Source: Eledone cirrhosa (lineage: Eukaryota). From it: a DNA stretch of 64,000 bases. Below are positions 1 to 64,000 of the stretch, piece after piece; within the stretch, counting starts at the first letter, position 1, and each line of letters begins with the position of its first letter. The DNA lies in assembly GCA_964016885.1 (NCBI GenBank), contig OZ024740.1, positions 336,288,001 to 336,352,000 of the forward strand, in the 5' to 3' direction. Below the pieces are notes generated by a model, which was given only the letters and a program-made list of their open reading frames with translations, searched no databases and was not told the DNA's origin. Position numbers and translations under genes: made by a program.

Positions 1-41
1 CCTACCTGTTGGGTCATTTCTATGTTTAGATATTATTTTAA

Positions 42-430
42 CTAGCAGAAAAACCTCCCTTCGGGTGGTTTTCTGCTAGCTTGTGTAGTGTGTATATTGA
101 TATTATACACAAGTATATATGCATGTAGATATGATACATCAAATAAAACCGTAATTGACAATATACACAGAAATTGAACGAAGACTGTGTTACACTGTCT
201 TCTGTAATCTGTAACGTAATCCATGATACATTAAAAAAGACGATATTATATATCTGCTAGGCTGTTTAGTTTGTATATTGATATTATACGCAAGTATATA
301 TGCATGTAGATATGATCAAATAAAATCGTAATTGACAACATACACAGAAATTGAACGAAGACTGAGTTACACTGTCTTATGTAATCAGTAACGTAATCCA
401 TGATACATTAAAAAAGACGATATTATATAC
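42..430. repeat. CTAG-bounded hairpin (42-79) followed by two tandem ~180 bp units (~73-252, ~254-430)
   Basis: ctagcagaaaaacc...ggttttctgctag with a ccc-TTCG-ggt loop. The unit tgtatattgatattatac...aaagacgatattatata occurs twice. Confidence 0.7.
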
Positions 431-614
431 AAACTACATTAGGAGAAAATTAGTGTCAGAAATATATAAATATTTATTTAAACAATCGCTAATGGGAAGT
501 GTTGACATTTGAAAATTTTAAAGAAGTGAATCTTTAAATAACTAATAAAATATATTTAATGAACAGCCACGAAATTTAGTAGATAAATTATGTAATATTC
601 ATTCATTATTTATA

Positions 615-808
615 GGGCGGTGGATTGGCAGAATCGGTAGCGGGTCGGAAGCCATGCTTTGACGCAAAGAGTTACGGCCCTTTATGGTCTGAGTTCAAAT
701 CCCGCCAAGGTTAATTTTTGCCTTTCATCCTTACGGGGTCAATAAAGCAAAGTACCAGTAATACATTGGGATAATTGCTGACCTGGTGCCAAAAGTAGAA
801 ACAATTAT
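615..808 (+). mobile_element. tRNA-derived SINE (family A; Meta/MESC-like central domain)
   Basis: A-box-like TGGCAGAATCGG, B-box GAGTTCAAATCC, central gcctttcatccttacggggtc...aagtaccag. Nine or more homologous copies in the window. Confidence 0.85.
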
Positions 809-849
809 TTATTCAAAGTAATCCAACTTATTTTACTAAGGGATAAAAA

Positions 850-2572
850 AATTATAAACCGTACGCAGTCTCGCGCTTCTTACTTTATTATAGTTAAGAT
901 TTCTATGTTGTCTATATTGCCGTCATGTCTTTGTCTGGCGTGTTCGTATAGTACTGAGCCGTTTTTTTTTTTTTGTCCTTTTAATTCCCCCCAGTTTTGG
1001 TCTATTCTTTCTCTTATGCTTCGAGCTGTCTCACCTATGTATGTCGTTGTCATGTTTCTGCAAGTATCCTCTGTTCATCTTATGCTATAGACTACATTCC
1101 TAGTTTTACAGTTTATCTGGGGGTTCACTTTACATATAACACATTTCTTATTAGTACAGTGGGTTTTCTTAAAGGGGTATGTTTTGCTGATAAGGGATTT
1201 TATGGTTGTTCCTGGCTTTTCTACCACTTTCTTACCACTTTCTTAGGGATGTTCTACATTGGTTAGCTAATTTCCCCCCAGGGGTAGCATCCACGAACAT
1301 GACACTCTGATATCTCTGGTTGTCGTATCATGAAGTGGCTTTCCCTATCTTATGTTTAGTCCTATCTAAGCTATTTCATGATTTGCTCCTGTATAATGGG
1401 CAAATTCCTTTCATGTCCAGTTCTATGAGAGTCTTACACTTCTCCGTGGCTCCTTTGTATACTCTGATTCTGTTTCTTTGGTTATAGCCAGAGAACTACA
1501 TGCGGTTGATGAAGTGTTGGATGTGTCTTTCCATTTCAGTTGGGTCGCACATGCGGGACACGTTCTTCATCACTCGTACCAAGTCTACGAACAGAATATT
1601 AAACTTAGCACTACTGGACATTGCTGAGTTTTTGAGTATCAGGTATTTGGAGGTCATGGGTTTAGCATAGTGTGAGTGGAGAATTTGGGCCCTCTCGTCT
1701 ATAGTGTTAATCCAGAGTTCCGTGTCTAATACAGGTAGTCTATTGTTAGGGTGTTTGGAAGGGTAGTCAACTGATACAGTTATACTCTGGTGTATGGAGT
1801 TAGCTATCTGCTAGATGCTTTCCATTGTGCTATATTCTAAATCATGTTCATTAGTACTCTCTTGTGGGGGTGTTCTTATTACTATATTAATATCGTCTAC
1901 GTAACGAGAGTACATGACGAGATCTATGGAGCTCTCTTCAAGGAGATCTTTGAGTCTCCTTTCCCACCATACCATAAATAGATTGGCAACATCACCAGCT
2001 ATGCTGACGCCAATGGCTGCTCCCTCATTCTGGGTGTAGATCTTTTCATTGAATTTAAACATATGGCTATGGCCCTTCAGGGTAGTTTTAATACTAGCCC
2101 CTATTGCATACGCGACCATTTTTCTCACCTGATCATTGTTTTTGGGTGTCCGTATGGCTTTGGTCCATCCATTCCACCTTCTCATGGGAGTCTTTTTAGA
2201 CATTGAGGTTATGGTGGTGGGGGGTCTATCTCTTATGAGTCTACTGGGGCAGAAACAGCTAAGGTCATGGTTATCTAGGCCCAGCTCATCTGTGTCGACG
2301 TCGCAGAACTCCACCTCGCTCTCACTGATTATTTGCACACATTTTTCCACATCAAAATCAATGTTAATGGATGGGTACAGTGATACTACATCCATACTGC
2401 CTATTATGCAGTTAGATAAGTTTTTGTTTTTGTTACACTCATTGATTCTGCTGAGGAGGTCCTCTGTACTGTCACATACATCTGGGGACATCTTCATTAT
2501 GGCGCGTATAACCATCGAGAGGAAGTAGGAGATCCTGTAGTTACTAGCAATATTGGCTGCGCATACAGTCAA
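850..2572 (-). mobile_element. Degenerate Penelope-like element (RT + C-terminal GIY-YIG)
   Basis: ORF 1811-2572 has SMDVVSLYPSI, QNEGAAIG and RYVDD. Manual minus-strand translation near 960-1125 gives NCKTRNVVYSIR*...YIGETARSIRER (GIY-YIG). Frameshifts and stops lie in between. Confidence 0.85.
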
Positions 2573-2761
2573 TAATGGTCAGTCAATGATAAACATTGAT
2601 TTCCAAATAAATTAACTATGGAGATATAAAAGATGCAGAAGCGAAAACCAGCCAAACAGTGAGTGTTTCTGTTATTATTTCTGGCAATATCATTACAATA
2701 TGACCCTCCCAAGTATAACAATATTTGTATTCGATTTCATATCAAAAATCTTGCAAAATAA

Positions 2762-2804
<43 letters not shown>

Positions 2805-2805
<1 letters not shown>

Positions 2806-3031
2806 CGTGGTAGGGTCGGAAAGTGCTCCACTACGGAGGTATGAGCTAGATAACGAAGGAAGTGTGGTAAGAAACCAGGTAGACCATAAAGCGCCAGAGT
2901 ACTCAATACTTTGGGTAGTAGAGTGGGTAATAGGAAAATGTTCAAGATCCCGACGGCAAAGCTCAAGCCGTTTCGACGGCTATTTCTGGACTCCAGAAAT
3001 AGACTTGAGCTCTGCCGTCGGGGTCTTGAAC

Positions 3032-3033
<2 letters not shown>
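2805..3033 (-). mobile_element. Short pLTR-like module with a hammerhead 3' half and a terminal fold-back
   Basis: Minus strand reads GAAACGGC-ttgagcttt-GCCGTC-gggatc. 2993-3033 is an inverted copy of ~2937-2990. Homologous to 5330-5464 and flanked by microsatellites. Confidence 0.6.
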
Positions 3034-3067
<34 letters not shown>

Positions 3068-5083
3068 TCCTACTGAAGAAATCGGTTGTATTATGACATG
3101 GAGAGAGGAATGGACTCTGCCAAGCTTAAAGCGTCCAAATATGTCACGACAGCACCCCTACAACTCTATCAGGAGTTGCGGATCCATACATACATACAGA
3201 GCACCAATAATTCAACAGTTTGAGAACGAATGGTCTAGTGTTCTGTTATTTAAGATGGTAGCTGTATTTATCTATAATGTATTCAAATGAGAAAATAGGG
3301 ATTAATCAAGGAAATTGAATACATTCTGTTGAAAAGAGTGTCTTTATAATGTTGATTCTTCTGTCTTCTCCGCTCCACTTTCATTTCATCTCTCTCTCTC
3401 TCTCTTCGTCATGTCACCATTCCTGCAATTTCTCTTCTCTAAATTTCTTTACTTAAAAAAAGTTTTATCATTTATCTCTATATTACGCTACGGACCAACT
3501 GCTGATCTTCATCTCTTCTACTTAATCCTTCTCATAACTTTCTTCACATCCTTTCTATCTTCAATTACACTTCTCTTCCACTCCATCCTTTCACTTCGCT
3601 TTTCATCACTCTTCTTCTTCTCTTTTAAATTTGTCATCGTTATTTCTATATTTTGACGTTTATTGTTGTTATTCTTCGTATCTTTTAATCGTTTTATTTC
3701 ATCTTTATTATTTTCTATTTATTTTATATCCAACCAATTTACATTCTAACTCTGATCACTTCCTGGGCTTCTTCCCTTTGCCTTATCTTAACCTCTTCTA
3801 CCTTCATACTGATGTCGTCATTTTAGACCTCCCTTCCTGGCATTTCCTTCTTTTTACATATTGATTTCCCCCCTCTGTACATATCAGGTTTGACCATTTT
3901 CTGACCCTTTAGTCAAATTCTCGTCTTATTTTACTTACTCTCCACTTCCTTCCTTCCAAGCCCTCAGTCCCCCCCCCCTCCCAATTATCCTCCTCTCCTC
4001 TTAATTCTTTTTGCCTAGGTCTTTCTACTGCTTCCAATGTATTTTATCCTACTCTATTACTTCGTTAAACAAATCATTTCCTCTCATTCTCCAACGAATA
4101 GTCCTGCCTAAAGCAGTACAATTCTTTCCTCCGCACGGTACGCTAACAATATTTGCATTTCTATATATAAACACCCTTTTGCCAATCCAGGCTATTACTA
4201 AACGCTGGGCATTCTGCTGCTATTCTTTTATTCTTTTATTGGTTTCTGTCGCCGCTGGACTGCAGCTATGCTGTGATACCACATTCAAAGGTTTTAATCA
4301 ATCAGGGTAATCCCGATACTTATTTCAGTTTGTAACTTTTATAATTTATCGAGTGGTGCAGTTCCCTTTTCAGCATAAAGAGACACACCAGTTTATACAA
4401 GCATTGTTGAACCCTACACACCCACATAGCTTTCCTCTGAGCTTCTCAGCCTATTTAGCGCTATGATAGCTACCTTTAAAGCAAAACACACGTGTTTTAT
4501 TTTTATTAAAATGTGTTATTTGGCTGGTGAATTTATTTGTTTTCTTAGTTTTGACACCAACAGCCTTGTCACATTTTGAGAACTACGCAAAGGGTACGCG
4601 TGCCTATGGAATGCTCATCCACTTGCACGTTAATTTCACGAGCATGCTGTTCCGTTGATCCGATCAAATGGAACACTCGTCGTCGTAAACGACAGAGTGC
4701 GACTAGATACCAACACAAATCAGTTCATTAGAATTCTCTTGCATAGGCTTATTTATGTTTATATAATGTAAGATAACATACTTATGAGGAAGATTTGTCT
4801 TAATTTACCGATTAGCCGTTTTAATTATGGTAATTAGTATTTTTCTTATCGTCCAAAACCGCGGCAAAAGCATATAATTGGATTTACTAATTATAATGTA
4901 AGTAAAATTGCGTTTGCTTTTAAATGCATTTTCGCTTACTATGATTTGCTAAATAGAAGTATTATCATACCTTAATGATATTGTGTAAATAATGCTCTGA
5001 AATTTTGGTTTCTAGCCCTTAATGTTCAATGAGCTTTCTCTGGTATAACCAGATCGATATAATTTAATTTTATCTATATTTTG

Positions 5084-5179
<96 letters not shown>

Positions 5180-5231
5180 ATACATACATATACATATCAT
5201 TATATATATAAATATATATATATACAGTTTA

Positions 5232-5269
5232 CGAGGTGAGGATCCGCTAAGGTGAAACAATTGTTCTCG
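5232..5269 (+). ncRNA. Degenerate minimal type I hammerhead motif
   Basis: cgag-GTGAGGA-tccgctaaggt-GAAAC-aatt-GTT-ctcg. Stem I is cgag/ctcg and stem III is palindromic, but C3 is replaced by G. Confidence 0.55.
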
Positions 5270-5329
5270 GTATAGTGAACTAACTGCTGTGTAACTACTT
5301 CTATATATACACTTCTATATGTACATATA

Positions 5330-5464
5330 TAACAAAGGAATTGTGGTAAGGAGCCAGATGGACCATAACGCACCAGAGTACTCAATACTTAGGGTAGTAG
5401 AGTGGGAAATAGGAAAAAGTATGACCCCGACGGCAGAGCTCAAGCCGTTTCGACGGCTATTTCT
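5330..5464 (-). mobile_element. Second copy of the 2805-3033 module (hammerhead 3' half)
   Basis: Shares ccagagtactcaatact...cccgacggcagagctcaagccgtttcgacggctatttctg with 2850-2990. Confidence 0.65.
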
Positions 5465-5469
5465 GTACA

Positions 5470-5516
<47 letters not shown>

Positions 5517-5529
5517 GGGGGGGGGGGGA

Positions 5530-5660
5530 TACGAGATTCTGTTCAGTTCTGTCTTCTAAATTCCACTCAAAAGACATTAGTTAAGCCACCCCTAAACTCT
5601 GCGCAATGATATCAAACCCGAAACCGTGTGGTTGTATAGAGATAATTTCATGACCATACG
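5530..5660 (-). mobile_element. tRNA-derived SINE fragment (family B)
   Basis: Reverse complement of the 22600-22740 sequence (caaccacacggtt...gtgagtggaatttag). Confidence 0.55.
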
Positions 5661-5703
5661 AATATTTCTACACCCATTAATTCCCTAATAATTATACTGT
5701 ACA

Positions 5704-5776
<73 letters not shown>

Positions 5777-5825
5777 AAGAGTGAAGAATAACATGGTTAA
5801 CAGTACAAACGGGTAAAAAGCAGTG

Positions 5826-6065
5826 TGGGAAAATTATTCAAGCACCGGCCAGAGTTACTCCCCTTGCTCTGTGGCAAAAACAACCACGTGCTTGAACGAA
5901 GAATGAACTCTGATGTAAATTTAACCTTAAAACCCCTCCTGGGTCACGTACTAAACATTTTTTTGTTTTCTATGGCCTTGAGAAGCCCTTTTTGGACGAA
6001 ACGTACGTAGGTGCATTTTTATATAAACATGTTTTAACGCTATATTCTCCTTTGTATTCATTCCA
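5826..6065 (+). mobile_element. Solo pLTR related to the 3' UTR of the 30660-32693 PLE
   Basis: Shares caccggccagagttac, tttaacc and the hammerhead motif with 32460-32690. Lies between (TA)n tracts. Confidence 0.7.
5974..6015 (+). ncRNA. Minimal type I hammerhead motif (UUGAGAA core)
   Basis: cc-TTGAGAA-gccc-ttttt-ggac-GAAAC-gtac-GTA-gg, with U3-A8 covariation and a palindromic stem III. Confidence 0.65.
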
Positions 6066-6084
6066 CTTATATATATATATATAT

Positions 6085-7016
6085 AAATATACATTTAACG
6101 AGAATCGCATTTCGGCAAGTAGAAATTAGCGAAACGCAACTTCCGAATTGTGTTGGCGAACGCTCAATAGATATGAATATACCAGAGCTATAAACATAAG
6201 TTTTAAAGGCCATACAAAACTAAGACGATGGTTAAGAAGCCATTAGCCACCTAAGCCAAAAAAGCGAACAAGCTAAGCGGGTGAAACAAAGTAAGATATG
6301 ATTGAAATATTTACCCGGACCCTCGGAAATGATGGCATGATCCGATATAGGGTTTCTGTGACACCTAAATACTGTCTGCTTATAAAAAATAATGAGCTTT
6401 TGGTATAATGATCGAACAAGGATATCACTTTCTCAACAGGCATTTTGTTCTGCGTGCGCCAGGATCCCACAGCGTTCGAAAGTACATGTGAAGTCCAAAG
6501 GGGAGAAAACCCATAGTTTTAGCAAATGAATTCAGTATGTGTACTCATTGCAACAATTTGCAAAAAAGGCACAAAACGAATTAAGCTCTCAACCGAGTAG
6601 TTTTTAAAATAAACTTAAGCGATTAAACAGTCAATAGAATTAACTAAAAAAATCAAAAAAATTAACTGGTTAATTGCTAGACTTGGGAGATTAATACAAA
6701 TATACATTTAGCGAGAATCGCATTTCGGCGAGTAGAAATTAGCGAAACGCAACTTCCGAATTGTGTTGGCGAGAGGTCAGTGGATTTGAATATACCAGAG
6801 CTATAAACATAAGTTAAAAAGGCCATACACAACTGAGACGATGGTTAAGAAGCCATTAACCACCTAAGCCAAAAAAGCGAGCAAGCTAAGCGGGTGAAAC
6901 AAAATAAGATATGATTGAAATATTTACCCGGCCCTCGGGGATGATGGTATAATCAGATATAGGGTTTCTGCGACACCTAAATCAATAATACTGTCTGTTT
7001 ATAAAAAATAATGAGC
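6085..7016 (-). mobile_element. Non-coding partial-tandem (pLTR/retrozyme-like) element with ~613 bp period
   Basis: Direct repeats 6085-6397 and 6698-7016, (TA)n on both sides, and an internal hammerhead motif. Confidence 0.75.
6312..6442 (-). ncRNA. Type I hammerhead with extended stems II and III
   Basis: tgcctg-TTGAGAA-a-gtgatatc...ggtgtcac-a-GAAACCCT...AGGGTC-cgggta. All three stems pair. Confidence 0.75.
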
Positions 7017-8556
7017 ATATATATCGGGGATTGAGGGATTTTCTTTCTTGAAATTTGTTTGATTTTTATGTTATATCTACCGATGCCTTTCTCTAAATGT
7101 GACATATTGCTAATGATATATGGTAAACAAAGCTAATAACAGGTAAACAAAGTAGACTTCTGAGAAGGCCACAGACCGATACTTCTGTATATATTGTATG
7201 TTACGAATTTTAGGATAAATATTATGGGTGGCTATGGTAGGTGTGTAGAATAGGAGATAGCTGATCCAATTACCCTTTTTTCCTTGACTCAATATCACTT
7301 CACTTATGTTGATTCTGTACTTAGGATGCAGACGTGCTTGTGTGATTAAAATTTCTGCTTTGTAGTCACGTTATTTCAAGTTCAATCCCACTGCGCGACG
7401 TATTACGTAAGTGCGTTCTACTACGTGAGTAATAGTTAATGCAACGTTCTGTGACTGATTGCTATTGTGGCAAACTAGAATAGCTTCTTAAACATACGCC
7501 GGTGTTGCGTGAGTGTAATCATTTCGAGGATGTGCAAACGCCCATAAAACTTATCAGATAATTTCAACTACTTGAACGCTATCAAATTCAGTTCTCAAAA
7601 TCGCACTGAATCGTCTGTATCATATTTAGAAAAGTTTGATGGATATGGACAGAAATTGTGCAGGAGGTTTCACATTTTGAGTGGTTAGCTACCGACAACA
7701 GCATGTAGAATGAAATTAGATAAGGTTTATACACATCGATCTAAATACTTGAAGCTGAACGTTTCGTTTCCGTCAGAGTAATCTCGAGTAGTTAATTAGT
7801 TAATTGGAAATTGACAGGTTATATAATGAATAATAAATGTTGAGTTGGGTTAAAAAGAAAGATTACATTGAAATCGATTAGGTTTAGTAATTAAATACTG
7901 ATAGAAAATCATAACTTAGAGAGGAAGTTAGTCGATAGGCGAGAAGGGGCTTGTAGGAAAGACATTGCAGCCAATGTTATAATGGGTAGAATAGCCATTG
8001 ACCATTTCTGAAATACTAAACACGAAGACTGTGTTGTTCATGATAAGAAGCCGACTCTAAGACAATACAATATGAAAGCGATTCAATTAGTCTGAATGAT
8101 AGAGGGGTGACGTGTCACTGCGTGCACCATGTGTACGCAGTGTCCAGTTTCAAGCAGAAGTGTGTGATCTGTTTCAGCAGCATTTGCTGATTGTTTGGTG
8201 TGAAAGGGAATTGGAAACAGTTTTCTTTAAATAAATATGTATATAGTATCATATCGACACATTGCTAAACATGTACTTAGTTTTGCTGTGAAATTAAGCT
8301 CACTTAGCTGTGAAAGTAAGCTCCGTAGTTAAACCAACCGACCTTTTTCAGCTTCAGTTTAAGATATATCGGATTACTTTCATTAAATGTTTCGTCTTCC
8401 AAGCTATCAAAAGAAATAGCTTCGAACTACCACTTTGAAATGCAAACAAGATTATGTCAGCCATAACTAAATTCACGTACTGGTACAAGAATGACTAGGC
8501 GATAAGGATTATATTACAAATACAGCATGTATTTTGAATAAATATATATATATACA

Positions 8557-8633
8557 CAGGGTGTCCCCCAAAATATATACAAATATTTATTTGAATGCTG
8601 TTGAAGTGTGTATACATTTTGGAGGGCACTCTG
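8557..8633. mobile_element. Tc1/mariner-like MITE
   Basis: TIRs CAGGGTGTCCCCCAAAAT / ATTTTGGAGGGCACTCTG in TA context. Confidence 0.7.
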
Positions 8634-8864
8634 TATATATGAAGACATATTCATGTTTTTGATAAATATATTGACGATCTGTTGCGACTCTCAGTAGAAG
8701 AGACGAGGTTGTGCATAACATTAGAGAACAATGAAGATATATTACAATATCTCCCACCTATTAGGTAATCACTTGATAAGAATCTATATTTTGCTTCTCA
8801 TAACATGTGATCGTGAATTACGCTTTGAACAACATTAATTATGGAACAAAATTAAATACATAAT

Positions 8865-9038
8865 GGTTTCTACTTTTGGCACAAGGCCAGCGATTATCAC
8901 AGTGCATTATTGGTACTTTGTTTATCGACCCCGTAAGGATTAAAGGCAAAGTTAACCTCGGCAGGACCGTAAAAGAACTTAATTCTATGCTGTAAAGCAT
9001 GGCGTCCGACCCTCTACCGATACTGCCAATCCACCGCC
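8865..9038 (-). mobile_element. tRNA-derived SINE family A with 13-bp TSD
   Basis: Reverse complement of 615-808. ttaaatacataat occurs at 8852-8864 and 9046-9058. Confidence 0.85.
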
Positions 9039-9403
9039 ATTTTTTTTAAATACATAATTAAAATATTTAATATAATGTAACAATTTCGAGTAACCTCAAT
9101 TCCAGCAACTTTAACTATAGAACTAAATTGAAGACATAATCAACATTTTTTAAATACAAAATCAATGTTATGAAGATCTATAACTTTGTGCATCTTCTTC
9201 TTATTATTATTATTATTATTATTGAATGCCATAGTTGACGGAGGCTCGGCTCTGTAAGGTATTGTAAATTTTGACCGCTATAACAATTGTAAATTGTTTA
9301 AAATTTTAACCAAATTGTAGACAAAAACACCCTCCTCCTCGTGAGAGGGGTCTTTATGCCCGTTATTTGGCCCTTCGGGGTTAAATAACCGCTTATTGGG
9401 GTT

Positions 9404-9834
9404 TTGTGCCCAATATTTATTTTAAACCAAAAAAAAAAAAACATGTCTACGAAAAAGAATTTTCACAAGTCACTCCCACTCATTCCGTCTTCTTCTTCCT
9501 CAATCGTCACTACAGCAGAGAGAAGATTGTCTCTCTCCCTCCCTTCTCTAAATGTGTCTCTCTCCCTCCCTTCTCTTTCGCAAGCGATGCCAGTAAAGAA
9601 AAATAGTTTACAAAATCACGTGCAAAACATAGAACATTTCTCCACGACGACGACAACGACGAAAAAGGTGTGCGGTAAATACGAAAACCCATTTCATTCG
9701 TCTGACGTCATGAATAATAGCAGTAGCAGCCGTAATAACAGCAGCAGCAGCAACAGTGACAAGGAAAACAACAGTAGCAGCCGCAACAGCAGCAGCAGCA
9801 GCATAAACAACAACAGCATTAGCAGCAGCAGCAA

Positions 9835-9866
<32 letters not shown>

Positions 9867-10898
9867 ACAACAACCACAGCAACAGCGGCGGCGGCAGTAG
9901 TCGTAGTACCTGCAGCAACAACAAAAGTAACAGCAGCTCTGACGACAACAACAACAACAAAAACAACAGCAAAGAAAAACCAATCTCGTTTGAAGGTATC
10001 GCAAAGAACCTGGAAACCATCCTCATAACAAATGAGGAATTAGAGGAAGCGAAGAAGATGGTGACGAAAACCGGACACCGAGCAATCTGCAAGGCAGCCG
10101 AAAAATTTTTAGAAACCCAACAGCACTGTACGGTCACGTACCGTACAGTAAGCACAAAATCCCGTAGGGTTGAAAGAGCCACAGCGGCTCAAATACAAAA
10201 AGCCTTAGGGTCTGTGTGGCAGCGGAAAACGCATATCACCCGAGGCAAGAAATATGCCACCGTAGACGTGCTTTTTTCCACACCCCAGGAGGCAAAGGCT
10301 CAATCCTTAGTGACCATAAGGAGCGAGGAAATGGTGTTGGTGCCCTCCTACTGCGGGCAAAAAATTGTGAGGGTCAAACTGACCCCCGTCAGGACAAGCG
10401 GCAATCAGGAAAGATAGGTCCGTGGCACCCATACCCACGCCACGGAAATCAAGAACAGCAGCAGCAGTGGAAGTATTAACAACAACAACAATAATACCAA
10501 ATGCAGCTGCAACAGAGACTTCACTGCAAACATTACCAACAACAACAAGTGAAAGAGTGGAGCTGGTACCCCTCCCCGACCTCACAGAATCAGACATGGA
10601 GTGTGAGGTGGGAGAGGGATGGCAAAAGGTCGCAAGAAGGCACAAACGCAGAAGCAGTGCATCGCCGCCTTCGAAAAGGGAGGAAAGAAATGAAAAAAGG
10701 GTAAAGGCTACTGCAAAGAGACTCTCAGCAGCAACACCACCAACACCATCACCACCCACACTAGCACCACCATCACCACCGGCGACAACCCCACCGCCAA
10801 CAACAACAACACCTTCAACACCACCACCACAAGCACCAACATCGCAAACACAACAACAAAACACACACACCCAGCAACCAACAACGACAAGAAAATAG
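9404..10898 (+). pseudogene. Tx1-like ORF1, disrupted near 10390-10420, with a poly-Ser/Asn tract
   Basis: TVTYRTV...PSYCGQKIVRVKL aligns with ORF1 at 59932 (TVKFRTI...PSYMGKKTQRIWL). The zinc-knuckle region is missing. Confidence 0.7.
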
Positions 10899-11026
10899 CA
10901 GAACCACACCCCACGATTCAACGGTCCCTTCACCAGACGATCAAGTGAAAAGGGATGGAGAAACCATCCTTCCTCTACGAAAAGTACGGTAAGTGGTCTT
11001 TCCCATCTTTTCCACTCCATTTCAAC

Positions 11027-13342
11027 ATGACCTCACTCAGAATAGGCAGCATAAATGCGCGTGGCTTGGGGTCGTCATGGAAGCAGGGCCACCTACTCAA
11101 CGACCTCAGGTCACTAAACATAGATGTAGTGGCCATCAGCGAGACCAGAATCTCCGAAGCACGGGCCTTCGCACCGATCTTCGGCGGCTACGATGTGTAC
11201 GCATCTCCCAGCCGTCCTGGATCGGGGGGCGGAGTTGCTGTGCTTTTTCGGAGAGGTTTGGATCTTGCCATACGGGCCATCTTCCTGGACCCGGAAGGTA
11301 AGTTGGTGGTGCTGGACATGACCTGCGGAGACGGGCAAGCTTTCAGGTTAGTGGCCGTCTATGCCCCGACAGGAGCAGGGCGGCCTGATTTCTTCCGGCG
11401 TCTGGAGACCTTTCTTGGAACGTCCCGCTCTTTAGTGTTAGTGGGCGACTGGAACGGGATCTTAGATGCACGCTGGGACTGTGTGGGATTAGTGGATAGG
11501 GAAGGAGGGTGCAAGAGTCTCATTAAACCTGCTCAGGCGTTTTGAACTGTCTGACAGGTACCGATTGGATTTCCCGAATGTGCCAATGTGGACTTGGACA
11601 AATCGTATAGGGTCATCCAGATCATATCTAGATAGAGTATTTTGTAGGGAAATAGATAGGTCTAGCATAGGCTGTCCACAATTCAAGATAGTCAGCTACA
11701 CGGACCACAAATTCGTGATCTGTGTGCTTGACTTAGATAGGCTTCATAGACGAGGACCCGGCTACTGGAAGCTAAACGCGTCCTTACCAGCGCGCACGGT
11801 CTACAGAGAGCGGATTAAGGAACTAGTTAAGCTGCCGTTGACGGGGGGCATCGTCAACAACAAGTGGTGGTTGGCTCTGAAAAGAGCGATTAGAATAGAG
11901 TCCATTAGGTTTAGTAAGGCTTTAGCAATAGAGAAAAATAGAGCAGAGGGAGAACTAGAAGATCCGTGTCAGCATATGCGGACGATGTCACCGTAGTGGT
12001 GTCGAACGCCAAACACATCGAGGCGATCGGCACTACACTAAGAGAATACGAAGCGGTGACAGGAGCAATGATCAACCAGGAAAAGTCAGTGGGCCTGCAG
12101 CTCGGCACCTGGAGAGGCAGGTCCATGCCGTCCAACAGCGTCGTCAGACGCTGGACGGACGGACCGGTTAAATTGATAGGGGTCTGGTTCGGTCCAGACC
12201 TCCAGACGGACAAAAACTGGGACGAGGTGACGAGCAGGGTGGCTTCTCTCACCCAGAAATGGGCGGAGAGGAAGCTATCCCTGAAAGGTCGAGCGGAGGT
12301 GGCTAACGCGTACATCGCGTCTGTCATCTGCTACCGCCTGACCGTCGTACCTTGTCCTAAGCCCCGCCTGACTGCGCTGGAGCGTTTTCTCTTTCGCTTT
12401 GTGTGGAAGGGACGCGCTCCGATGGTCAGGCGGTCCATCTGTTGTCAACACCCGCTACGTGGAGGGCTGGGCATGCCATGGCTGATGATGCGCAGACACG
12501 CGCTTAGACTATGCCATCTCCACATCTTCCTCGACGGTGATCAGGTGTGGTCGCCGTTTGCTAGACACGTATTTCCCCAGCTCGTTTCCTTGACGGAGCT
12601 GCAGTCCTGGGTCAAGCGAAGACCGAGAGGGAGCGCCTGGAGACTGGAATGTCTTCAGGCGCTCACAGCCCTCGACCAATCAGGCAATGTGATCTGTGGA
12701 AACTCCACCTCGGCGCTCTATAGAGGATTATTGGAGGGGAAGAGCGACGACGTACTTGGGGAAACTCTAGGCGTCGACGAAAATCAACTAGCCAATCTCT
12801 TCGGAAGGACTTTCGGGCCGGGGCCTATGGACAACTTCCAGAAATCTCTGGCCTGGCAGTGCTACCGAGGAGCCTTGCCAGTTCGGGATAAACTCTACAG
12901 GCATGGAGGTGCCGTCAGCCGGGCATGTCCGAGATGCGCGCAGGGCGACGAAACCGTCCTGCACGCACTCGTCCAGTGTCCGAGCATTGCTGACTTGTGG
13001 GTTTATGTCAAACACCTGCTGTCACGTGTAGGACGGATCCAGCTATCAGCTGAGTCCATCGTGAGGATTGCCCCGCCCTCTTCCTTTAGCCGAGAAGTGC
13101 AGGCAGTTTTTATCTGTCTGGTGGCCATGGCGAAAGAGATAGTATGGTGGACACGTTTGAAAGGGCTGAAGACGAGCACTTACCTCTTCGGTAATGCCCC
13201 GATTGACTTTTTCAAATTTCATTTGAAAAGGAAAATCAGAGTAGAGAGGGAAGTGCTCTCTTCCCAGCATTTTGTTGAAAGATGGGTGAGAGAAGCAAGA
13301 ATGGCCCGAGTGAATGGGCCTACTCTGAGTATGTATCTGTAA
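11027..13342 (+). pseudogene. Tx1-like ORF2: APE endonuclease, frameshift, ~1.1 kb RT deletion at ~11963, RT tail and CCHC zf-RVT
   Basis: SINARG, ISETR, VYAP, GDWN, YLDR, TDH; then SAYADD and CPRC...ETVLHALVQC. The deleted segment corresponds to ~62790-63890 of the second copy. Confidence 0.9.
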
Positions 13343-13603
13343 ATTAAAGGTGGAAAACTGGGATAGTGCACTTGCCTTGGTGGTCAGGGTCACTGTGGCC
13401 TTTTACTGGGCTTTCTCCACAAATGTCCCCCCGAAGTCTCCCCCCTATTGGGGAATTTTTCTTTATTTTATTACATCCTCTGTTTTTTTTTTACACGCAG
13501 AAATGCCCATTTGTACCGTCCTGTATTGTCCTGTACTGTCCTTAATGTCTACTTCATGTAAACCCTTGTGGTTAATAAAGAAAACATTATTATTATTATT
13601 ATT

Positions 13604-16600
13604 ACAGTTGCATTTATCTTGCTTTATGTTCATACGAGTTATCACCAAGTCACAACAAGTGACCTCAAGAGACAACAAGGTCCGCCATGTTCAAGAAAGA
13701 ACATACATACTCACACATGCATCTTTAGTGTTTAGACTTGTGATGTACTTATATTGACAGAATCTTCCTTAGTATATGGGCAGTTCCCATTAGTACTATC
13801 TTTTGTATTTCTCCTATACGCGTGTTTCCTGGGATTTGCGATAAGTAATCATTAGACCCCTTAGGTATCATTCCCAGAGCGCCTACAACCACTGGTATTG
13901 TTTTAGTTCTCAATTTCCACATTTTTCCAATTTCTATCTCCAGGTCCTTATACTTGCTCAATTTTTCAAATGTTTTTATAGATACATTCTTGTCTATTGG
14001 AACATACATATCAATTAGCAGGCATACCCTCTTTTTGAAGTCCTTCAATATTATATCAGGTCTATTTGCATCTATTTTTCGGTCTGTTTGGATGCTAAAG
14101 TTCCACAAGATTGAGATGTGATCTTTTTCAAGTATGGGAGGTGGTTGATGCTCCCACCAATTCTTTTGATGGGGCAGGTCAAAATGCTTACACATTATCC
14201 AATGTATGTATTGTGCAGCTCTGTCATGCCTGTTTAGGTATTCGGTTGGAGCTATAGGACTGCACATTGAAATTATATGGTCAATGGTCTCTGGTTGTTT
14301 TTTGCATACACGGCATAATGGGCTGCATCCATTTTTTATTATGTTGGCTTGGTAATTTTTTGTTGGCAGACACTGATCTTGTGCTGATATAATCAGTCCT
14401 TCAGTCTCCGATTTCAGTCCAGAGGATGCCAACCACTGATGGGTTAAAGTTTTGTCAACATCAGGATTGTTAGCTTGCTCTGGGTATTTTCCATACAGGG
14501 GCTTTTCTTGCCATTTCTTAGCCAGTTTCTGTAGTAGTTCTTTCTTTGCAGTTACTTTTACCTGCTTTGCTTTTTCTGTGTTTTCCATTTCAGCAGTAAA
14601 TGGGACTTCTGAAATTTGTAGTCCATTACTGTATCTTTGTGCATCTTTTGTAATGGAATATGATCTTTTGATGCTTTCATGTTTCAAAACGAGTTTGATC
14701 ATCCAATCATGTGATTCCCTTAGATATGTAGATAATCCAATTGTTGCAGTTTTCAACGCAATGTCTAACTGGATTAACCCACGTCCTATTTCTTTCCTAG
14801 GGAGATATATTCTATCTATATCTGCCTGAGGGTGATGCATTCTGTGCATGGTTAAGAGTTTTCGAATTTTTGTATCGAGCCTACGGATCTCTGTGCTTGA
14901 CCAGTTGATGACATTGTAACTGTAGGTTACTACTGGTATGGCAAGCGTGTTTATGGCATCGATCCTATTCCTTGCATTCAATTCCGTTCTTAAGATTGCT
15001 CTTACTCTGCGGTAACATTCCTTCCTTATCCTTTCCCTCATTGTCGAGTGCTTGATTCCGTCTCCTTCACAAACACCTAGATATTTGTAAGTTTTTTCTT
15101 GATCAAGTTCTCTTATCACGTTCCCCCGATCAAGATTAATGTCTGAACTCTTCAGCAGCTTTCCTCTGGTGAACGTTGCTTTGGCGCATTTGTCTAGTCC
15201 AAACTCCATTTTAATGTCATCACTGAACTGCTCCACAGTGGATAATAGCCCTTGCAATTGTTCATCATTTTTTGCAAATAGTTTCAGGTCATCCATGTAG
15301 AACAAGTGATTAATGGTTTTGTCATAGACTTTATATCCATGTTTTGTTTCATTGAGCATTTTACTTAATGGTATAAGTGCGATGCAGAATAAAAGCGGTG
15401 ATAAAGAGTCACCCTGAAAAATTCCACAATTAATATTAACTTCTCCAGCTTCCAGTGATTTTGTTTCACTATTCAAAAGGAGTGTCGTTTTCCATGTCTT
15501 CATACTGAATGACAAAAACTCCCGACAACAGGGGATATTTTGAAAATCTCTAAACATTTTTCAATCCAACTGTGTGGCAAACTATCGAATGCTTTTTTAT
15601 AATCTATCCAAGCAATCGATAGATTTTTGTGTCTATTATGACAATCTTCCAGTATCATTTTGTTAACCAGAAGCTGATCCTTACAGCCATATGAGCCTCG
15701 TTTACACCCTTTCTGCTCAATGGGAAATAGGTCATTTGTTATCAGGTGGTCATATGTGTATTCAGTTAGGACTGATGTTAAAATTTTATACATTGTGGTC
15801 AAGCAAGTTATCGGTCTGTAATTCTTGGGATTGTTTGTCTCATCATTCTTCGGAAGCAGGAATGTAATGCCGTTAACTAGCCATGAAGGTATCTTTTCTG
15901 GCTCCTTAACTATTTCATTGTAAAGTTGGGCTAACAGCTCATGAGACTCTGTGAAGGCATTTATCCAAAAGTTTTGTATTTTGTCTTTTTCTGGGGATTT
16001 CCATTTGCTGGTTTTTCTTAGAGCCAAGCGCAACTGTTCAACTGTTATATTTTCCCATATTTGTTCCTCAAGGTGAGCTGTATCTTTCATTTGTCTGTCT
16101 ATCCATGGGGCATGTATGTTATGAACTTTTTCTTCGGCCCAGATCTTTTCCAAGAATTCTTGCACTTCCTCCTTGGGTGGTATTGATTTAGCAGTTATTG
16201 TTGACTTACCAATTTTTCTGTAGAAGTTTCTTTGGTTGTTTTTGAACATATTATTGTCCTTATAGAATCTAGATCGTTTTTCAAAGCGCATTATACGAGC
16301 AGCTTTGGCCGACACTTTTTGTTTGATTATTTCTATCAGCATGTCTATGTCACTTGTTGATTTTATACTGTACTTTTTTTTCAATTTTCTAAGTTTAGTT
16401 TGTTTAACATGTTCAGCTACTTTATAGTTTGTTAAAATTTCTATGTCAGATCGGAGAAGGTTTATTTGACGGTTGATGTTCTCTTGCCAAGTAGATTTCT
16501 TCTGGGAATTCCTTTGTTTTTTCATCTTCACTCCACATAAGTGAGTGGTGACTTTAGCCGATGCATAATAGAGATGATTTAAATCAGTAATGTTTAGTTT

Positions 16601-17560
16601 GTTTGTGATGATAATGTTTTTGAGAATTATGTTAGTCTTGTGTATTATCTTTTGGTTCTGTTTGGAGTTCTGGATCTTAGGGAGGGTGTCTCGTTTCCCC
16701 ATGTCAGATTCTTTCATTTTCATCCATTCGATCATGATTTCATCCTTCAAGTTGGCAAGTTCATTCTCATTCATTTCTTTATCATTTACGATCTCATTAT
16801 TTTCATTTGGAGTTTCATCTTGAGCATGCACTCCCTCCACTTTTTCGATCCTTTCTTTAATTTGTTCTGTTGCCAGTGATTCCGCCCCAACCCTGGGATT
16901 CGAAGTGTTACAATTTACCTCGTTTTCACTGACACATGTTTCATTTTCCCTTCGCTGACTTTGTGCTAATAGCTTGATCTGATCAATTTCTATATCAGTT
17001 AGTAACTTTTTTCTTACAATATTTCTTCGTATATTGGCTAGTTTGTTGCTATCAATATAGCCTCTGTTTTCGGGATGTTTCTTTTTCCAGTTGATATATG
17101 TCTGTTCTGTATTCGATGTATTTGATGGGTAGTACATGGCAGTGTAGAAAGCCTCAAGGACTTCTTTATTATCTTCCCTTGACCATTTTTCTCTCTTTTT
17201 CTTTGTATTTCTTGATGGTGAGCATGGAGGGCCAACAGTAGGAGTATTCCGGTTGTAGGAGGTCTCCAGCTCCGAAGTGATGGGAAGGTTTGAACCATTA
17301 GCTGATTTTTCGACCCCAGTCTGGTTCCTCTCTGAGGGACGCGGCCCTTTTTTACCCGGGTGACGGCCGATCCGGTATGAGATTTTATCATTAGACATTT
17401 GCTTTATTTTGTCGCGTTTTATCCTTATCCGCCAAGGGGTAATCATTTCGTGTTACCACTTCTAGAACGAGTGTCAACCAAAACTAGAGGGGTCGTTCTC
17501 CCCTAGAGACACGGCTATTCCCCGCCGGCCGCCATCCCGGTATTTCTTGGTCACGGGGTT
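13604..17560 (-). mobile_element. R4/Dong-like RLE non-LTR retrotransposon, near full length, with (TAA)n at its 3' end
   Basis: Single long ORF with RT, CCHC and restriction-like endonuclease. The 3' end abuts (TAA)n, the target known for Dong-type elements. Confidence 0.9.
13749..17446 (-). CDS. RT + restriction-like endonuclease polyprotein with one frameshift at ~15520
   Basis: NYRPITCL, IDYKKAFDS, GIFQGDSLSP, YMDD, CRVC...ETIDHIISMC, RHD and RPDIIL...LIDM. The 648 aa and 602 aa ORFs overlap at the shift. Confidence 0.88.
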
Positions 17561-18547
17561 TTCTTTTTGTTGTTTTTTTTAAATTGTTATTATCATGAGT
17601 GGTTCCTTAATGTGAGCATTGCGTGGCTTAAGAATGAAATTATTAATAATTGTCTCCACTCCAGGCACAAGGCCAGCAATCACCCAGTGCATTACAATAA
17701 TATAATATACTTTTTGCTGAAGTTGCCTGTTATTGTTGTTGGCTATGTCGGTGGTGGTGCTGGGGATTTTTATATTGTTGGTGAGGAAGGGGTGAGCTAG
17801 CAGTGCCATAGTTGTTGATGTTGACGTTTGGCCGGTGGCCAGGTCACTAAGTCAATCTATTTATAAATTTTGCTAGCTTCTCCCTTGTCTAGTGATACCG
17901 CCACCTTCCCATTTCTCTCTCAAGTTAACAGGGGAATAGTGGTGGTAGCAATGAAGGAGTGGTGGCGGCGGTGATGGGATAGTGGTAGCAATGATGGATG
18001 GGGTGGGGTGGTGGCGGCGGTGGCTTTGACGTTACTGAGTTTTGTGATATGTAGTATATATGAGTGTGTGTCGCGTATGTTTAATATATATTGTGTTGAC
18101 ATATTCCCGTCAAATTGGGATCAAACATTTTTTTTAAAAAACTTGAGACAATAATAATAGTAATTATTATTATGATGCTGGGATTGGTGGTGGTGAAATT
18201 GCCGTTATCTGGCTGTTATATTTAGTGTGATGGGGTAGGTGGTGTATCAAGTTTCTGGTGTTGGTGAAATTGCTGTTATTTGGCTGTTCTATATAGTGTA
18301 GACAGAGGGTGTTTTCTTCCATTTATAACCATTTTCTTTTTTGAATGCAAAATATATAATACAAAATTGAATATTTGAGCGATATAACAATATAATATGG
18401 ATCCGAAATTTGATGGGGCTTGACTCGGTGGTTTATGCAACATTTGTACTAAGAATTGTTATTTCACAATTGATTTAAATATGTTAAAAATCAAAAACTT
18501 ACGGGAGCGATTTCATGACCTTCTACCACCTCGTGCGTCTTCTTCCC

Positions 18548-18599
<52 letters not shown>

Positions 18600-18619
18600 G
18601 TTATTATTTCTTCTTCTTC

Positions 18620-18990
18620 TTCCTCGTTCACTTATTCCTAAAAGGATCATGGGGGCAGAGTCCTCAAACACTCTCTCCAGCGAGTCCTGTCAACAGCAAC
18701 CATCTCCAACTGATCCGGTTGGATCTCCAAGCTCATGGATGTTATCCAACCATATTGCTCGGGGTCTACCCCTGGGTCTCCTGTCGGTTTGTTTTGCCCA
18801 CAAAATCCATGCAGCGATTATTTCCTAAGACATTCTAACCACATACCCATAGTATCAGAGCTGTATTCTCCCAATTCGGAGAAATAGCGGCTCTATCTGG
18901 AGTGAATCTCTGATCTCTGAGCTACCACTTTATCTAGTAACGATACTCCAAAGACCCTTTGGAGGAATCCATTTCGGCCGCTTGTATTCG
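18620..18990 (-). mobile_element. 3' fragment of an RTE-group LINE with (AAG/AAT)n tail
   Basis: Minus strand encodes RRPRGRPRAIWLDNI. Homologous to 45315-45525. Confidence 0.65.
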
Positions 18991-19242
18991 CGGCCCATAT
19001 AATGTTATGCATCAAAATTGAAATAAAAACATTTATAAAATGCGAAATATCCACCGGCCATTATCAGTTATTTTAGTTACACATGCAATGCTTTCTTCAT
19101 ATTCGGGGCAGAAATTATAACCATCTGTTCGTTATTTTGTAAATCCCGAAATACTGATAAAATAAAGCCTGGTGGGGATTTAGCCACAGTTGACCAAATT
19201 GACACTAAAATACTTTTTTCTATGATTATTTTAAGATCTGCA

Positions 19243-19315
19243 GGAACGGTTTGACTATGATTCACTGATGAGTTCTAATAATGACCGAAACAGGCATTTA
19301 GTTGTCACCGTTCTG
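19243..19315 (+). ncRNA. Decayed hammerhead motif
   Basis: CTGATGA-gttc-taataat-gacc-GAAAC with a distal gaacggt/accgttc stem. Proximal stem I is poor. Confidence 0.4.
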
Positions 19316-19883
19316 CCCAAAATATATATATGCTTCGCATTGCATTATATTTTCAATTAATCTCAATTAATTTAAAACCTGGGGATCTCTTCTCTGTCTC
19401 TCTTGATTAGAATTAATGAGTTTTTCTTGTCACTGCGGAGGACAAAATTTTAATTATTTACAATATGTTGGCTCATCACATGAAATATGTTAGCGCCCAC
19501 TTTATTAATATTCTGATATGTGTATTGTTGTCCACTAAAACCTGATGTTGATATGTGGATATGTTAAGTGTTTTATGAAGAGTGTTTACTTCAATGTATG
19601 TGATGCTTCGCTGATACTTCAATCATTTACACACAGAAAAGTAGTTAGTGTGGACACACTTTATATTTATCATGTTTGCAAGCATAAACATACTATATAC
19701 GCACATATTATACACACAATACACACATGCAGACATATATGCAAACACACACGCACAAGGATTTCCAGAGAGAAAATTAATAGCCACATTATATCTACAG
19801 AGATAAAGCTAATAGCCCCCACCATATATCTATCTGTGCATACATTTGTAACTAAACAATTATCTATCATATAATTTGTCCGG

Positions 19884-19940
<57 letters not shown>

Positions 19941-20482
19941 ATATCGCTTCAGAATTCAGTACACACGTAGTATACGTTTCTCTCTGTTTAACTTGTTCTA
20001 GCGTCTGTTTATGCCTGTGTACACAATGACTTCATCCGAATTAACACCGTGTCAATAGCATTACTAACATTTAATCAATAGATGAAAAGTCACTCACCCA
20101 TGGCTCATCATAAGTCTATCGAAATAAGAATCTAGAATCAATCCACATATCAAATTCCCATCGAATTTCGACTGATTTGAAATGCTAGTCGGCTGATTTT
20201 CATTAATTTGCTCTGTGTCTCCACGGGAAAGCTAATCCTAATGTACTGATAGATGCACACATCTATCAAACAGTAAACACCAACCTGACTATGATTTTGT
20301 TTAATGATCCCTGATATTAACACAGTGATAATACTCTCACTTGACATCACGAGGTACAATCGGTCCCCTGTGTAAAATGAGACTTACTGTGTACTCACGA
20401 TACGATGGGTGGGTGCGGGATGTAAAGGAAATATTGTATTTTGTTTGAAGAATTTTCAGATTTATTCAGTATTTCCTTCTGA

Positions 20483-20650
20483 CGTCACGAGGCTTAGTTA
20501 TTAAGGTGTTGGCCTTACGATCGTAAAGCTTTAGGTTCGAGCCCCGGGGCGGGCGATGAGCTGCATCTTTGAGCAATGCACTTCACTTCGTGTTGTTCCA
20601 GTTCATTCATTTGAAAAAATGAGTACCAGCAATGGAAGCTGAGGTTAACT
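20483..20650 (+). mobile_element. tRNA-derived SINE (another family), interrupted by a MITE downstream
   Basis: A-box-like aggcttagttatt, B-box GGTTCGAGCCC, then ttgagcaatgcacttcac. Confidence 0.55.
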
Positions 20651-20713
20651 CTGTAACGAACTAGCGTTGTAATCTCTTGAAACTGAGATAAACTCCGCCC
20701 TGATAATCTAATG

Positions 20714-21025
20714 CAGAGGTTCTCAAAGTGGGCGCTACCGCCTCCAGAGAACATTGAGAAGGCCCAGGGTGGCATTGCGGCCTAAGGAGGGTGTAGAGAT
20801 GATAAGATAGTATATTAAATATCAAATGATATATGTTATATATAAATATAGAAAAATTAAAAAACATATAATATTTATTTATACATAGTATATATTATAT
20901 TATTTTTATTTTATTTATTATATATTATTTACAATTTGCCCCTCTAGAAATAGGGTTGGGGGCGCTGAGGGTATTATGTGGCCCTGAGGTGGGGATCAGT
21001 GGCCCAAAATGTTTGAGAACCTCTG
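20714..21025. mobile_element. hAT (Charlie-like) MITE
   Basis: Perfect 14-bp TIRs CAGAGGTTCTCAAA / TTTGAGAACCTCTG. No clear TSD. Confidence 0.75.
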
Positions 21026-21651
21026 ACAAGCTAGAGGCTCATAAAAAACTTAATCTTTTTATTCAGTATTTATTATTTTATTATTTGTATTATTTACAGT
21101 TGAAGATTTCTCACTTAAATTACTTATATTTTTGTAGTTTCTCTCTTTTTTTTTGTTATTGATTTTCTCTTTGTTTTTTCTAGGTTATTTTCTTGTAGTT
21201 TTTGTTATTTTATGTTTGTTTGTTTTGCTTTCTTTTTTTTTGTTTGTTGGTTGGTTGGTTTTGTGTTTGTTTGTTTTTTAAATCTGAAAGCAGAACATTA
21301 CCCATTATCGAGAAAGGTTTTCACCAATTAGTTGTTAGGGAACTAAATGAGATTGGACTAGATTTATGATAATGTATCCCCTTCGGTTTCGGTGATGAGC
21401 ATTCAGTTGCTCAATTAATTGAACGTCCAAACTTGTAAGTGCTTGAATACTCTAAAGACACGTACCTTTAATATAATTCCGAAAACGAATTAGTGTGACA
21501 TAATATCAGCCAAGACTAGATCTTTAAATTACAGGTACAGTCCATTTGACAGGTGTTCACACCGTTTCCGTTACACAATTTCACTCACATTCTACCTGGC
21601 TTACAACCTCTCTCTTTCTCTCTTTCCCTTTCTTTCTCTCTCTCTCTCTCG

Positions 21652-21682
<31 letters not shown>

Positions 21683-21762
21683 CCCCTCTCTCTTTCTCCC
21701 TAACTCTCTCTCTTTGCAGAAATATATCATCAACCCCCAATATGCATATATATAGATATATA

Positions 21763-22041
21763 TATATTAATAAAAGAAATTCCAACTTTGTCTGATTTAC
21801 TCGTTTTATTTACAATCCTTTAAAATTATAATGATATTATAATGAAATAGTATGGTAGAATATTAAATGTTAAATATTTATTGAACAAGTACTTTCATGC
21901 TTTCGCAATCTTCAGGTTCATATTCAGTGGTGACAGTCAAGTTTGCAATTTTCATATTTCATTATAATATCATTATAATTTTAAAGGATTGTAAATAAAA
22001 CGAGTAAATCAGACAAAGTTGGAATTCCTTTTATTAATATA
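21763..22041. repeat. Fold-back pLTR module: arms 21763-21849 / 21955-22041 with a hammerhead in the spacer
   Basis: Arms are reverse complements; flanked by (TA)n. Confidence 0.85.
21882..21920 (-). ncRNA. Minimal type I hammerhead
   Basis: tgaac-CTGAAGA-ttgc-gaaa-gcat-GAAA-gtac-TT-gttca, then AATAAA. Confidence 0.75.
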
Positions 22042-22073
22042 ATCTTCTATACACAATCATACACACCCGTGTA

Positions 22074-22148
<75 letters not shown>

Positions 22149-22202
22149 CGTTTCTTTATTTGTTTAGAAAGATTCTTTATCTGAAAACGTGTGTTGAAAC
22201 CG

Positions 22203-22383
22203 ATATTGTTATGCTTTGGGAGGGTCATGTTGCCAATAAGAAAACACACGCACCAGTTGCTTTCAACCGGAAATTTATAAATTCTTAAATTTATAAATTT
22301 AACTTATAATAAATTGGAGTGAAAGCAACTGGTGCGTGTGTTTTCTTATTGGCAACATGACCCTCCCAAAGCATAACAATATA
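22203..22383. repeat. Inverted repeat: arms 22203-22265 / 22320-22383
   Basis: ~63 bp perfect arms. atgaccctcccaa is also present at ~2700. Confidence 0.85.
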
Positions 22384-22471
22384 TATATATGTATGCATAT
22401 TGGGGGTTGATGATATATTTCTACAAAGAGAGAGAGAGTTAGGGAGAAAGAGAAAGGGAGAGAAAGAGAAA

Positions 22472-22531
<60 letters not shown>

Positions 22532-22599
22532 AGAAAGAGAATATATATATATATATACTTATTGAGGTTTGGTAAATTATAATTAGTAGGAAATTAATG

Positions 22600-22740
22600 T
22601 GAGTAGAAATAGTCGTATGATCACGAAATCATATTTACAACCACACGGTTCCGGGTTTGATACCACTGCGCAGAGATTGGGGCGGGTTAGTTAATATCTT
22701 GTGAGTGGAATTTAGTAGACAGAACTGAGAAGAATCCCAT
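22600..22740 (+). mobile_element. tRNA-derived SINE fragment (family B)
   Basis: B-box-like GGTTTGATACC. Related to 5530-5660 and ~7330-7420. Confidence 0.5.
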
Positions 22741-22761
22741 GGTATCTCTCTCTCTCTCTCT

Positions 22762-22808
<47 letters not shown>

Positions 22809-23714
22809 CCTCTCCTTCTTTCTCTCTCTTTCTCTTTGCAGAAATATATCATCATCTCTGGAAGCATGCTACACTGCATCCCATTCCCCCAAGAGGGGAA
22901 ACCCTTCTGACACCGTCATCTATCTTACTATAATGGCACTCACTTCTAATATCTCAAGATTACTCACTCTGTCATACCTACGTCCACAGTGGCATTTATA
23001 GTCAAAGGTTAAAATATGTGTTAATTTTATATAATTAGATGACAGAGAAATCGAGTCTATTTCACGGTAAAGATTTGTAACGATGTAGTGAAGGTGGATC
23101 GTATGGTGAATAGTTAAGAGAGAGAGAGAAACAAGAGAAAGAGAAAGTATAGCTGATGTGAATTATAATATCCTGGTGACATGGATTGTGTGTGTGTGTA
23201 TGCGTGTGTGTGTGTGTGTGAATGTGTGTGTGTAACTAGACGGCTGGCAAAATTTAAAAGTGTAAACTGCCTACATAGAAAGCCACTGGGTCTGGCCTGG
23301 CTTTGAAAATGATTTTTCATTTAATGAATTCAGTGAATTTAATTATCTATAGTATGAGAGAGCATATTAATTTCTCTGGTGGGAACACGACAACATATGT
23401 GACAAACAACTATAAACATATCCTGCGTATAAAGTATATAACACTAATATCAAATAAATACATTCTGTATAAAGCATGTAGCAATTATACCTTGCATATA
23501 TGATATATATTATCTAATATGTATAACGTCTAGATAATATACACTGTGTAAATACAACAGTTATATAATACATCATTCATATATAATATCAGTATGCCCG
23601 GGTCGTCAAAACTGACGAAACTTCTATTAATTATGGAGAATGTCGCATCCATTCTATATAACGAATGAACCCATTGAAGAATTCCTGGCCGAAATTTCCA
23701 CACTTAATATTTGA

Positions 23715-24143
23715 TAACGGTTTCTGATTTAGGCACAAGGTGGTACGAAAGTCGATTACATCGACCACAATGCATTACTGGTACTTTATTTTATCGACCC
23801 CATAAACAGGAAAAGTAAAGCCAACCTCGGCGGAATTTGGACTGAAAACGTAAAGAAACGTACCTATATGCCACAAAGTGTGTGTCCGATTCTCTACCGA
23901 CACTGTCAACCCACCACGCTCATTTAATATTTAATAATTGCTGTTACTTTGGGCACAAGGCCAGCAATTTGGGGGCGGGGGGATAACGATTAAATCTATC
24001 CTAGTGCATTACTGGTGCTTTATTTTATCGACCCCGTAAGAATGAAAGGCAAAGCTAACCTCGAGAGGATTTGAACTCAGATCGTAAAAAGCCGTAACTC
24101 TATGCTGCAAAGAATAGCGTCCGACCCTCTACCGATACTTCCA
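23715..24143 (-). mobile_element. Two adjacent family-A SINEs (~23715-23918, ~23935-24143)
   Basis: Both contain ctggt(a/g)ctttattttatcgacccc and aacctcg. Confidence 0.8.
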
Positions 24144-24239
24144 AATAATTAATATTAAAATATTACCAAACTGCATTCTAATGTGACGTCGCTGCTCCTT
24201 AACCACTATGACACACTATGACGTTTATTTATACATTTA

Positions 24240-24350
24240 TTTATTTTTGAGTAGAAAGTTTTCTACCATGAGCCCGTAAATGGTTTTTAAGTCCAGACAT
24301 GGAGCGAAAGATTTTCTGATAAATTTTGCAAACTAATCCGGAAGGTATTG
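24240..24350 (-). mobile_element. RTE-type 3' tail fragment (C2H2-like end)
   Basis: CKIYQKIFRSMSGLKNHLRAH resembles [22 protein letters not shown] at ~58220-58290. Confidence 0.5.
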
Positions 24351-24527
24351 ATCCTACATAATATACATACACACATATGTATATATATTTATATGTGTGT
24401 GAGTGTATGTGTGTGTATGTGTGTATACATACATATATATATATACATATACAGCCACACACACTCACATACACATATATATGTGTGTGTGTTTGTGTGT
24501 GTGTTTGTGTGCGTGCGTGTGTATGTG

Positions 24528-24581
<54 letters not shown>

Positions 24582-24901
24582 TTAGTTAAGCAAAACAAGA
24601 CCACAAATTTCACGAGGAAGACATTATTAAAAGATTGTCAACATATTTTAGTTTGATGTAAGGAATGTAGAGAATAATAATAATAATATTAATAATAATA
24701 ATGTCCGTTTACAATTGTTTCGCTACTCCATATAATATTTTTGGATCAGATGACTATATATCATAATTGCTTCTAACTAACTCACCAATCTCTCCTCTCA
24801 TATCTCCTCTCCTATCTCCATCTCTCTCTTTAAGATTGGTTACTCTTGAACTGTGTATACTTGAGCTCCCGTAGTTGAGCTACTTACTGTTAGAAGTCAC
24901 C

Positions 24902-27403
24902 ATGTTGAGCAAGCAGGAACTCAGGATATCATTTAAGTCCATTCCTATCCCGGACAGGAAGACATACCTCAAACTCCTAATACAGAGTGTCAACTCCTTC
25001 ATCCGAAGAATACGATGGAAAGCGTTCCACTTTGACCCGTGGGGTGCTGCTGACGCCGGAAGTACAGCAAATAGATATGGATTTACCACCTGCAAGAACC
25101 CCCCACACACACACACACACACACACAACATCCTGCTGGATCCTTTTAAGAAAGATCTATTCAACTTCGTCAGGAGCATTAAATTCAAAAAGCATTATAG
25201 ACACAAGAATAATTTCCTCACTAAATTAGCAACAACTATAAAAAAATTTAAAGATAGCAACCTCTTACATGTTATGTCTGACAAAACTAAAAATCTATAC
25301 ACCATGACTCCTGAAACTTACAACTCTTTCCTTCTTAAAGAACTCAATAAAAACTATTAAAAAAACTATACCCTCCAGTGTAAACGTACTTAACCGAAAA
25401 GCCCAGGCTTTGGTTAAGGACTTGCACCTGGATAGATTTACCCACCCTTATGTACCAACAACCCCAAGGTTATCTCTCAAGGATCATAAGCCAAACTTTA
25501 TAGAGAACCCATCTATTAGACTTATAAGCCCAACCACATCCGACCTGGGCCGTATCAGTAAGAACATCCTTGATAGGATAATCCCTGGGCTACGGGATGA
25601 TATCACCTACAAGTTGTGGTCCAACACCGGCCAAGTCATTAGATGGTTCTCCGATCTAAGGTCCAAGATCTATGAGGTTCATCCAATTTGACATCGACAG
25701 CTATTACGCGTCAATAACCCCGGAACTGCTCAACAAAGCATTTAACCTAGCCAGCACCAACTCGGACATAACCAATAATGAGATTAACATCATACTTATG
25801 ACTAGGCAGACTATTATTGAATTCAACGGAGCACTCAGGACTAGAAAAGATAGAACAGACAACGTTGACATCACGATGGGCTCAAGTGACTCTGCGCAAA
25901 TCACCGATTTAGTTGGAATTTACCTATTACATAACATCAGAGCCGAAATCCAACCCTTGCAGGGCGGAATATACAGGGACGACGCCCTATTTGCAGTCCA
26001 CAATTGCACTAATCAGGGCATTGATTTGCTAAAAAAACAATTACATAGATTCTTTAAAAATAACGGTCTCTCTATCACCATCGAGCCGAACCATAAAGTA
26101 GTAAACTTCCTAGACGTCACCCTGGATCTCAACAATAACCCACATTACCCTTACCATAAACCAGGTGAAATATTCACATATATTAGCCCACACTCTAACC
26201 ACCCACCGGCAGTCATCAGAGCAGTAATCAAATCTATCTCGTATAGGATCTCAATGCTATCAGGAGATATTTATAAACCATGCACAATATTATAATAAGG
26301 CTCTTTCTGAATCTGGTTATGAACAATCAATTTATTACATACCTAAATGCAATTCATCATAATAAACTTAACACTAGAACTAGAAATACCTTAGCATATA
26401 TCCAGATTCGTCGGAATTTTAGCAGTAACAGCACCTATACGGGGAAGTTTAACGGTGGCAGCGGCCTGCTCCCCACTCCAACTAGCAAACTAAAGATCAA
26501 CCCTAGAATAGGAATGAGAAATCGGATGACAAATAACAAATCCCCAGGAATAACCCTAGGAAGGCCCCTACCAACTCCATTAGAACCCCTAGAAAGAATA
26601 GATCTAGAAATATCACCTGGCTTAACCCCCCATTCTCATCTAATCTAGCCACTAATATCCCTAAACGTTTCTTCTCTATCCTATCTAAACATCCCCCCCC
26701 CCACAACCATAGATATTACAAACTCTTTAATAAAAATAACATTAAAATCTCATTCTCCACAACACCTAACCTACCTAGCCACATCGCATTCAGTAACCAT
26801 CATAAACTAAGACAGTATAACTCCCACACCGCGGTACCACCACCCGCACCAAATACACCACGCCACTACACCAATAATTACTCTAGTAGCACACCTCCCC
26901 CATCTAATCCTTCTAGCACTGACCTACCGCATAGGTTAAACTATCCTACTCTCACTAACCGCAGAAGCAACTGCAACTGCCGTTACCCTAATGCATGCCC
27001 ATTAAATGGACACTGCCTGACACCCAACATAGTCTATAGGTTCACGGTTAAAACTGCTTCGAATACCAGCTCTTATATCGGGTCTACCTCTAACCCTTTT
27101 AAGGTACGCTATAACGCGCATTCTTTTTCCTTCCGAGACCCTAGCAACAGATGTTCGACATCACTTGCTAGGCTCATTAAAAACCTTAAATTAAGCAACG
27201 TTCAACACTCACTAAAATGGGATATCGTGGCTAGGGCCCAACCGTTCAATGGACGAAGAAAGTCTTGTGATCTCTGTATTACAGAAGCATATTACATAAC
27301 TCTATCACGACCTATACCGATTAACGATAGAACGGAGGTAACTATTAGCTGTCAACATCGAAGGGCTAAATCCTTCGGCAATAGAATATTTGACCCAACT
27401 TAA
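24902..27403 (+). pseudogene. Naiad-like RT + GIY-YIG ORF with several frameshifts
   Basis: FIRRIRWKAFHF, SDKTKNLY, LKDHKPNF, FDIDSYYASI, TMGSSDSAQITDLVG and YRDD. Manual translation of ~26970-27403 gives NCNC...CPLNGHC...IVY...YIGST...CDLC...CQH, stop at 27401. Confidence 0.88.
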
Positions 27404-27747
27404 TCATCTAGCCCCATTTTTACTTGTAGCTAATAAGTTAAATAGCTATGACTAACTTAGATAATTTACCTCCCCTACATTGTCTCTCAATTAAAAAATT
27501 AAAAAATTAGCAATTAACTATGAACTACTCACAATTTCTAATCTCTCGAGGAGTTACTTCCCCTGAAACCACCCTCTAATTAGTAAAGTAAATATGTCCT
27601 TTGGCAGCCATCTTGTTACACATAGGCAGATCTCACACAATGCAGCCTCGATAGATGAATACTGCTTGATTATGGCTGACAACTGATGCAACCAAGACAC
27701 CATAGTGAAAAACCAATATATGGAACATTATATTATGTAACATTCTC

Positions 27748-27870
27748 TCATTCTGAGTTCCAATCCCGCCGAGGTTAACTTTTCCTTTCATCCTTCTGGG
27801 GTCGATAGAATAAAGTACCAGTAATGCATTGAGTAATTTCTGGCCTTGTGCCAAAAGTAGAAACAATTAT
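27748..27870 (+). mobile_element. Family-A SINE fragment nested in the Naiad-like 3' UTR
   Basis: ctgagttccaatcccgccgaggttaact...ccaaaagtagaaacaatt. Confidence 0.8.
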
Positions 27871-27882
27871 TTTAACTTATAT

Positions 27883-28014
27883 TCCTTTGAAGTTCCGATG
27901 AGCCGCTCTGTTTTTTAAATATGTTAATTATTTTCAACTGAACCAGATCAATTATGATATATAGTCATCTGATCTAGAAATATTATATGGAGTAGCGAAA
28001 CAATTGTAAACGGA
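27883..28014 (+). ncRNA. Type I hammerhead with CCGAUGA core and ~95 nt stem II
   Basis: gtt-CCGATGA-gccgctct...ggagtagc-GAAAC-aatt-GTA-aac, with an internal agatca/tgatct hairpin. Confidence 0.75.
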
Positions 28015-28288
28015 CATTATTATTATTAATATAATTATTATTATTCTCTACATTCCTTACATCAAACTAAAATATGTTGACAATCTTTTAATAATGTATT
28101 CCTTGTGAAATTTGTGGTCTTGTTTTGCTTAACTAATGAATATTTCCAACTCTGCGCACCTAACTTCTGCATGAACCCAGCCACCTAGCTGCTTTCTACT
28201 GCATATTGCTTCGGCTTCTAACTAATTCACCAATCTCTCTTCTCCTCTCCTATCTCCATCTCTCGCTTTAAGATTGGTTACTCTTGAA

Positions 28289-28329
<41 letters not shown>

Positions 28330-28331
<2 letters not shown>

Positions 28332-28460
28332 GGGTCACTCTTGAGCGCTACTGGTAACATGTAACCTAGTACAACCTCTCGCATGGGCTAGTCGCCGGCG
28401 ACTAAACGGGCAACCCCACCAAGTTTGTCAGGGTGTCCAAAATCACCCTCCTCACCAAGT
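28330..28460 (+). mobile_element. 5' fragment, partly inverted, of the RTE-derived non-autonomous family
   Basis: gctactggtaacatgta...gactaaac matches the reverse complement of 29180-29253. Confidence 0.6.
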
Positions 28461-28535
28461 TTACTTATATACATATACATACATACAAACATACATACAT
28501 ATATATACACACACACACTTTTGGTTTAACATCTG

Positions 28536-28608
<73 letters not shown>

Positions 28609-28660
28609 CATATATACATACATACATACATACATATATACATACATACATATACATATA

Positions 28661-29253
28661 TGGTGGTTGCCAACTCGTTTTCGAGTACGGCCACTACTTT
28701 ATATCCATGTAGGAGAACCCCTGCCGATGCGCTGAACGAGTGTGACCTTTTAGTCCAGCCAGCGACTTGAAAACTCTGGTACAAACACTACACTTGTGAC
28801 AATTATTGACACAGTGCTAGGCCCATGGTACCATGTGACGACATGTGCAGAGAGATCTCCAGATATAAAGCAATGCCTGTGCCGTGAAGCTTTTATAGTG
28901 AGCAAAGGCACTGCACAAATCCAGTCCCACTCTCTTAACCAAGATGATATTTACCAAAAAGAAGAACAAGTCAACATCATTGGATACCATCAGGGTTGCA
29001 GGTGTTATATCAGAGTTTTCCTTCTCCTAGAATTCTGCCTTGACAAAGGCAAAGGGGTCATCTCTCCCGGTGATTTTGGATGGCCATTGACTCTTAAGAG
29101 CTTCTTTACCCTTTGACAGATTTTGTTTTTAGTCCTGCAGGATGTCCAAAGTCACCCTCCTCACCAAGAAATCTTGGTGGGGTTGCCAGTTTAGTCGCCA
29201 ACGACCTGACCATGTGACAGGTTATACTGGGATACATGTTACCAGTAGCACCA
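28661..29253 (-). mobile_element. RTE-derived non-autonomous (bipartite/SINE-like) element
   Basis: Highly similar to 58157-58755. The 3' part encodes a C2H2-like RTE terminus; flanked by (TACA)n/(TA)n. Confidence 0.75.
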
Positions 29254-29343
29254 TATACATACATACATACATACATACATACATACATACATACATACAT
29301 ACATACATACATACATACATACATACATACATACATACATACA

Positions 29344-30010
29344 TACATGATGATGGCTGCCATCTCGTTATCGAGTATGACCATTGCACGATATATCATT
29401 ATTAATAATTATTAATTAATTCTATCGTGCAATGCCTGTGCGTGAAGATATTTTTTAAAGTGAGAAAAGACTGTGCACCGAGCCAATCCCACTCTCTGAG
29501 CGACAGTAGCTATAACCGAAAAGAAGAAAAGATCAACACCATCGGTAACTACTGATTCGCAGGTTTTATATCGGAGTTATCCCAGTTTCGTGAGTTGCCT
29601 TCTCCTAGAAGAATGCCCTGACATGGCGGAAGAAATCATAAGAGTCAACGGCCATCCAAAAGAATGTAAATTTGTATATAGACATGTACCGCGCGGTTAA
29701 ACCACTGGGAGTGAAGGACCCCTAGCCTTTGTCAGGGCATTCTTCTAGGAGAAGGCAACTCAGGAAACTGGGATAACTCCGATATAAAACCTACGGCTCA
29801 GTAGTTACCGATGATGTTGATCTTTTCTTCTTTTCGGGTTATAGCTACTGTCGCTCAGAGAGTGGGATTGGCTCGGTGCACAGTCTTTCCTCACTTTAAA
29901 AAATATCTTCACGCACAGGCATTGCACGATAGAATTAATTAATAATTATAAATAATGATATATCGTGCAATGGCCATACTCGATAACGAGGGGGCAGCCA
30001 TCATCATGTA
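29344..30010. repeat. Tail-out fold-back of a relative of the 28661-29253 family (arms 29344-29622 / 29730-30010)
   Basis: ~280 bp inverted arms with (TACA)n on the left and (TGTA)n on the right. Confidence 0.85.
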
Positions 30011-30049
30011 TGTATGTATGTATGTATATATGTATATATATATATATAT

Positions 30050-30402
30050 AAGTATATATTACACAAAGAGAAGTGTGTTACACAGTGAGATGTGTGTAAA
30101 GAATTATTACAAGTGATTTTACCGTTACTGTATAGGGAACAATATCTACAGGTTAGCAATTAAATAGAAAAAACCAATTCAGAATCAAATCTCTGGATTA
30201 GAGTTTTAAATCACAAACCTTATAACTATATAAGGTTTGTGATTTAAAACTCTAATCGAGAGATTTGATTCTGAATTGGTTTTTCTATTTAATTGCTAAC
30301 TTGTAGATATTGTTCCCTATACAGTAACGGTAAAATCACTTGTAATAATTCTTTACACACATCTCACTGTGTAAGACACTTTTCTTTGTGTAATATATAC
30401 TT
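30050..30402. repeat. Near-perfect palindrome with ~175 bp arms and a 4-nt loop (30225-30228)
   Basis: ...aaaccttata-acta-tataaggttt... with only a few arm mismatches. Confidence 0.9.
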
Positions 30403-30497
30403 GCATTTGAGCTCAGAAGGAAATTCTCTATTCTTCTTTGAGGTAATACTATTATTATTATTACAGTGAACTGCGGAATACTCTTAATTCCGATCTT

Positions 30498-30577
<80 letters not shown>

Positions 30578-30883
30578 CAGATGTTAAACCAAATGCGTGT
30601 GTGTGTGTATATATATATATGTATGTATGTATGTTTGTATGTATGTATATGTATATATGTAATACAGTATTTACGTATCGAGAGAGAGAAAAAAAAGGGG
30701 AGGATAGGTGATGCATATAGTTATTTGCCAAGTAGCGTATGCCAAAGGTGCTCGATACTAGTGCCGGCAGTATTAAATATTAGAAGTGTTAATATTTAGT
30801 GGGCTAGAGAGTTAGCAGAGCGTAAGCACGTGGGAAAGTAAGAAATCGGAGAATAGACCGTTAAAACAAGTTTATTTAAAACA

Positions 30884-30923
30884 GCACCTACGTACGTTTC
30901 GCCCAGTTGGGCTTCTCAAGGGC
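30884..30923 (-). ncRNA. Minimal hammerhead (UUGAGAA core)
   Basis: cc-TTGAGAA-gccc-aact-gggc-GAAAC-gtac-GTA-gg. Confidence 0.72.
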
Positions 30924-31292
30924 ATAAATAATCAAAAGTGTTCCTTACATTGCTCGGAAAGAGTTTTTGGGGTTAAATCCACGTCAAGGTTCATTGCTCG
31001 CAAAAATAGCTTGTTTTGATTTTGCAGCAGGTCAAGGGAGGTAACTCTGGCCGGTGTTAGGGCAGTCTTTCCCGGACAATTTTTTTTAGCTGCTACGAGA
31101 TGAGGTTACAACCTTACCATTGTCGATACGCATGTAATCAACGCTTATTTTGAGAGTTTTTTTTGCCGCATCTGTTTGTCTGAGTCGTTTGAGGCTGGGT
31201 CTGGTATGCAAGGATTGTTTCCTGGGTGTTATTTTGCAGCGCCTGCTCGCCGGGGTGTTAAGACTTGTTGCATGGAGATCCGGTGCACAGTT

Positions 31293-32159
31293 TCACTCCT
31301 CATCCTTAACCCATCTGAAGAAGGATATTTTTAAGCGATGTGTACAACTTATCGCTGTTTCAGCTCTGCTGTTGATGAGCTTGTGGGGTGCAGTTATGAT
31401 GTGGTAGAGCTCCATGAGGCAAAGATCGCATTTCCTCTTGAAGTTGTACGGTGCAGCCCTGCCGACAATCTCCCAGTGCGTGGAGAAGCTGATGTTTAAG
31501 TCCTTTAGTGATGTGATGTAGTGCGCGAGCGAAGTGGAGTGCCTTAGTTTTCTATTTGTGAAAGAGTGGAGATGTGTTCGAAACCTAATTTTGAACGGGC
31601 CGGAGGTAGCCCTTATATAATGTTTAACGCTATTGTGGCTAGTAATAGTGCATCTATATATAACCCTATCAGTCAAGCAGTATCCTCTAAGGGGGCAGCG
31701 TCCTCTGTCGCGGCAGTTGCAATTTCTGTCGCGGTTCCGTCTATTTCCCACGGTAAGGCTATCATTGTTGCTGCCTACGTTGTTACCTACGTTACCGCAG
31801 CTGTCATTAGCACCATTACAACCCATAGCACGCGGGGTGGTGCGATTGTTATTCCGCACGTCATGTCCTGCATGTTCCCCAGTCATTTCGCGGTTATGCT
31901 GGTTGCGTCTGCGGATGCCGTTGCCAACACTATTGGATGCTGCCAGGGAGTTGTTAAGGCCGATATAGTTATTGTCAGATGTAGGTGCGTCTGTGTCGAG
32001 GTGCTGTGTCTTGGTGATCTTACTGTGGTTCGTTGTTCCTATGATGTCTGCTAGGTTAGGAGTAGTAGAGAAGGATATTTTTATATTGTTCCTATTAAGA
32101 ATTTTTCTATACCTATGGTTGGGCGGGAAGTTCTTCTCTAAGGCGACTCTCAACTCCAT
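31293..32159 (-). CDS. Naiad-like C-terminal fragment (Cys linker + GIY-YIG)
   Basis: NCNCRDRGRCPLRGYC, VIY...YIRATSGPFKIRF and CDLC...CTH. Homologous to the C-terminus of 52730-54541. Confidence 0.8.
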   Translation of the reverse strand: MELRVALEKNFPPNHRYRKILNRNNIKISFSTTPNLADIIGTTNHSKITKTQHLDTDAPTSDNNYIGLNNSLAASNSVGNGIRRRNQHNREMTGEHAGHDVRNNNRTTPRAMGCNGANDSCGNVGNNVGSNNDSLTVGNRRNRDRNCNCRDRGRCPLRGYCLTDRVIYRCTITSHNSVKHYIRATSGPFKIRFRTHLHSFTNRKLRHSTSLAHYITSLKDLNISFSTHWEIVGRAAPYNFKRKCDLCLMELYHIITAPHKLINSRAETAISCTHRLKISFFRWVKDEE

Positions 32160-32596
32160 AGTCTATAGTATCTCACATAGAATCTCGAGGCTATCCGCCA
32201 ATGAGGATATCTTCAACCAAGCGACAGATTACTACAATAGGGCCTTGATAAGCGCCGGCTTTAACCGAGGAATTTCCTACATCCCTAACGCTAGCTCTAG
32301 AAACCACCCCCCTCATAAAACGAACGTTATAGTAAGCCATACCTATAACCGATCACGCGGCGACTCTCAAAATAAGCGTTGATTACATGCGTATCGACAA
32401 TGGTAAGGTTGTAACCTCATCTCGTAGCAGCTAAAAAAAATTGTCCGGGAAAGACTGCCCTAACACCGGCCAGAGTTACCTCCCTTGACCTGCTGCAAAA
32501 TCAAAACAAGCTATTTTTGCGAGCAATGAACCTTGACGTCGATTTAACCCCAAAAACTCTTTCCGAGCAATGTAAAGAACACTTTTGATTAGTTAT

Positions 32597-32636
32597 GCCC
32601 TTGAGAAGCCCAACTGGGCGAAACGTACGTAGGTGC
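32597..32636 (+). ncRNA. Minimal hammerhead (mirror of 30884-30923)
   Basis: Same motif, with AATAAA about 12 nt after the GUA site. Confidence 0.72.
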
Positions 32637-32709
32637 TGTTTTAAATAAACTTGTTTTAACGGTCTATTCTCCGATTTCTTACTTTCCCACGTGTATATAT
32701 GTATATATG

Positions 32710-32812
<103 letters not shown>

Positions 32813-32948
32813 GTATGAATATGTATATATATATATATATACATAAGCATACACACATATATATAAATATATACTGATACATGTGACCTTAAACGTTTAG
32901 TACAAAATCTATTGATGATATAAAATTGGCATTATGATAGATTAAGAT

Positions 32949-33137
32949 ACGGTGAATTGGCAGTATCGGTAGAGGGTTGGACGCCATGCTTTGATGCATA
33001 GAGTTACGGCCCTTGCCATTCTGAGTTCAAATCCCGCCTAGGTTAACTTTGCCTTTCATCCTTACGGGGTCGATAAAATAAAGTACCAGTAATGCACTGG
33101 GATAATTGCTGGCCTTGTGCCAAAAGTAGAAACAATT
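32949..33137 (+). mobile_element. Family-A SINE
   Basis: Full-length match to 615-808. Confidence 0.85.
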
Positions 33138-33239
33138 AAGATATATTTCAAATAGATTGAGAAATGTAATAATTAATAGCAAATTTCGGGAAATCACTGA
33201 CTTAAGTTGTCTCATTCTCTATCGCTGTCTTTCTTTATC

Positions 33240-33300
<61 letters not shown>

Positions 33301-33434
33301 TTCTTTCTTTCACTCCCCCGCTCTCTATCGCTTTCTGTCTCTCTCTCATTCTTTCTCTCTCTCACTCTTTCTCTCTCTCTCTCTCACTCACCCTCTCTCT
33401 CTCTTCCTCTCACTTTCACTTTTTCTCTCTGTTC

Positions 33435-33489
<55 letters not shown>

Positions 33490-33712
33490 GCTCTCTCACT
33501 CTTTCTCTCTCTCACTCTTTCTCTCTCTCTCACTTTTTCTCTCCCTCTTCCCCTCTCTCTCTCCCTCCCTCTCTCTTCCCCCCTATCTCTCTCTTCCCCC
33601 CTCTCTCTCTCTTCCTCTTTCGCTCTCTCTTCCCCCCTTCTCTCTCTCTCTCTCTCTCTATCTCTCATCTCATCTCTCTCTCTCTCTCTATCTCTCATCT
33701 CATCTCTCTCTC
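33240..33712. repeat. Degenerate (CT)n tract
   Basis: Direct inspection. Confidence 0.9.
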
Positions 33713-33724
33713 TATATATATATA

Positions 33725-34487
33725 TATATTGAGTTAAGAACTCAGAGTAGTCTCTTACAATTAAATAGCTCTAAGAAAAAAGCTTTTCCGAGCCGTACAA
33801 TATAATTGAATAAACAAGAGAGATGAACACTAATATAAAGATACATGTGTTCGAATCGTAAGACCAAATTTGCTAGGGTGAAAAAATACTAACTACAGCA
33901 ATATAGTTTGTTATCCTTAACTTTAAATATTAAATTAAGAAAAATTAAGAAAAATAACAGACCTATATTGGGCAAAGCGCCTAGTAACAACTAGACAGTA
34001 TTGGAGACTGTTACGCAACATCTTATTAAGTGAAGTTCTCAGGTTTCTCTGCTCCTCGGTAGTTGTTGAGAAATTAGTGATCCTTTCACTTCTAAAAATA
34101 TTAGAGAATGAATTGTTTACGATATGAATTATCGCACGTGTCATTCGGAACCCAGCTTGTCTCGAAATTCCCTGTCGCTAAAAATAGCAGCCTGGCTGAC
34201 AGGACAATAAAAATTAGCTCTACATGATGGAGCCGACAAATATATATTGAGTTAAGAACTTCACTTAATAAGATGTTGCGTAACAGTCTCCAATACCGTC
34301 TAGTTGTTACCAGGCGTTTTTCCCAATATAGGTCTGTTATTTTTCTTTATTTTTCTTAATTTAATATTTAAAGTTAAGGATAACAAACCATATTGCTGTA
34401 GTTAGTATTTTTTCACCCTAGCAAATTTGGTTCTTACGATTCGAACACATGTATCTTTATATTGGTGTTCATCTCTCTTGTTTATTC

Positions 34488-34495
<8 letters not shown>
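33725..34495. mobile_element. Non-coding fold-back pLTR module (arms 33800-34039 / 34255-34495)
   Basis: ~240 bp inverted arms, a short direct repeat tatattgagttaagaact at ~33725 and ~34243, and (TA)n flanks. Confidence 0.8.
33986..34067 (-). ncRNA. Hammerhead-like motif with CCGAGGA core and GUAA in place of GAAA
   Basis: aacaacta-CCGAGGA-gcag...ttgc-GTAACAGT-ctccaat-ACTGTC-tagttgtt, with an 8-bp stem I and 5-bp stem III. Confidence 0.65.
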
Positions 34496-34568
<73 letters not shown>

Positions 34569-34642
34569 TAATTATATATATATATATATATATATATGAT
34601 AAAGAACACGAGAGCGTCTACAACATCAAAAGATTTTTATTG

Positions 34643-34687
34643 GCTTACAATGTTTCTTCCTTACGTAACCGTAGGATTCGTCAGAGC
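34643..34687 (-). ncRNA. Minimal type I hammerhead in a solo pLTR (34598-34943)
   Basis: gct-CTGACGA-atcctacg-gtta-cgtaaggaa-GAAAC-att-GTA-agc, then cAATAAA. Confidence 0.75.
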
Positions 34688-35027
34688 TATAAAAGGGGTT
34701 TGATTGGTGTTATGGACTCTACCAACCAAACATTCAAGAACAAAGAGTAAAGAGAGTAAAGAGCAAAAGTAGGGGACGATAAGTCTAATTTTGGTGCGGG
34801 AGGGTGGGGTGTGGGTCCTTGTTTACTAGCTGCGGTCATATTCATTCCCGGGAGTCGAGTGGTTAGCTGAACCATAGATGGGGTGGCGTCGATAGTATGG
34901 TGCAGAGGGTGTGCAGAGGCTACACAAACACAAAGGGCATACAATATATATATATATATATATAACGGAGGAGAAAGTACATGAGGTAATTAGAAATGGA
35001 AAAAGAGTAATAATAATAATATATAAT

Positions 35028-35212
35028 TAATTGTTTCTACTTTAGGCACAAGGCCAGCAATTACCCAGTGCATTACTGGTACTTTTTTTTATCGACCCCG
35101 TAAGGATGAAAGGCAAAGTCAACCTCGGCGGGATTTGAACTCAGATCGTAAAGGGACGTAACTATGCTGGAAAGCATGGCGTCCGACCCTCTACCGATAC
35201 TGCCAATCCACC
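35028..35212 (-). mobile_element. Family-A SINE
   Basis: Reverse complement of 615-808. Confidence 0.85.
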
Positions 35213-35724
35213 GATATAATAATATATAATTAATACAATAATAATATATAATTAATAATGTATAATAAGGCATGGGGAAGATTACACTATAATAAGGTAT
35301 AAAAGTAAGAATAAGGTAAAATATAAAGGAGGATAAAAGTGGAAATAATAAAGATAAAAAATATATATGTAAAAAATATATATAGAGAATATATAAAGAA
35401 ATATAAGCGAGTATTTGGAGGGGAAAACACAATGTAAAAAAACCGATTTTTTCAAATAAAAATAAAAATATTATAATTATGGGGGGAGAAAACGGGATAG
35501 AGAAGTATGATCAAATGTGATTAGTTGAGAGAATATAAGATGATAATAGTTATGTCAAGTTTATACATCTTAGCTGCCAATACCTTAATGGGACACGGGT
35601 ATACAATACCTAACTCCTATTAACCTAAGTATTTATATATATATATATATATTCAACTTTTCAAATACAAGTCGATGTTGTACGGTATGTCAAATCTATT
35701 TATCTATAAAACTGTTTATATTGT

Positions 35725-35788
35725 ATTTTGTCTGAGGAAGGCATAGCATATTGTTAATATGATATCCCTGAAATATATATAACGAAAT
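35725..35788 (+). ncRNA. Type I hammerhead in a solo pLTR (35652-35918)
   Basis: attttgt-CTGAGGA-agg...cct-GAAA-tatata-TA-acgaaat, with an overlapping AATAAA. Confidence 0.7.
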
Positions 35789-35916
35789 AAATATGGTTTT
35801 ATAAATATAGTTTCCATTTATTTAATATCGTAAATATACTCCAAATACTTGTCGAGTGCTTTTATATCAGTTATTAATATTTACTAGTTGTAACCCAACA
35901 ATTTAAATATAACTTT

Positions 35917-35956
<40 letters not shown>

Positions 35957-36392
35957 TTATCTGTCTTTTCGAAGTGTTTCTTAACATTGATATAATATCA
36001 ATTTCATTTCATTAAAAGATTCTGTCCAAAACGTGAAAAGCCTTCTATGCGTGTATGTACGTATATACACACTCAAGTATATAAGTATAGATGTGTGTGT
36101 AAGGCATAAGTTGAGTCGTCAGAAAGTTAGAGGCCAAAGCTGCAAGCATGGAGGTCTTGTTAAAATATTTTCTTTGCCATCACTTAATTCAGAGTTCGTT
36201 CACACCACTAGGGATGTCTTCTGTTATAGACTTGGTTTGTTTAATACCGTGATGTGGAAGCTCTATATGAATAAAAATTAGGTAGATTTTGTCTATTTGA
36301 TCTTATATAGGTTTATATAAATGGCAGCTACAACTTCGATTCATACCTAATATAATATATACATATATATATATATATATATATGCGCGCGC

Positions 36393-36470
<78 letters not shown>

Positions 36471-36560
36471 TGTAAACTGAAATAACAAAAATAACAAAAC
36501 ATACGGCACATTACATGGAAGAAATATATTAGTTTAACGCTTGAAATAGCAGGAAGAGAG

Positions 36561-36606
36561 TCTTAACGTTTCGGACAAAAGAGAGTCTTAACGTTTCATC
36601 AAAAGA
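36561..36606 (-). ncRNA. Weak or decayed hammerhead motif
   Basis: tctt-TTGATGA...gtcc-GAAA-cg-TT-aaga. Stem II is disrupted by a local duplication. Confidence 0.35.
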
Positions 36607-36718
36607 TAGAGTTAGAAAGAGAAGATAAATAGAAAGTAAAGAGTGGTAAGAGGAAGGAATGGGGAAAAAATGAGGAAAATAAGGGGGAGAAAAAAACACG
36701 TGCGTATTCAGTCGGATA

Positions 36719-36822
<104 letters not shown>

Positions 36823-36839
36823 CGTGTGTGTGTGTCGAG

Positions 36840-37260
36840 ATGCCAAGGCACCATCATAGAATACAACGATGTTACGAGCCCCTAGGTATAGCATATGCTA
36901 TCTAAAGCTACCGCATTTCAACGAGAAGATGACCGCTACCATCCGACAAGGAGGATCTGAACATACTACTGGCACATTTGGGACCCTTCCTGATGAGACT
37001 ATTCTTAAAATCCCGACCTGCATACAACGATATATGAACACTTCCTAACTGTTCCATCAACAAGGCGGAAGTGTGCGTGGGAAAATATGTGGTCTACGAT
37101 GTCACAATGTGGTTCCTCATACATTGGAAGTATTGACCGGATGTTGCAAATACGAATCCAGAAGGACGACTAAAAGAGTTCCTTCTGTCAAAGAACACCT
37201 TGATAAATGCTGTAACCGAAATACTGAGGTCACCATAGAGGTGACGGAGAAGGAGTTTTA
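36840..37260 (+). pseudogene. Decayed PLE GIY-YIG fragment
   Basis: Across frameshifts: YLKLPH, KYVVYDV, CGSSYIGSIDRMLQIRI and SVKEHLDKC. Confidence 0.6.
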
Positions 37261-37307
37261 AAATTAAGGACATAACTATAAACACACAAAAACATCTAAT
37301 GAATAAT

Positions 37308-37469
37308 GGTTTATATAGGCACAAGGCCAGCAATTTGGGGGGGTGAGTCGATTAAATTGACCCCAGTGCGTGACTGGTACTTTATTTTATTGACCCCGTA
37401 AGGATGAAAGGCAAAGTTAACCTCGGTGGGATTTGAACTCAGATCATAAAGAGCCGTAACTCTATGCTG
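37308..37469 (-). mobile_element. 5'-truncated family-A SINE with 16-bp TSD
   Basis: acatctaatgaataat at 37292-37307 and 37470-37485. Confidence 0.85.
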
Positions 37470-37989
37470 ACATCTAATGAATAATAGAATGGAGCTATAT
37501 AGAGGTGTGGGCTTTTATGGCTGCTCAACGTAAGCAAAATCCACACATACAACATAGTTAGTACAGAACGCATCGTTTTTCGTCTCTCATTTGAAAAGAA
37601 GTTATTTACCTTGAAATATTATGATGCAATATAATGAGTAAAAATATTGTTTTGTTCTGTTTGTGATCCTTTACCCCAAAACCTCTTTTATATTTCTATA
37701 TTTCTATCCGCATTGTACGGCTCTCTGAGCTTCCTTATCGCTTATTACATATTTCTAACATGTATATATATATATATTCTCAGGAAAATGGGAAAACTCG
37801 GCGTATGGAAGCTGTTAGAACAGCAAAATACCGTCGAAGCGGTGTTGGGTAAACTATTACCTCGAAGGGCAGAGATCAGTGGCTCGATGTGAGTTGACTC
37901 GAAGGAAGGAAGGAAGATAGGAAGGAAGAAAAATAAGAATATATATATTGTTTCACTTTATTTCGTAGTGACAATCGTAGTGACTTCTT

Positions 37990-39355
37990 AAAACCTGTAA
38001 CTTCCCTCCCTTTGTCTTTGAACTACAAATCTGTATCTTACGTTCAAGGAAGAATATTTTAGGTTTTACATTAGATTGGGAGAATCTCATAAGATTGGAA
38101 TACGTATCTGAGATTAAAATGCTTGTGATTTATATCTTTATATTTCATGTTTATGCCCCCCCCAAAAAAAAAATCTCGCTTTCTCTCTCTTTCTCCCCCT
38201 CTCTCACTCTCTCTCTCTGTCTATCGATCTATCTATCTATTTATCTCTCTTTTCTCTCGTTCTAGTGAACCTACCAACCAATCAAAATGAAATTTTTGAA
38301 GTAACGTCTCCCGACCATTGAAAGTATTCCAGCTTACTTAGTGTTCGTACAGTTGTCAGACGGATAAGTTGGTAAATCATGCAGCGATTGCTAAAACGCT
38401 GAAGTAAGAGAAAAAATATATATTTCTTGCTCACCTTTGAAGTGCACATGCCGTGACAATGGTCATAAAGAAACTAAATGGAAATGCCTTTCACAAAACC
38501 AAAAAATATATATATTTTTTTAAATCATGATTCGTGAATTGAAAAATAACTGCATCGAATCAATGGCGGTGAACAGGAATTTATACAACACTTTGCCTCT
38601 ACAAATCTCTCTTCCTCTTCTTCTCTCCCCCTCTACTTCTCACTAATTATTTTACTTTAAAAGTGAAATCCTGTAAGTAATTATCGCTTACCTATTCAAA
38701 CTGAAAATATGTGACTTATCTTTATAATTTCAACATTCTGCCTCTCTTCATCCTTTGTCATTCTTTTTTTTTCTCTCTCTTTCTTTCACTCTCTTTTTAT
38801 ATCCCTCTTTCTCGTTATTTTTCTATAAAATTTAAAACCTGTAAGTAAAATAATTACCATTAACATCTCTTTGAACTGAAAAATGGTGACCTTATCTTCA
38901 TAAATTAACCTAAAACATTTTTTTCTGTATCTTTGAACTACAAAGCTGTATTTCTACTGTCAAGAAAAAAAAACTCTGAGACATTTACATTAAATTGAAA
39001 AATCTAATAAGATTCAAATACGTATCTGTAATTAAAGTGCTTATGAATTTTAATATCTTCATTTTTCATATCTTGTCTATAACCTCATAACTAAGAGAAA
39101 AAGAAAAATACAAAAAGGAATATACGTATATATTAAATCGAAAGTTATCTCTCTCTCATTCTCTCTCTCCCTCTCTCCCTCCCTCTTCTTCTCTCCCTCT
39201 CCCTCTCTCCTACTCTTTCTCTCTCGCCCTATCTCTCTCTCTCTTTTTTTTCTTCATCATCTTCACCAAGGGGGAATGTTTGAATGAAACAACCTATCAA
39301 TATGAAGCATTGTGTGTGTATGCGTGTGTATATATATGTGTGCATGTATACTTGC

Positions 39356-39408
<53 letters not shown>

Positions 39409-40160
39409 AGTATTCTCATACGGCAGGGCCTAATGGATTCCCCTTGCAGTACGTAGAATCTGGACACTCACACACACCTTGGAGTTATGACAATACTATA
39501 CATCATTTCACCCCTTTTATTATTAATATTTTTGATGTTCTTTTGAGAGAATCGTTTTTGCAAATTACTGAAAATATCGAATAATGTACACCATTTTTAC
39601 CAGTATCACAAAAATACTGGTCCATCCACACATACACACTCGTACACTAAGATACAAACAGACATACACACACACACACACACACACTTCTCCGTATAAG
39701 AAAAGAGCTGAAAAATATCTTTCAACATGTTAAAATATCCCCCACACATGTACACACACATTCCTACTGACCGAATTTATTCCCTCTACCACGAACCACT
39801 CTGCTACACACACACACACACATATATATTTGTCTTAATAAACACCTGAACTGTTGACCTTTCAACATGACTGCAATTCACACACACATCCTTACTGACC
39901 ATTATCACAACAATGAACCTCTTTACTACACACACCCACACATATATTTGTCTTAAAAGACTTATTTTTCAGTGACTTCTCAATCAGGCGAAAAAGGACA
40001 ATCTTTGACAAACCTACATTTGGCGCAAAATCAATTTTTAACATTCACGTGACCTCTACCGACCAATCAAAATTGTTTTGACTACAAGAATTTCTGCAAC
40101 ACGAATTGCCGCAAAATTTATAGTACTCATTCACGTGACATTCAACAACCAACCAAATCT
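37990..40160. repeat. Degenerate local repeats of an unclassified element
   Basis: aaaacctgtaa / ctttgaactacaaa / tacgtatctg recur at ~37990-38140 and ~38660-39070. ~120 bp units at 39700-39960. accaa(t/c)caaa recurs three times. Confidence 0.5.
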
Positions 40161-40403
40161 TAATACCTCTGGAGCCACTTTTTTCACATAAAAGAGGAAG
40201 AATTTCCAAAACTGATCAGATTAGAGCAAACATCACGACCGCTCTATCTCAAAATTATTTTTGAAAAGCATTAGAAATGCGCAACCGGTAAAAACTTAAA
40301 ACTAAAACTGAATACTAACCAATACTTATTACTAATTTATACTTATTCCTAATTAAACTATTTTTTACTGGAAAAAATTTGTCAGCATTTTCTTTTCCTT
40401 TTA

Positions 40404-40517
<114 letters not shown>

Positions 40518-40619
40518 TAGGTGAAAGCTAAATAATCCAATATAATAAAAATTTCTGTTTGCGCTTAAGATTTCGATCGCAAAGGACATTTTTCAAAATC
40601 GGTTTTAGAGGAAGCTAAA

Positions 40620-40697
<78 letters not shown>

Positions 40698-41040
40698 AAG
40701 AGTACACATAATGAAGTTGACAGACATCTGGACGAGCTCTGGTAAATGTCGAAGGCCACCTGCCAAGGTTCACTGTAGCTGCAAGCTTGGTGCATCTTTT
40801 CACTAATTTGAATCGACGAGTCAACAGATCAACGATAGATATCTTTTCCTCTACAATTGTTTGAAATTAGATAAATACAATACATTACCTCAAATTCATC
40901 TGGTTGTATGTGGTTAGTATCTAACGGACTCCTTCTGGTTATTTTGCATTGTATGAAATCGAATCTTAATTAAAGCCAGACAAATGAAATCTAATGAAAC
41001 CAAATAATTCGATTTCATGTTGCGTAATTTTATGCGTATA

Positions 41041-41083
<43 letters not shown>

Positions 41084-41230
41084 CAAGTAAGAATATTTTC
41101 GAAACAGCGAGTGGGTTTGAAATTATTAGAAATGTAAGCTATCGCGTATTTTGACGAAAGAAATTAAAGAAATTATTTAGCCTGATAGTGGGGTTAAGAA
41201 CCCTCGAGAAATGGAAAAAGATGAGTATTG

Positions 41231-41298
41231 ACGTACATGAGAGTCGAACCCACAACTTTGATTATCCGGACCACTGTGCTACCATTTACACCAACACA
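41231..41298 (-). mobile_element. tRNA-like SINE head (not a functional tRNA)
   Basis: TGGTGTAAATGGTAGCAC...GGGTTCGACTC (A and B boxes); the anticodon arm does not fold cleanly. Confidence 0.6.
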
Positions 41299-41324
41299 TA
41301 TATATTTGTATATATATATATATA

Positions 41325-41437
<113 letters not shown>

Positions 41438-41442
41438 ATACA

Positions 41443-41475
<33 letters not shown>

Positions 41476-41504
41476 TTGTATATATATGTGTGTGTATATA
41501 TATG

Positions 41505-41556
<52 letters not shown>

Positions 41557-41860
41557 CATGGATAGATATATGTATATATATATATATGGAGAGAGAGAGA
41601 GAGAGAGAAATGGAGATACAGACAGAGAGAGAGACAGACAGATAGATAGATATAGATATCTCAACCTAATTAGTTCTATCGTTCCTTTGGTATATATTGT
41701 GTGTTAGTTTCGCCTACCACAATGTTCGATTTGTCAAGCTATTTAAACGTATGTTATAACTCTGAGACCTATCTTATCGAGTGCTTTGCTAACTCATCAC
41801 TTCATATAAGTAGGCCGAATTTACTTGCAAACCACCAGAGATTCGATTTTACTGATTTCC

Positions 41861-42707
<847 letters not shown>

Positions 42708-42740
42708 TGTCTATCTCTATCTGTATATATATATATATAT

Positions 42741-44117
42741 CTAGGGCGGGTAAAATTCCCGAGATTCATGGACGAGTTCTCTCCAGCGGTCTCTGTTCCT
42801 CATCATCGCTGCCATGTCCTGCGACTCCAATACATCAGTGTCTGTCCTTAGGGCATCAACATACGTTAACCTTGGTCTTCCTCTTCCTGTGTGTCCATGT
42901 AGTGGCTCCCACAGGAGCACTGAGTGCAATGTCAACTCTGGATGTCGGTGAGCATGTCCAGCTAACCTCAATCTCCTCTGTGTCACTTTTGAGCTGACTC
43001 TTGGGAGCTCCCATACAGCTCTGAATTTTTCATCCTTAGTGTATACTGATTAATGTTCAGACCCATGCTCAGCATTCTCGTGTAGCACCCATCCACTATC
43101 TGAGTGAGTTTCTTGGTCAGTGTCCAAGTCTCAAACCCGTACAGCAGCACAAACTCCACTACAGCAATGAAGAGGCGGACCTTCAGGTCTTCAAGTAGGT
43201 CCGACTTCCACACCGATCTCAAGCTGTGGCACGCCGCCCAGGCTTTGCTCTTCCTCTCAACCACATCATCTTCCGTATTCCCAATCTTTGCTCTCAAATA
43301 CAGGAAGTCCTCAACCAATTCTAGCTGCTTCCCGCCTACATTAGTGATCCCCTCTGGCCTCTCAACATTCTCTACCAGATATTTTGTTTTAGTCTCATTG
43401 ATTCTCAGCCCCACACTCATCGACACAGTCTCAACCTCCTGCATCAAATCCTCTGCCTCCTTCACTGTATTTGTCACCAAATCTATGTCGTCGGCAAATT
43501 CAGCATCTGATATCTTTTTCGCCTTAACTCTCCTGCTCTGAGCCGGTGCTACAGTAAAGCCAGAGTCCTGGTGTTTCTCCAGTGCAACGCGCATACAATA
43601 GTCCACTACGATGATAAAAAGGTAGGGAGCCAATGTATCTCCCTGGAACACTCCAGCCAGTATCTCAAAGAACTCTGTCATCCCATCAGGTGTAATGACT
43701 TGGGCTTTGGTGTTGGTGTAGAGCAATGATATCAGGTCCACTATCTTCTTGGGGATTCCATAAGCCTGTAAGATCTTCATCAGGCAGTGACGGTCCACAG
43801 AATCAAAGGCCTTCTCAAAGTCAATGAAATCAAGGAGGGCAAGGCTCATGGAGTAGATGGAGTGGCATCAGAGGTAATGAAGAGGTGTGATTTTGATGAT
43901 ATCATCCTGGGGTTCTGTAACCAGGCACTGCAGAAAGGAGTTGCCCCGAATCAGTGGAGTATCAGTAACATCGTCCCAGTGCCAAAGAAGGGAGATCTCT
44001 CTAACACCAACAACTACAGGAGGATCTCACTGACGTCACTTGTGGCAAAGACCATCAACAGGATGATTCTTAAAAGGATCCAGCCTGAGATGGAGAAGAA
44101 GCTCAGGGACAACCAGC
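42741..44117 (-). mobile_element. 5'-truncated RTE-group LINE with 5' inversion (junction ~43828)
   Basis: Minus strand: FIDFEKAFDSV, QGDTLAP, FADD, LLYGFETW. Plus strand 43830-44117: PVPKKGDLSNTNNYRRISL (upstream RT). (TA)n flanks. Confidence 0.88.
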
Positions 44118-44135
44118 ATATATATATATATATTT

Positions 44136-44203
44136 AAGCGGTTAAACCAGTGTTCTAAATAGCTTGCCTTGGCAAGCTATTTAGAACACTGGTTTAAGCG
44201 CTT
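44136..44203. repeat. Near-perfect hairpin with ~33 bp arms and 2-nt loop
   Basis: aaaccagtgttctaaatagcttgcc-tt-ggcaagctatttagaacactggttt. Confidence 0.9.
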
Positions 44204-44208
44204 TACTT

Positions 44209-44245
44209 CCCTCCGAAGAAGAGATATTATCTCGAAAATTAAGGA
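44209..44245 (+). ncRNA. Minimal hammerhead with CCGAAGA core
   Basis: cct-CCGAAGA-a-gagat-att-atctc-GAAA-at-TA-agg, with AATAAA shortly downstream. Confidence 0.65.
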
Positions 44246-44378
44246 CATTTAAATAAATTTAAGGTAAAAGACTAACTGTCAACAATATCTTTTGCATTTG
44301 CATTTTTATTCTATGTCCATACCTGCATTGTTTTGGCATTACTCATTACACAATGCTTCAAGTGAACTATAACTTCCT

Positions 44379-44448
<70 letters not shown>

Positions 44449-44807
44449 CAATATATAGTTAGTTTAAACATATATAAACATATATATGTTTAAACTAACT
44501 GGTTTAAAACTGGTACAATCCTGCGATACATATTTTTCTCTGATAACCGATATTTTCACCCACTTGTTAATTTGTGTTTGATTTGAAAGTTGTTGGTTGA
44601 GTATTTATGGAAGGGCCGAAGCGTAGAATCTCGACTCCTGGCCAGCACATCGAATTCTGAGCCAATAGCCAATCGGTTGACGGTATATTGATGACGCGGG
44701 GGATTCCAGTTGCTACTCTACTACTGTGTCGCCTGTCGCATTTACTGCAATAGCCAGCACAGACTGGAGTCGAATCCTGTCGATCGATTGGTTATTAATT
44801 AGGTGAG

Positions 44808-44918
44808 ACCCGCATGATGAAGTCACATGCACCGATTTTGCATTATTATAATAAATGTAGATAATGGATGCGATACGCTTTCTTATTGCATATGTGTGGC
44901 AGAAACTCGAGTACGGGT
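44808..44918 (+). ncRNA. Hammerhead-like motif with 1-nt core insertion and long stem II
   Basis: acccg-CATGATGA-a-gtcaca...tgtggc-a-GAAAC-tcga-GTA-cgggt. Confidence 0.65.
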
Positions 44919-45314
44919 ATAAATTTATGGTGCCCATTTACATGTGTTGTATCGAGGGAGATAACTTTGTGTCTACTCTGGGATTTTTACATAACGTTAC
45001 ATATTGAGCACGCTGAGATACAACCGGTACTAGCAGGGAAACCTTATGCTAGTCCCGTTAACCTCTTGTTAACCATATATATATATATATATAAATGGGT
45101 AGGTAAGTAGATTCCCGAAGAAGAATTGACCACAGTTAAAGAAGGTACTCAATACGTTGGTAGAGCATAAGCATCTATATCATATATAGTAATGAGCTCT
45201 ACAGGACTGAACTATTTCATTCCTATGATCCTATGATGATTGCATGCGAATGAAGCAGTTCTAGTCGTGTGTAGCAGTCTTCTTCTTCTTCTTCTTCTTC
45301 TTCTTCTTCTACTT

Positions 45315-45525
45315 ATTCCTGAGAGGGTCATGGAGGCAGAGTCCTCAAACACTGCTTCCAGCGGCTCCTGTCAGAAGCAACCGTCTTCAAGCCCATGGAT
45401 GTTATCCAGCAATCATACTCGGGCTCTACTCCTGGATCTGCTGCCGGTTGGTTTTGCCCGTAAAATCTGTCCAGCGATTCTTTCCTAAAACATTTTAACC
45501 ACCTACCCATAGCATTGGAGCTGTG
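45315..45525 (-). mobile_element. 3' fragment of an RTE-group LINE with (AAG)n tail
   Basis: Homologous to 18620-18860. Confidence 0.65.
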
Positions 45526-45577
45526 ATCTAATGAGTCTCAGTTAGTAACACCTTATCCGAATTATACTGCGTGCGTG

Positions 45578-45618
<41 letters not shown>

Positions 45619-46211
45619 ATGCCTGTAAGTACATTTATGTACGTGTGTCTGTGTGCGAGCGTGTTTTGTACGTATCTGTATGCGTATGTGTGTGAACAAA
45701 GGTTGGATACGAAAATGCTGAGGGGAGAACTCTGCATAAAGTATGCACACGCAAATTAACATCCAGATTCTATTAGTACATACAAAGATTGTTTCACTCA
45801 GACATTTTTACCGCTACCCTTTACTGACACACAAAATCAGAGTATAATTCTTTTCCTCTTTCCTATATATTTGGCTCTATTCTAAGTCTAGTCAACTTGT
45901 TAAGGGAATACTCTGGGGAGATTTAATAAGATGGAAACATGTCTTCTGTTTTCGCCAAGTTGGCTAATAGACAAGATTCACTCCCACCAAATTGTTTTAA
46001 ATATTCAGAGAGTGAGACTCTATTTAGGTGTAATTATATATGAAGAAAGAAAGAGGAAAAGAGAGATACATATATACACATGTATGTATAAATATACATA
46101 TGCATGTATGAATATAAATAAATAAATATACATATATATATATATATGCATATTTACATATACACCCCAGACATTTACTCACACACATATATATACATAT
46201 ATACGTATGTG

Positions 46212-46246
<35 letters not shown>

Positions 46247-49200
46247 CTGTGTGTATATATATATATGTATGTATACAAGCGTGCGTGATACTGTTTCTCA
46301 TCCATATATCTGTGTAGACTATATTATTGAATATAACTAAATACGCGTCTATGACAATAAACCACGTACAAACAACGAGCCCAATAATAATTTCTGGTGT
46401 AAGTTAATAACATGACTGAAAAATCCAATAATCTCTCCTGAAAAATCCATTAGTCCGATGGATGATATTTCTTTTTTACGTCACGTGCCTCTGATCCGTG
46501 TGATAAAAATGTTACAGATCGCTTCCTGTTTTTACGCTGATTAAATAACTTATATTACTCTCTGAGTTAACAATGTGGTTTTATGATCAGTTGCTTGGAG
46601 CAAGTCTTAGACAAATAGATTAGGTTCAACTCATTTTTTTTTTTTTACTTTTCCTCGTGGTTGTAAAATAGAGAACTATAGTTAGTCGGATCGATAGAGT
46701 TTTGCTCTGCAGATCAAACTATTCGTGGTATCGTTTCCAATCAAAGGCTCTACATTGTGTTCATACGGAAATTCAACTCTCAAAAATCGTTCAATACATC
46801 TAGCATTTAGGAAGCCTTTCCGTGGTAATTCGACTTGCTAAAAATGCCAGCCATGTCACCCTCAGTCAAATAAGAAAGGAAGACCACATCGGATAATGTA
46901 ATCCTGTATTTTTAGGTAGGTTATGCTTTGGAAAACCATGGTATGATCCTCAGAGTGGAATGAACCTCTTTCAGTGTGCCCTGGGTCTAAACAATAACAA
47001 ACATAGGTACGATGGATTGGTCTATTTAAGAGATATTCTAAGTAGGTGATTTATTTATTTCTAGTTATATGTTCGATTTCATGCATGTGTATCTTAAAGA
47101 ATGTTGGGCTTCGCCAGTCTAACATCCTCTAAGCATTGTAGGAAAAGTTATGGAACCCTCAAAACATAACATTATATATGTGAATAACATGCTATGTAAA
47201 ATGTATTGTGATAGCTATTCCTGGGTTCCCTAAAATTTATCACTAATATCAGATCGATTTATTTAAGATGTACACACGTGCAGGATGTTAATTAGATAAC
47301 TACCTGTTATATATTGTGGTTGATTCCATCAACCGAAAAGAAAATTAACGCGAGAAAGTGTTTAAATATTTTCATAAAATATCATTTTTTTTATATTGGA
47401 TATTTTTGCGATCTAAAGTCTTTTGACAACGGGTATCCAGAGGAAAAATATATTTCTAAACATAACTCCTCAGAATATACAGGCACTAGTTGGAAAAACT
47501 TTCCGAGCCAGACACACCTTATCTGATGTTTCAATTCCAAAGAATTTTGGAAATCTATAATCTATAATCGAGTTCAAATCCAATTGAGGTCAGTTTTGCC
47601 TTTCATCAAAGTACTAGTCCAAGTCCGGTGGGTTGGCGTTTCTATAGAGTCGAAGGCAATGCTTTGTGGTATTGTTCTAGCTCTGTGAATTCTGACTGGC
47701 AGATATTATCAGTAAGGAAAGGATCAATAAAAATATAGCTTCCTTGATATGATCTGTTAATCATCCTCATTTCTTTTTCTTTTTTAAATCTAATAGCCCA
47801 ATTTGAGTTTCAACTAATCTTCTTATTCACTATCATTTTTGCAGACGTTTTGCTAAAAGTACTTTCCAATACCATGAAAGCTGTCACCAAACTGAAACCG
47901 TAACAAAGATGAGTTCTATTTGTTGACAGGTTGTGTGTGGTTGTGTTGTTATTTTGTTACAGCTTACACCTACGTGGGTTTACTGGGCCTCTTGTAAGAT
48001 TGTATTGAGTGCTTTATTGATACAGGCCCTTAATTGGAATTCAGAATACACAGAGCCTGAACAAATAAAGAAATTTCGCCAATACATTATTTATCGACCT
48101 CGAAAGAATGAAAAACAAAATTTACTTTGGTAAAATAAGAACAAATGCTGCAAGGGACTTAATCCGAGACTGCATTCATTTTCATATATGACGATAAATG
48201 CCGTATGATCAGTAGATTCTGCCAAATCTTCTCTAGAAATATGTCCTATTTATTCTGTAGACTACATAAGATATTTCGAAACTATATATTTCATGTATGG
48301 TAAGAATAGAATACATCTTAACTCTATATCATTTTTTCTCACTGCCAGAGAGGAAGCCCCATTTGTATGCTTAATATTTTTCGATTAGGGTAGTTATACT
48401 AAGTCAGGCTGTACTCGATAAGATGGGAAGGATGATAGTAGTGATTTCGATCTTTAGATATCTAGCAAACGCTGGAGAAATCGACACAGCAAATATCACC
48501 ATAATAATCACAATGTTATTAATTTATATTCCATGAGTCAATAACCATAAATGGTACTGCCCAAATGCTAGTGTTGCAAATATTATGCATCTCAAAACGA
48601 ACATAAAATTTGTATTCTTCAACTCGCATTCAAATAGAGATTTACGAAATAATCATCACAACTAATATTTATTTCTAACAAGCGCGCCACATATGGATGA
48701 AGAGAAGTCAACTGTTAATAAAAGGGCGCATAACTCTATTGTATTGTTATCGAAGTCTCTCTAACAATTGTGGATTTGTTGCCTTTGTTATTAAATCTTT
48801 GGAAATATTTTGTTTCGTAAATTTGCGTTTCAACCACACCTTCCCTTCATCAATCATCGTTTGTTTAATGTTTTTCGCGCTGGACATCAAGTCCCACATG
48901 GTCTATCATAGTTTCAACCGTAAAACATCCGAAATGTAAGTGAAATGGTCACGCAAATATAGCATGGATATTAGTAGGAATGGAATGAGATCCGTTAGCT
49001 CTAATCATTAACACTTCAAACACCTCTCTTTAATAAACAGTCAATAATTGTTGTTTCCGTGACAAAGGATCGTGTTGGAAACCTTCACATACAAAACAAC
49101 GGACGTTAGTTCCACACATTATTTTTAATGATTCATCACATACAAGGCTCGGCAATCGATAATAAATTCTGACTAGATTATTCCAATAATTTGCTTCTCC

Positions 49201-49940
49201 GATACCATCGAATTACCGGTCTTCAGAGAATCCGGATAAATGCAGAATGCTGTTACCTCTATAAATGTGAACGAATATTTTGGCTTCAGTTATTGATAGT
49301 TATTTTTCTTATTATAGTTGTTCGATAGAAAATTGCAGCCAGACATGTTTTGCTATGAATAATAGATGTTTGGAACCAATTTATAAATAAAGTATTTTGT
49401 TGTCACTAAATAACAAGGTTTTTTCCAAAGAACGTGTGAACAGAAAATATAGAAGTTGTCACTTGAAGGCTGTATTTTGTTTTCAGACTCAAATTACGAG
49501 AGTTGTAACAATTACAAGAAACTCGATAATGTTTTCATCAGATATTGGTTGAATTGCTGGAATTAATATATTATAAAACAGTGGGTTTGTCTTTTTACTT
49601 GTTTCTATTTTATTTCAGTCACATTTTCACGATGCATCTTAATTAAAAGTCTGTTTGTTACGAGAGCAAAACTAAGACTGCTGAATATCTAAACTAGACT
49701 GAAATGAAATACGCTTCTCAAAGTGCATTAGCTAGGTACTGTTCGGAGACGGGAGAAATGGGGATAATACATAACATGTTAAAAATAAACAGAACCAACA
49801 ACACCACTATCATCATTGTCGTCATCATCAGCAGCATTGTAACATATAGCAAACTCCATTCGGTCTATATATTAACATGTTGTACTCTTAAAACAGGCAC
49901 ACATGTGTGTGTGCCTGTGTATGTATATACATATATATAC

Positions 49941-50047
<107 letters not shown>

Positions 50048-50048
50048 C

Positions 50049-50123
<75 letters not shown>

Positions 50124-50226
50124 CTATATATATATATATATATATATATACTATATATATATATATATATATATATAAATCAGGAAAGAAGGTTTACATG
50201 GTTTGCTATACAAAAAAGTTTTTAAT

Positions 50227-50343
50227 CACATAGCTTACATTTGTTTCACTGAACTGGTATGTCTAGAGATCGCTATCCGCCTAATTTTGCGTCACTCGAT
50301 CGCCAATACAGAATTATAACCAGTCAGATCTTCGGAGCATGCG
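50227..50343 (-). ncRNA. Type I hammerhead (mirror of 55310-55426)
   Basis: Reverse complement of the right-arm motif. Confidence 0.75.
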
Positions 50344-50698
50344 AGAATGAAGAAAATACACAGGCAAGAAAATAAAAGAAAATATGGAGTAGTTATGGCA
50401 TTCAATTAGAACAATAAACAACAACAATTATTACAACAATGCTATCAATAAACTATTTAAGGAGACCCTGACATTACTTAGGTGGGGGGTATATAATGTA
50501 TCTAATGTTACGGCGTGAAAACCAGCTGTCATAAGGCAAAAAGTATCGTAGTGTGTATCAATTTTAAATTATAAAGATAAGCTAGTTTTTACAGTCTTTC
50601 TCTTCATCTTCAACCGTATACATGAGTGGGACCACTGTCAAAGCTCAATAGTAGTAGAGTTAATACAGAGGTTAACGAATTAATATACGCATATATCT

Positions 50699-50775
<77 letters not shown>

Positions 50776-51105
50776 TAAATACATATACACACATATGTGT
50801 ACATAGACAAATACATACACACTAATATACACTCGTACAAAAATATACATACATGCAAAGAGAAAAGCGTGCTAATTGTAATATGGCAAAAAGAGGGTAA
50901 AGTAACATTGTAGTAGTGAAATGAGAAAAACTAGGATCTAGGATCAAATGATTGCAGCAGCTGAGAAGGAGTAAGATTGTTGGTAGATGAGGTATTTACA
51001 GACTATTGTGTGGTATAGACTTGTGAAGGAAATAGTATACTTAATGAATATATATTTTGTGGGTAGTAGGTATCCTAATTTAAAGCTATGTTATGTTGGT
51101 TCGAT

Positions 51106-52917
51106 TCACGGAGGTTTGAATTTTATGAATTTAGTGGCTATTCTATGCCTGCAGAAGATAGATCTTTCTAATTTATTATTAAGTAGTCTTTTAACATTTC
51201 TAAGGATATACAATAGCTCAAGATCACACAGCCCGCAATAGGACATACCTGTACAATAGGTTTTAGCAGCCGACAACTTCGACCAGTTGATAGTGTAGCT
51301 AGCGTTGCTGTCCTTCAATTCCCATATTTTTCTGGCTAGGGTGGTGGAACCCATAAGAGCTCGGTTTTTCATCGAGTGCCTGTGCACATACCATCTTTTC
51401 TTAAAAGAACCCGCGGTGGATCCTATGTAATTCCAAGTGGAGTTACCCGAGATGACAGTGCACATGTACACCAGGCTCGAATCGAGACATCTATTCGCCA
51501 ATGGGCACCTATCTGGGAGGTGACAGTTGCAGTTTGAGGCGCTATTATGTGCAGCTTTTACATTCCTATTTAGTACCCTGTTATAAGTGGGTTGTGATAT
51601 ATGCCCAATGGGGTTTTGCTGCTGCGCGTTTGTATGCGCTTGTGGTTGTGATGTTGTGATGAGTTTGTGCTTATGTATAGGTGCAATTGATTTACTTGAG
51701 ATATTTCTGCGGTTGATCTTGCGTATGTGTGATTCTATGTTAGCTGCTGTTGAAAAAGAGAGTTTTATAGTAGATCTATTGAGTAGTTTGTGATATCTAT
51801 GCGAGATAGGGAAGTGTTTATCTATTAGTTTAAAGAATATAGAGGGCAGTCTAGTTTTTATAGAGGAGTTGAATATTGGGTTGAACCATAGGTATTTCCT
51901 TTGTCTGTTTCTTCTATTGTTTCTAGGGTTTACGTTATTAGTGTTTTGGCCGTTTACTCTAGGTGTTACATGTCTAACCCTATGTCTAGTCAAGCTATTC
52001 CTATTATTATGTGAGCTGTTGGAGTAGAAATTACTAGGATTGTTTATGTTGTCCTTATTCACTATATACTGTAGTTTATCTTTATGACCGGCCCTACTTA
52101 ATGCTGCATTATAATAGTCAGCATGCTCGTTAAAGATTTCTAGGTTTGAGGATAGGCGGGATATTCGGAGGGATATACTACGTGCTATGGATTTAATTAT
52201 GGATTTGGGGTGATTTGAGTTGTAACTAATGTAGGCAAGATTTTCATTATTTTTGTGGAAAGGTTCTATTAATCCAGTATTTAGATTTAGAGTTACATCT
52301 AGAAAATTTACCTTCTTATGGTTTAGTTCGTAGGTAATACTTAGGCCTAGTTTTTTGAAGAATATTCTAATATTTTTCCTTAGTCTTTCCATGCTCTGGT
52401 TGTTTAGGTTCCTAGCTATAAGTAACGTGTCGTCCCTATAAATTCCTCCTTGGAGGTTACTGAATTCCTTATGTAGGTTGTGTGCTATGAATAGCCCCAC
52501 GATATCTGTAATTTGCGCAGAATCATTTGAACCCATTGTAATATCGAAGCTATTTATTCTATCCTTTCTTACCCAGTAGTTATTTTCAAATTTTACGATA
52601 GTCCTTCTAGCCGCTATTATTATTTCAATTTCATCATGGGTAAGATCAGAGTTATTTTGGGCAAATATAAGCGCCTTATCTAGGGTAGCTGGGGATATGG
52701 ATGCATAATAGTCGTCTATATCAAATTGTATGAAGTTAATTAATAAAATTAGATTAATATGCCCATCCAAGTCAGACATAGGTAAAATTAGCAAAAACAT
52801 TCTAGATAGGGTAATCGCACAAATAAAGGGTAAACTAGAAATCAATCTATGGGGCAACACTAACGAGGCAATTAAATGGTTCAATAAAATACAAAATAGG
52901 GATACGTGTAACTTCAT
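51106..52917 (-). CDS. Naiad-like RT + GIY-YIG (inverted arm; first ~60 aa are antisense spacer)
   Basis: Identical to the plus-strand ORF from NFIQFD onward except VHRH vs VHRQ. Confidence 0.7.
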   Translation of the reverse strand: MKLHVSLFCILLNHLIASLVLPHRLISSLPFICAITLSRMFLLILPMSDLDGHINLILLINFIQFDIDDYYASISPATLDKALIFAQNNSDLTHDEIEIIIAARRTIVKFENNYWVRKDRINSFDITMGSNDSAQITDIVGLFIAHNLHKEFSNLQGGIYRDDTLLIARNLNNQSMERLRKNIRIFFKKLGLSITYELNHKKVNFLDVTLNLNTGLIEPFHKNNENLAYISYNSNHPKSIIKSIARSISLRISRLSSNLEIFNEHADYYNAALSRAGHKDKLQYIVNKDNINNPSNFYSNSSHNNRNSLTRHRVRHVTPRVNGQNTNNVNPRNNRRNRQRKYLWFNPIFNSSIKTRLPSIFFKLIDKHFPISHRYHKLLNRSTIKLSFSTAANIESHIRKINRRNISSKSIAPIHKHKLITTSQPQAHTNAQQQNPIGHISQPTYNRVLNRNVKAAHNSASNCNCHLPDRCPLANRCLDSSLVYMCTVISGNSTWNYIGSTAGSFKKRWYVHRHSMKNRALMGSTTLARKIWELKDSNASYTINWSKLSAAKTYCTGMSYCGLCDLELLYILRNVKRLLNNKLERSIFCRHRIATKFIKFKPP

Positions 52918-54541
52918 ACAATTTGATATAGACGACTATTATGCATCCATATCCCCAGCTACCCTAGATAAGGCGCTTATATTTGCCCAAAATAACTCTG
53001 ATCTTACCCATGATGAAATTGAAATAATAATAGCGGCTAGAAGGACTATCGTAAAATTTGAAAATAACTACTGGGTAAGAAAGGATAGAATAAATAGCTT
53101 CGATATTACAATGGGTTCAAATGATTCTGCGCAAATTACAGATATCGTGGGGCTATTCATAGCACACAACCTACATAAGGAATTCAGTAACCTCCAAGGA
53201 GGAATTTATAGGGACGACACGTTACTTATAGCTAGGAACCTAAACAACCAGAGCATGGAAAGACTAAGGAAAAATATTAGAATATTCTTCAAAAAACTAG
53301 GCCTAAGTATTACCTACGAACTAAACCATAAGAAGGTAAATTTTCTAGATGTAACTCTAAATCTAAATACTGGATTAATAGAACCTTTCCACAAAAATAA
53401 TGAAAATCTTGCCTACATTAGTTACAACTCAAATCACCCCAAATCCATAATTAAATCCATAGCACGTAGTATATCCCTCCGAATATCCCGCCTATCCTCA
53501 AACCTAGAAATCTTTAACGAGCATGCTGACTATTATAATGCAGCATTAAGTAGGGCCGGTCATAAAGATAAACTACAGTATATAGTGAATAAGGACAACA
53601 TAAACAATCCTAGTAATTTCTACTCCAACAGCTCACATAATAATAGGAATAGCTTGACTAGACATAGGGTTAGACATGTAACACCTAGAGTAAACGGCCA
53701 AAACACTAATAACGTAAACCCTAGAAACAATAGAAGAAACAGACAAAGGAAATACCTATGGTTCAACCCAATATTCAACTCCTCTATAAAAACTAGACTG
53801 CCCTCTATATTCTTTAAACTAATAGATAAACACTTCCCTATCTCGCATAGATATCACAAACTACTCAATAGATCTACTATAAAACTCTCTTTTTCAACAG
53901 CAGCTAACATAGAATCACACATACGCAAGATCAACCGCAGAAATATCTCAAGTAAATCAATTGCACCTATACATAAGCACAAACTCATCACAACATCACA
54001 ACCACAAGCGCATACAAACGCGCAGCAGCAAAACCCCATTGGGCATATATCACAACCCACTTATAACAGGGTACTAAATAGGAATGTAAAAGCTGCACAT
54101 AATAGCGCCTCAAACTGCAACTGTCACCTCCCAGATAGGTGCCCATTGGCGAATAGATGTCTCGATTCGAGCCTGGTGTACATGTGCACTGTCATCTCGG
54201 GTAACTCCACTTGGAATTACATAGGATCCACCGCGGGTTCTTTTAAGAAAAGATGGTATGTGCACAGGCAATCGATGAAAAACCGAGCTCTTATGGGTTC
54301 CACCACCCTAGCCAGAAAAATATGGGAATTGAAGGACAGCAACGCTAGCTACACTATCAACTGGTCGAAGTTGTCGGCTGCTAAAACCTATTGTACAGGT
54401 ATGTCCTATTGCGGGCTGTGTGATCTTGAGCTATTGTATATCCTTAGAAATGTTAAAAGACTACTTAATAATAAATTAGAAAGATCTATCTTCTGCAGGC
54501 ATAGAATAGCCACTAAATTCATAAAATTCAAACCTCCGTGA
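52730..54541 (+). CDS. Naiad-like RT + GIY-YIG, N-terminally truncated but uninterrupted
   Basis: IRLICP, FDIDDYYASI, FDITMGSNDSAQITDIVG, YRDD, NFLDV, NCNC...CPL..RC, LVY...YIGST and CGLC...CRH. Confidence 0.9.
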   Translation: MKLINKIRLICPSKSDIGKISKNILDRVIAQIKGKLEINLWGNTNEAIKWFNKIQNRDTCNFIQFDIDDYYASISPATLDKALIFAQNNSDLTHDEIEIIIAARRTIVKFENNYWVRKDRINSFDITMGSNDSAQITDIVGLFIAHNLHKEFSNLQGGIYRDDTLLIARNLNNQSMERLRKNIRIFFKKLGLSITYELNHKKVNFLDVTLNLNTGLIEPFHKNNENLAYISYNSNHPKSIIKSIARSISLRISRLSSNLEIFNEHADYYNAALSRAGHKDKLQYIVNKDNINNPSNFYSNSSHNNRNSLTRHRVRHVTPRVNGQNTNNVNPRNNRRNRQRKYLWFNPIFNSSIKTRLPSIFFKLIDKHFPISHRYHKLLNRSTIKLSFSTAANIESHIRKINRRNISSKSIAPIHKHKLITTSQPQAHTNAQQQNPIGHISQPTYNRVLNRNVKAAHNSASNCNCHLPDRCPLANRCLDSSLVYMCTVISGNSTWNYIGSTAGSFKKRWYVHRQSMKNRALMGSTTLARKIWELKDSNASYTINWSKLSAAKTYCTGMSYCGLCDLELLYILRNVKRLLNNKLERSIFCRHRIATKFIKFKPP

Positions 54542-54871
54542 ATCGAACCAACATAACATAGCTTTAAATTAGGATACCTACTACCCACAAAATATATATT
54601 CATTAAGTATACTATTTCCTTCACAAGTCTATACCACACAATAGTCTGTAAATACCTCATCTACCAACAATCTTACTCCTTCTCAGCTGCTGCAATCATT
54701 TGATCCTAGATCCTAGTTTTTCTCATTTCACTACTACAATGTTACTTTACCCTCTTTTTGCCATATTACAATTAGCACGCTTTTCTCTTTGCATGTATGT
54801 ATATTTTTGTACGAGTGTATATTAGTGTGTATGTATTTGTCTATGTACACATATGTGTGTATATGTATTTA

Positions 54872-54954
<83 letters not shown>

Positions 54955-55309
54955 AGATATATGCGTATATTAATTCGTTAACCTCTGTATTAACTCTACT
55001 ACTATTGAGCTTTGACAGTGGTCCCACTCATGTATACGGTTGAAGATGAAGAGAAAGACTGTAAAAACTAGCTTATCTTTATAATTTAAAATTGATACAC
55101 ACTACGATACTTTTTGCCTTATGACAGCTGGTTTTCACGCCGTAACATTAGATACATTATATACCCCCCACCTAAGTAATGTCAGGGTCTCCTTAAATAG
55201 TTTATTGATAGCATTGTTGTAATAATTGTTGTTGTTTATTGTTCTAATTGAATGCCATAACTACTCCATATTTTCTTTTATTTTCTTGCCTGTGTATTTT
55301 CTTCATTCT

Positions 55310-55426
55310 CGCATGCTCCGAAGATCTGACTGGTTATAATTCTGTATTGGCGATCGAGTGACGCAAAATTAGGCGGATAGCGATCTCTAGACATACCAGT
55401 TCAGTGAAACAAATGTAAGCTATGTG
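55310..55426 (+). ncRNA. Type I hammerhead with CCGAAGA core and ~80 nt stem II
   Basis: cgcatgct-CCGAAGA-t-ctgactgg...ccagttcag-t-GAAAC-aaat-GTA-agctatgtg. Predicted cleavage after 55417. Confidence 0.75.
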
Positions 55427-55645
55427 ATTAAAAACTTTTTTGTATAGCAAACCATGTAAACCTTCTTTCCTGATTTATTATTACTCCAAGTGTTTACAAC
55501 ATAGGAATTACAGCATACCCGCAGCATCACTATGAAAACGCCTTGTTGAGTCAAACCAAGCCAAGCGTTAATATCATCCACTACCTGGAATACCATAACT
55601 GGACTTCACCTAAGTGGACTGCATTTAACTATTATTTGTTAATCC

Positions 55646-55646
<1 letters not shown>

Positions 55647-55705
<59 letters not shown>

Positions 55706-55874
55706 TATATATATATATATATACTATATATATATACTATATATATATACTATATATATATATATACTATATATATATACTATATATATATATACTATAT
55801 ATATATATATATATATATACTATATATATATACTATATATATATATATACTATATATATATATATATATATATA

Positions 55875-55916
<42 letters not shown>

Positions 55917-56063
55917 ATAATAATAAATATATACTATATATATATAGTAATAATAATAAATATATACTATATATATATAGTAATAATAATAAATATATAC
56001 TATATATATATAGTAATAATAATAAATATATACTATATATATATATATAGTAATAATAATAAA
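55647..56063. repeat. C-interrupted (TA)n followed by five ~31-37 bp units agtaataataataaat(atatac)(ta)n
   Basis: Direct inspection. Confidence 0.9.
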
Positions 56064-56280
56064 TTTCAAGACTAAAATCCAAAGAGGGCTCGATAAGGAT
56101 AAATATATATCAAATATATAAGAACCGTAGAGCAAATATTTATTAAAATAAAAGATTAAAGTTTAAACAAAGAACCGCTGCTTTCACCCTGAACGGGATC
56201 TTCTGAAACTAACAAAGTCAATCTGTGAACGCAGAAGTGAATATTTCAAAAAACGTTGGATATTATAATAATAATAATAA

Positions 56281-56468
56281 TAATTGTTTCTACTTTTGGC
56301 ACAAGGCCAGCAATTACCCTAGTACATTACTGGTACTTTATTTTATCGACCCCGTAAGGATGAAAGGCAAAGTTAACCTCGGCGGGATTTGAACTCAGAC
56401 CGTAAAGGGACGTAACTATGCTGGAAAGCATGGCGTCCGACTCTCTACCGATACTGCCAATCCTCCAC
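56281..56468 (-). mobile_element. Family-A SINE
   Basis: Nearly identical to 35028-35212. Confidence 0.85.
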
Positions 56469-56471
56469 TTT

Positions 56472-56509
<38 letters not shown>

Positions 56510-56511
56510 AC

Positions 56512-57521
56512 ATTTCAGAAGTCCCATTTACTGCTGAAATGGAAAACACAGAAAAAGCAAAGCTGGTAAAAGTAATTGCAAAGAAAGAACTGCTACAGAA
56601 ACTGGCTAAGAAATGGCAAGAAAAGCCTCTGTATGGAAAATACCCAGAACGAGCTAACAATCCTGATGTTGACAAAACTTTAACCCATCAGTGGTTGGCA
56701 TCCTCTGGACTGAAATCGGAGACTGAAGGACTGATTATATCAGCACAAGATCAGTGTCTGCCAACCAAAAATTACCAAGACAACATAATAAAAAATGGAT
56801 GCAGCCCAGTATGCCGTGTATGTAAAAAACAACCAGAGACCATTGACCATATAATTTCAATGTGCAGTCCTATAGCTCCAACCGAATACCTAAACAGGCA
56901 TGACAGAGCTGCACAATACATACATTGGATAATGTGTAAGCATTTTGACCTGCCCCATCAAAAGAATTGGTGGGAGCATCAACCACCTCCAAAAATTGAA
57001 AAAGATCACATCTCAATCTTGTGGAACTTTAGCATCTAAACAGACCGAAAAATAGATGCAAATAGACCTGATATAATATTGAAGGACTTTAAAAAGAGGG
57101 TATGCCTGCTAATTGATATGTCCGTTCCAATAGACAAGAATGTATCTATAAAAACATTTGAAAAATTGAGCAAGTATAAGGACCTGGAGATAGAAATTGG
57201 AAAAATGTGGAAATTGAGAACTAAAACAATACCAGTGGTTGTAGGCGCTCTAGGAATGATACCTAAGGGGTCTAATGATTACTTATCGCAAATCCCAGGA
57301 AACCCGCGTATAGGAGAAATACAAAAGATAGTACTAATGGGAACTGCCCATATACTAAGGAAGATTCTGTCAATATAAGTACATCACAAGTCTAAACACT
57401 AAAGATGCATGTGTGAGTATGTATGTTCTTTCTTGAACATGGCGGACCTTGTTGTCTCTTGGGGTCACTGGTTGTGACTTGGTGATAACTCGTATGAACA
57501 TAAAGCAAGATAAATGCAGCT

Positions 57522-57522
<1 letters not shown>
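56512..57522 (+). mobile_element. 5'-truncated copy of the R4/Dong-like element inside (TAA)n
   Basis: Near-identical to the reverse complement of 13604-14615. Nonsense TAA at 57037; (TAA)n on both sides. Confidence 0.93.
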
Positions 57523-57569
<47 letters not shown>

Positions 57570-57827
57570 GGACGTTTTGTTATGTCTTCATTACGTTTAT
57601 TGAGTAGTGACGCGCGTTTCGCTATTGATCAGCTCAGGATTCGATCTGTATCGATCTAGCCCGACTCTGGAATCGGACCTCTGGTGTGGTAATGAAGACA
57701 TAATAAATCGCCCTTGTATTATTATTATTACACTCTGCTTAGTTCTACACCTCTTTACAGACTGGAAACTACGCATCGAATGGTCACTCGGGTGACTCTA
57801 CAGTAACTCCACGTTACACGTTACACC

Positions 57828-58001
<174 letters not shown>

Positions 58002-58028
58002 CAGTGATGCATTGGAACTCAATTTATT

Positions 58029-58107
58029 GTGTTACAATTGTTTCCCCGGCGAACAGCTCCGTGTGTGTGGATCTACCTGACTCTAGACTCGCAGGTTCCT
58101 CGGACAC
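58029..58107 (-). ncRNA. Type I hammerhead with CCGAGGA core and extended stem II
   Basis: gtgt-CCGAGGA-a-cctgcga...tcgccggg-GAAAC-aatt-GTA-acac-AATAAA, between TA tracts. Confidence 0.78.
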
Positions 58108-58156
58108 GTCTATTGATTTCGGATCATATCCTCTTTATATACATATATATATAATA

Positions 58157-58755
58157 TGGTGGCTGCCAACTCGTTTTCGAGTACGGCCACCACTTTATAT
58201 CCATGTAGGAGAACCCCTACCGATGCACTGAACGAGTGTGACTTTTTAGTCCACCCAGCGTATTGAAAACTCTGGTACAAACACTACACCTGTGACAATT
58301 ATTGACACAGTGCTGGGCCCATGGTACCATGTGACGAAAAGTGCAGAGAGATCTCCAGATATAAAGCAATGCCTGTGCCGTGAAGCTTTTATAGTGAGCA
58401 AAGGCACTGCACAAACCCAGTCCCACTCACTTAACCAAGATGATATTTACCAAAAAGAAGAACAAGGCAACATCATTGGATACCATCAGGGTTGCAGGTG
58501 TTATATCAGAGTTTTCCTTCTCCTAGAATTCTGCCCTGACAAAGGCTAAGGAGTCATCTCTCCCGGTGATTTTGGATGGCCATTGGCTCTTAAGAGCTCC
58601 TTTGACAGGTTTTGTTTTTAGTCCTGCAGGATGTCCAAAGTCACCCTCCTCACCAAGAAACCTTGATGGGGTTGCCAGTTTAGTTGCCAACGACCCGACC
58701 ATGAGACAGGTTGTACTGGGATACATGTTACCAGTAGCACCAACTGGTGACCTGA
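58157..58755 (-). mobile_element. RTE-derived non-autonomous element (second copy)
   Basis: Homologous to 28661-29253. Contains [22 protein letters not shown]. Confidence 0.75.
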
Positions 58756-58954
58756 TATACATGTATATACATGTATATATACACGTGTATATATACATGT
58801 ATATATATATATACACGTATACATGTTCGTATGTGCATGTATGTCTATAATAATCTGTGTATTTATGATTGTGTGTGTATGTGTGTGGTGAGAGGTATTA
58901 CTCTACTTTTGCATTGAATACTCTATTTTCGTACATGTAAATTCATTTGCAGAT

Positions 58955-59310
58955 ATGTGTGTAGGTGCATGTATTCATGTTTATATGTATTTTTGTATGT
59001 TTGCATATATGTATGTATGCATGTGTGTATGCATATATGTATGTATGTGTGTATGTATGCATATATGTATGCATGTATGCATGTATGTGTGCATGTATGC
59101 ATATGTATGCATGTGTGTATGTATGCACATATGTATATATGCATGTGTGTATGTATGCATATATGTATGTGTGTATGTATGCATATATGTCTGTGTGCAT
59201 GTGTGTATATATGTATGTGTGTATGTATGCATATATGTATGTATGCATTTGTGTATGTACGCATGTATGTGTGCATGTATGCATATATGTATGTATTTGT
59301 GTATGTACCT
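58955..59310. repeat. Degenerate TATG/TGCA simple-repeat tract
   Basis: Direct inspection. Confidence 0.85.
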
Positions 59311-59931
59311 ATGTTCATCTGGTTTGTGGTATTTCATATATTTTTCGCCAATAGACAAGAGGTGGTTTCTAACAGGAAGAACACTCTTTGGAATTTAGAC
59401 ATTAACTAGGTAATCACGTGTGTGTTTAGTGTGTATGTGTGTGTATGTGTGTGTGTAGTGTGTATGTGTGTGTGCATGTGTGTGTGTGTGTATAGGTATG
59501 TATATATATCCCCTATTTATATATCGATCTATATATCTCGAGTTGTATCTCCCTTCTCCTCTTTACTCCTCTTTCATTCTTATTCCTTCTGTCAATGCAA
59601 ATTTTGCAATAACTCTCCACTCTCTATTTCTCTATATCTCTCTCATTCGCTCTATATCCATCTATCCATCTATCAATCTATCTATCTATCTATCTATCTA
59701 TCATCTAGCTGTCGTCTGTTCTACAGTGTGGATGTCATTCACTTCGCACAGAAGTTTTGTTCAAATTTATTGAGGAAATTTTGTGAGTTCAAACTTAATT
59801 TTGATACAATTGTGTAGCTTGACCCTCCGTCTGAACTGTCAGGCGGTGGGTCAGCTCATCTTTACCCCTCCTAGAGGTGAAAAACCTGTTTTAAAAAATT
59901 TTGTGTAAAAAATTTCAATCGTCTAACAGAA

Positions 59932-61812
59932 ATGTTAAACGCAGCGAACGAAAATAGTGGTGGGGGGACAGCGGTAAGAGTTGTAAGCTCGCACGCTTTA
60001 GTCCTCCCTTCCTTCCCAACTAACGTCATAGAGAAGGAAGGAAAAATGAAAATAAAAACGGACGAATCTGCGGAGGAAAAAAAATTAAATGACGAAAACA
60101 ACGAAAAAAAAAAATTTGAAAAATTGCATGACAATACTAATAACACAAACAAAGACACAACAAACAAAAAAATAACAGTTGAAAATAACATAATATCAGA
60201 AAACAAAGCAGACGACAAGATTTCTTTTGCACAGAAAACAAAGAAATCTTTGACTTATATAGCGGAAAACATTTCAGATGTGGTACGAAGGATCACGGAC
60301 GCAAAACAATACATAAGTGAAGGTGAGAATGGTATTTTATTGGTAAAAATGCCTCAAGAATTCACGAAAGACATTGAAAGCCGAACGGTCAAGTTTCGGA
60401 CCATCAACAACAGTACAAAAAAACCTGAACAGCCTTCTCAAGCAGATATCAAAACAGTACTCGCAGAAGTACTGAATGAAACAACTTTCATAAGAAAAGA
60501 CAGACTGTATGGAAGCCTAGCAATTATCATGAAGAACGAATCGGCGGCAAAAAAATGTGCTTTGTCACCGATTCGTTCGAAAAATTTCACCTTTTATCCA
60601 TCTTATATGGGGAAAAAAACTCAACGCATATGGCTGGATGCAATGATGCCAGATGTGGACTACTGCTGGCTCATAGCTGGCTTCATCGATCCAGTGAATG
60701 ACAACGTGATTTCCATTGGGAAAACCACAGGCAATGCGTTCAGTGGAACAGGTATAGAGCTGGTAGTACAAATGAAGCCTGAACGCATCGCCCAAATACC
60801 CGACAGAATCCTATTAGAGGACCACGGGTATATAAACATTAGCGTGGAGGGGAGAAGGCCGTCCTGCCATATCTGTGCAGGCAGAGGGCACCTGAAGGCC
60901 GCTTGTCCCCAACTCAACAAAAAGAAAACCCTGCTACCAACACCAGCTCCACCACCACCACCACAACAGATAAACAAACAACAAAACTCAGTCCCACCCA
61001 ACCCGTCCCTCAGTAACACCACAACACCACCACAACACAAACAGTCACAACACATTACCCCAAAACAAAATACAGGCCCACCCAACCTCTCACTCAATAA
61101 AACAACACAACCACCGCAGACACAACACACAACACAGTCTAACATAGTGACATCCATCTCCCCCACAAAGAAAACCAACACGGAAACATTACCAGCAAAC
61201 ATACCTCTTCCCTCCAACACTGAAGATAACCCAACGAATTCGGAGGAAGAAACGGAGTCCTTCAGACAGATTAAAAGGAAAAAAAGAAAACATGTGCAAA
61301 ACACACAAGGACAAACAACCCCCACCCAAATCGCAACACAATCTAACAAAACAGAAAACACCCCTCCAGCAACAAACAAAACCAAACCTGCCCCTCCCCT
61401 CTTCGAAACACTCACACCATCGGAAAAAAAGACATTACACTATACTTACATCAACAGAAACAATAATAAATTAAATGAACTCATATACAATAATCCTTCG
61501 GTACAAACCGAAGGTGTAAACTTTGTTTCATCAGAAAACCACCCACATTTAAAACTAATAAAAATCCCAATGAACCTCTACCAAAAACTAAAAAAGGATT
61601 TTAAGGAGGACGTAGGACCACCCTCTGTCAAACCCATAAACCGCGTCCTACTAAAAAGCTTTCCCCCTCCCCTTCCCCTCCCCAACACAACTCCAAACAC
61701 CCCAACCCCACCACACACCGACGACCCCACACCACCACAAGACACCCCTTCACCCAACACCCCCGACCCCATGGAAGTCGTGCAACCCGAACCCCGGGAA
61801 GCGGAAAGGTAG
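59932..61812 (+). CDS. Tx1-like ORF1 with CCHC zinc knuckle and Pro/Thr-rich region
   Basis: CHICAGRGHLKAAC; 626 aa open frame. Confidence 0.85.
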   Translation: MLNAANENSGGGTAVRVVSSHALVLPSFPTNVIEKEGKMKIKTDESAEEKKLNDENNEKKKFEKLHDNTNNTNKDTTNKKITVENNIISENKADDKISFAQKTKKSLTYIAENISDVVRRITDAKQYISEGENGILLVKMPQEFTKDIESRTVKFRTINNSTKKPEQPSQADIKTVLAEVLNETTFIRKDRLYGSLAIIMKNESAAKKCALSPIRSKNFTFYPSYMGKKTQRIWLDAMMPDVDYCWLIAGFIDPVNDNVISIGKTTGNAFSGTGIELVVQMKPERIAQIPDRILLEDHGYINISVEGRRPSCHICAGRGHLKAACPQLNKKKTLLPTPAPPPPPQQINKQQNSVPPNPSLSNTTTPPQHKQSQHITPKQNTGPPNLSLNKTTQPPQTQHTTQSNIVTSISPTKKTNTETLPANIPLPSNTEDNPTNSEEETESFRQIKRKKRKHVQNTQGQTTPTQIATQSNKTENTPPATNKTKPAPPLFETLTPSEKKTLHYTYINRNNNKLNELIYNNPSVQTEGVNFVSSENHPHLKLIKIPMNLYQKLKKDFKEDVGPPSVKPINRVLLKSFPPPLPLPNTTPNTPTPPHTDDPTPPQDTPSPNTPDPMEVVQPEPREAER

Positions 61813-61845
61813 GTCTCTACACTCTCCTTTGGCTCTGCCGCCCAC

Positions 61846-64000
61846 ATGGATGTGTTAAGAGTAGGATGTTTGAATGCACGTGGCCTGGGCTCAACTTGGA
61901 AGCAAGCAAAGCTTCTAAATGACCTCAGGTCATGTAGTATAAATGTAATGGTTATCTGTGAGACTCGAATCAGCGTCATGCGGCAGCTGGCCCCCACCTT
62001 CGATGACTTTGAGGTGCATGCATCTCTCTGTCAACCTGGAGGTGGGGGTGGGGTTGTCGTGCTGCTGCAAAAACACCTGGGTCTTGCCGTACAGGTTGTG
62101 CACTCGGACCCGGAGGGTCGTTTGTTGGTGCTAGACGTTGGCAGTAGTGAAAGTGCGGCCTTGAGACTGGTCGCCGTCTACTCCCCTTTCGGAGCTGAAC
62201 GGCCCGACTTCTTCCAGCGTTTGGAGACTTTTCTGGGAACGTCGCGTTCCCTGCTTCTAGCGGGGGATTGGAATGACATCCTAGATGCACGTTGGGACTA
62301 TGCAGGAGCATGTCCTAATAGAGGGGGGTGTAACAGCCTCAAGGGGTTACTCGACCGTTTTAACTTGGTCGATAGATATCGACTAGATTTTCCAACTGTG
62401 CCTACCTGGACTTGGAGAAACCACAGTGGTCAATCTAGATCGTACTTAGATAGATTCTTAGTTAGAAGTAAGGATAGGGACATATTAAGCTGTCCAGAAA
62501 TGCGCACGGTTGGCTACACGGATCACAAATTAGTGACCTGCGTGGTCAATCTCGAGAAAACACATAGACAGGGTCCCGGTTACTGGAAACTTAATTTGTC
62601 TTTACCGGCAAAAGAGACTTACAGAAACCGGATTAGCAGATTAGTTAAGGAGAGGTTGACGGGTGCAATCGTCAACAACCGATGGTGGGCATCTCTCAAA
62701 AGAGAGATTAGAACAGAATCAATAAGCTATAGCAAGATGTTAGCTGCCAATAGGAATAGAAACGAGAAAGAATTAACAGGTAAATTAGAAGAGGCAATCA
62801 AGAGCGAAGATGTGGCCAGAGTGCTGGCATCGAGGACGGCCTTGAACCAGTTTTTCGATGCAAAGCATGAAGGCTGCGTCATTCGAAGTAAAATACGTGC
62901 TCTAGGTAATGAGGGGGCCAAAGCCGTTGGATGGGCCCGCGTGACAGAAGCTAAAAGTGGAAATCGATCCACCATCCGGTCGTTGCAAGACGAAGATGGA
63001 CGAGTGATCCGGGAGCCTAAGCAGATGTGCGAGGCCTTTCAAAAGCACTTTGCCCGATTGTTCGGGGGAGGCGAGGGTCCGGGCCGGGGCGTGAATTTCG
63101 GTCCATACCTCGACGGCCTGCCGCGTCTCTCGAACAAAGAGGCGGAGTCCTGCGAGGGACCAATCTCGGCTGATGAGATCGGAGATGCGCTGAGCCAATG
63201 CAGCAGACGCAAATCTCCAGGTCTCGATGGTATACCTTACGAACTTTATTTAGCAATGCCGGTCTTCTTCTCCGAACTCCTCGAAGCGGTCTACTGCAAT
63301 TGGCAGCAGAACGGGAGAATTCCTTGTTCTGTAGCCAAGGGCGTAGTCACGCTGGTGAGGAAGGACGAGAACAAGGGGGATAGTATAAATAATTTTCGGC
63401 CCATAACCCTGCTAAACACAGAGTTAAAGATTTTGGCCAAGGTGTTAGCAAAGAGGTTGGCGCTTGTCGTGGGTGGCCTGGTGGGAGATGCGCAGACATG
63501 TGCTATCCCATCCAGGTCCATTCACGATAACCTCCACCTCATGCGATACATCATAGAGAGGGTTGGCAACAAACCCGGCTTCGGTGGGGCCCTGATCAAC
63601 TTGGATCAGTCTAAGGCCTTCGATAGGGTCGACCATGGTTACCTGGATGCGGTGCTAGCGGCGGCTGGGTTCGGTCCTGTTTTCAGAGGCTGGATCACTG
63701 CCCTACATAGCAACCACATCTGTTCTAGGATCAAGGTGAACGGCTACCTTTCGAAGCCGTTCGAAATCACACGATCCATTCGACAGGGGTGCCCTCTCTC
63801 CTCCCTTCTGTACGTATTGACTCTCGAGCCTTTACTGAGGAAGTTGGAGTTGTTGCAGGGTATCCCCCTGGAACCAGGATTGAGCAAAGCGGTGTCGGCC
63901 TACGCCGATGACGTAACAGTAATGGTATCAACTGACTCGGAGATCGAGGCGATCGGTACCTTACTGGAGGAGTACGAAAGGTTGTCAGGAGCGAAACTGA
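61846..64000 (+). CDS. Tx1-like ORF2 (APE endonuclease + RT), open to the window end and therefore absent from the ORF track
   Basis: ATG at 61846. LNARG, ICETR, GDWN, YLDR, TDH, KSPGLDG, NFRPITLLN, LDQSKAFDRV, RQGCPLS and YADD (63901) are all in one frame. Confidence 0.9.
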   Translation, partial: MDVLRVGCLNARGLGSTWKQAKLLNDLRSCSINVMVICETRISVMRQLAPTFDDFEVHASLCQPGGGGGVVVLLQKHLGLAVQVVHSDPEGRLLVLDVGSSESAALRLVAVYSPFGAERPDFFQRLETFLGTSRSLLLAGDWNDILDARWDYAGACPNRGGCNSLKGLLDRFNLVDRYRLDFPTVPTWTWRNHSGQSRSYLDRFLVRSKDRDILSCPEMRTVGYTDHKLVTCVVNLEKTHRQGPGYWKLNLSLPAKETYRNRISRLVKERLTGAIVNNRWWASLKREIRTESISYSKMLAANRNRNEKELTGKLEEAIKSEDVARVLASRTALNQFFDAKHEGCVIRSKIRALGNEGAKAVGWARVTEAKSGNRSTIRSLQDEDGRVIREPKQMCEAFQKHFARLFGGGEGPGRGVNFGPYLDGLPRLSNKEAESCEGPISADEIGDALSQCSRRKSPGLDGIPYELYLAMPVFFSELLEAVYCNWQQNGRIPCSVAKGVVTLVRKDENKGDSINNFRPITLLNTELKILAKVLAKRLALVVGGLVGDAQTCAIPSRSIHDNLHLMRYIIERVGNKPGFGGALINLDQSKAFDRVDHGYLDAVLAAAGFGPVFRGWITALHSNHICSRIKVNGYLSKPFEITRSIRQGCPLSSLLYVLTLEPLLRKLELLQGIPLEPGLSKAVSAYADDVTVMVSTDSEIEAIGTLLEEYERLSGAKL

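Follow-up and report, generated by a model that had tools for sequence, protein, structure and literature searches.

The locus described here raises the question of how a retroelement comes to lie in a genome as two long inverted copies that mirror each other almost perfectly. The window is a stretch of 64,000 nucleotides of Eledone cirrhosa DNA, and it contains a palindrome with arms of about 2.56 kb. The anatomy of the locus and a census of related insertions suggest that it is probably one recent insertion of a Hydra-clade Penelope-like element (PLE) into a (TA)n array. Both cut chromosome ends would have primed copying, at two sites called S and L, and the inner ends would then have been joined. 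The copy lacks the 5' part of its ORF and is likely a dead-end product.

Layout of the locus

The palindrome is present in the assembly and is far beyond chance expectation. Its arms lie at 50175-52738 (2564 nt) and 52909-55478 (2570 nt), 170 nt apart, and their length agrees with the first-pass annotation of this DNA. The differences between the arms that it reported are also found. Outside the microsatellite there is a single substitution, a His codon at 51376 versus a Gln codon at 54271, and the microsatellite reads (TA)14(TG)21 in the left arm and (TA)20(TG)18 in the right. Among 41 alleles counted, the right arm alone carries the substitution.

The left or S arm (50175-52738, reverse strand) is an inverted copy and the more 5'-truncated of the two. 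Its 3' end, at site S, meets the (TA)n target array, whose left part spans 49920-50177, with a boundary that is ambiguous by about 3 nt. It carries a hammerhead-type motif (50226-50343, reverse strand), the mirror of the one in the right arm, and an ORF remnant (51106-52737, reverse strand) with the RT core and thumb, linker, C-terminal GIY-YIG-type endonuclease, and stop. The L arm (52748-55650, forward strand) is the longer 5'-truncated copy, and its 3' end is site L. It lacks the first 197 of 794 codons, and its reading frame is open to the stop at 54541. The features that follow are on the forward strand. The CxCx5C linker and the C-terminal endonuclease with its YIG, CxxC, and CxH motifs, which are Hydra-clade diagnostics, occupy 54116-54541. 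The (TA)n(TG)n microsatellite of the 3' UTR is at 54860-54951 (mirror 50702-50787), and the type I hammerhead-type motif is at 55310-55427. Site S (55469-55478) lies 61 nt past the predicted hammerhead cut. A one-sided tail of about 170 nt (55479-55648) separates it from site L (55638-55650), which in tandem copies is 49 nt upstream of the start codon.

The insertion is asymmetric. It had been described as ending at 55477, but the right copy runs on for about 170 nt and meets the (TA)n array near 55650, and this extra sequence is common to other copies. The spacer between the arms had been read as upstream RT sequence. This is correct for 161 nt (52748-52908, forward strand), found only in the longer copy, but the 9 nt at 52739-52747 are not element sequence. 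The 9-nt insert has no match in 29 other loci inspected, and the central junction occurs once in the whole genome. Seven letters of the insert recur at 52753, and it is possible that the insert was templated from there. Both flanks are (TA)n, with the right part of the array at 55647-56049. Both parts have TAC interruptions (TACTA 6 and TAGTA 0 in the left part), and since they share TAC polarity, the flanks are not mirrored.

The element and its hammerhead-type motif

By its motifs the element is a Hydra-clade PLE and not a Naiad, as it had been called earlier. The youth of the element and its Penelope-like nature are supported. A Pfam search with the window ORF at E<=0.1 was negative, and the placement is therefore based on motifs and on visual comparison with the published alignment. 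A protein search gave 71 relatives at about 30-46% identity, none of them informatively named. A full copy has a single 794-aa ORF with YRDD at 351 and YIG at 688, giving RT followed by a C-terminal GIY-YIG endonuclease. RWK is found at aa 37 and GxKF/Y is absent. The DKG position reads DKT (KADKTSN, DKT at aa 120), in a context that matches the published rows. The linker CNCHLPDRC (CxCx5C) is at 654; around the conserved E and N are CGLC (CxxC) at 752 and CRH (CxH) at 780. A SECIS-like reading of the 3' UTR was rejected, as the ORF has no in-frame stop.

The Hydra clade was described with families such as Penelope-13_HM and Hydra-1_Obim (Craig et al. 2021, PMC8557442). The present element shares with it the C-terminal endonuclease, RWK, DKT, CxCx5C, CxxC, and CxH, a 3' hammerhead-type motif of the form core-T ... 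T-GAA, and the (TA)n target, which is seen at both flanks and across S and L ends. Hydra families are generally shorter than 3 kb (PMC8557442), whereas the present unit is about 3.5 kb, with 2.56-kb arms, a tail of about 170 nt, and a hammerhead-type motif that combines a U4C core and a long stem II insert. In Naiads the endonuclease is N-terminal and canonical hammerheads are absent (PMC8557442). They resemble the present element in their preference for (TA)n and in their tandem and inverted insertions. In contrast, they have a CxC linker, a DKA motif where DKT is found here, and the opposite domain order; the full ORF here begins with the RWK region and has no N-terminal endonuclease.

A ribozyme had been proposed at each end of the palindrome. 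A hammerhead-type motif is indeed found near each end, one per strand, but its core is not canonical. The motif at 55310-55427 has the core CCGAAGA at 55318 (U4C), a long stem II insert, and GAAA at 55406, and cleavage is predicted after 55417. The identification draws on the fold, on the Hydra hammerhead descriptor given in File S2 of PMC8557442, and on a sister family, which has a canonical hammerhead core at the same position. The minimum free energy fold yields stems I and II, with a z-score of -1.1 that is not significant alone. Rfam found no hammerhead at the gathering score in the window, nor at E<=10 in 54950-55700, and canonical CUGANGA is missing from both strands of 54540-55650. The U4C core is found in nearly all copies of the family. 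A U4C core lowers hammerhead activity in vitro (PMC3088659). A possible role of the U4C hammerhead, which at least two families have in common, is to mark site S instead of cutting efficiently.

A census of S and L ends

The commonest layout of the family is a tail-out inverted pair that ends at S on one side and at L on the other. The census covered one whole chromosome, C1, and started from its exact S or L ends, 74 S and 58 L. The tail-out S+L layout is found in 62 of 102 insertion clusters. Both outer ends could be typed in 63 clusters, and these comprise 62 S+L, one L+L, and no S+S (p about 7e-18 against independent ends). Across the genome, exact ends that run into (TA) number 552 for S and 418 for L, and at 26 tandem junctions site L is read through. 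The S and L sites share 3-5 letters with (TA)n. The sister family, at about 68% identity, has the same layout with a 145-nt tail; its S is 57 nt past the hammerhead cut and its L is 47 nt before the ATG. The locus is thus not exceptional. The genome has other palindromes whose arms are longer, and L143 is nearly spacerless, with arms of about 3.07 kb and about 49 nt of unique sequence.

The arms vary in length and overlap. In 42 of 53 simple S+L pairs it is the S arm that extends further 5', in eight, the present locus among them, it is the L arm, and in three the arms extend equally far. In 15 of the 62 pairs the L arm lies wholly within the tail and has nothing in common with the S arm. Truncation points are no more than 20 nt apart in 10 of the 53 pairs, versus 1.6 expected. 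Centers were resolved in 41 of the 53. Microhomology of at least 3 nt is present in 15 of these (6.4% expected), five are blunt, and seven have inserts. Single-arm insertions can have either end. At 24 single-arm loci inspected, the inner end lies directly on TA repeats in six that are L-ended and five that are S-ended, showing that each site can end a simple insertion.

The two arms of the present locus probably stem from one template, as near-equal truncations also suggest for other pairs. They differ from each other at 1 of 2321 positions, while the nearest other locus differs at seven and the median is 31. However, over 46 loci the partner arm is strictly the nearest sequence in 15, tied in seven, and beaten in 24, by a measure that favors other arms and in a family whose older copies have diverged. 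The two arms belong to the same subfamily in 39 of 39 pairs; this concordance was not used as evidence, because subfamilies may have been active at different times.

Origin of the inverted pairs

Inverted 5'-truncated copies with a one-sided tail are already published for PLEs, including a Hydra-clade entry (PMC8557442). The annotation of Penelope-13_HM includes an inverted, 5'-truncated copy at nt 1-966 and one hammerhead per strand (PMC8557442 supplement). PLE insertions generally comprise a pseudo-LTR, an adjoining inverted copy, and a one-sided tail of 30-40 bp (PMC8557442; PMC3846280). The present locus and 61 others on C1 likewise have an inverted 5'-truncated copy at the 5' end and a tail at one end, and the 26 tandem junctions match the partial tandems of this layout. 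The palindrome itself is ordinary for the class, and the locus is a larger-than-usual form of the known inverted copy, as had been suggested. The tail is about four to five times longer than in the general layout (170 nt, and 145 nt in the sister family). Also different are the strict one-S-one-L rule and the arms that sometimes do not overlap. The origin of the inverted repeats and one-sided tails has been named as an open question (PMC8557442).

Because copies almost always end at S on one side and at L on the other, it is likely that both cut chromosome ends are copied from. The endonuclease would cut both strands of (TA)n, and S would be the priming site for one 3'-OH and L for the other, probably with a single RNA as template for both. 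The point at which a cDNA stops would vary, and the inner ends would be joined through short microhomology or a few added bases, nine at the present locus. After fill-in the result would be an inverted, tail-out pair, duplicated to the extent that the two cDNAs overlap. An L cDNA that stopped before S would give no duplication, while two cDNAs that both ran far, as proposed here, would give a multi-kilobase palindrome. A Poseidon-clade protein has been found to cut and extend both target strands in vitro and to start synthesis at two positions within the RNA that correspond to the genomic tail (Frangieh et al. 2024, PMC11167929). No strand difference in start site is reported there, so this work leaves the choice between S and L ends unexplained. 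If the two reactions collided on one RNA, L-arm ends might be expected to accumulate at S, but no clear accumulation is seen (3 of 53 within 15 nt).

The strongest alternative, though an unlikely one, is that a single strand snaps back and primes itself, and that the endonuclease trims or resolves the hairpin ends at S and L. Self-priming of this kind has been proposed for Penelope inverted repeats (PMC3846280), and the tail has been ascribed to endonuclease-mediated resolution (PMC8557442). It would account for microhomology at the centers and for arms made from one template. Two observations fit it as well as they fit two-ended priming: near-equal truncations are more frequent than expected, and a 42:8 bias places the spacer on the S arm. 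However, one polarity of fold-back does not yield both the L-longer pairs (the eight above and loci L040, L059, and L067) and the S-longer or tail-only ones (42 of 53 and 15 of 62) without extra trimming. Clean single-arm insertions terminate at either site, and no precedent was found in the literature for a 170-nt stagger in hairpin resolution. Priming from both cut ends is favored because either arm can be the longer, 15 of the 62 pairs do not overlap, and S and L each end single-arm insertions. Later deletions can reshape centers and could create some single-arm or L-longer cases.

Still less probable is an initially perfect or larger palindrome in which a later asymmetric central deletion left the 161-nt spacer and the 9-nt insert. 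Long perfect palindromes are unstable, the insert with its seven letters repeated nearby resembles an end-joining scar, and the locus belongs to the minority with a longer L arm. However, the nearly identical arms suggest that little time has elapsed, inserts occur at 7 of 41 resolved centers, short insertions included, and near-spacerless palindromes such as L143 persist. Such a scar would be compatible with either origin of the pair.

A functional role for the locus, as first proposed, is very doubtful. On that proposal, read-through transcription would give a 2.5-kb dsRNA that is trimmed by the sense hammerhead and feeds ADAR or endo-siRNA pathways. The arms could form a near-perfect duplex if transcribed, and rotifer small RNAs are reported to switch polarity across inverted Penelope halves (PMC3846280). 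However, the motif is wholly inside the arm and would be buried in a read-through hairpin. Transcription would reach its complement (50226-50343) before the motif itself, and the duplex of the two has about -230 kcal/mol versus -28 for the motif's own fold, which together with the U4C core speaks against the proposed trimming. The copy also lacks an upstream pseudo-LTR, the likely promoter location (PMC11167929), no host-gene-like ORF was seen in the 64-kb window, and nothing singles the locus out among hundreds of similar inverted insertions. An assembly or library fold-back artefact is scarcely credible: although no contig from four sequencing runs bridges the junction (the samples need not carry the insertion) and the one private substitution could be a consensus error, the flanks differ with the same TAC polarity, 61 other loci have the same combination of S and L ends, the center has the 9-nt insert, contigs of two independent runs have loose ends into (TA) at 55478, and raw reads of two other samples have at least four opposite-strand joints inside the family, so that the locus is probably no assembly mirror.

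Two-ended priming resembles other insertion reactions. In LINE-1 twin priming both target ends prime on one RNA and give an inversion joined by microhomology; its second priming site varies, and its segments are not known to overlap. In the present family both sites are fixed, and overlaps of kilobases are frequent. Poseidon_Ac, from another clade, also has a tail bracketed by two fixed initiation or end sites, an AT-rich target, and both strands cut and extended. Its sites are adjacent and inside the ORF, and in the abstract, main text, and opening methods of PMC11167929 they are not tied to inverted copies, while those described here are upstream of the ATG and 170 nt apart. A literature search found no two-ended priming for Penelope inverted repeats; most subscription work, including older Penelope structural papers, was outside its scope. 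New from the census are the pairs in which either arm is longer, the non-overlapping L arms, and the single-arm insertions that end at S or at L. Because the family is young, has hundreds of near-identical copies, and has an unusually long tail, its two ends are distinct enough for the reaction to be deduced from genome sequence.

We tentatively propose that Hydra-clade PLEs insert by a programmed two-ended reaction, in which a dimeric enzyme on one RNA uses S to prime one end and L to prime the other. If so, the spacing would be conserved across families, with S about 60 nt past the hammerhead cut and L about 50 nt upstream of the start codon. Inverted repeats, one-sided tails, and plain inversions would be outcomes of a single reaction, and the self-priming explanation of Penelope inverted repeats would be replaced. 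The S/L rule gives a precise prediction for work in vitro. Extrapolation from the 62 on one chromosome indicates that the genome probably carries several hundred inverted insertions, which in aggregate are a possible source of dsRNA and fragile sites.

Structure and identity of the insertion

The insertion consists of an inverted repeat with near-identical arms and outward-facing 3' ends, as the first-pass annotation proposed, but it is longer than annotated and asymmetric. The left arm (50175-52738) is the inverse of the right arm (52909-55478), and both carry the same 5'-truncated ORF, with the 3' ends facing outward. Outside the 3' UTR microsatellite, which reads (TA)14(TG)21 in the left arm and (TA)20(TG)18 in the right one, the arms differ by a single base (51376 vs. 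54271, a His vs. a Gln codon). The 170-nt spacer, described as simply upstream RT, is RT sequence for 161 nt, but the other 9 nt (52739-52747) are an insert with no match in 29 other loci inspected. The central junction occurs once genome-wide. The insertion does not stop at 55477: the right copy extends about 170 nt beyond 55478, as far as the next (TA)n array, in sequence that other copies share. The insertion thus spans about 50175-55650. The two fixed 3' ends of the element are called site S (55478) and site L (about 55650), and the stretch between them is the tail.

The (TA)n arrays on the two flanks differ, and the TAC interruptions have one and the same polarity in both (TACTA 6 and 11, TAGTA 0 and 0), as expected of one split array and not of a mirror. 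The arm substitution cited against a pure assembly mirror exists, but it is weak evidence, as only the right arm carries it (1 of 41 counted alleles). No run among the sequencing runs searched spans the central junction. For the family, contigs from two other runs have ends at 55478 leading into TA. Two further samples contain, in their raw reads, four opposite-strand joints within the element, one with an arm that begins in the tail.

The motifs and domain order of the predicted product place the element in the Hydra clade of Penelope-like retroelements. Full copies encode 794 amino acids with RWK, DKT, YRDD, a CxCx5C linker, and a C-terminal YIG endonuclease with CxxC and CxH. RWK, DKT, CxCx5C, and a C-terminal endonuclease with CxxC and CxH are Hydra-clade features in the accessible text of Craig et al. 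2021 (PMC8557442), where the endonuclease of Naiads is N-terminal and canonical hammerheads are absent from them. The label "Naiad-like" therefore does not fit an element whose endonuclease is C-terminal. The family is young, since 43 copies aligned over >1500 nt are 91.5-99.5% identical to the locus copy, most >98%. The locus copy has no upstream pseudo-LTR, and the sizeable ORFs of the window all appear transposon-derived on reading.

Insertion ends across families

On chromosome C1, inverted pairs of this family almost always have one S end and one L end. The genome contains 552 exact S ends, 418 exact L ends, and 26 tandem junctions in which L runs on into the ORF start. On chromosome C1 every exact S end (74) and L end (58) was included, giving 101 loci with the window and 102 clusters. 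These comprise 62 tail-out S+L, one L+L, and no S+S clusters, along with 12 tail-out clusters with one end untyped, 15 L-only, and 12 S-only (p ~7e-18 for the rule among the 63 with both ends typed). Among the 53 simple S+L cases on C1, the duplicated segment is longest at the locus. Longer palindromes of the family occur on C7 (32227500-32235500; arms of ~3.07 kb, identical at all 2826 positions compared) and C4 (241564000-241572500; arms of ~2.85 kb, 131-nt spacer). C3 has an unusual arrangement of two tandem-type junctions on opposite strands, 70 nt apart, near the ORF start (314489222-314489347). A sister family (~68% identity) has S and L ends and a 145-nt tail in 20 loci chosen by similarity.

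Two other Hydra-type families in the window also have inverted ends and a one-sided extension. One is an older, broken element (24575-28300; 34-56% amino acid identity) with a 195-nt inverted arm on the left, ending in (TA)n, and a ~150-nt extension on the right. The other is a minus-strand fragment (30827-32693; endonuclease region 31311-31706) between 331-nt inverted arms; the right arm stops at (TA)n, whereas the left one runs on. Three short inverted-repeat units (29295-30059, 30050-30402, and 33863-34431) adjoin TA-rich arrays and probably represent stump-sized tail-out insertions from other families. Elsewhere in the window, LINE-type 3' pieces at 13586-14620 and 56507-57541 are 98% identical and lie 42 kb apart in opposite orientation; the former is part of a longer copy with minus-strand ORFs at 13752-17452.

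Formation of inverted pairs

Two-ended priming is the simplest account of the inverted pairs and is probably correct. Both ends of the cut target would prime cDNA, one at S and the other at L, and the inner ends of the two cDNAs would then be joined. Among the 53 simple cases, the arm that extends further toward 5' is the S arm in 42 and the L arm in 8, with 3 pairs equal. Fifteen of the 62 L arms are confined to the tail, having nothing in common with the S arm. Inner ends lie on TA repeats in six L-ended and five S-ended loci among 24 of the 27 single-arm loci (three were omitted as multi-piece or fragments). Resolved centres show microhomology of at least 3 nt in 15 of 41 (null 6.4%) and short inserts in 7. 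The inserts of two loci, L039 (24 nt) and L043 (13 nt), read as parts of the hammerhead 5' region in antisense, a sign that templates may have been switched repeatedly during joining. Three separate insertions (L048, L079, and L084) have an arm truncated at reference position 2902, possibly a stop hotspot or an RNA 5' end. According to the available text of Frangieh et al. 2024 (PMC11167929), a protein of the Poseidon clade cuts and extends both strands and starts at two internal sites that define the tail; the start sites did not differ between strands.

Fold-back, the self-priming of one strand, is unlikely as the source of the pairs, though inverted junctions were attributed to it by Arkhipova et al. 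2013 (PMC3846280, as far as accessible). Near-equal truncation of the arms, seen in 10 of 53 pairs (1.6 expected), fits it equally well. A single polarity would need added trimming steps to account for both classes of longer arm and both classes of single-arm insertion.

Within two-ended priming, the near-equal truncations and the similarity of the arms at the locus (1 difference in 2321 positions, vs. 7 for the nearest other locus) suggest that both arms were copied from a shared template. Against this account, the partner arm is strictly nearest in only 15 of 46 loci, and no clear pile-up of L-arm ends was found at S.

Hammerhead-type motifs and relation to known elements

The predicted fold of 55310-55427 has stems I and II, an unpaired core, and GAAA (z -1.1, not significant by itself), matching the form tabulated for Hydra elements. 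Its core is CCGAAGA, a U4C change found in nearly all copies of the family. An older subfamily has the GUC triplet, and its helix III is palindromic; the sister family has a canonical core at the same spacing. The core of the 24575-28300 element (CCGATGA, at 27895) also has U4C, so the change is shared and not simple decay. In the available text of PMC3088659, U4C reduces activity in vitro, yet leaves enough for a viroid in vivo. A canonical core also occurs in the window, at 34684 on the minus strand.

It had been proposed that the sense hammerhead trims a read-through hairpin, which modelling makes unlikely. The locus has one motif per strand, each within an arm. In a read-through RNA the complement would precede the motif, and the computed duplex is far more stable (-230 kcal/mol) than the fold of the motif itself (-28).

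The insertion architecture is already published, including a Hydra-clade entry: Penelope-13_HM has a 5'-truncated copy in inverted orientation, and each of its strands bears a hammerhead (PMC8557442, accessible text). By eye, the published consensus of Hydra-1_Obim appears to begin with the 13-letter motif that precedes site S (TTTCCTGATTTAT). No application of two-ended priming to Penelope inverted repeats was found in the literature within reach, which leaves aside older subscription papers, or in the available portions of a retrozyme preprint (bioRxiv 10.64898/2026.07.22.740005) and PMC13282606. The new features are the long tail, the U4C core, and the strict S/L rule, in which the spacing is conserved: S lies 57-61 nt after the predicted hammerhead cut and L 47-49 nt before the ATG. 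The palindrome as first described is ordinary. The S/L rule of the family is of use in working out the insertion mechanism.
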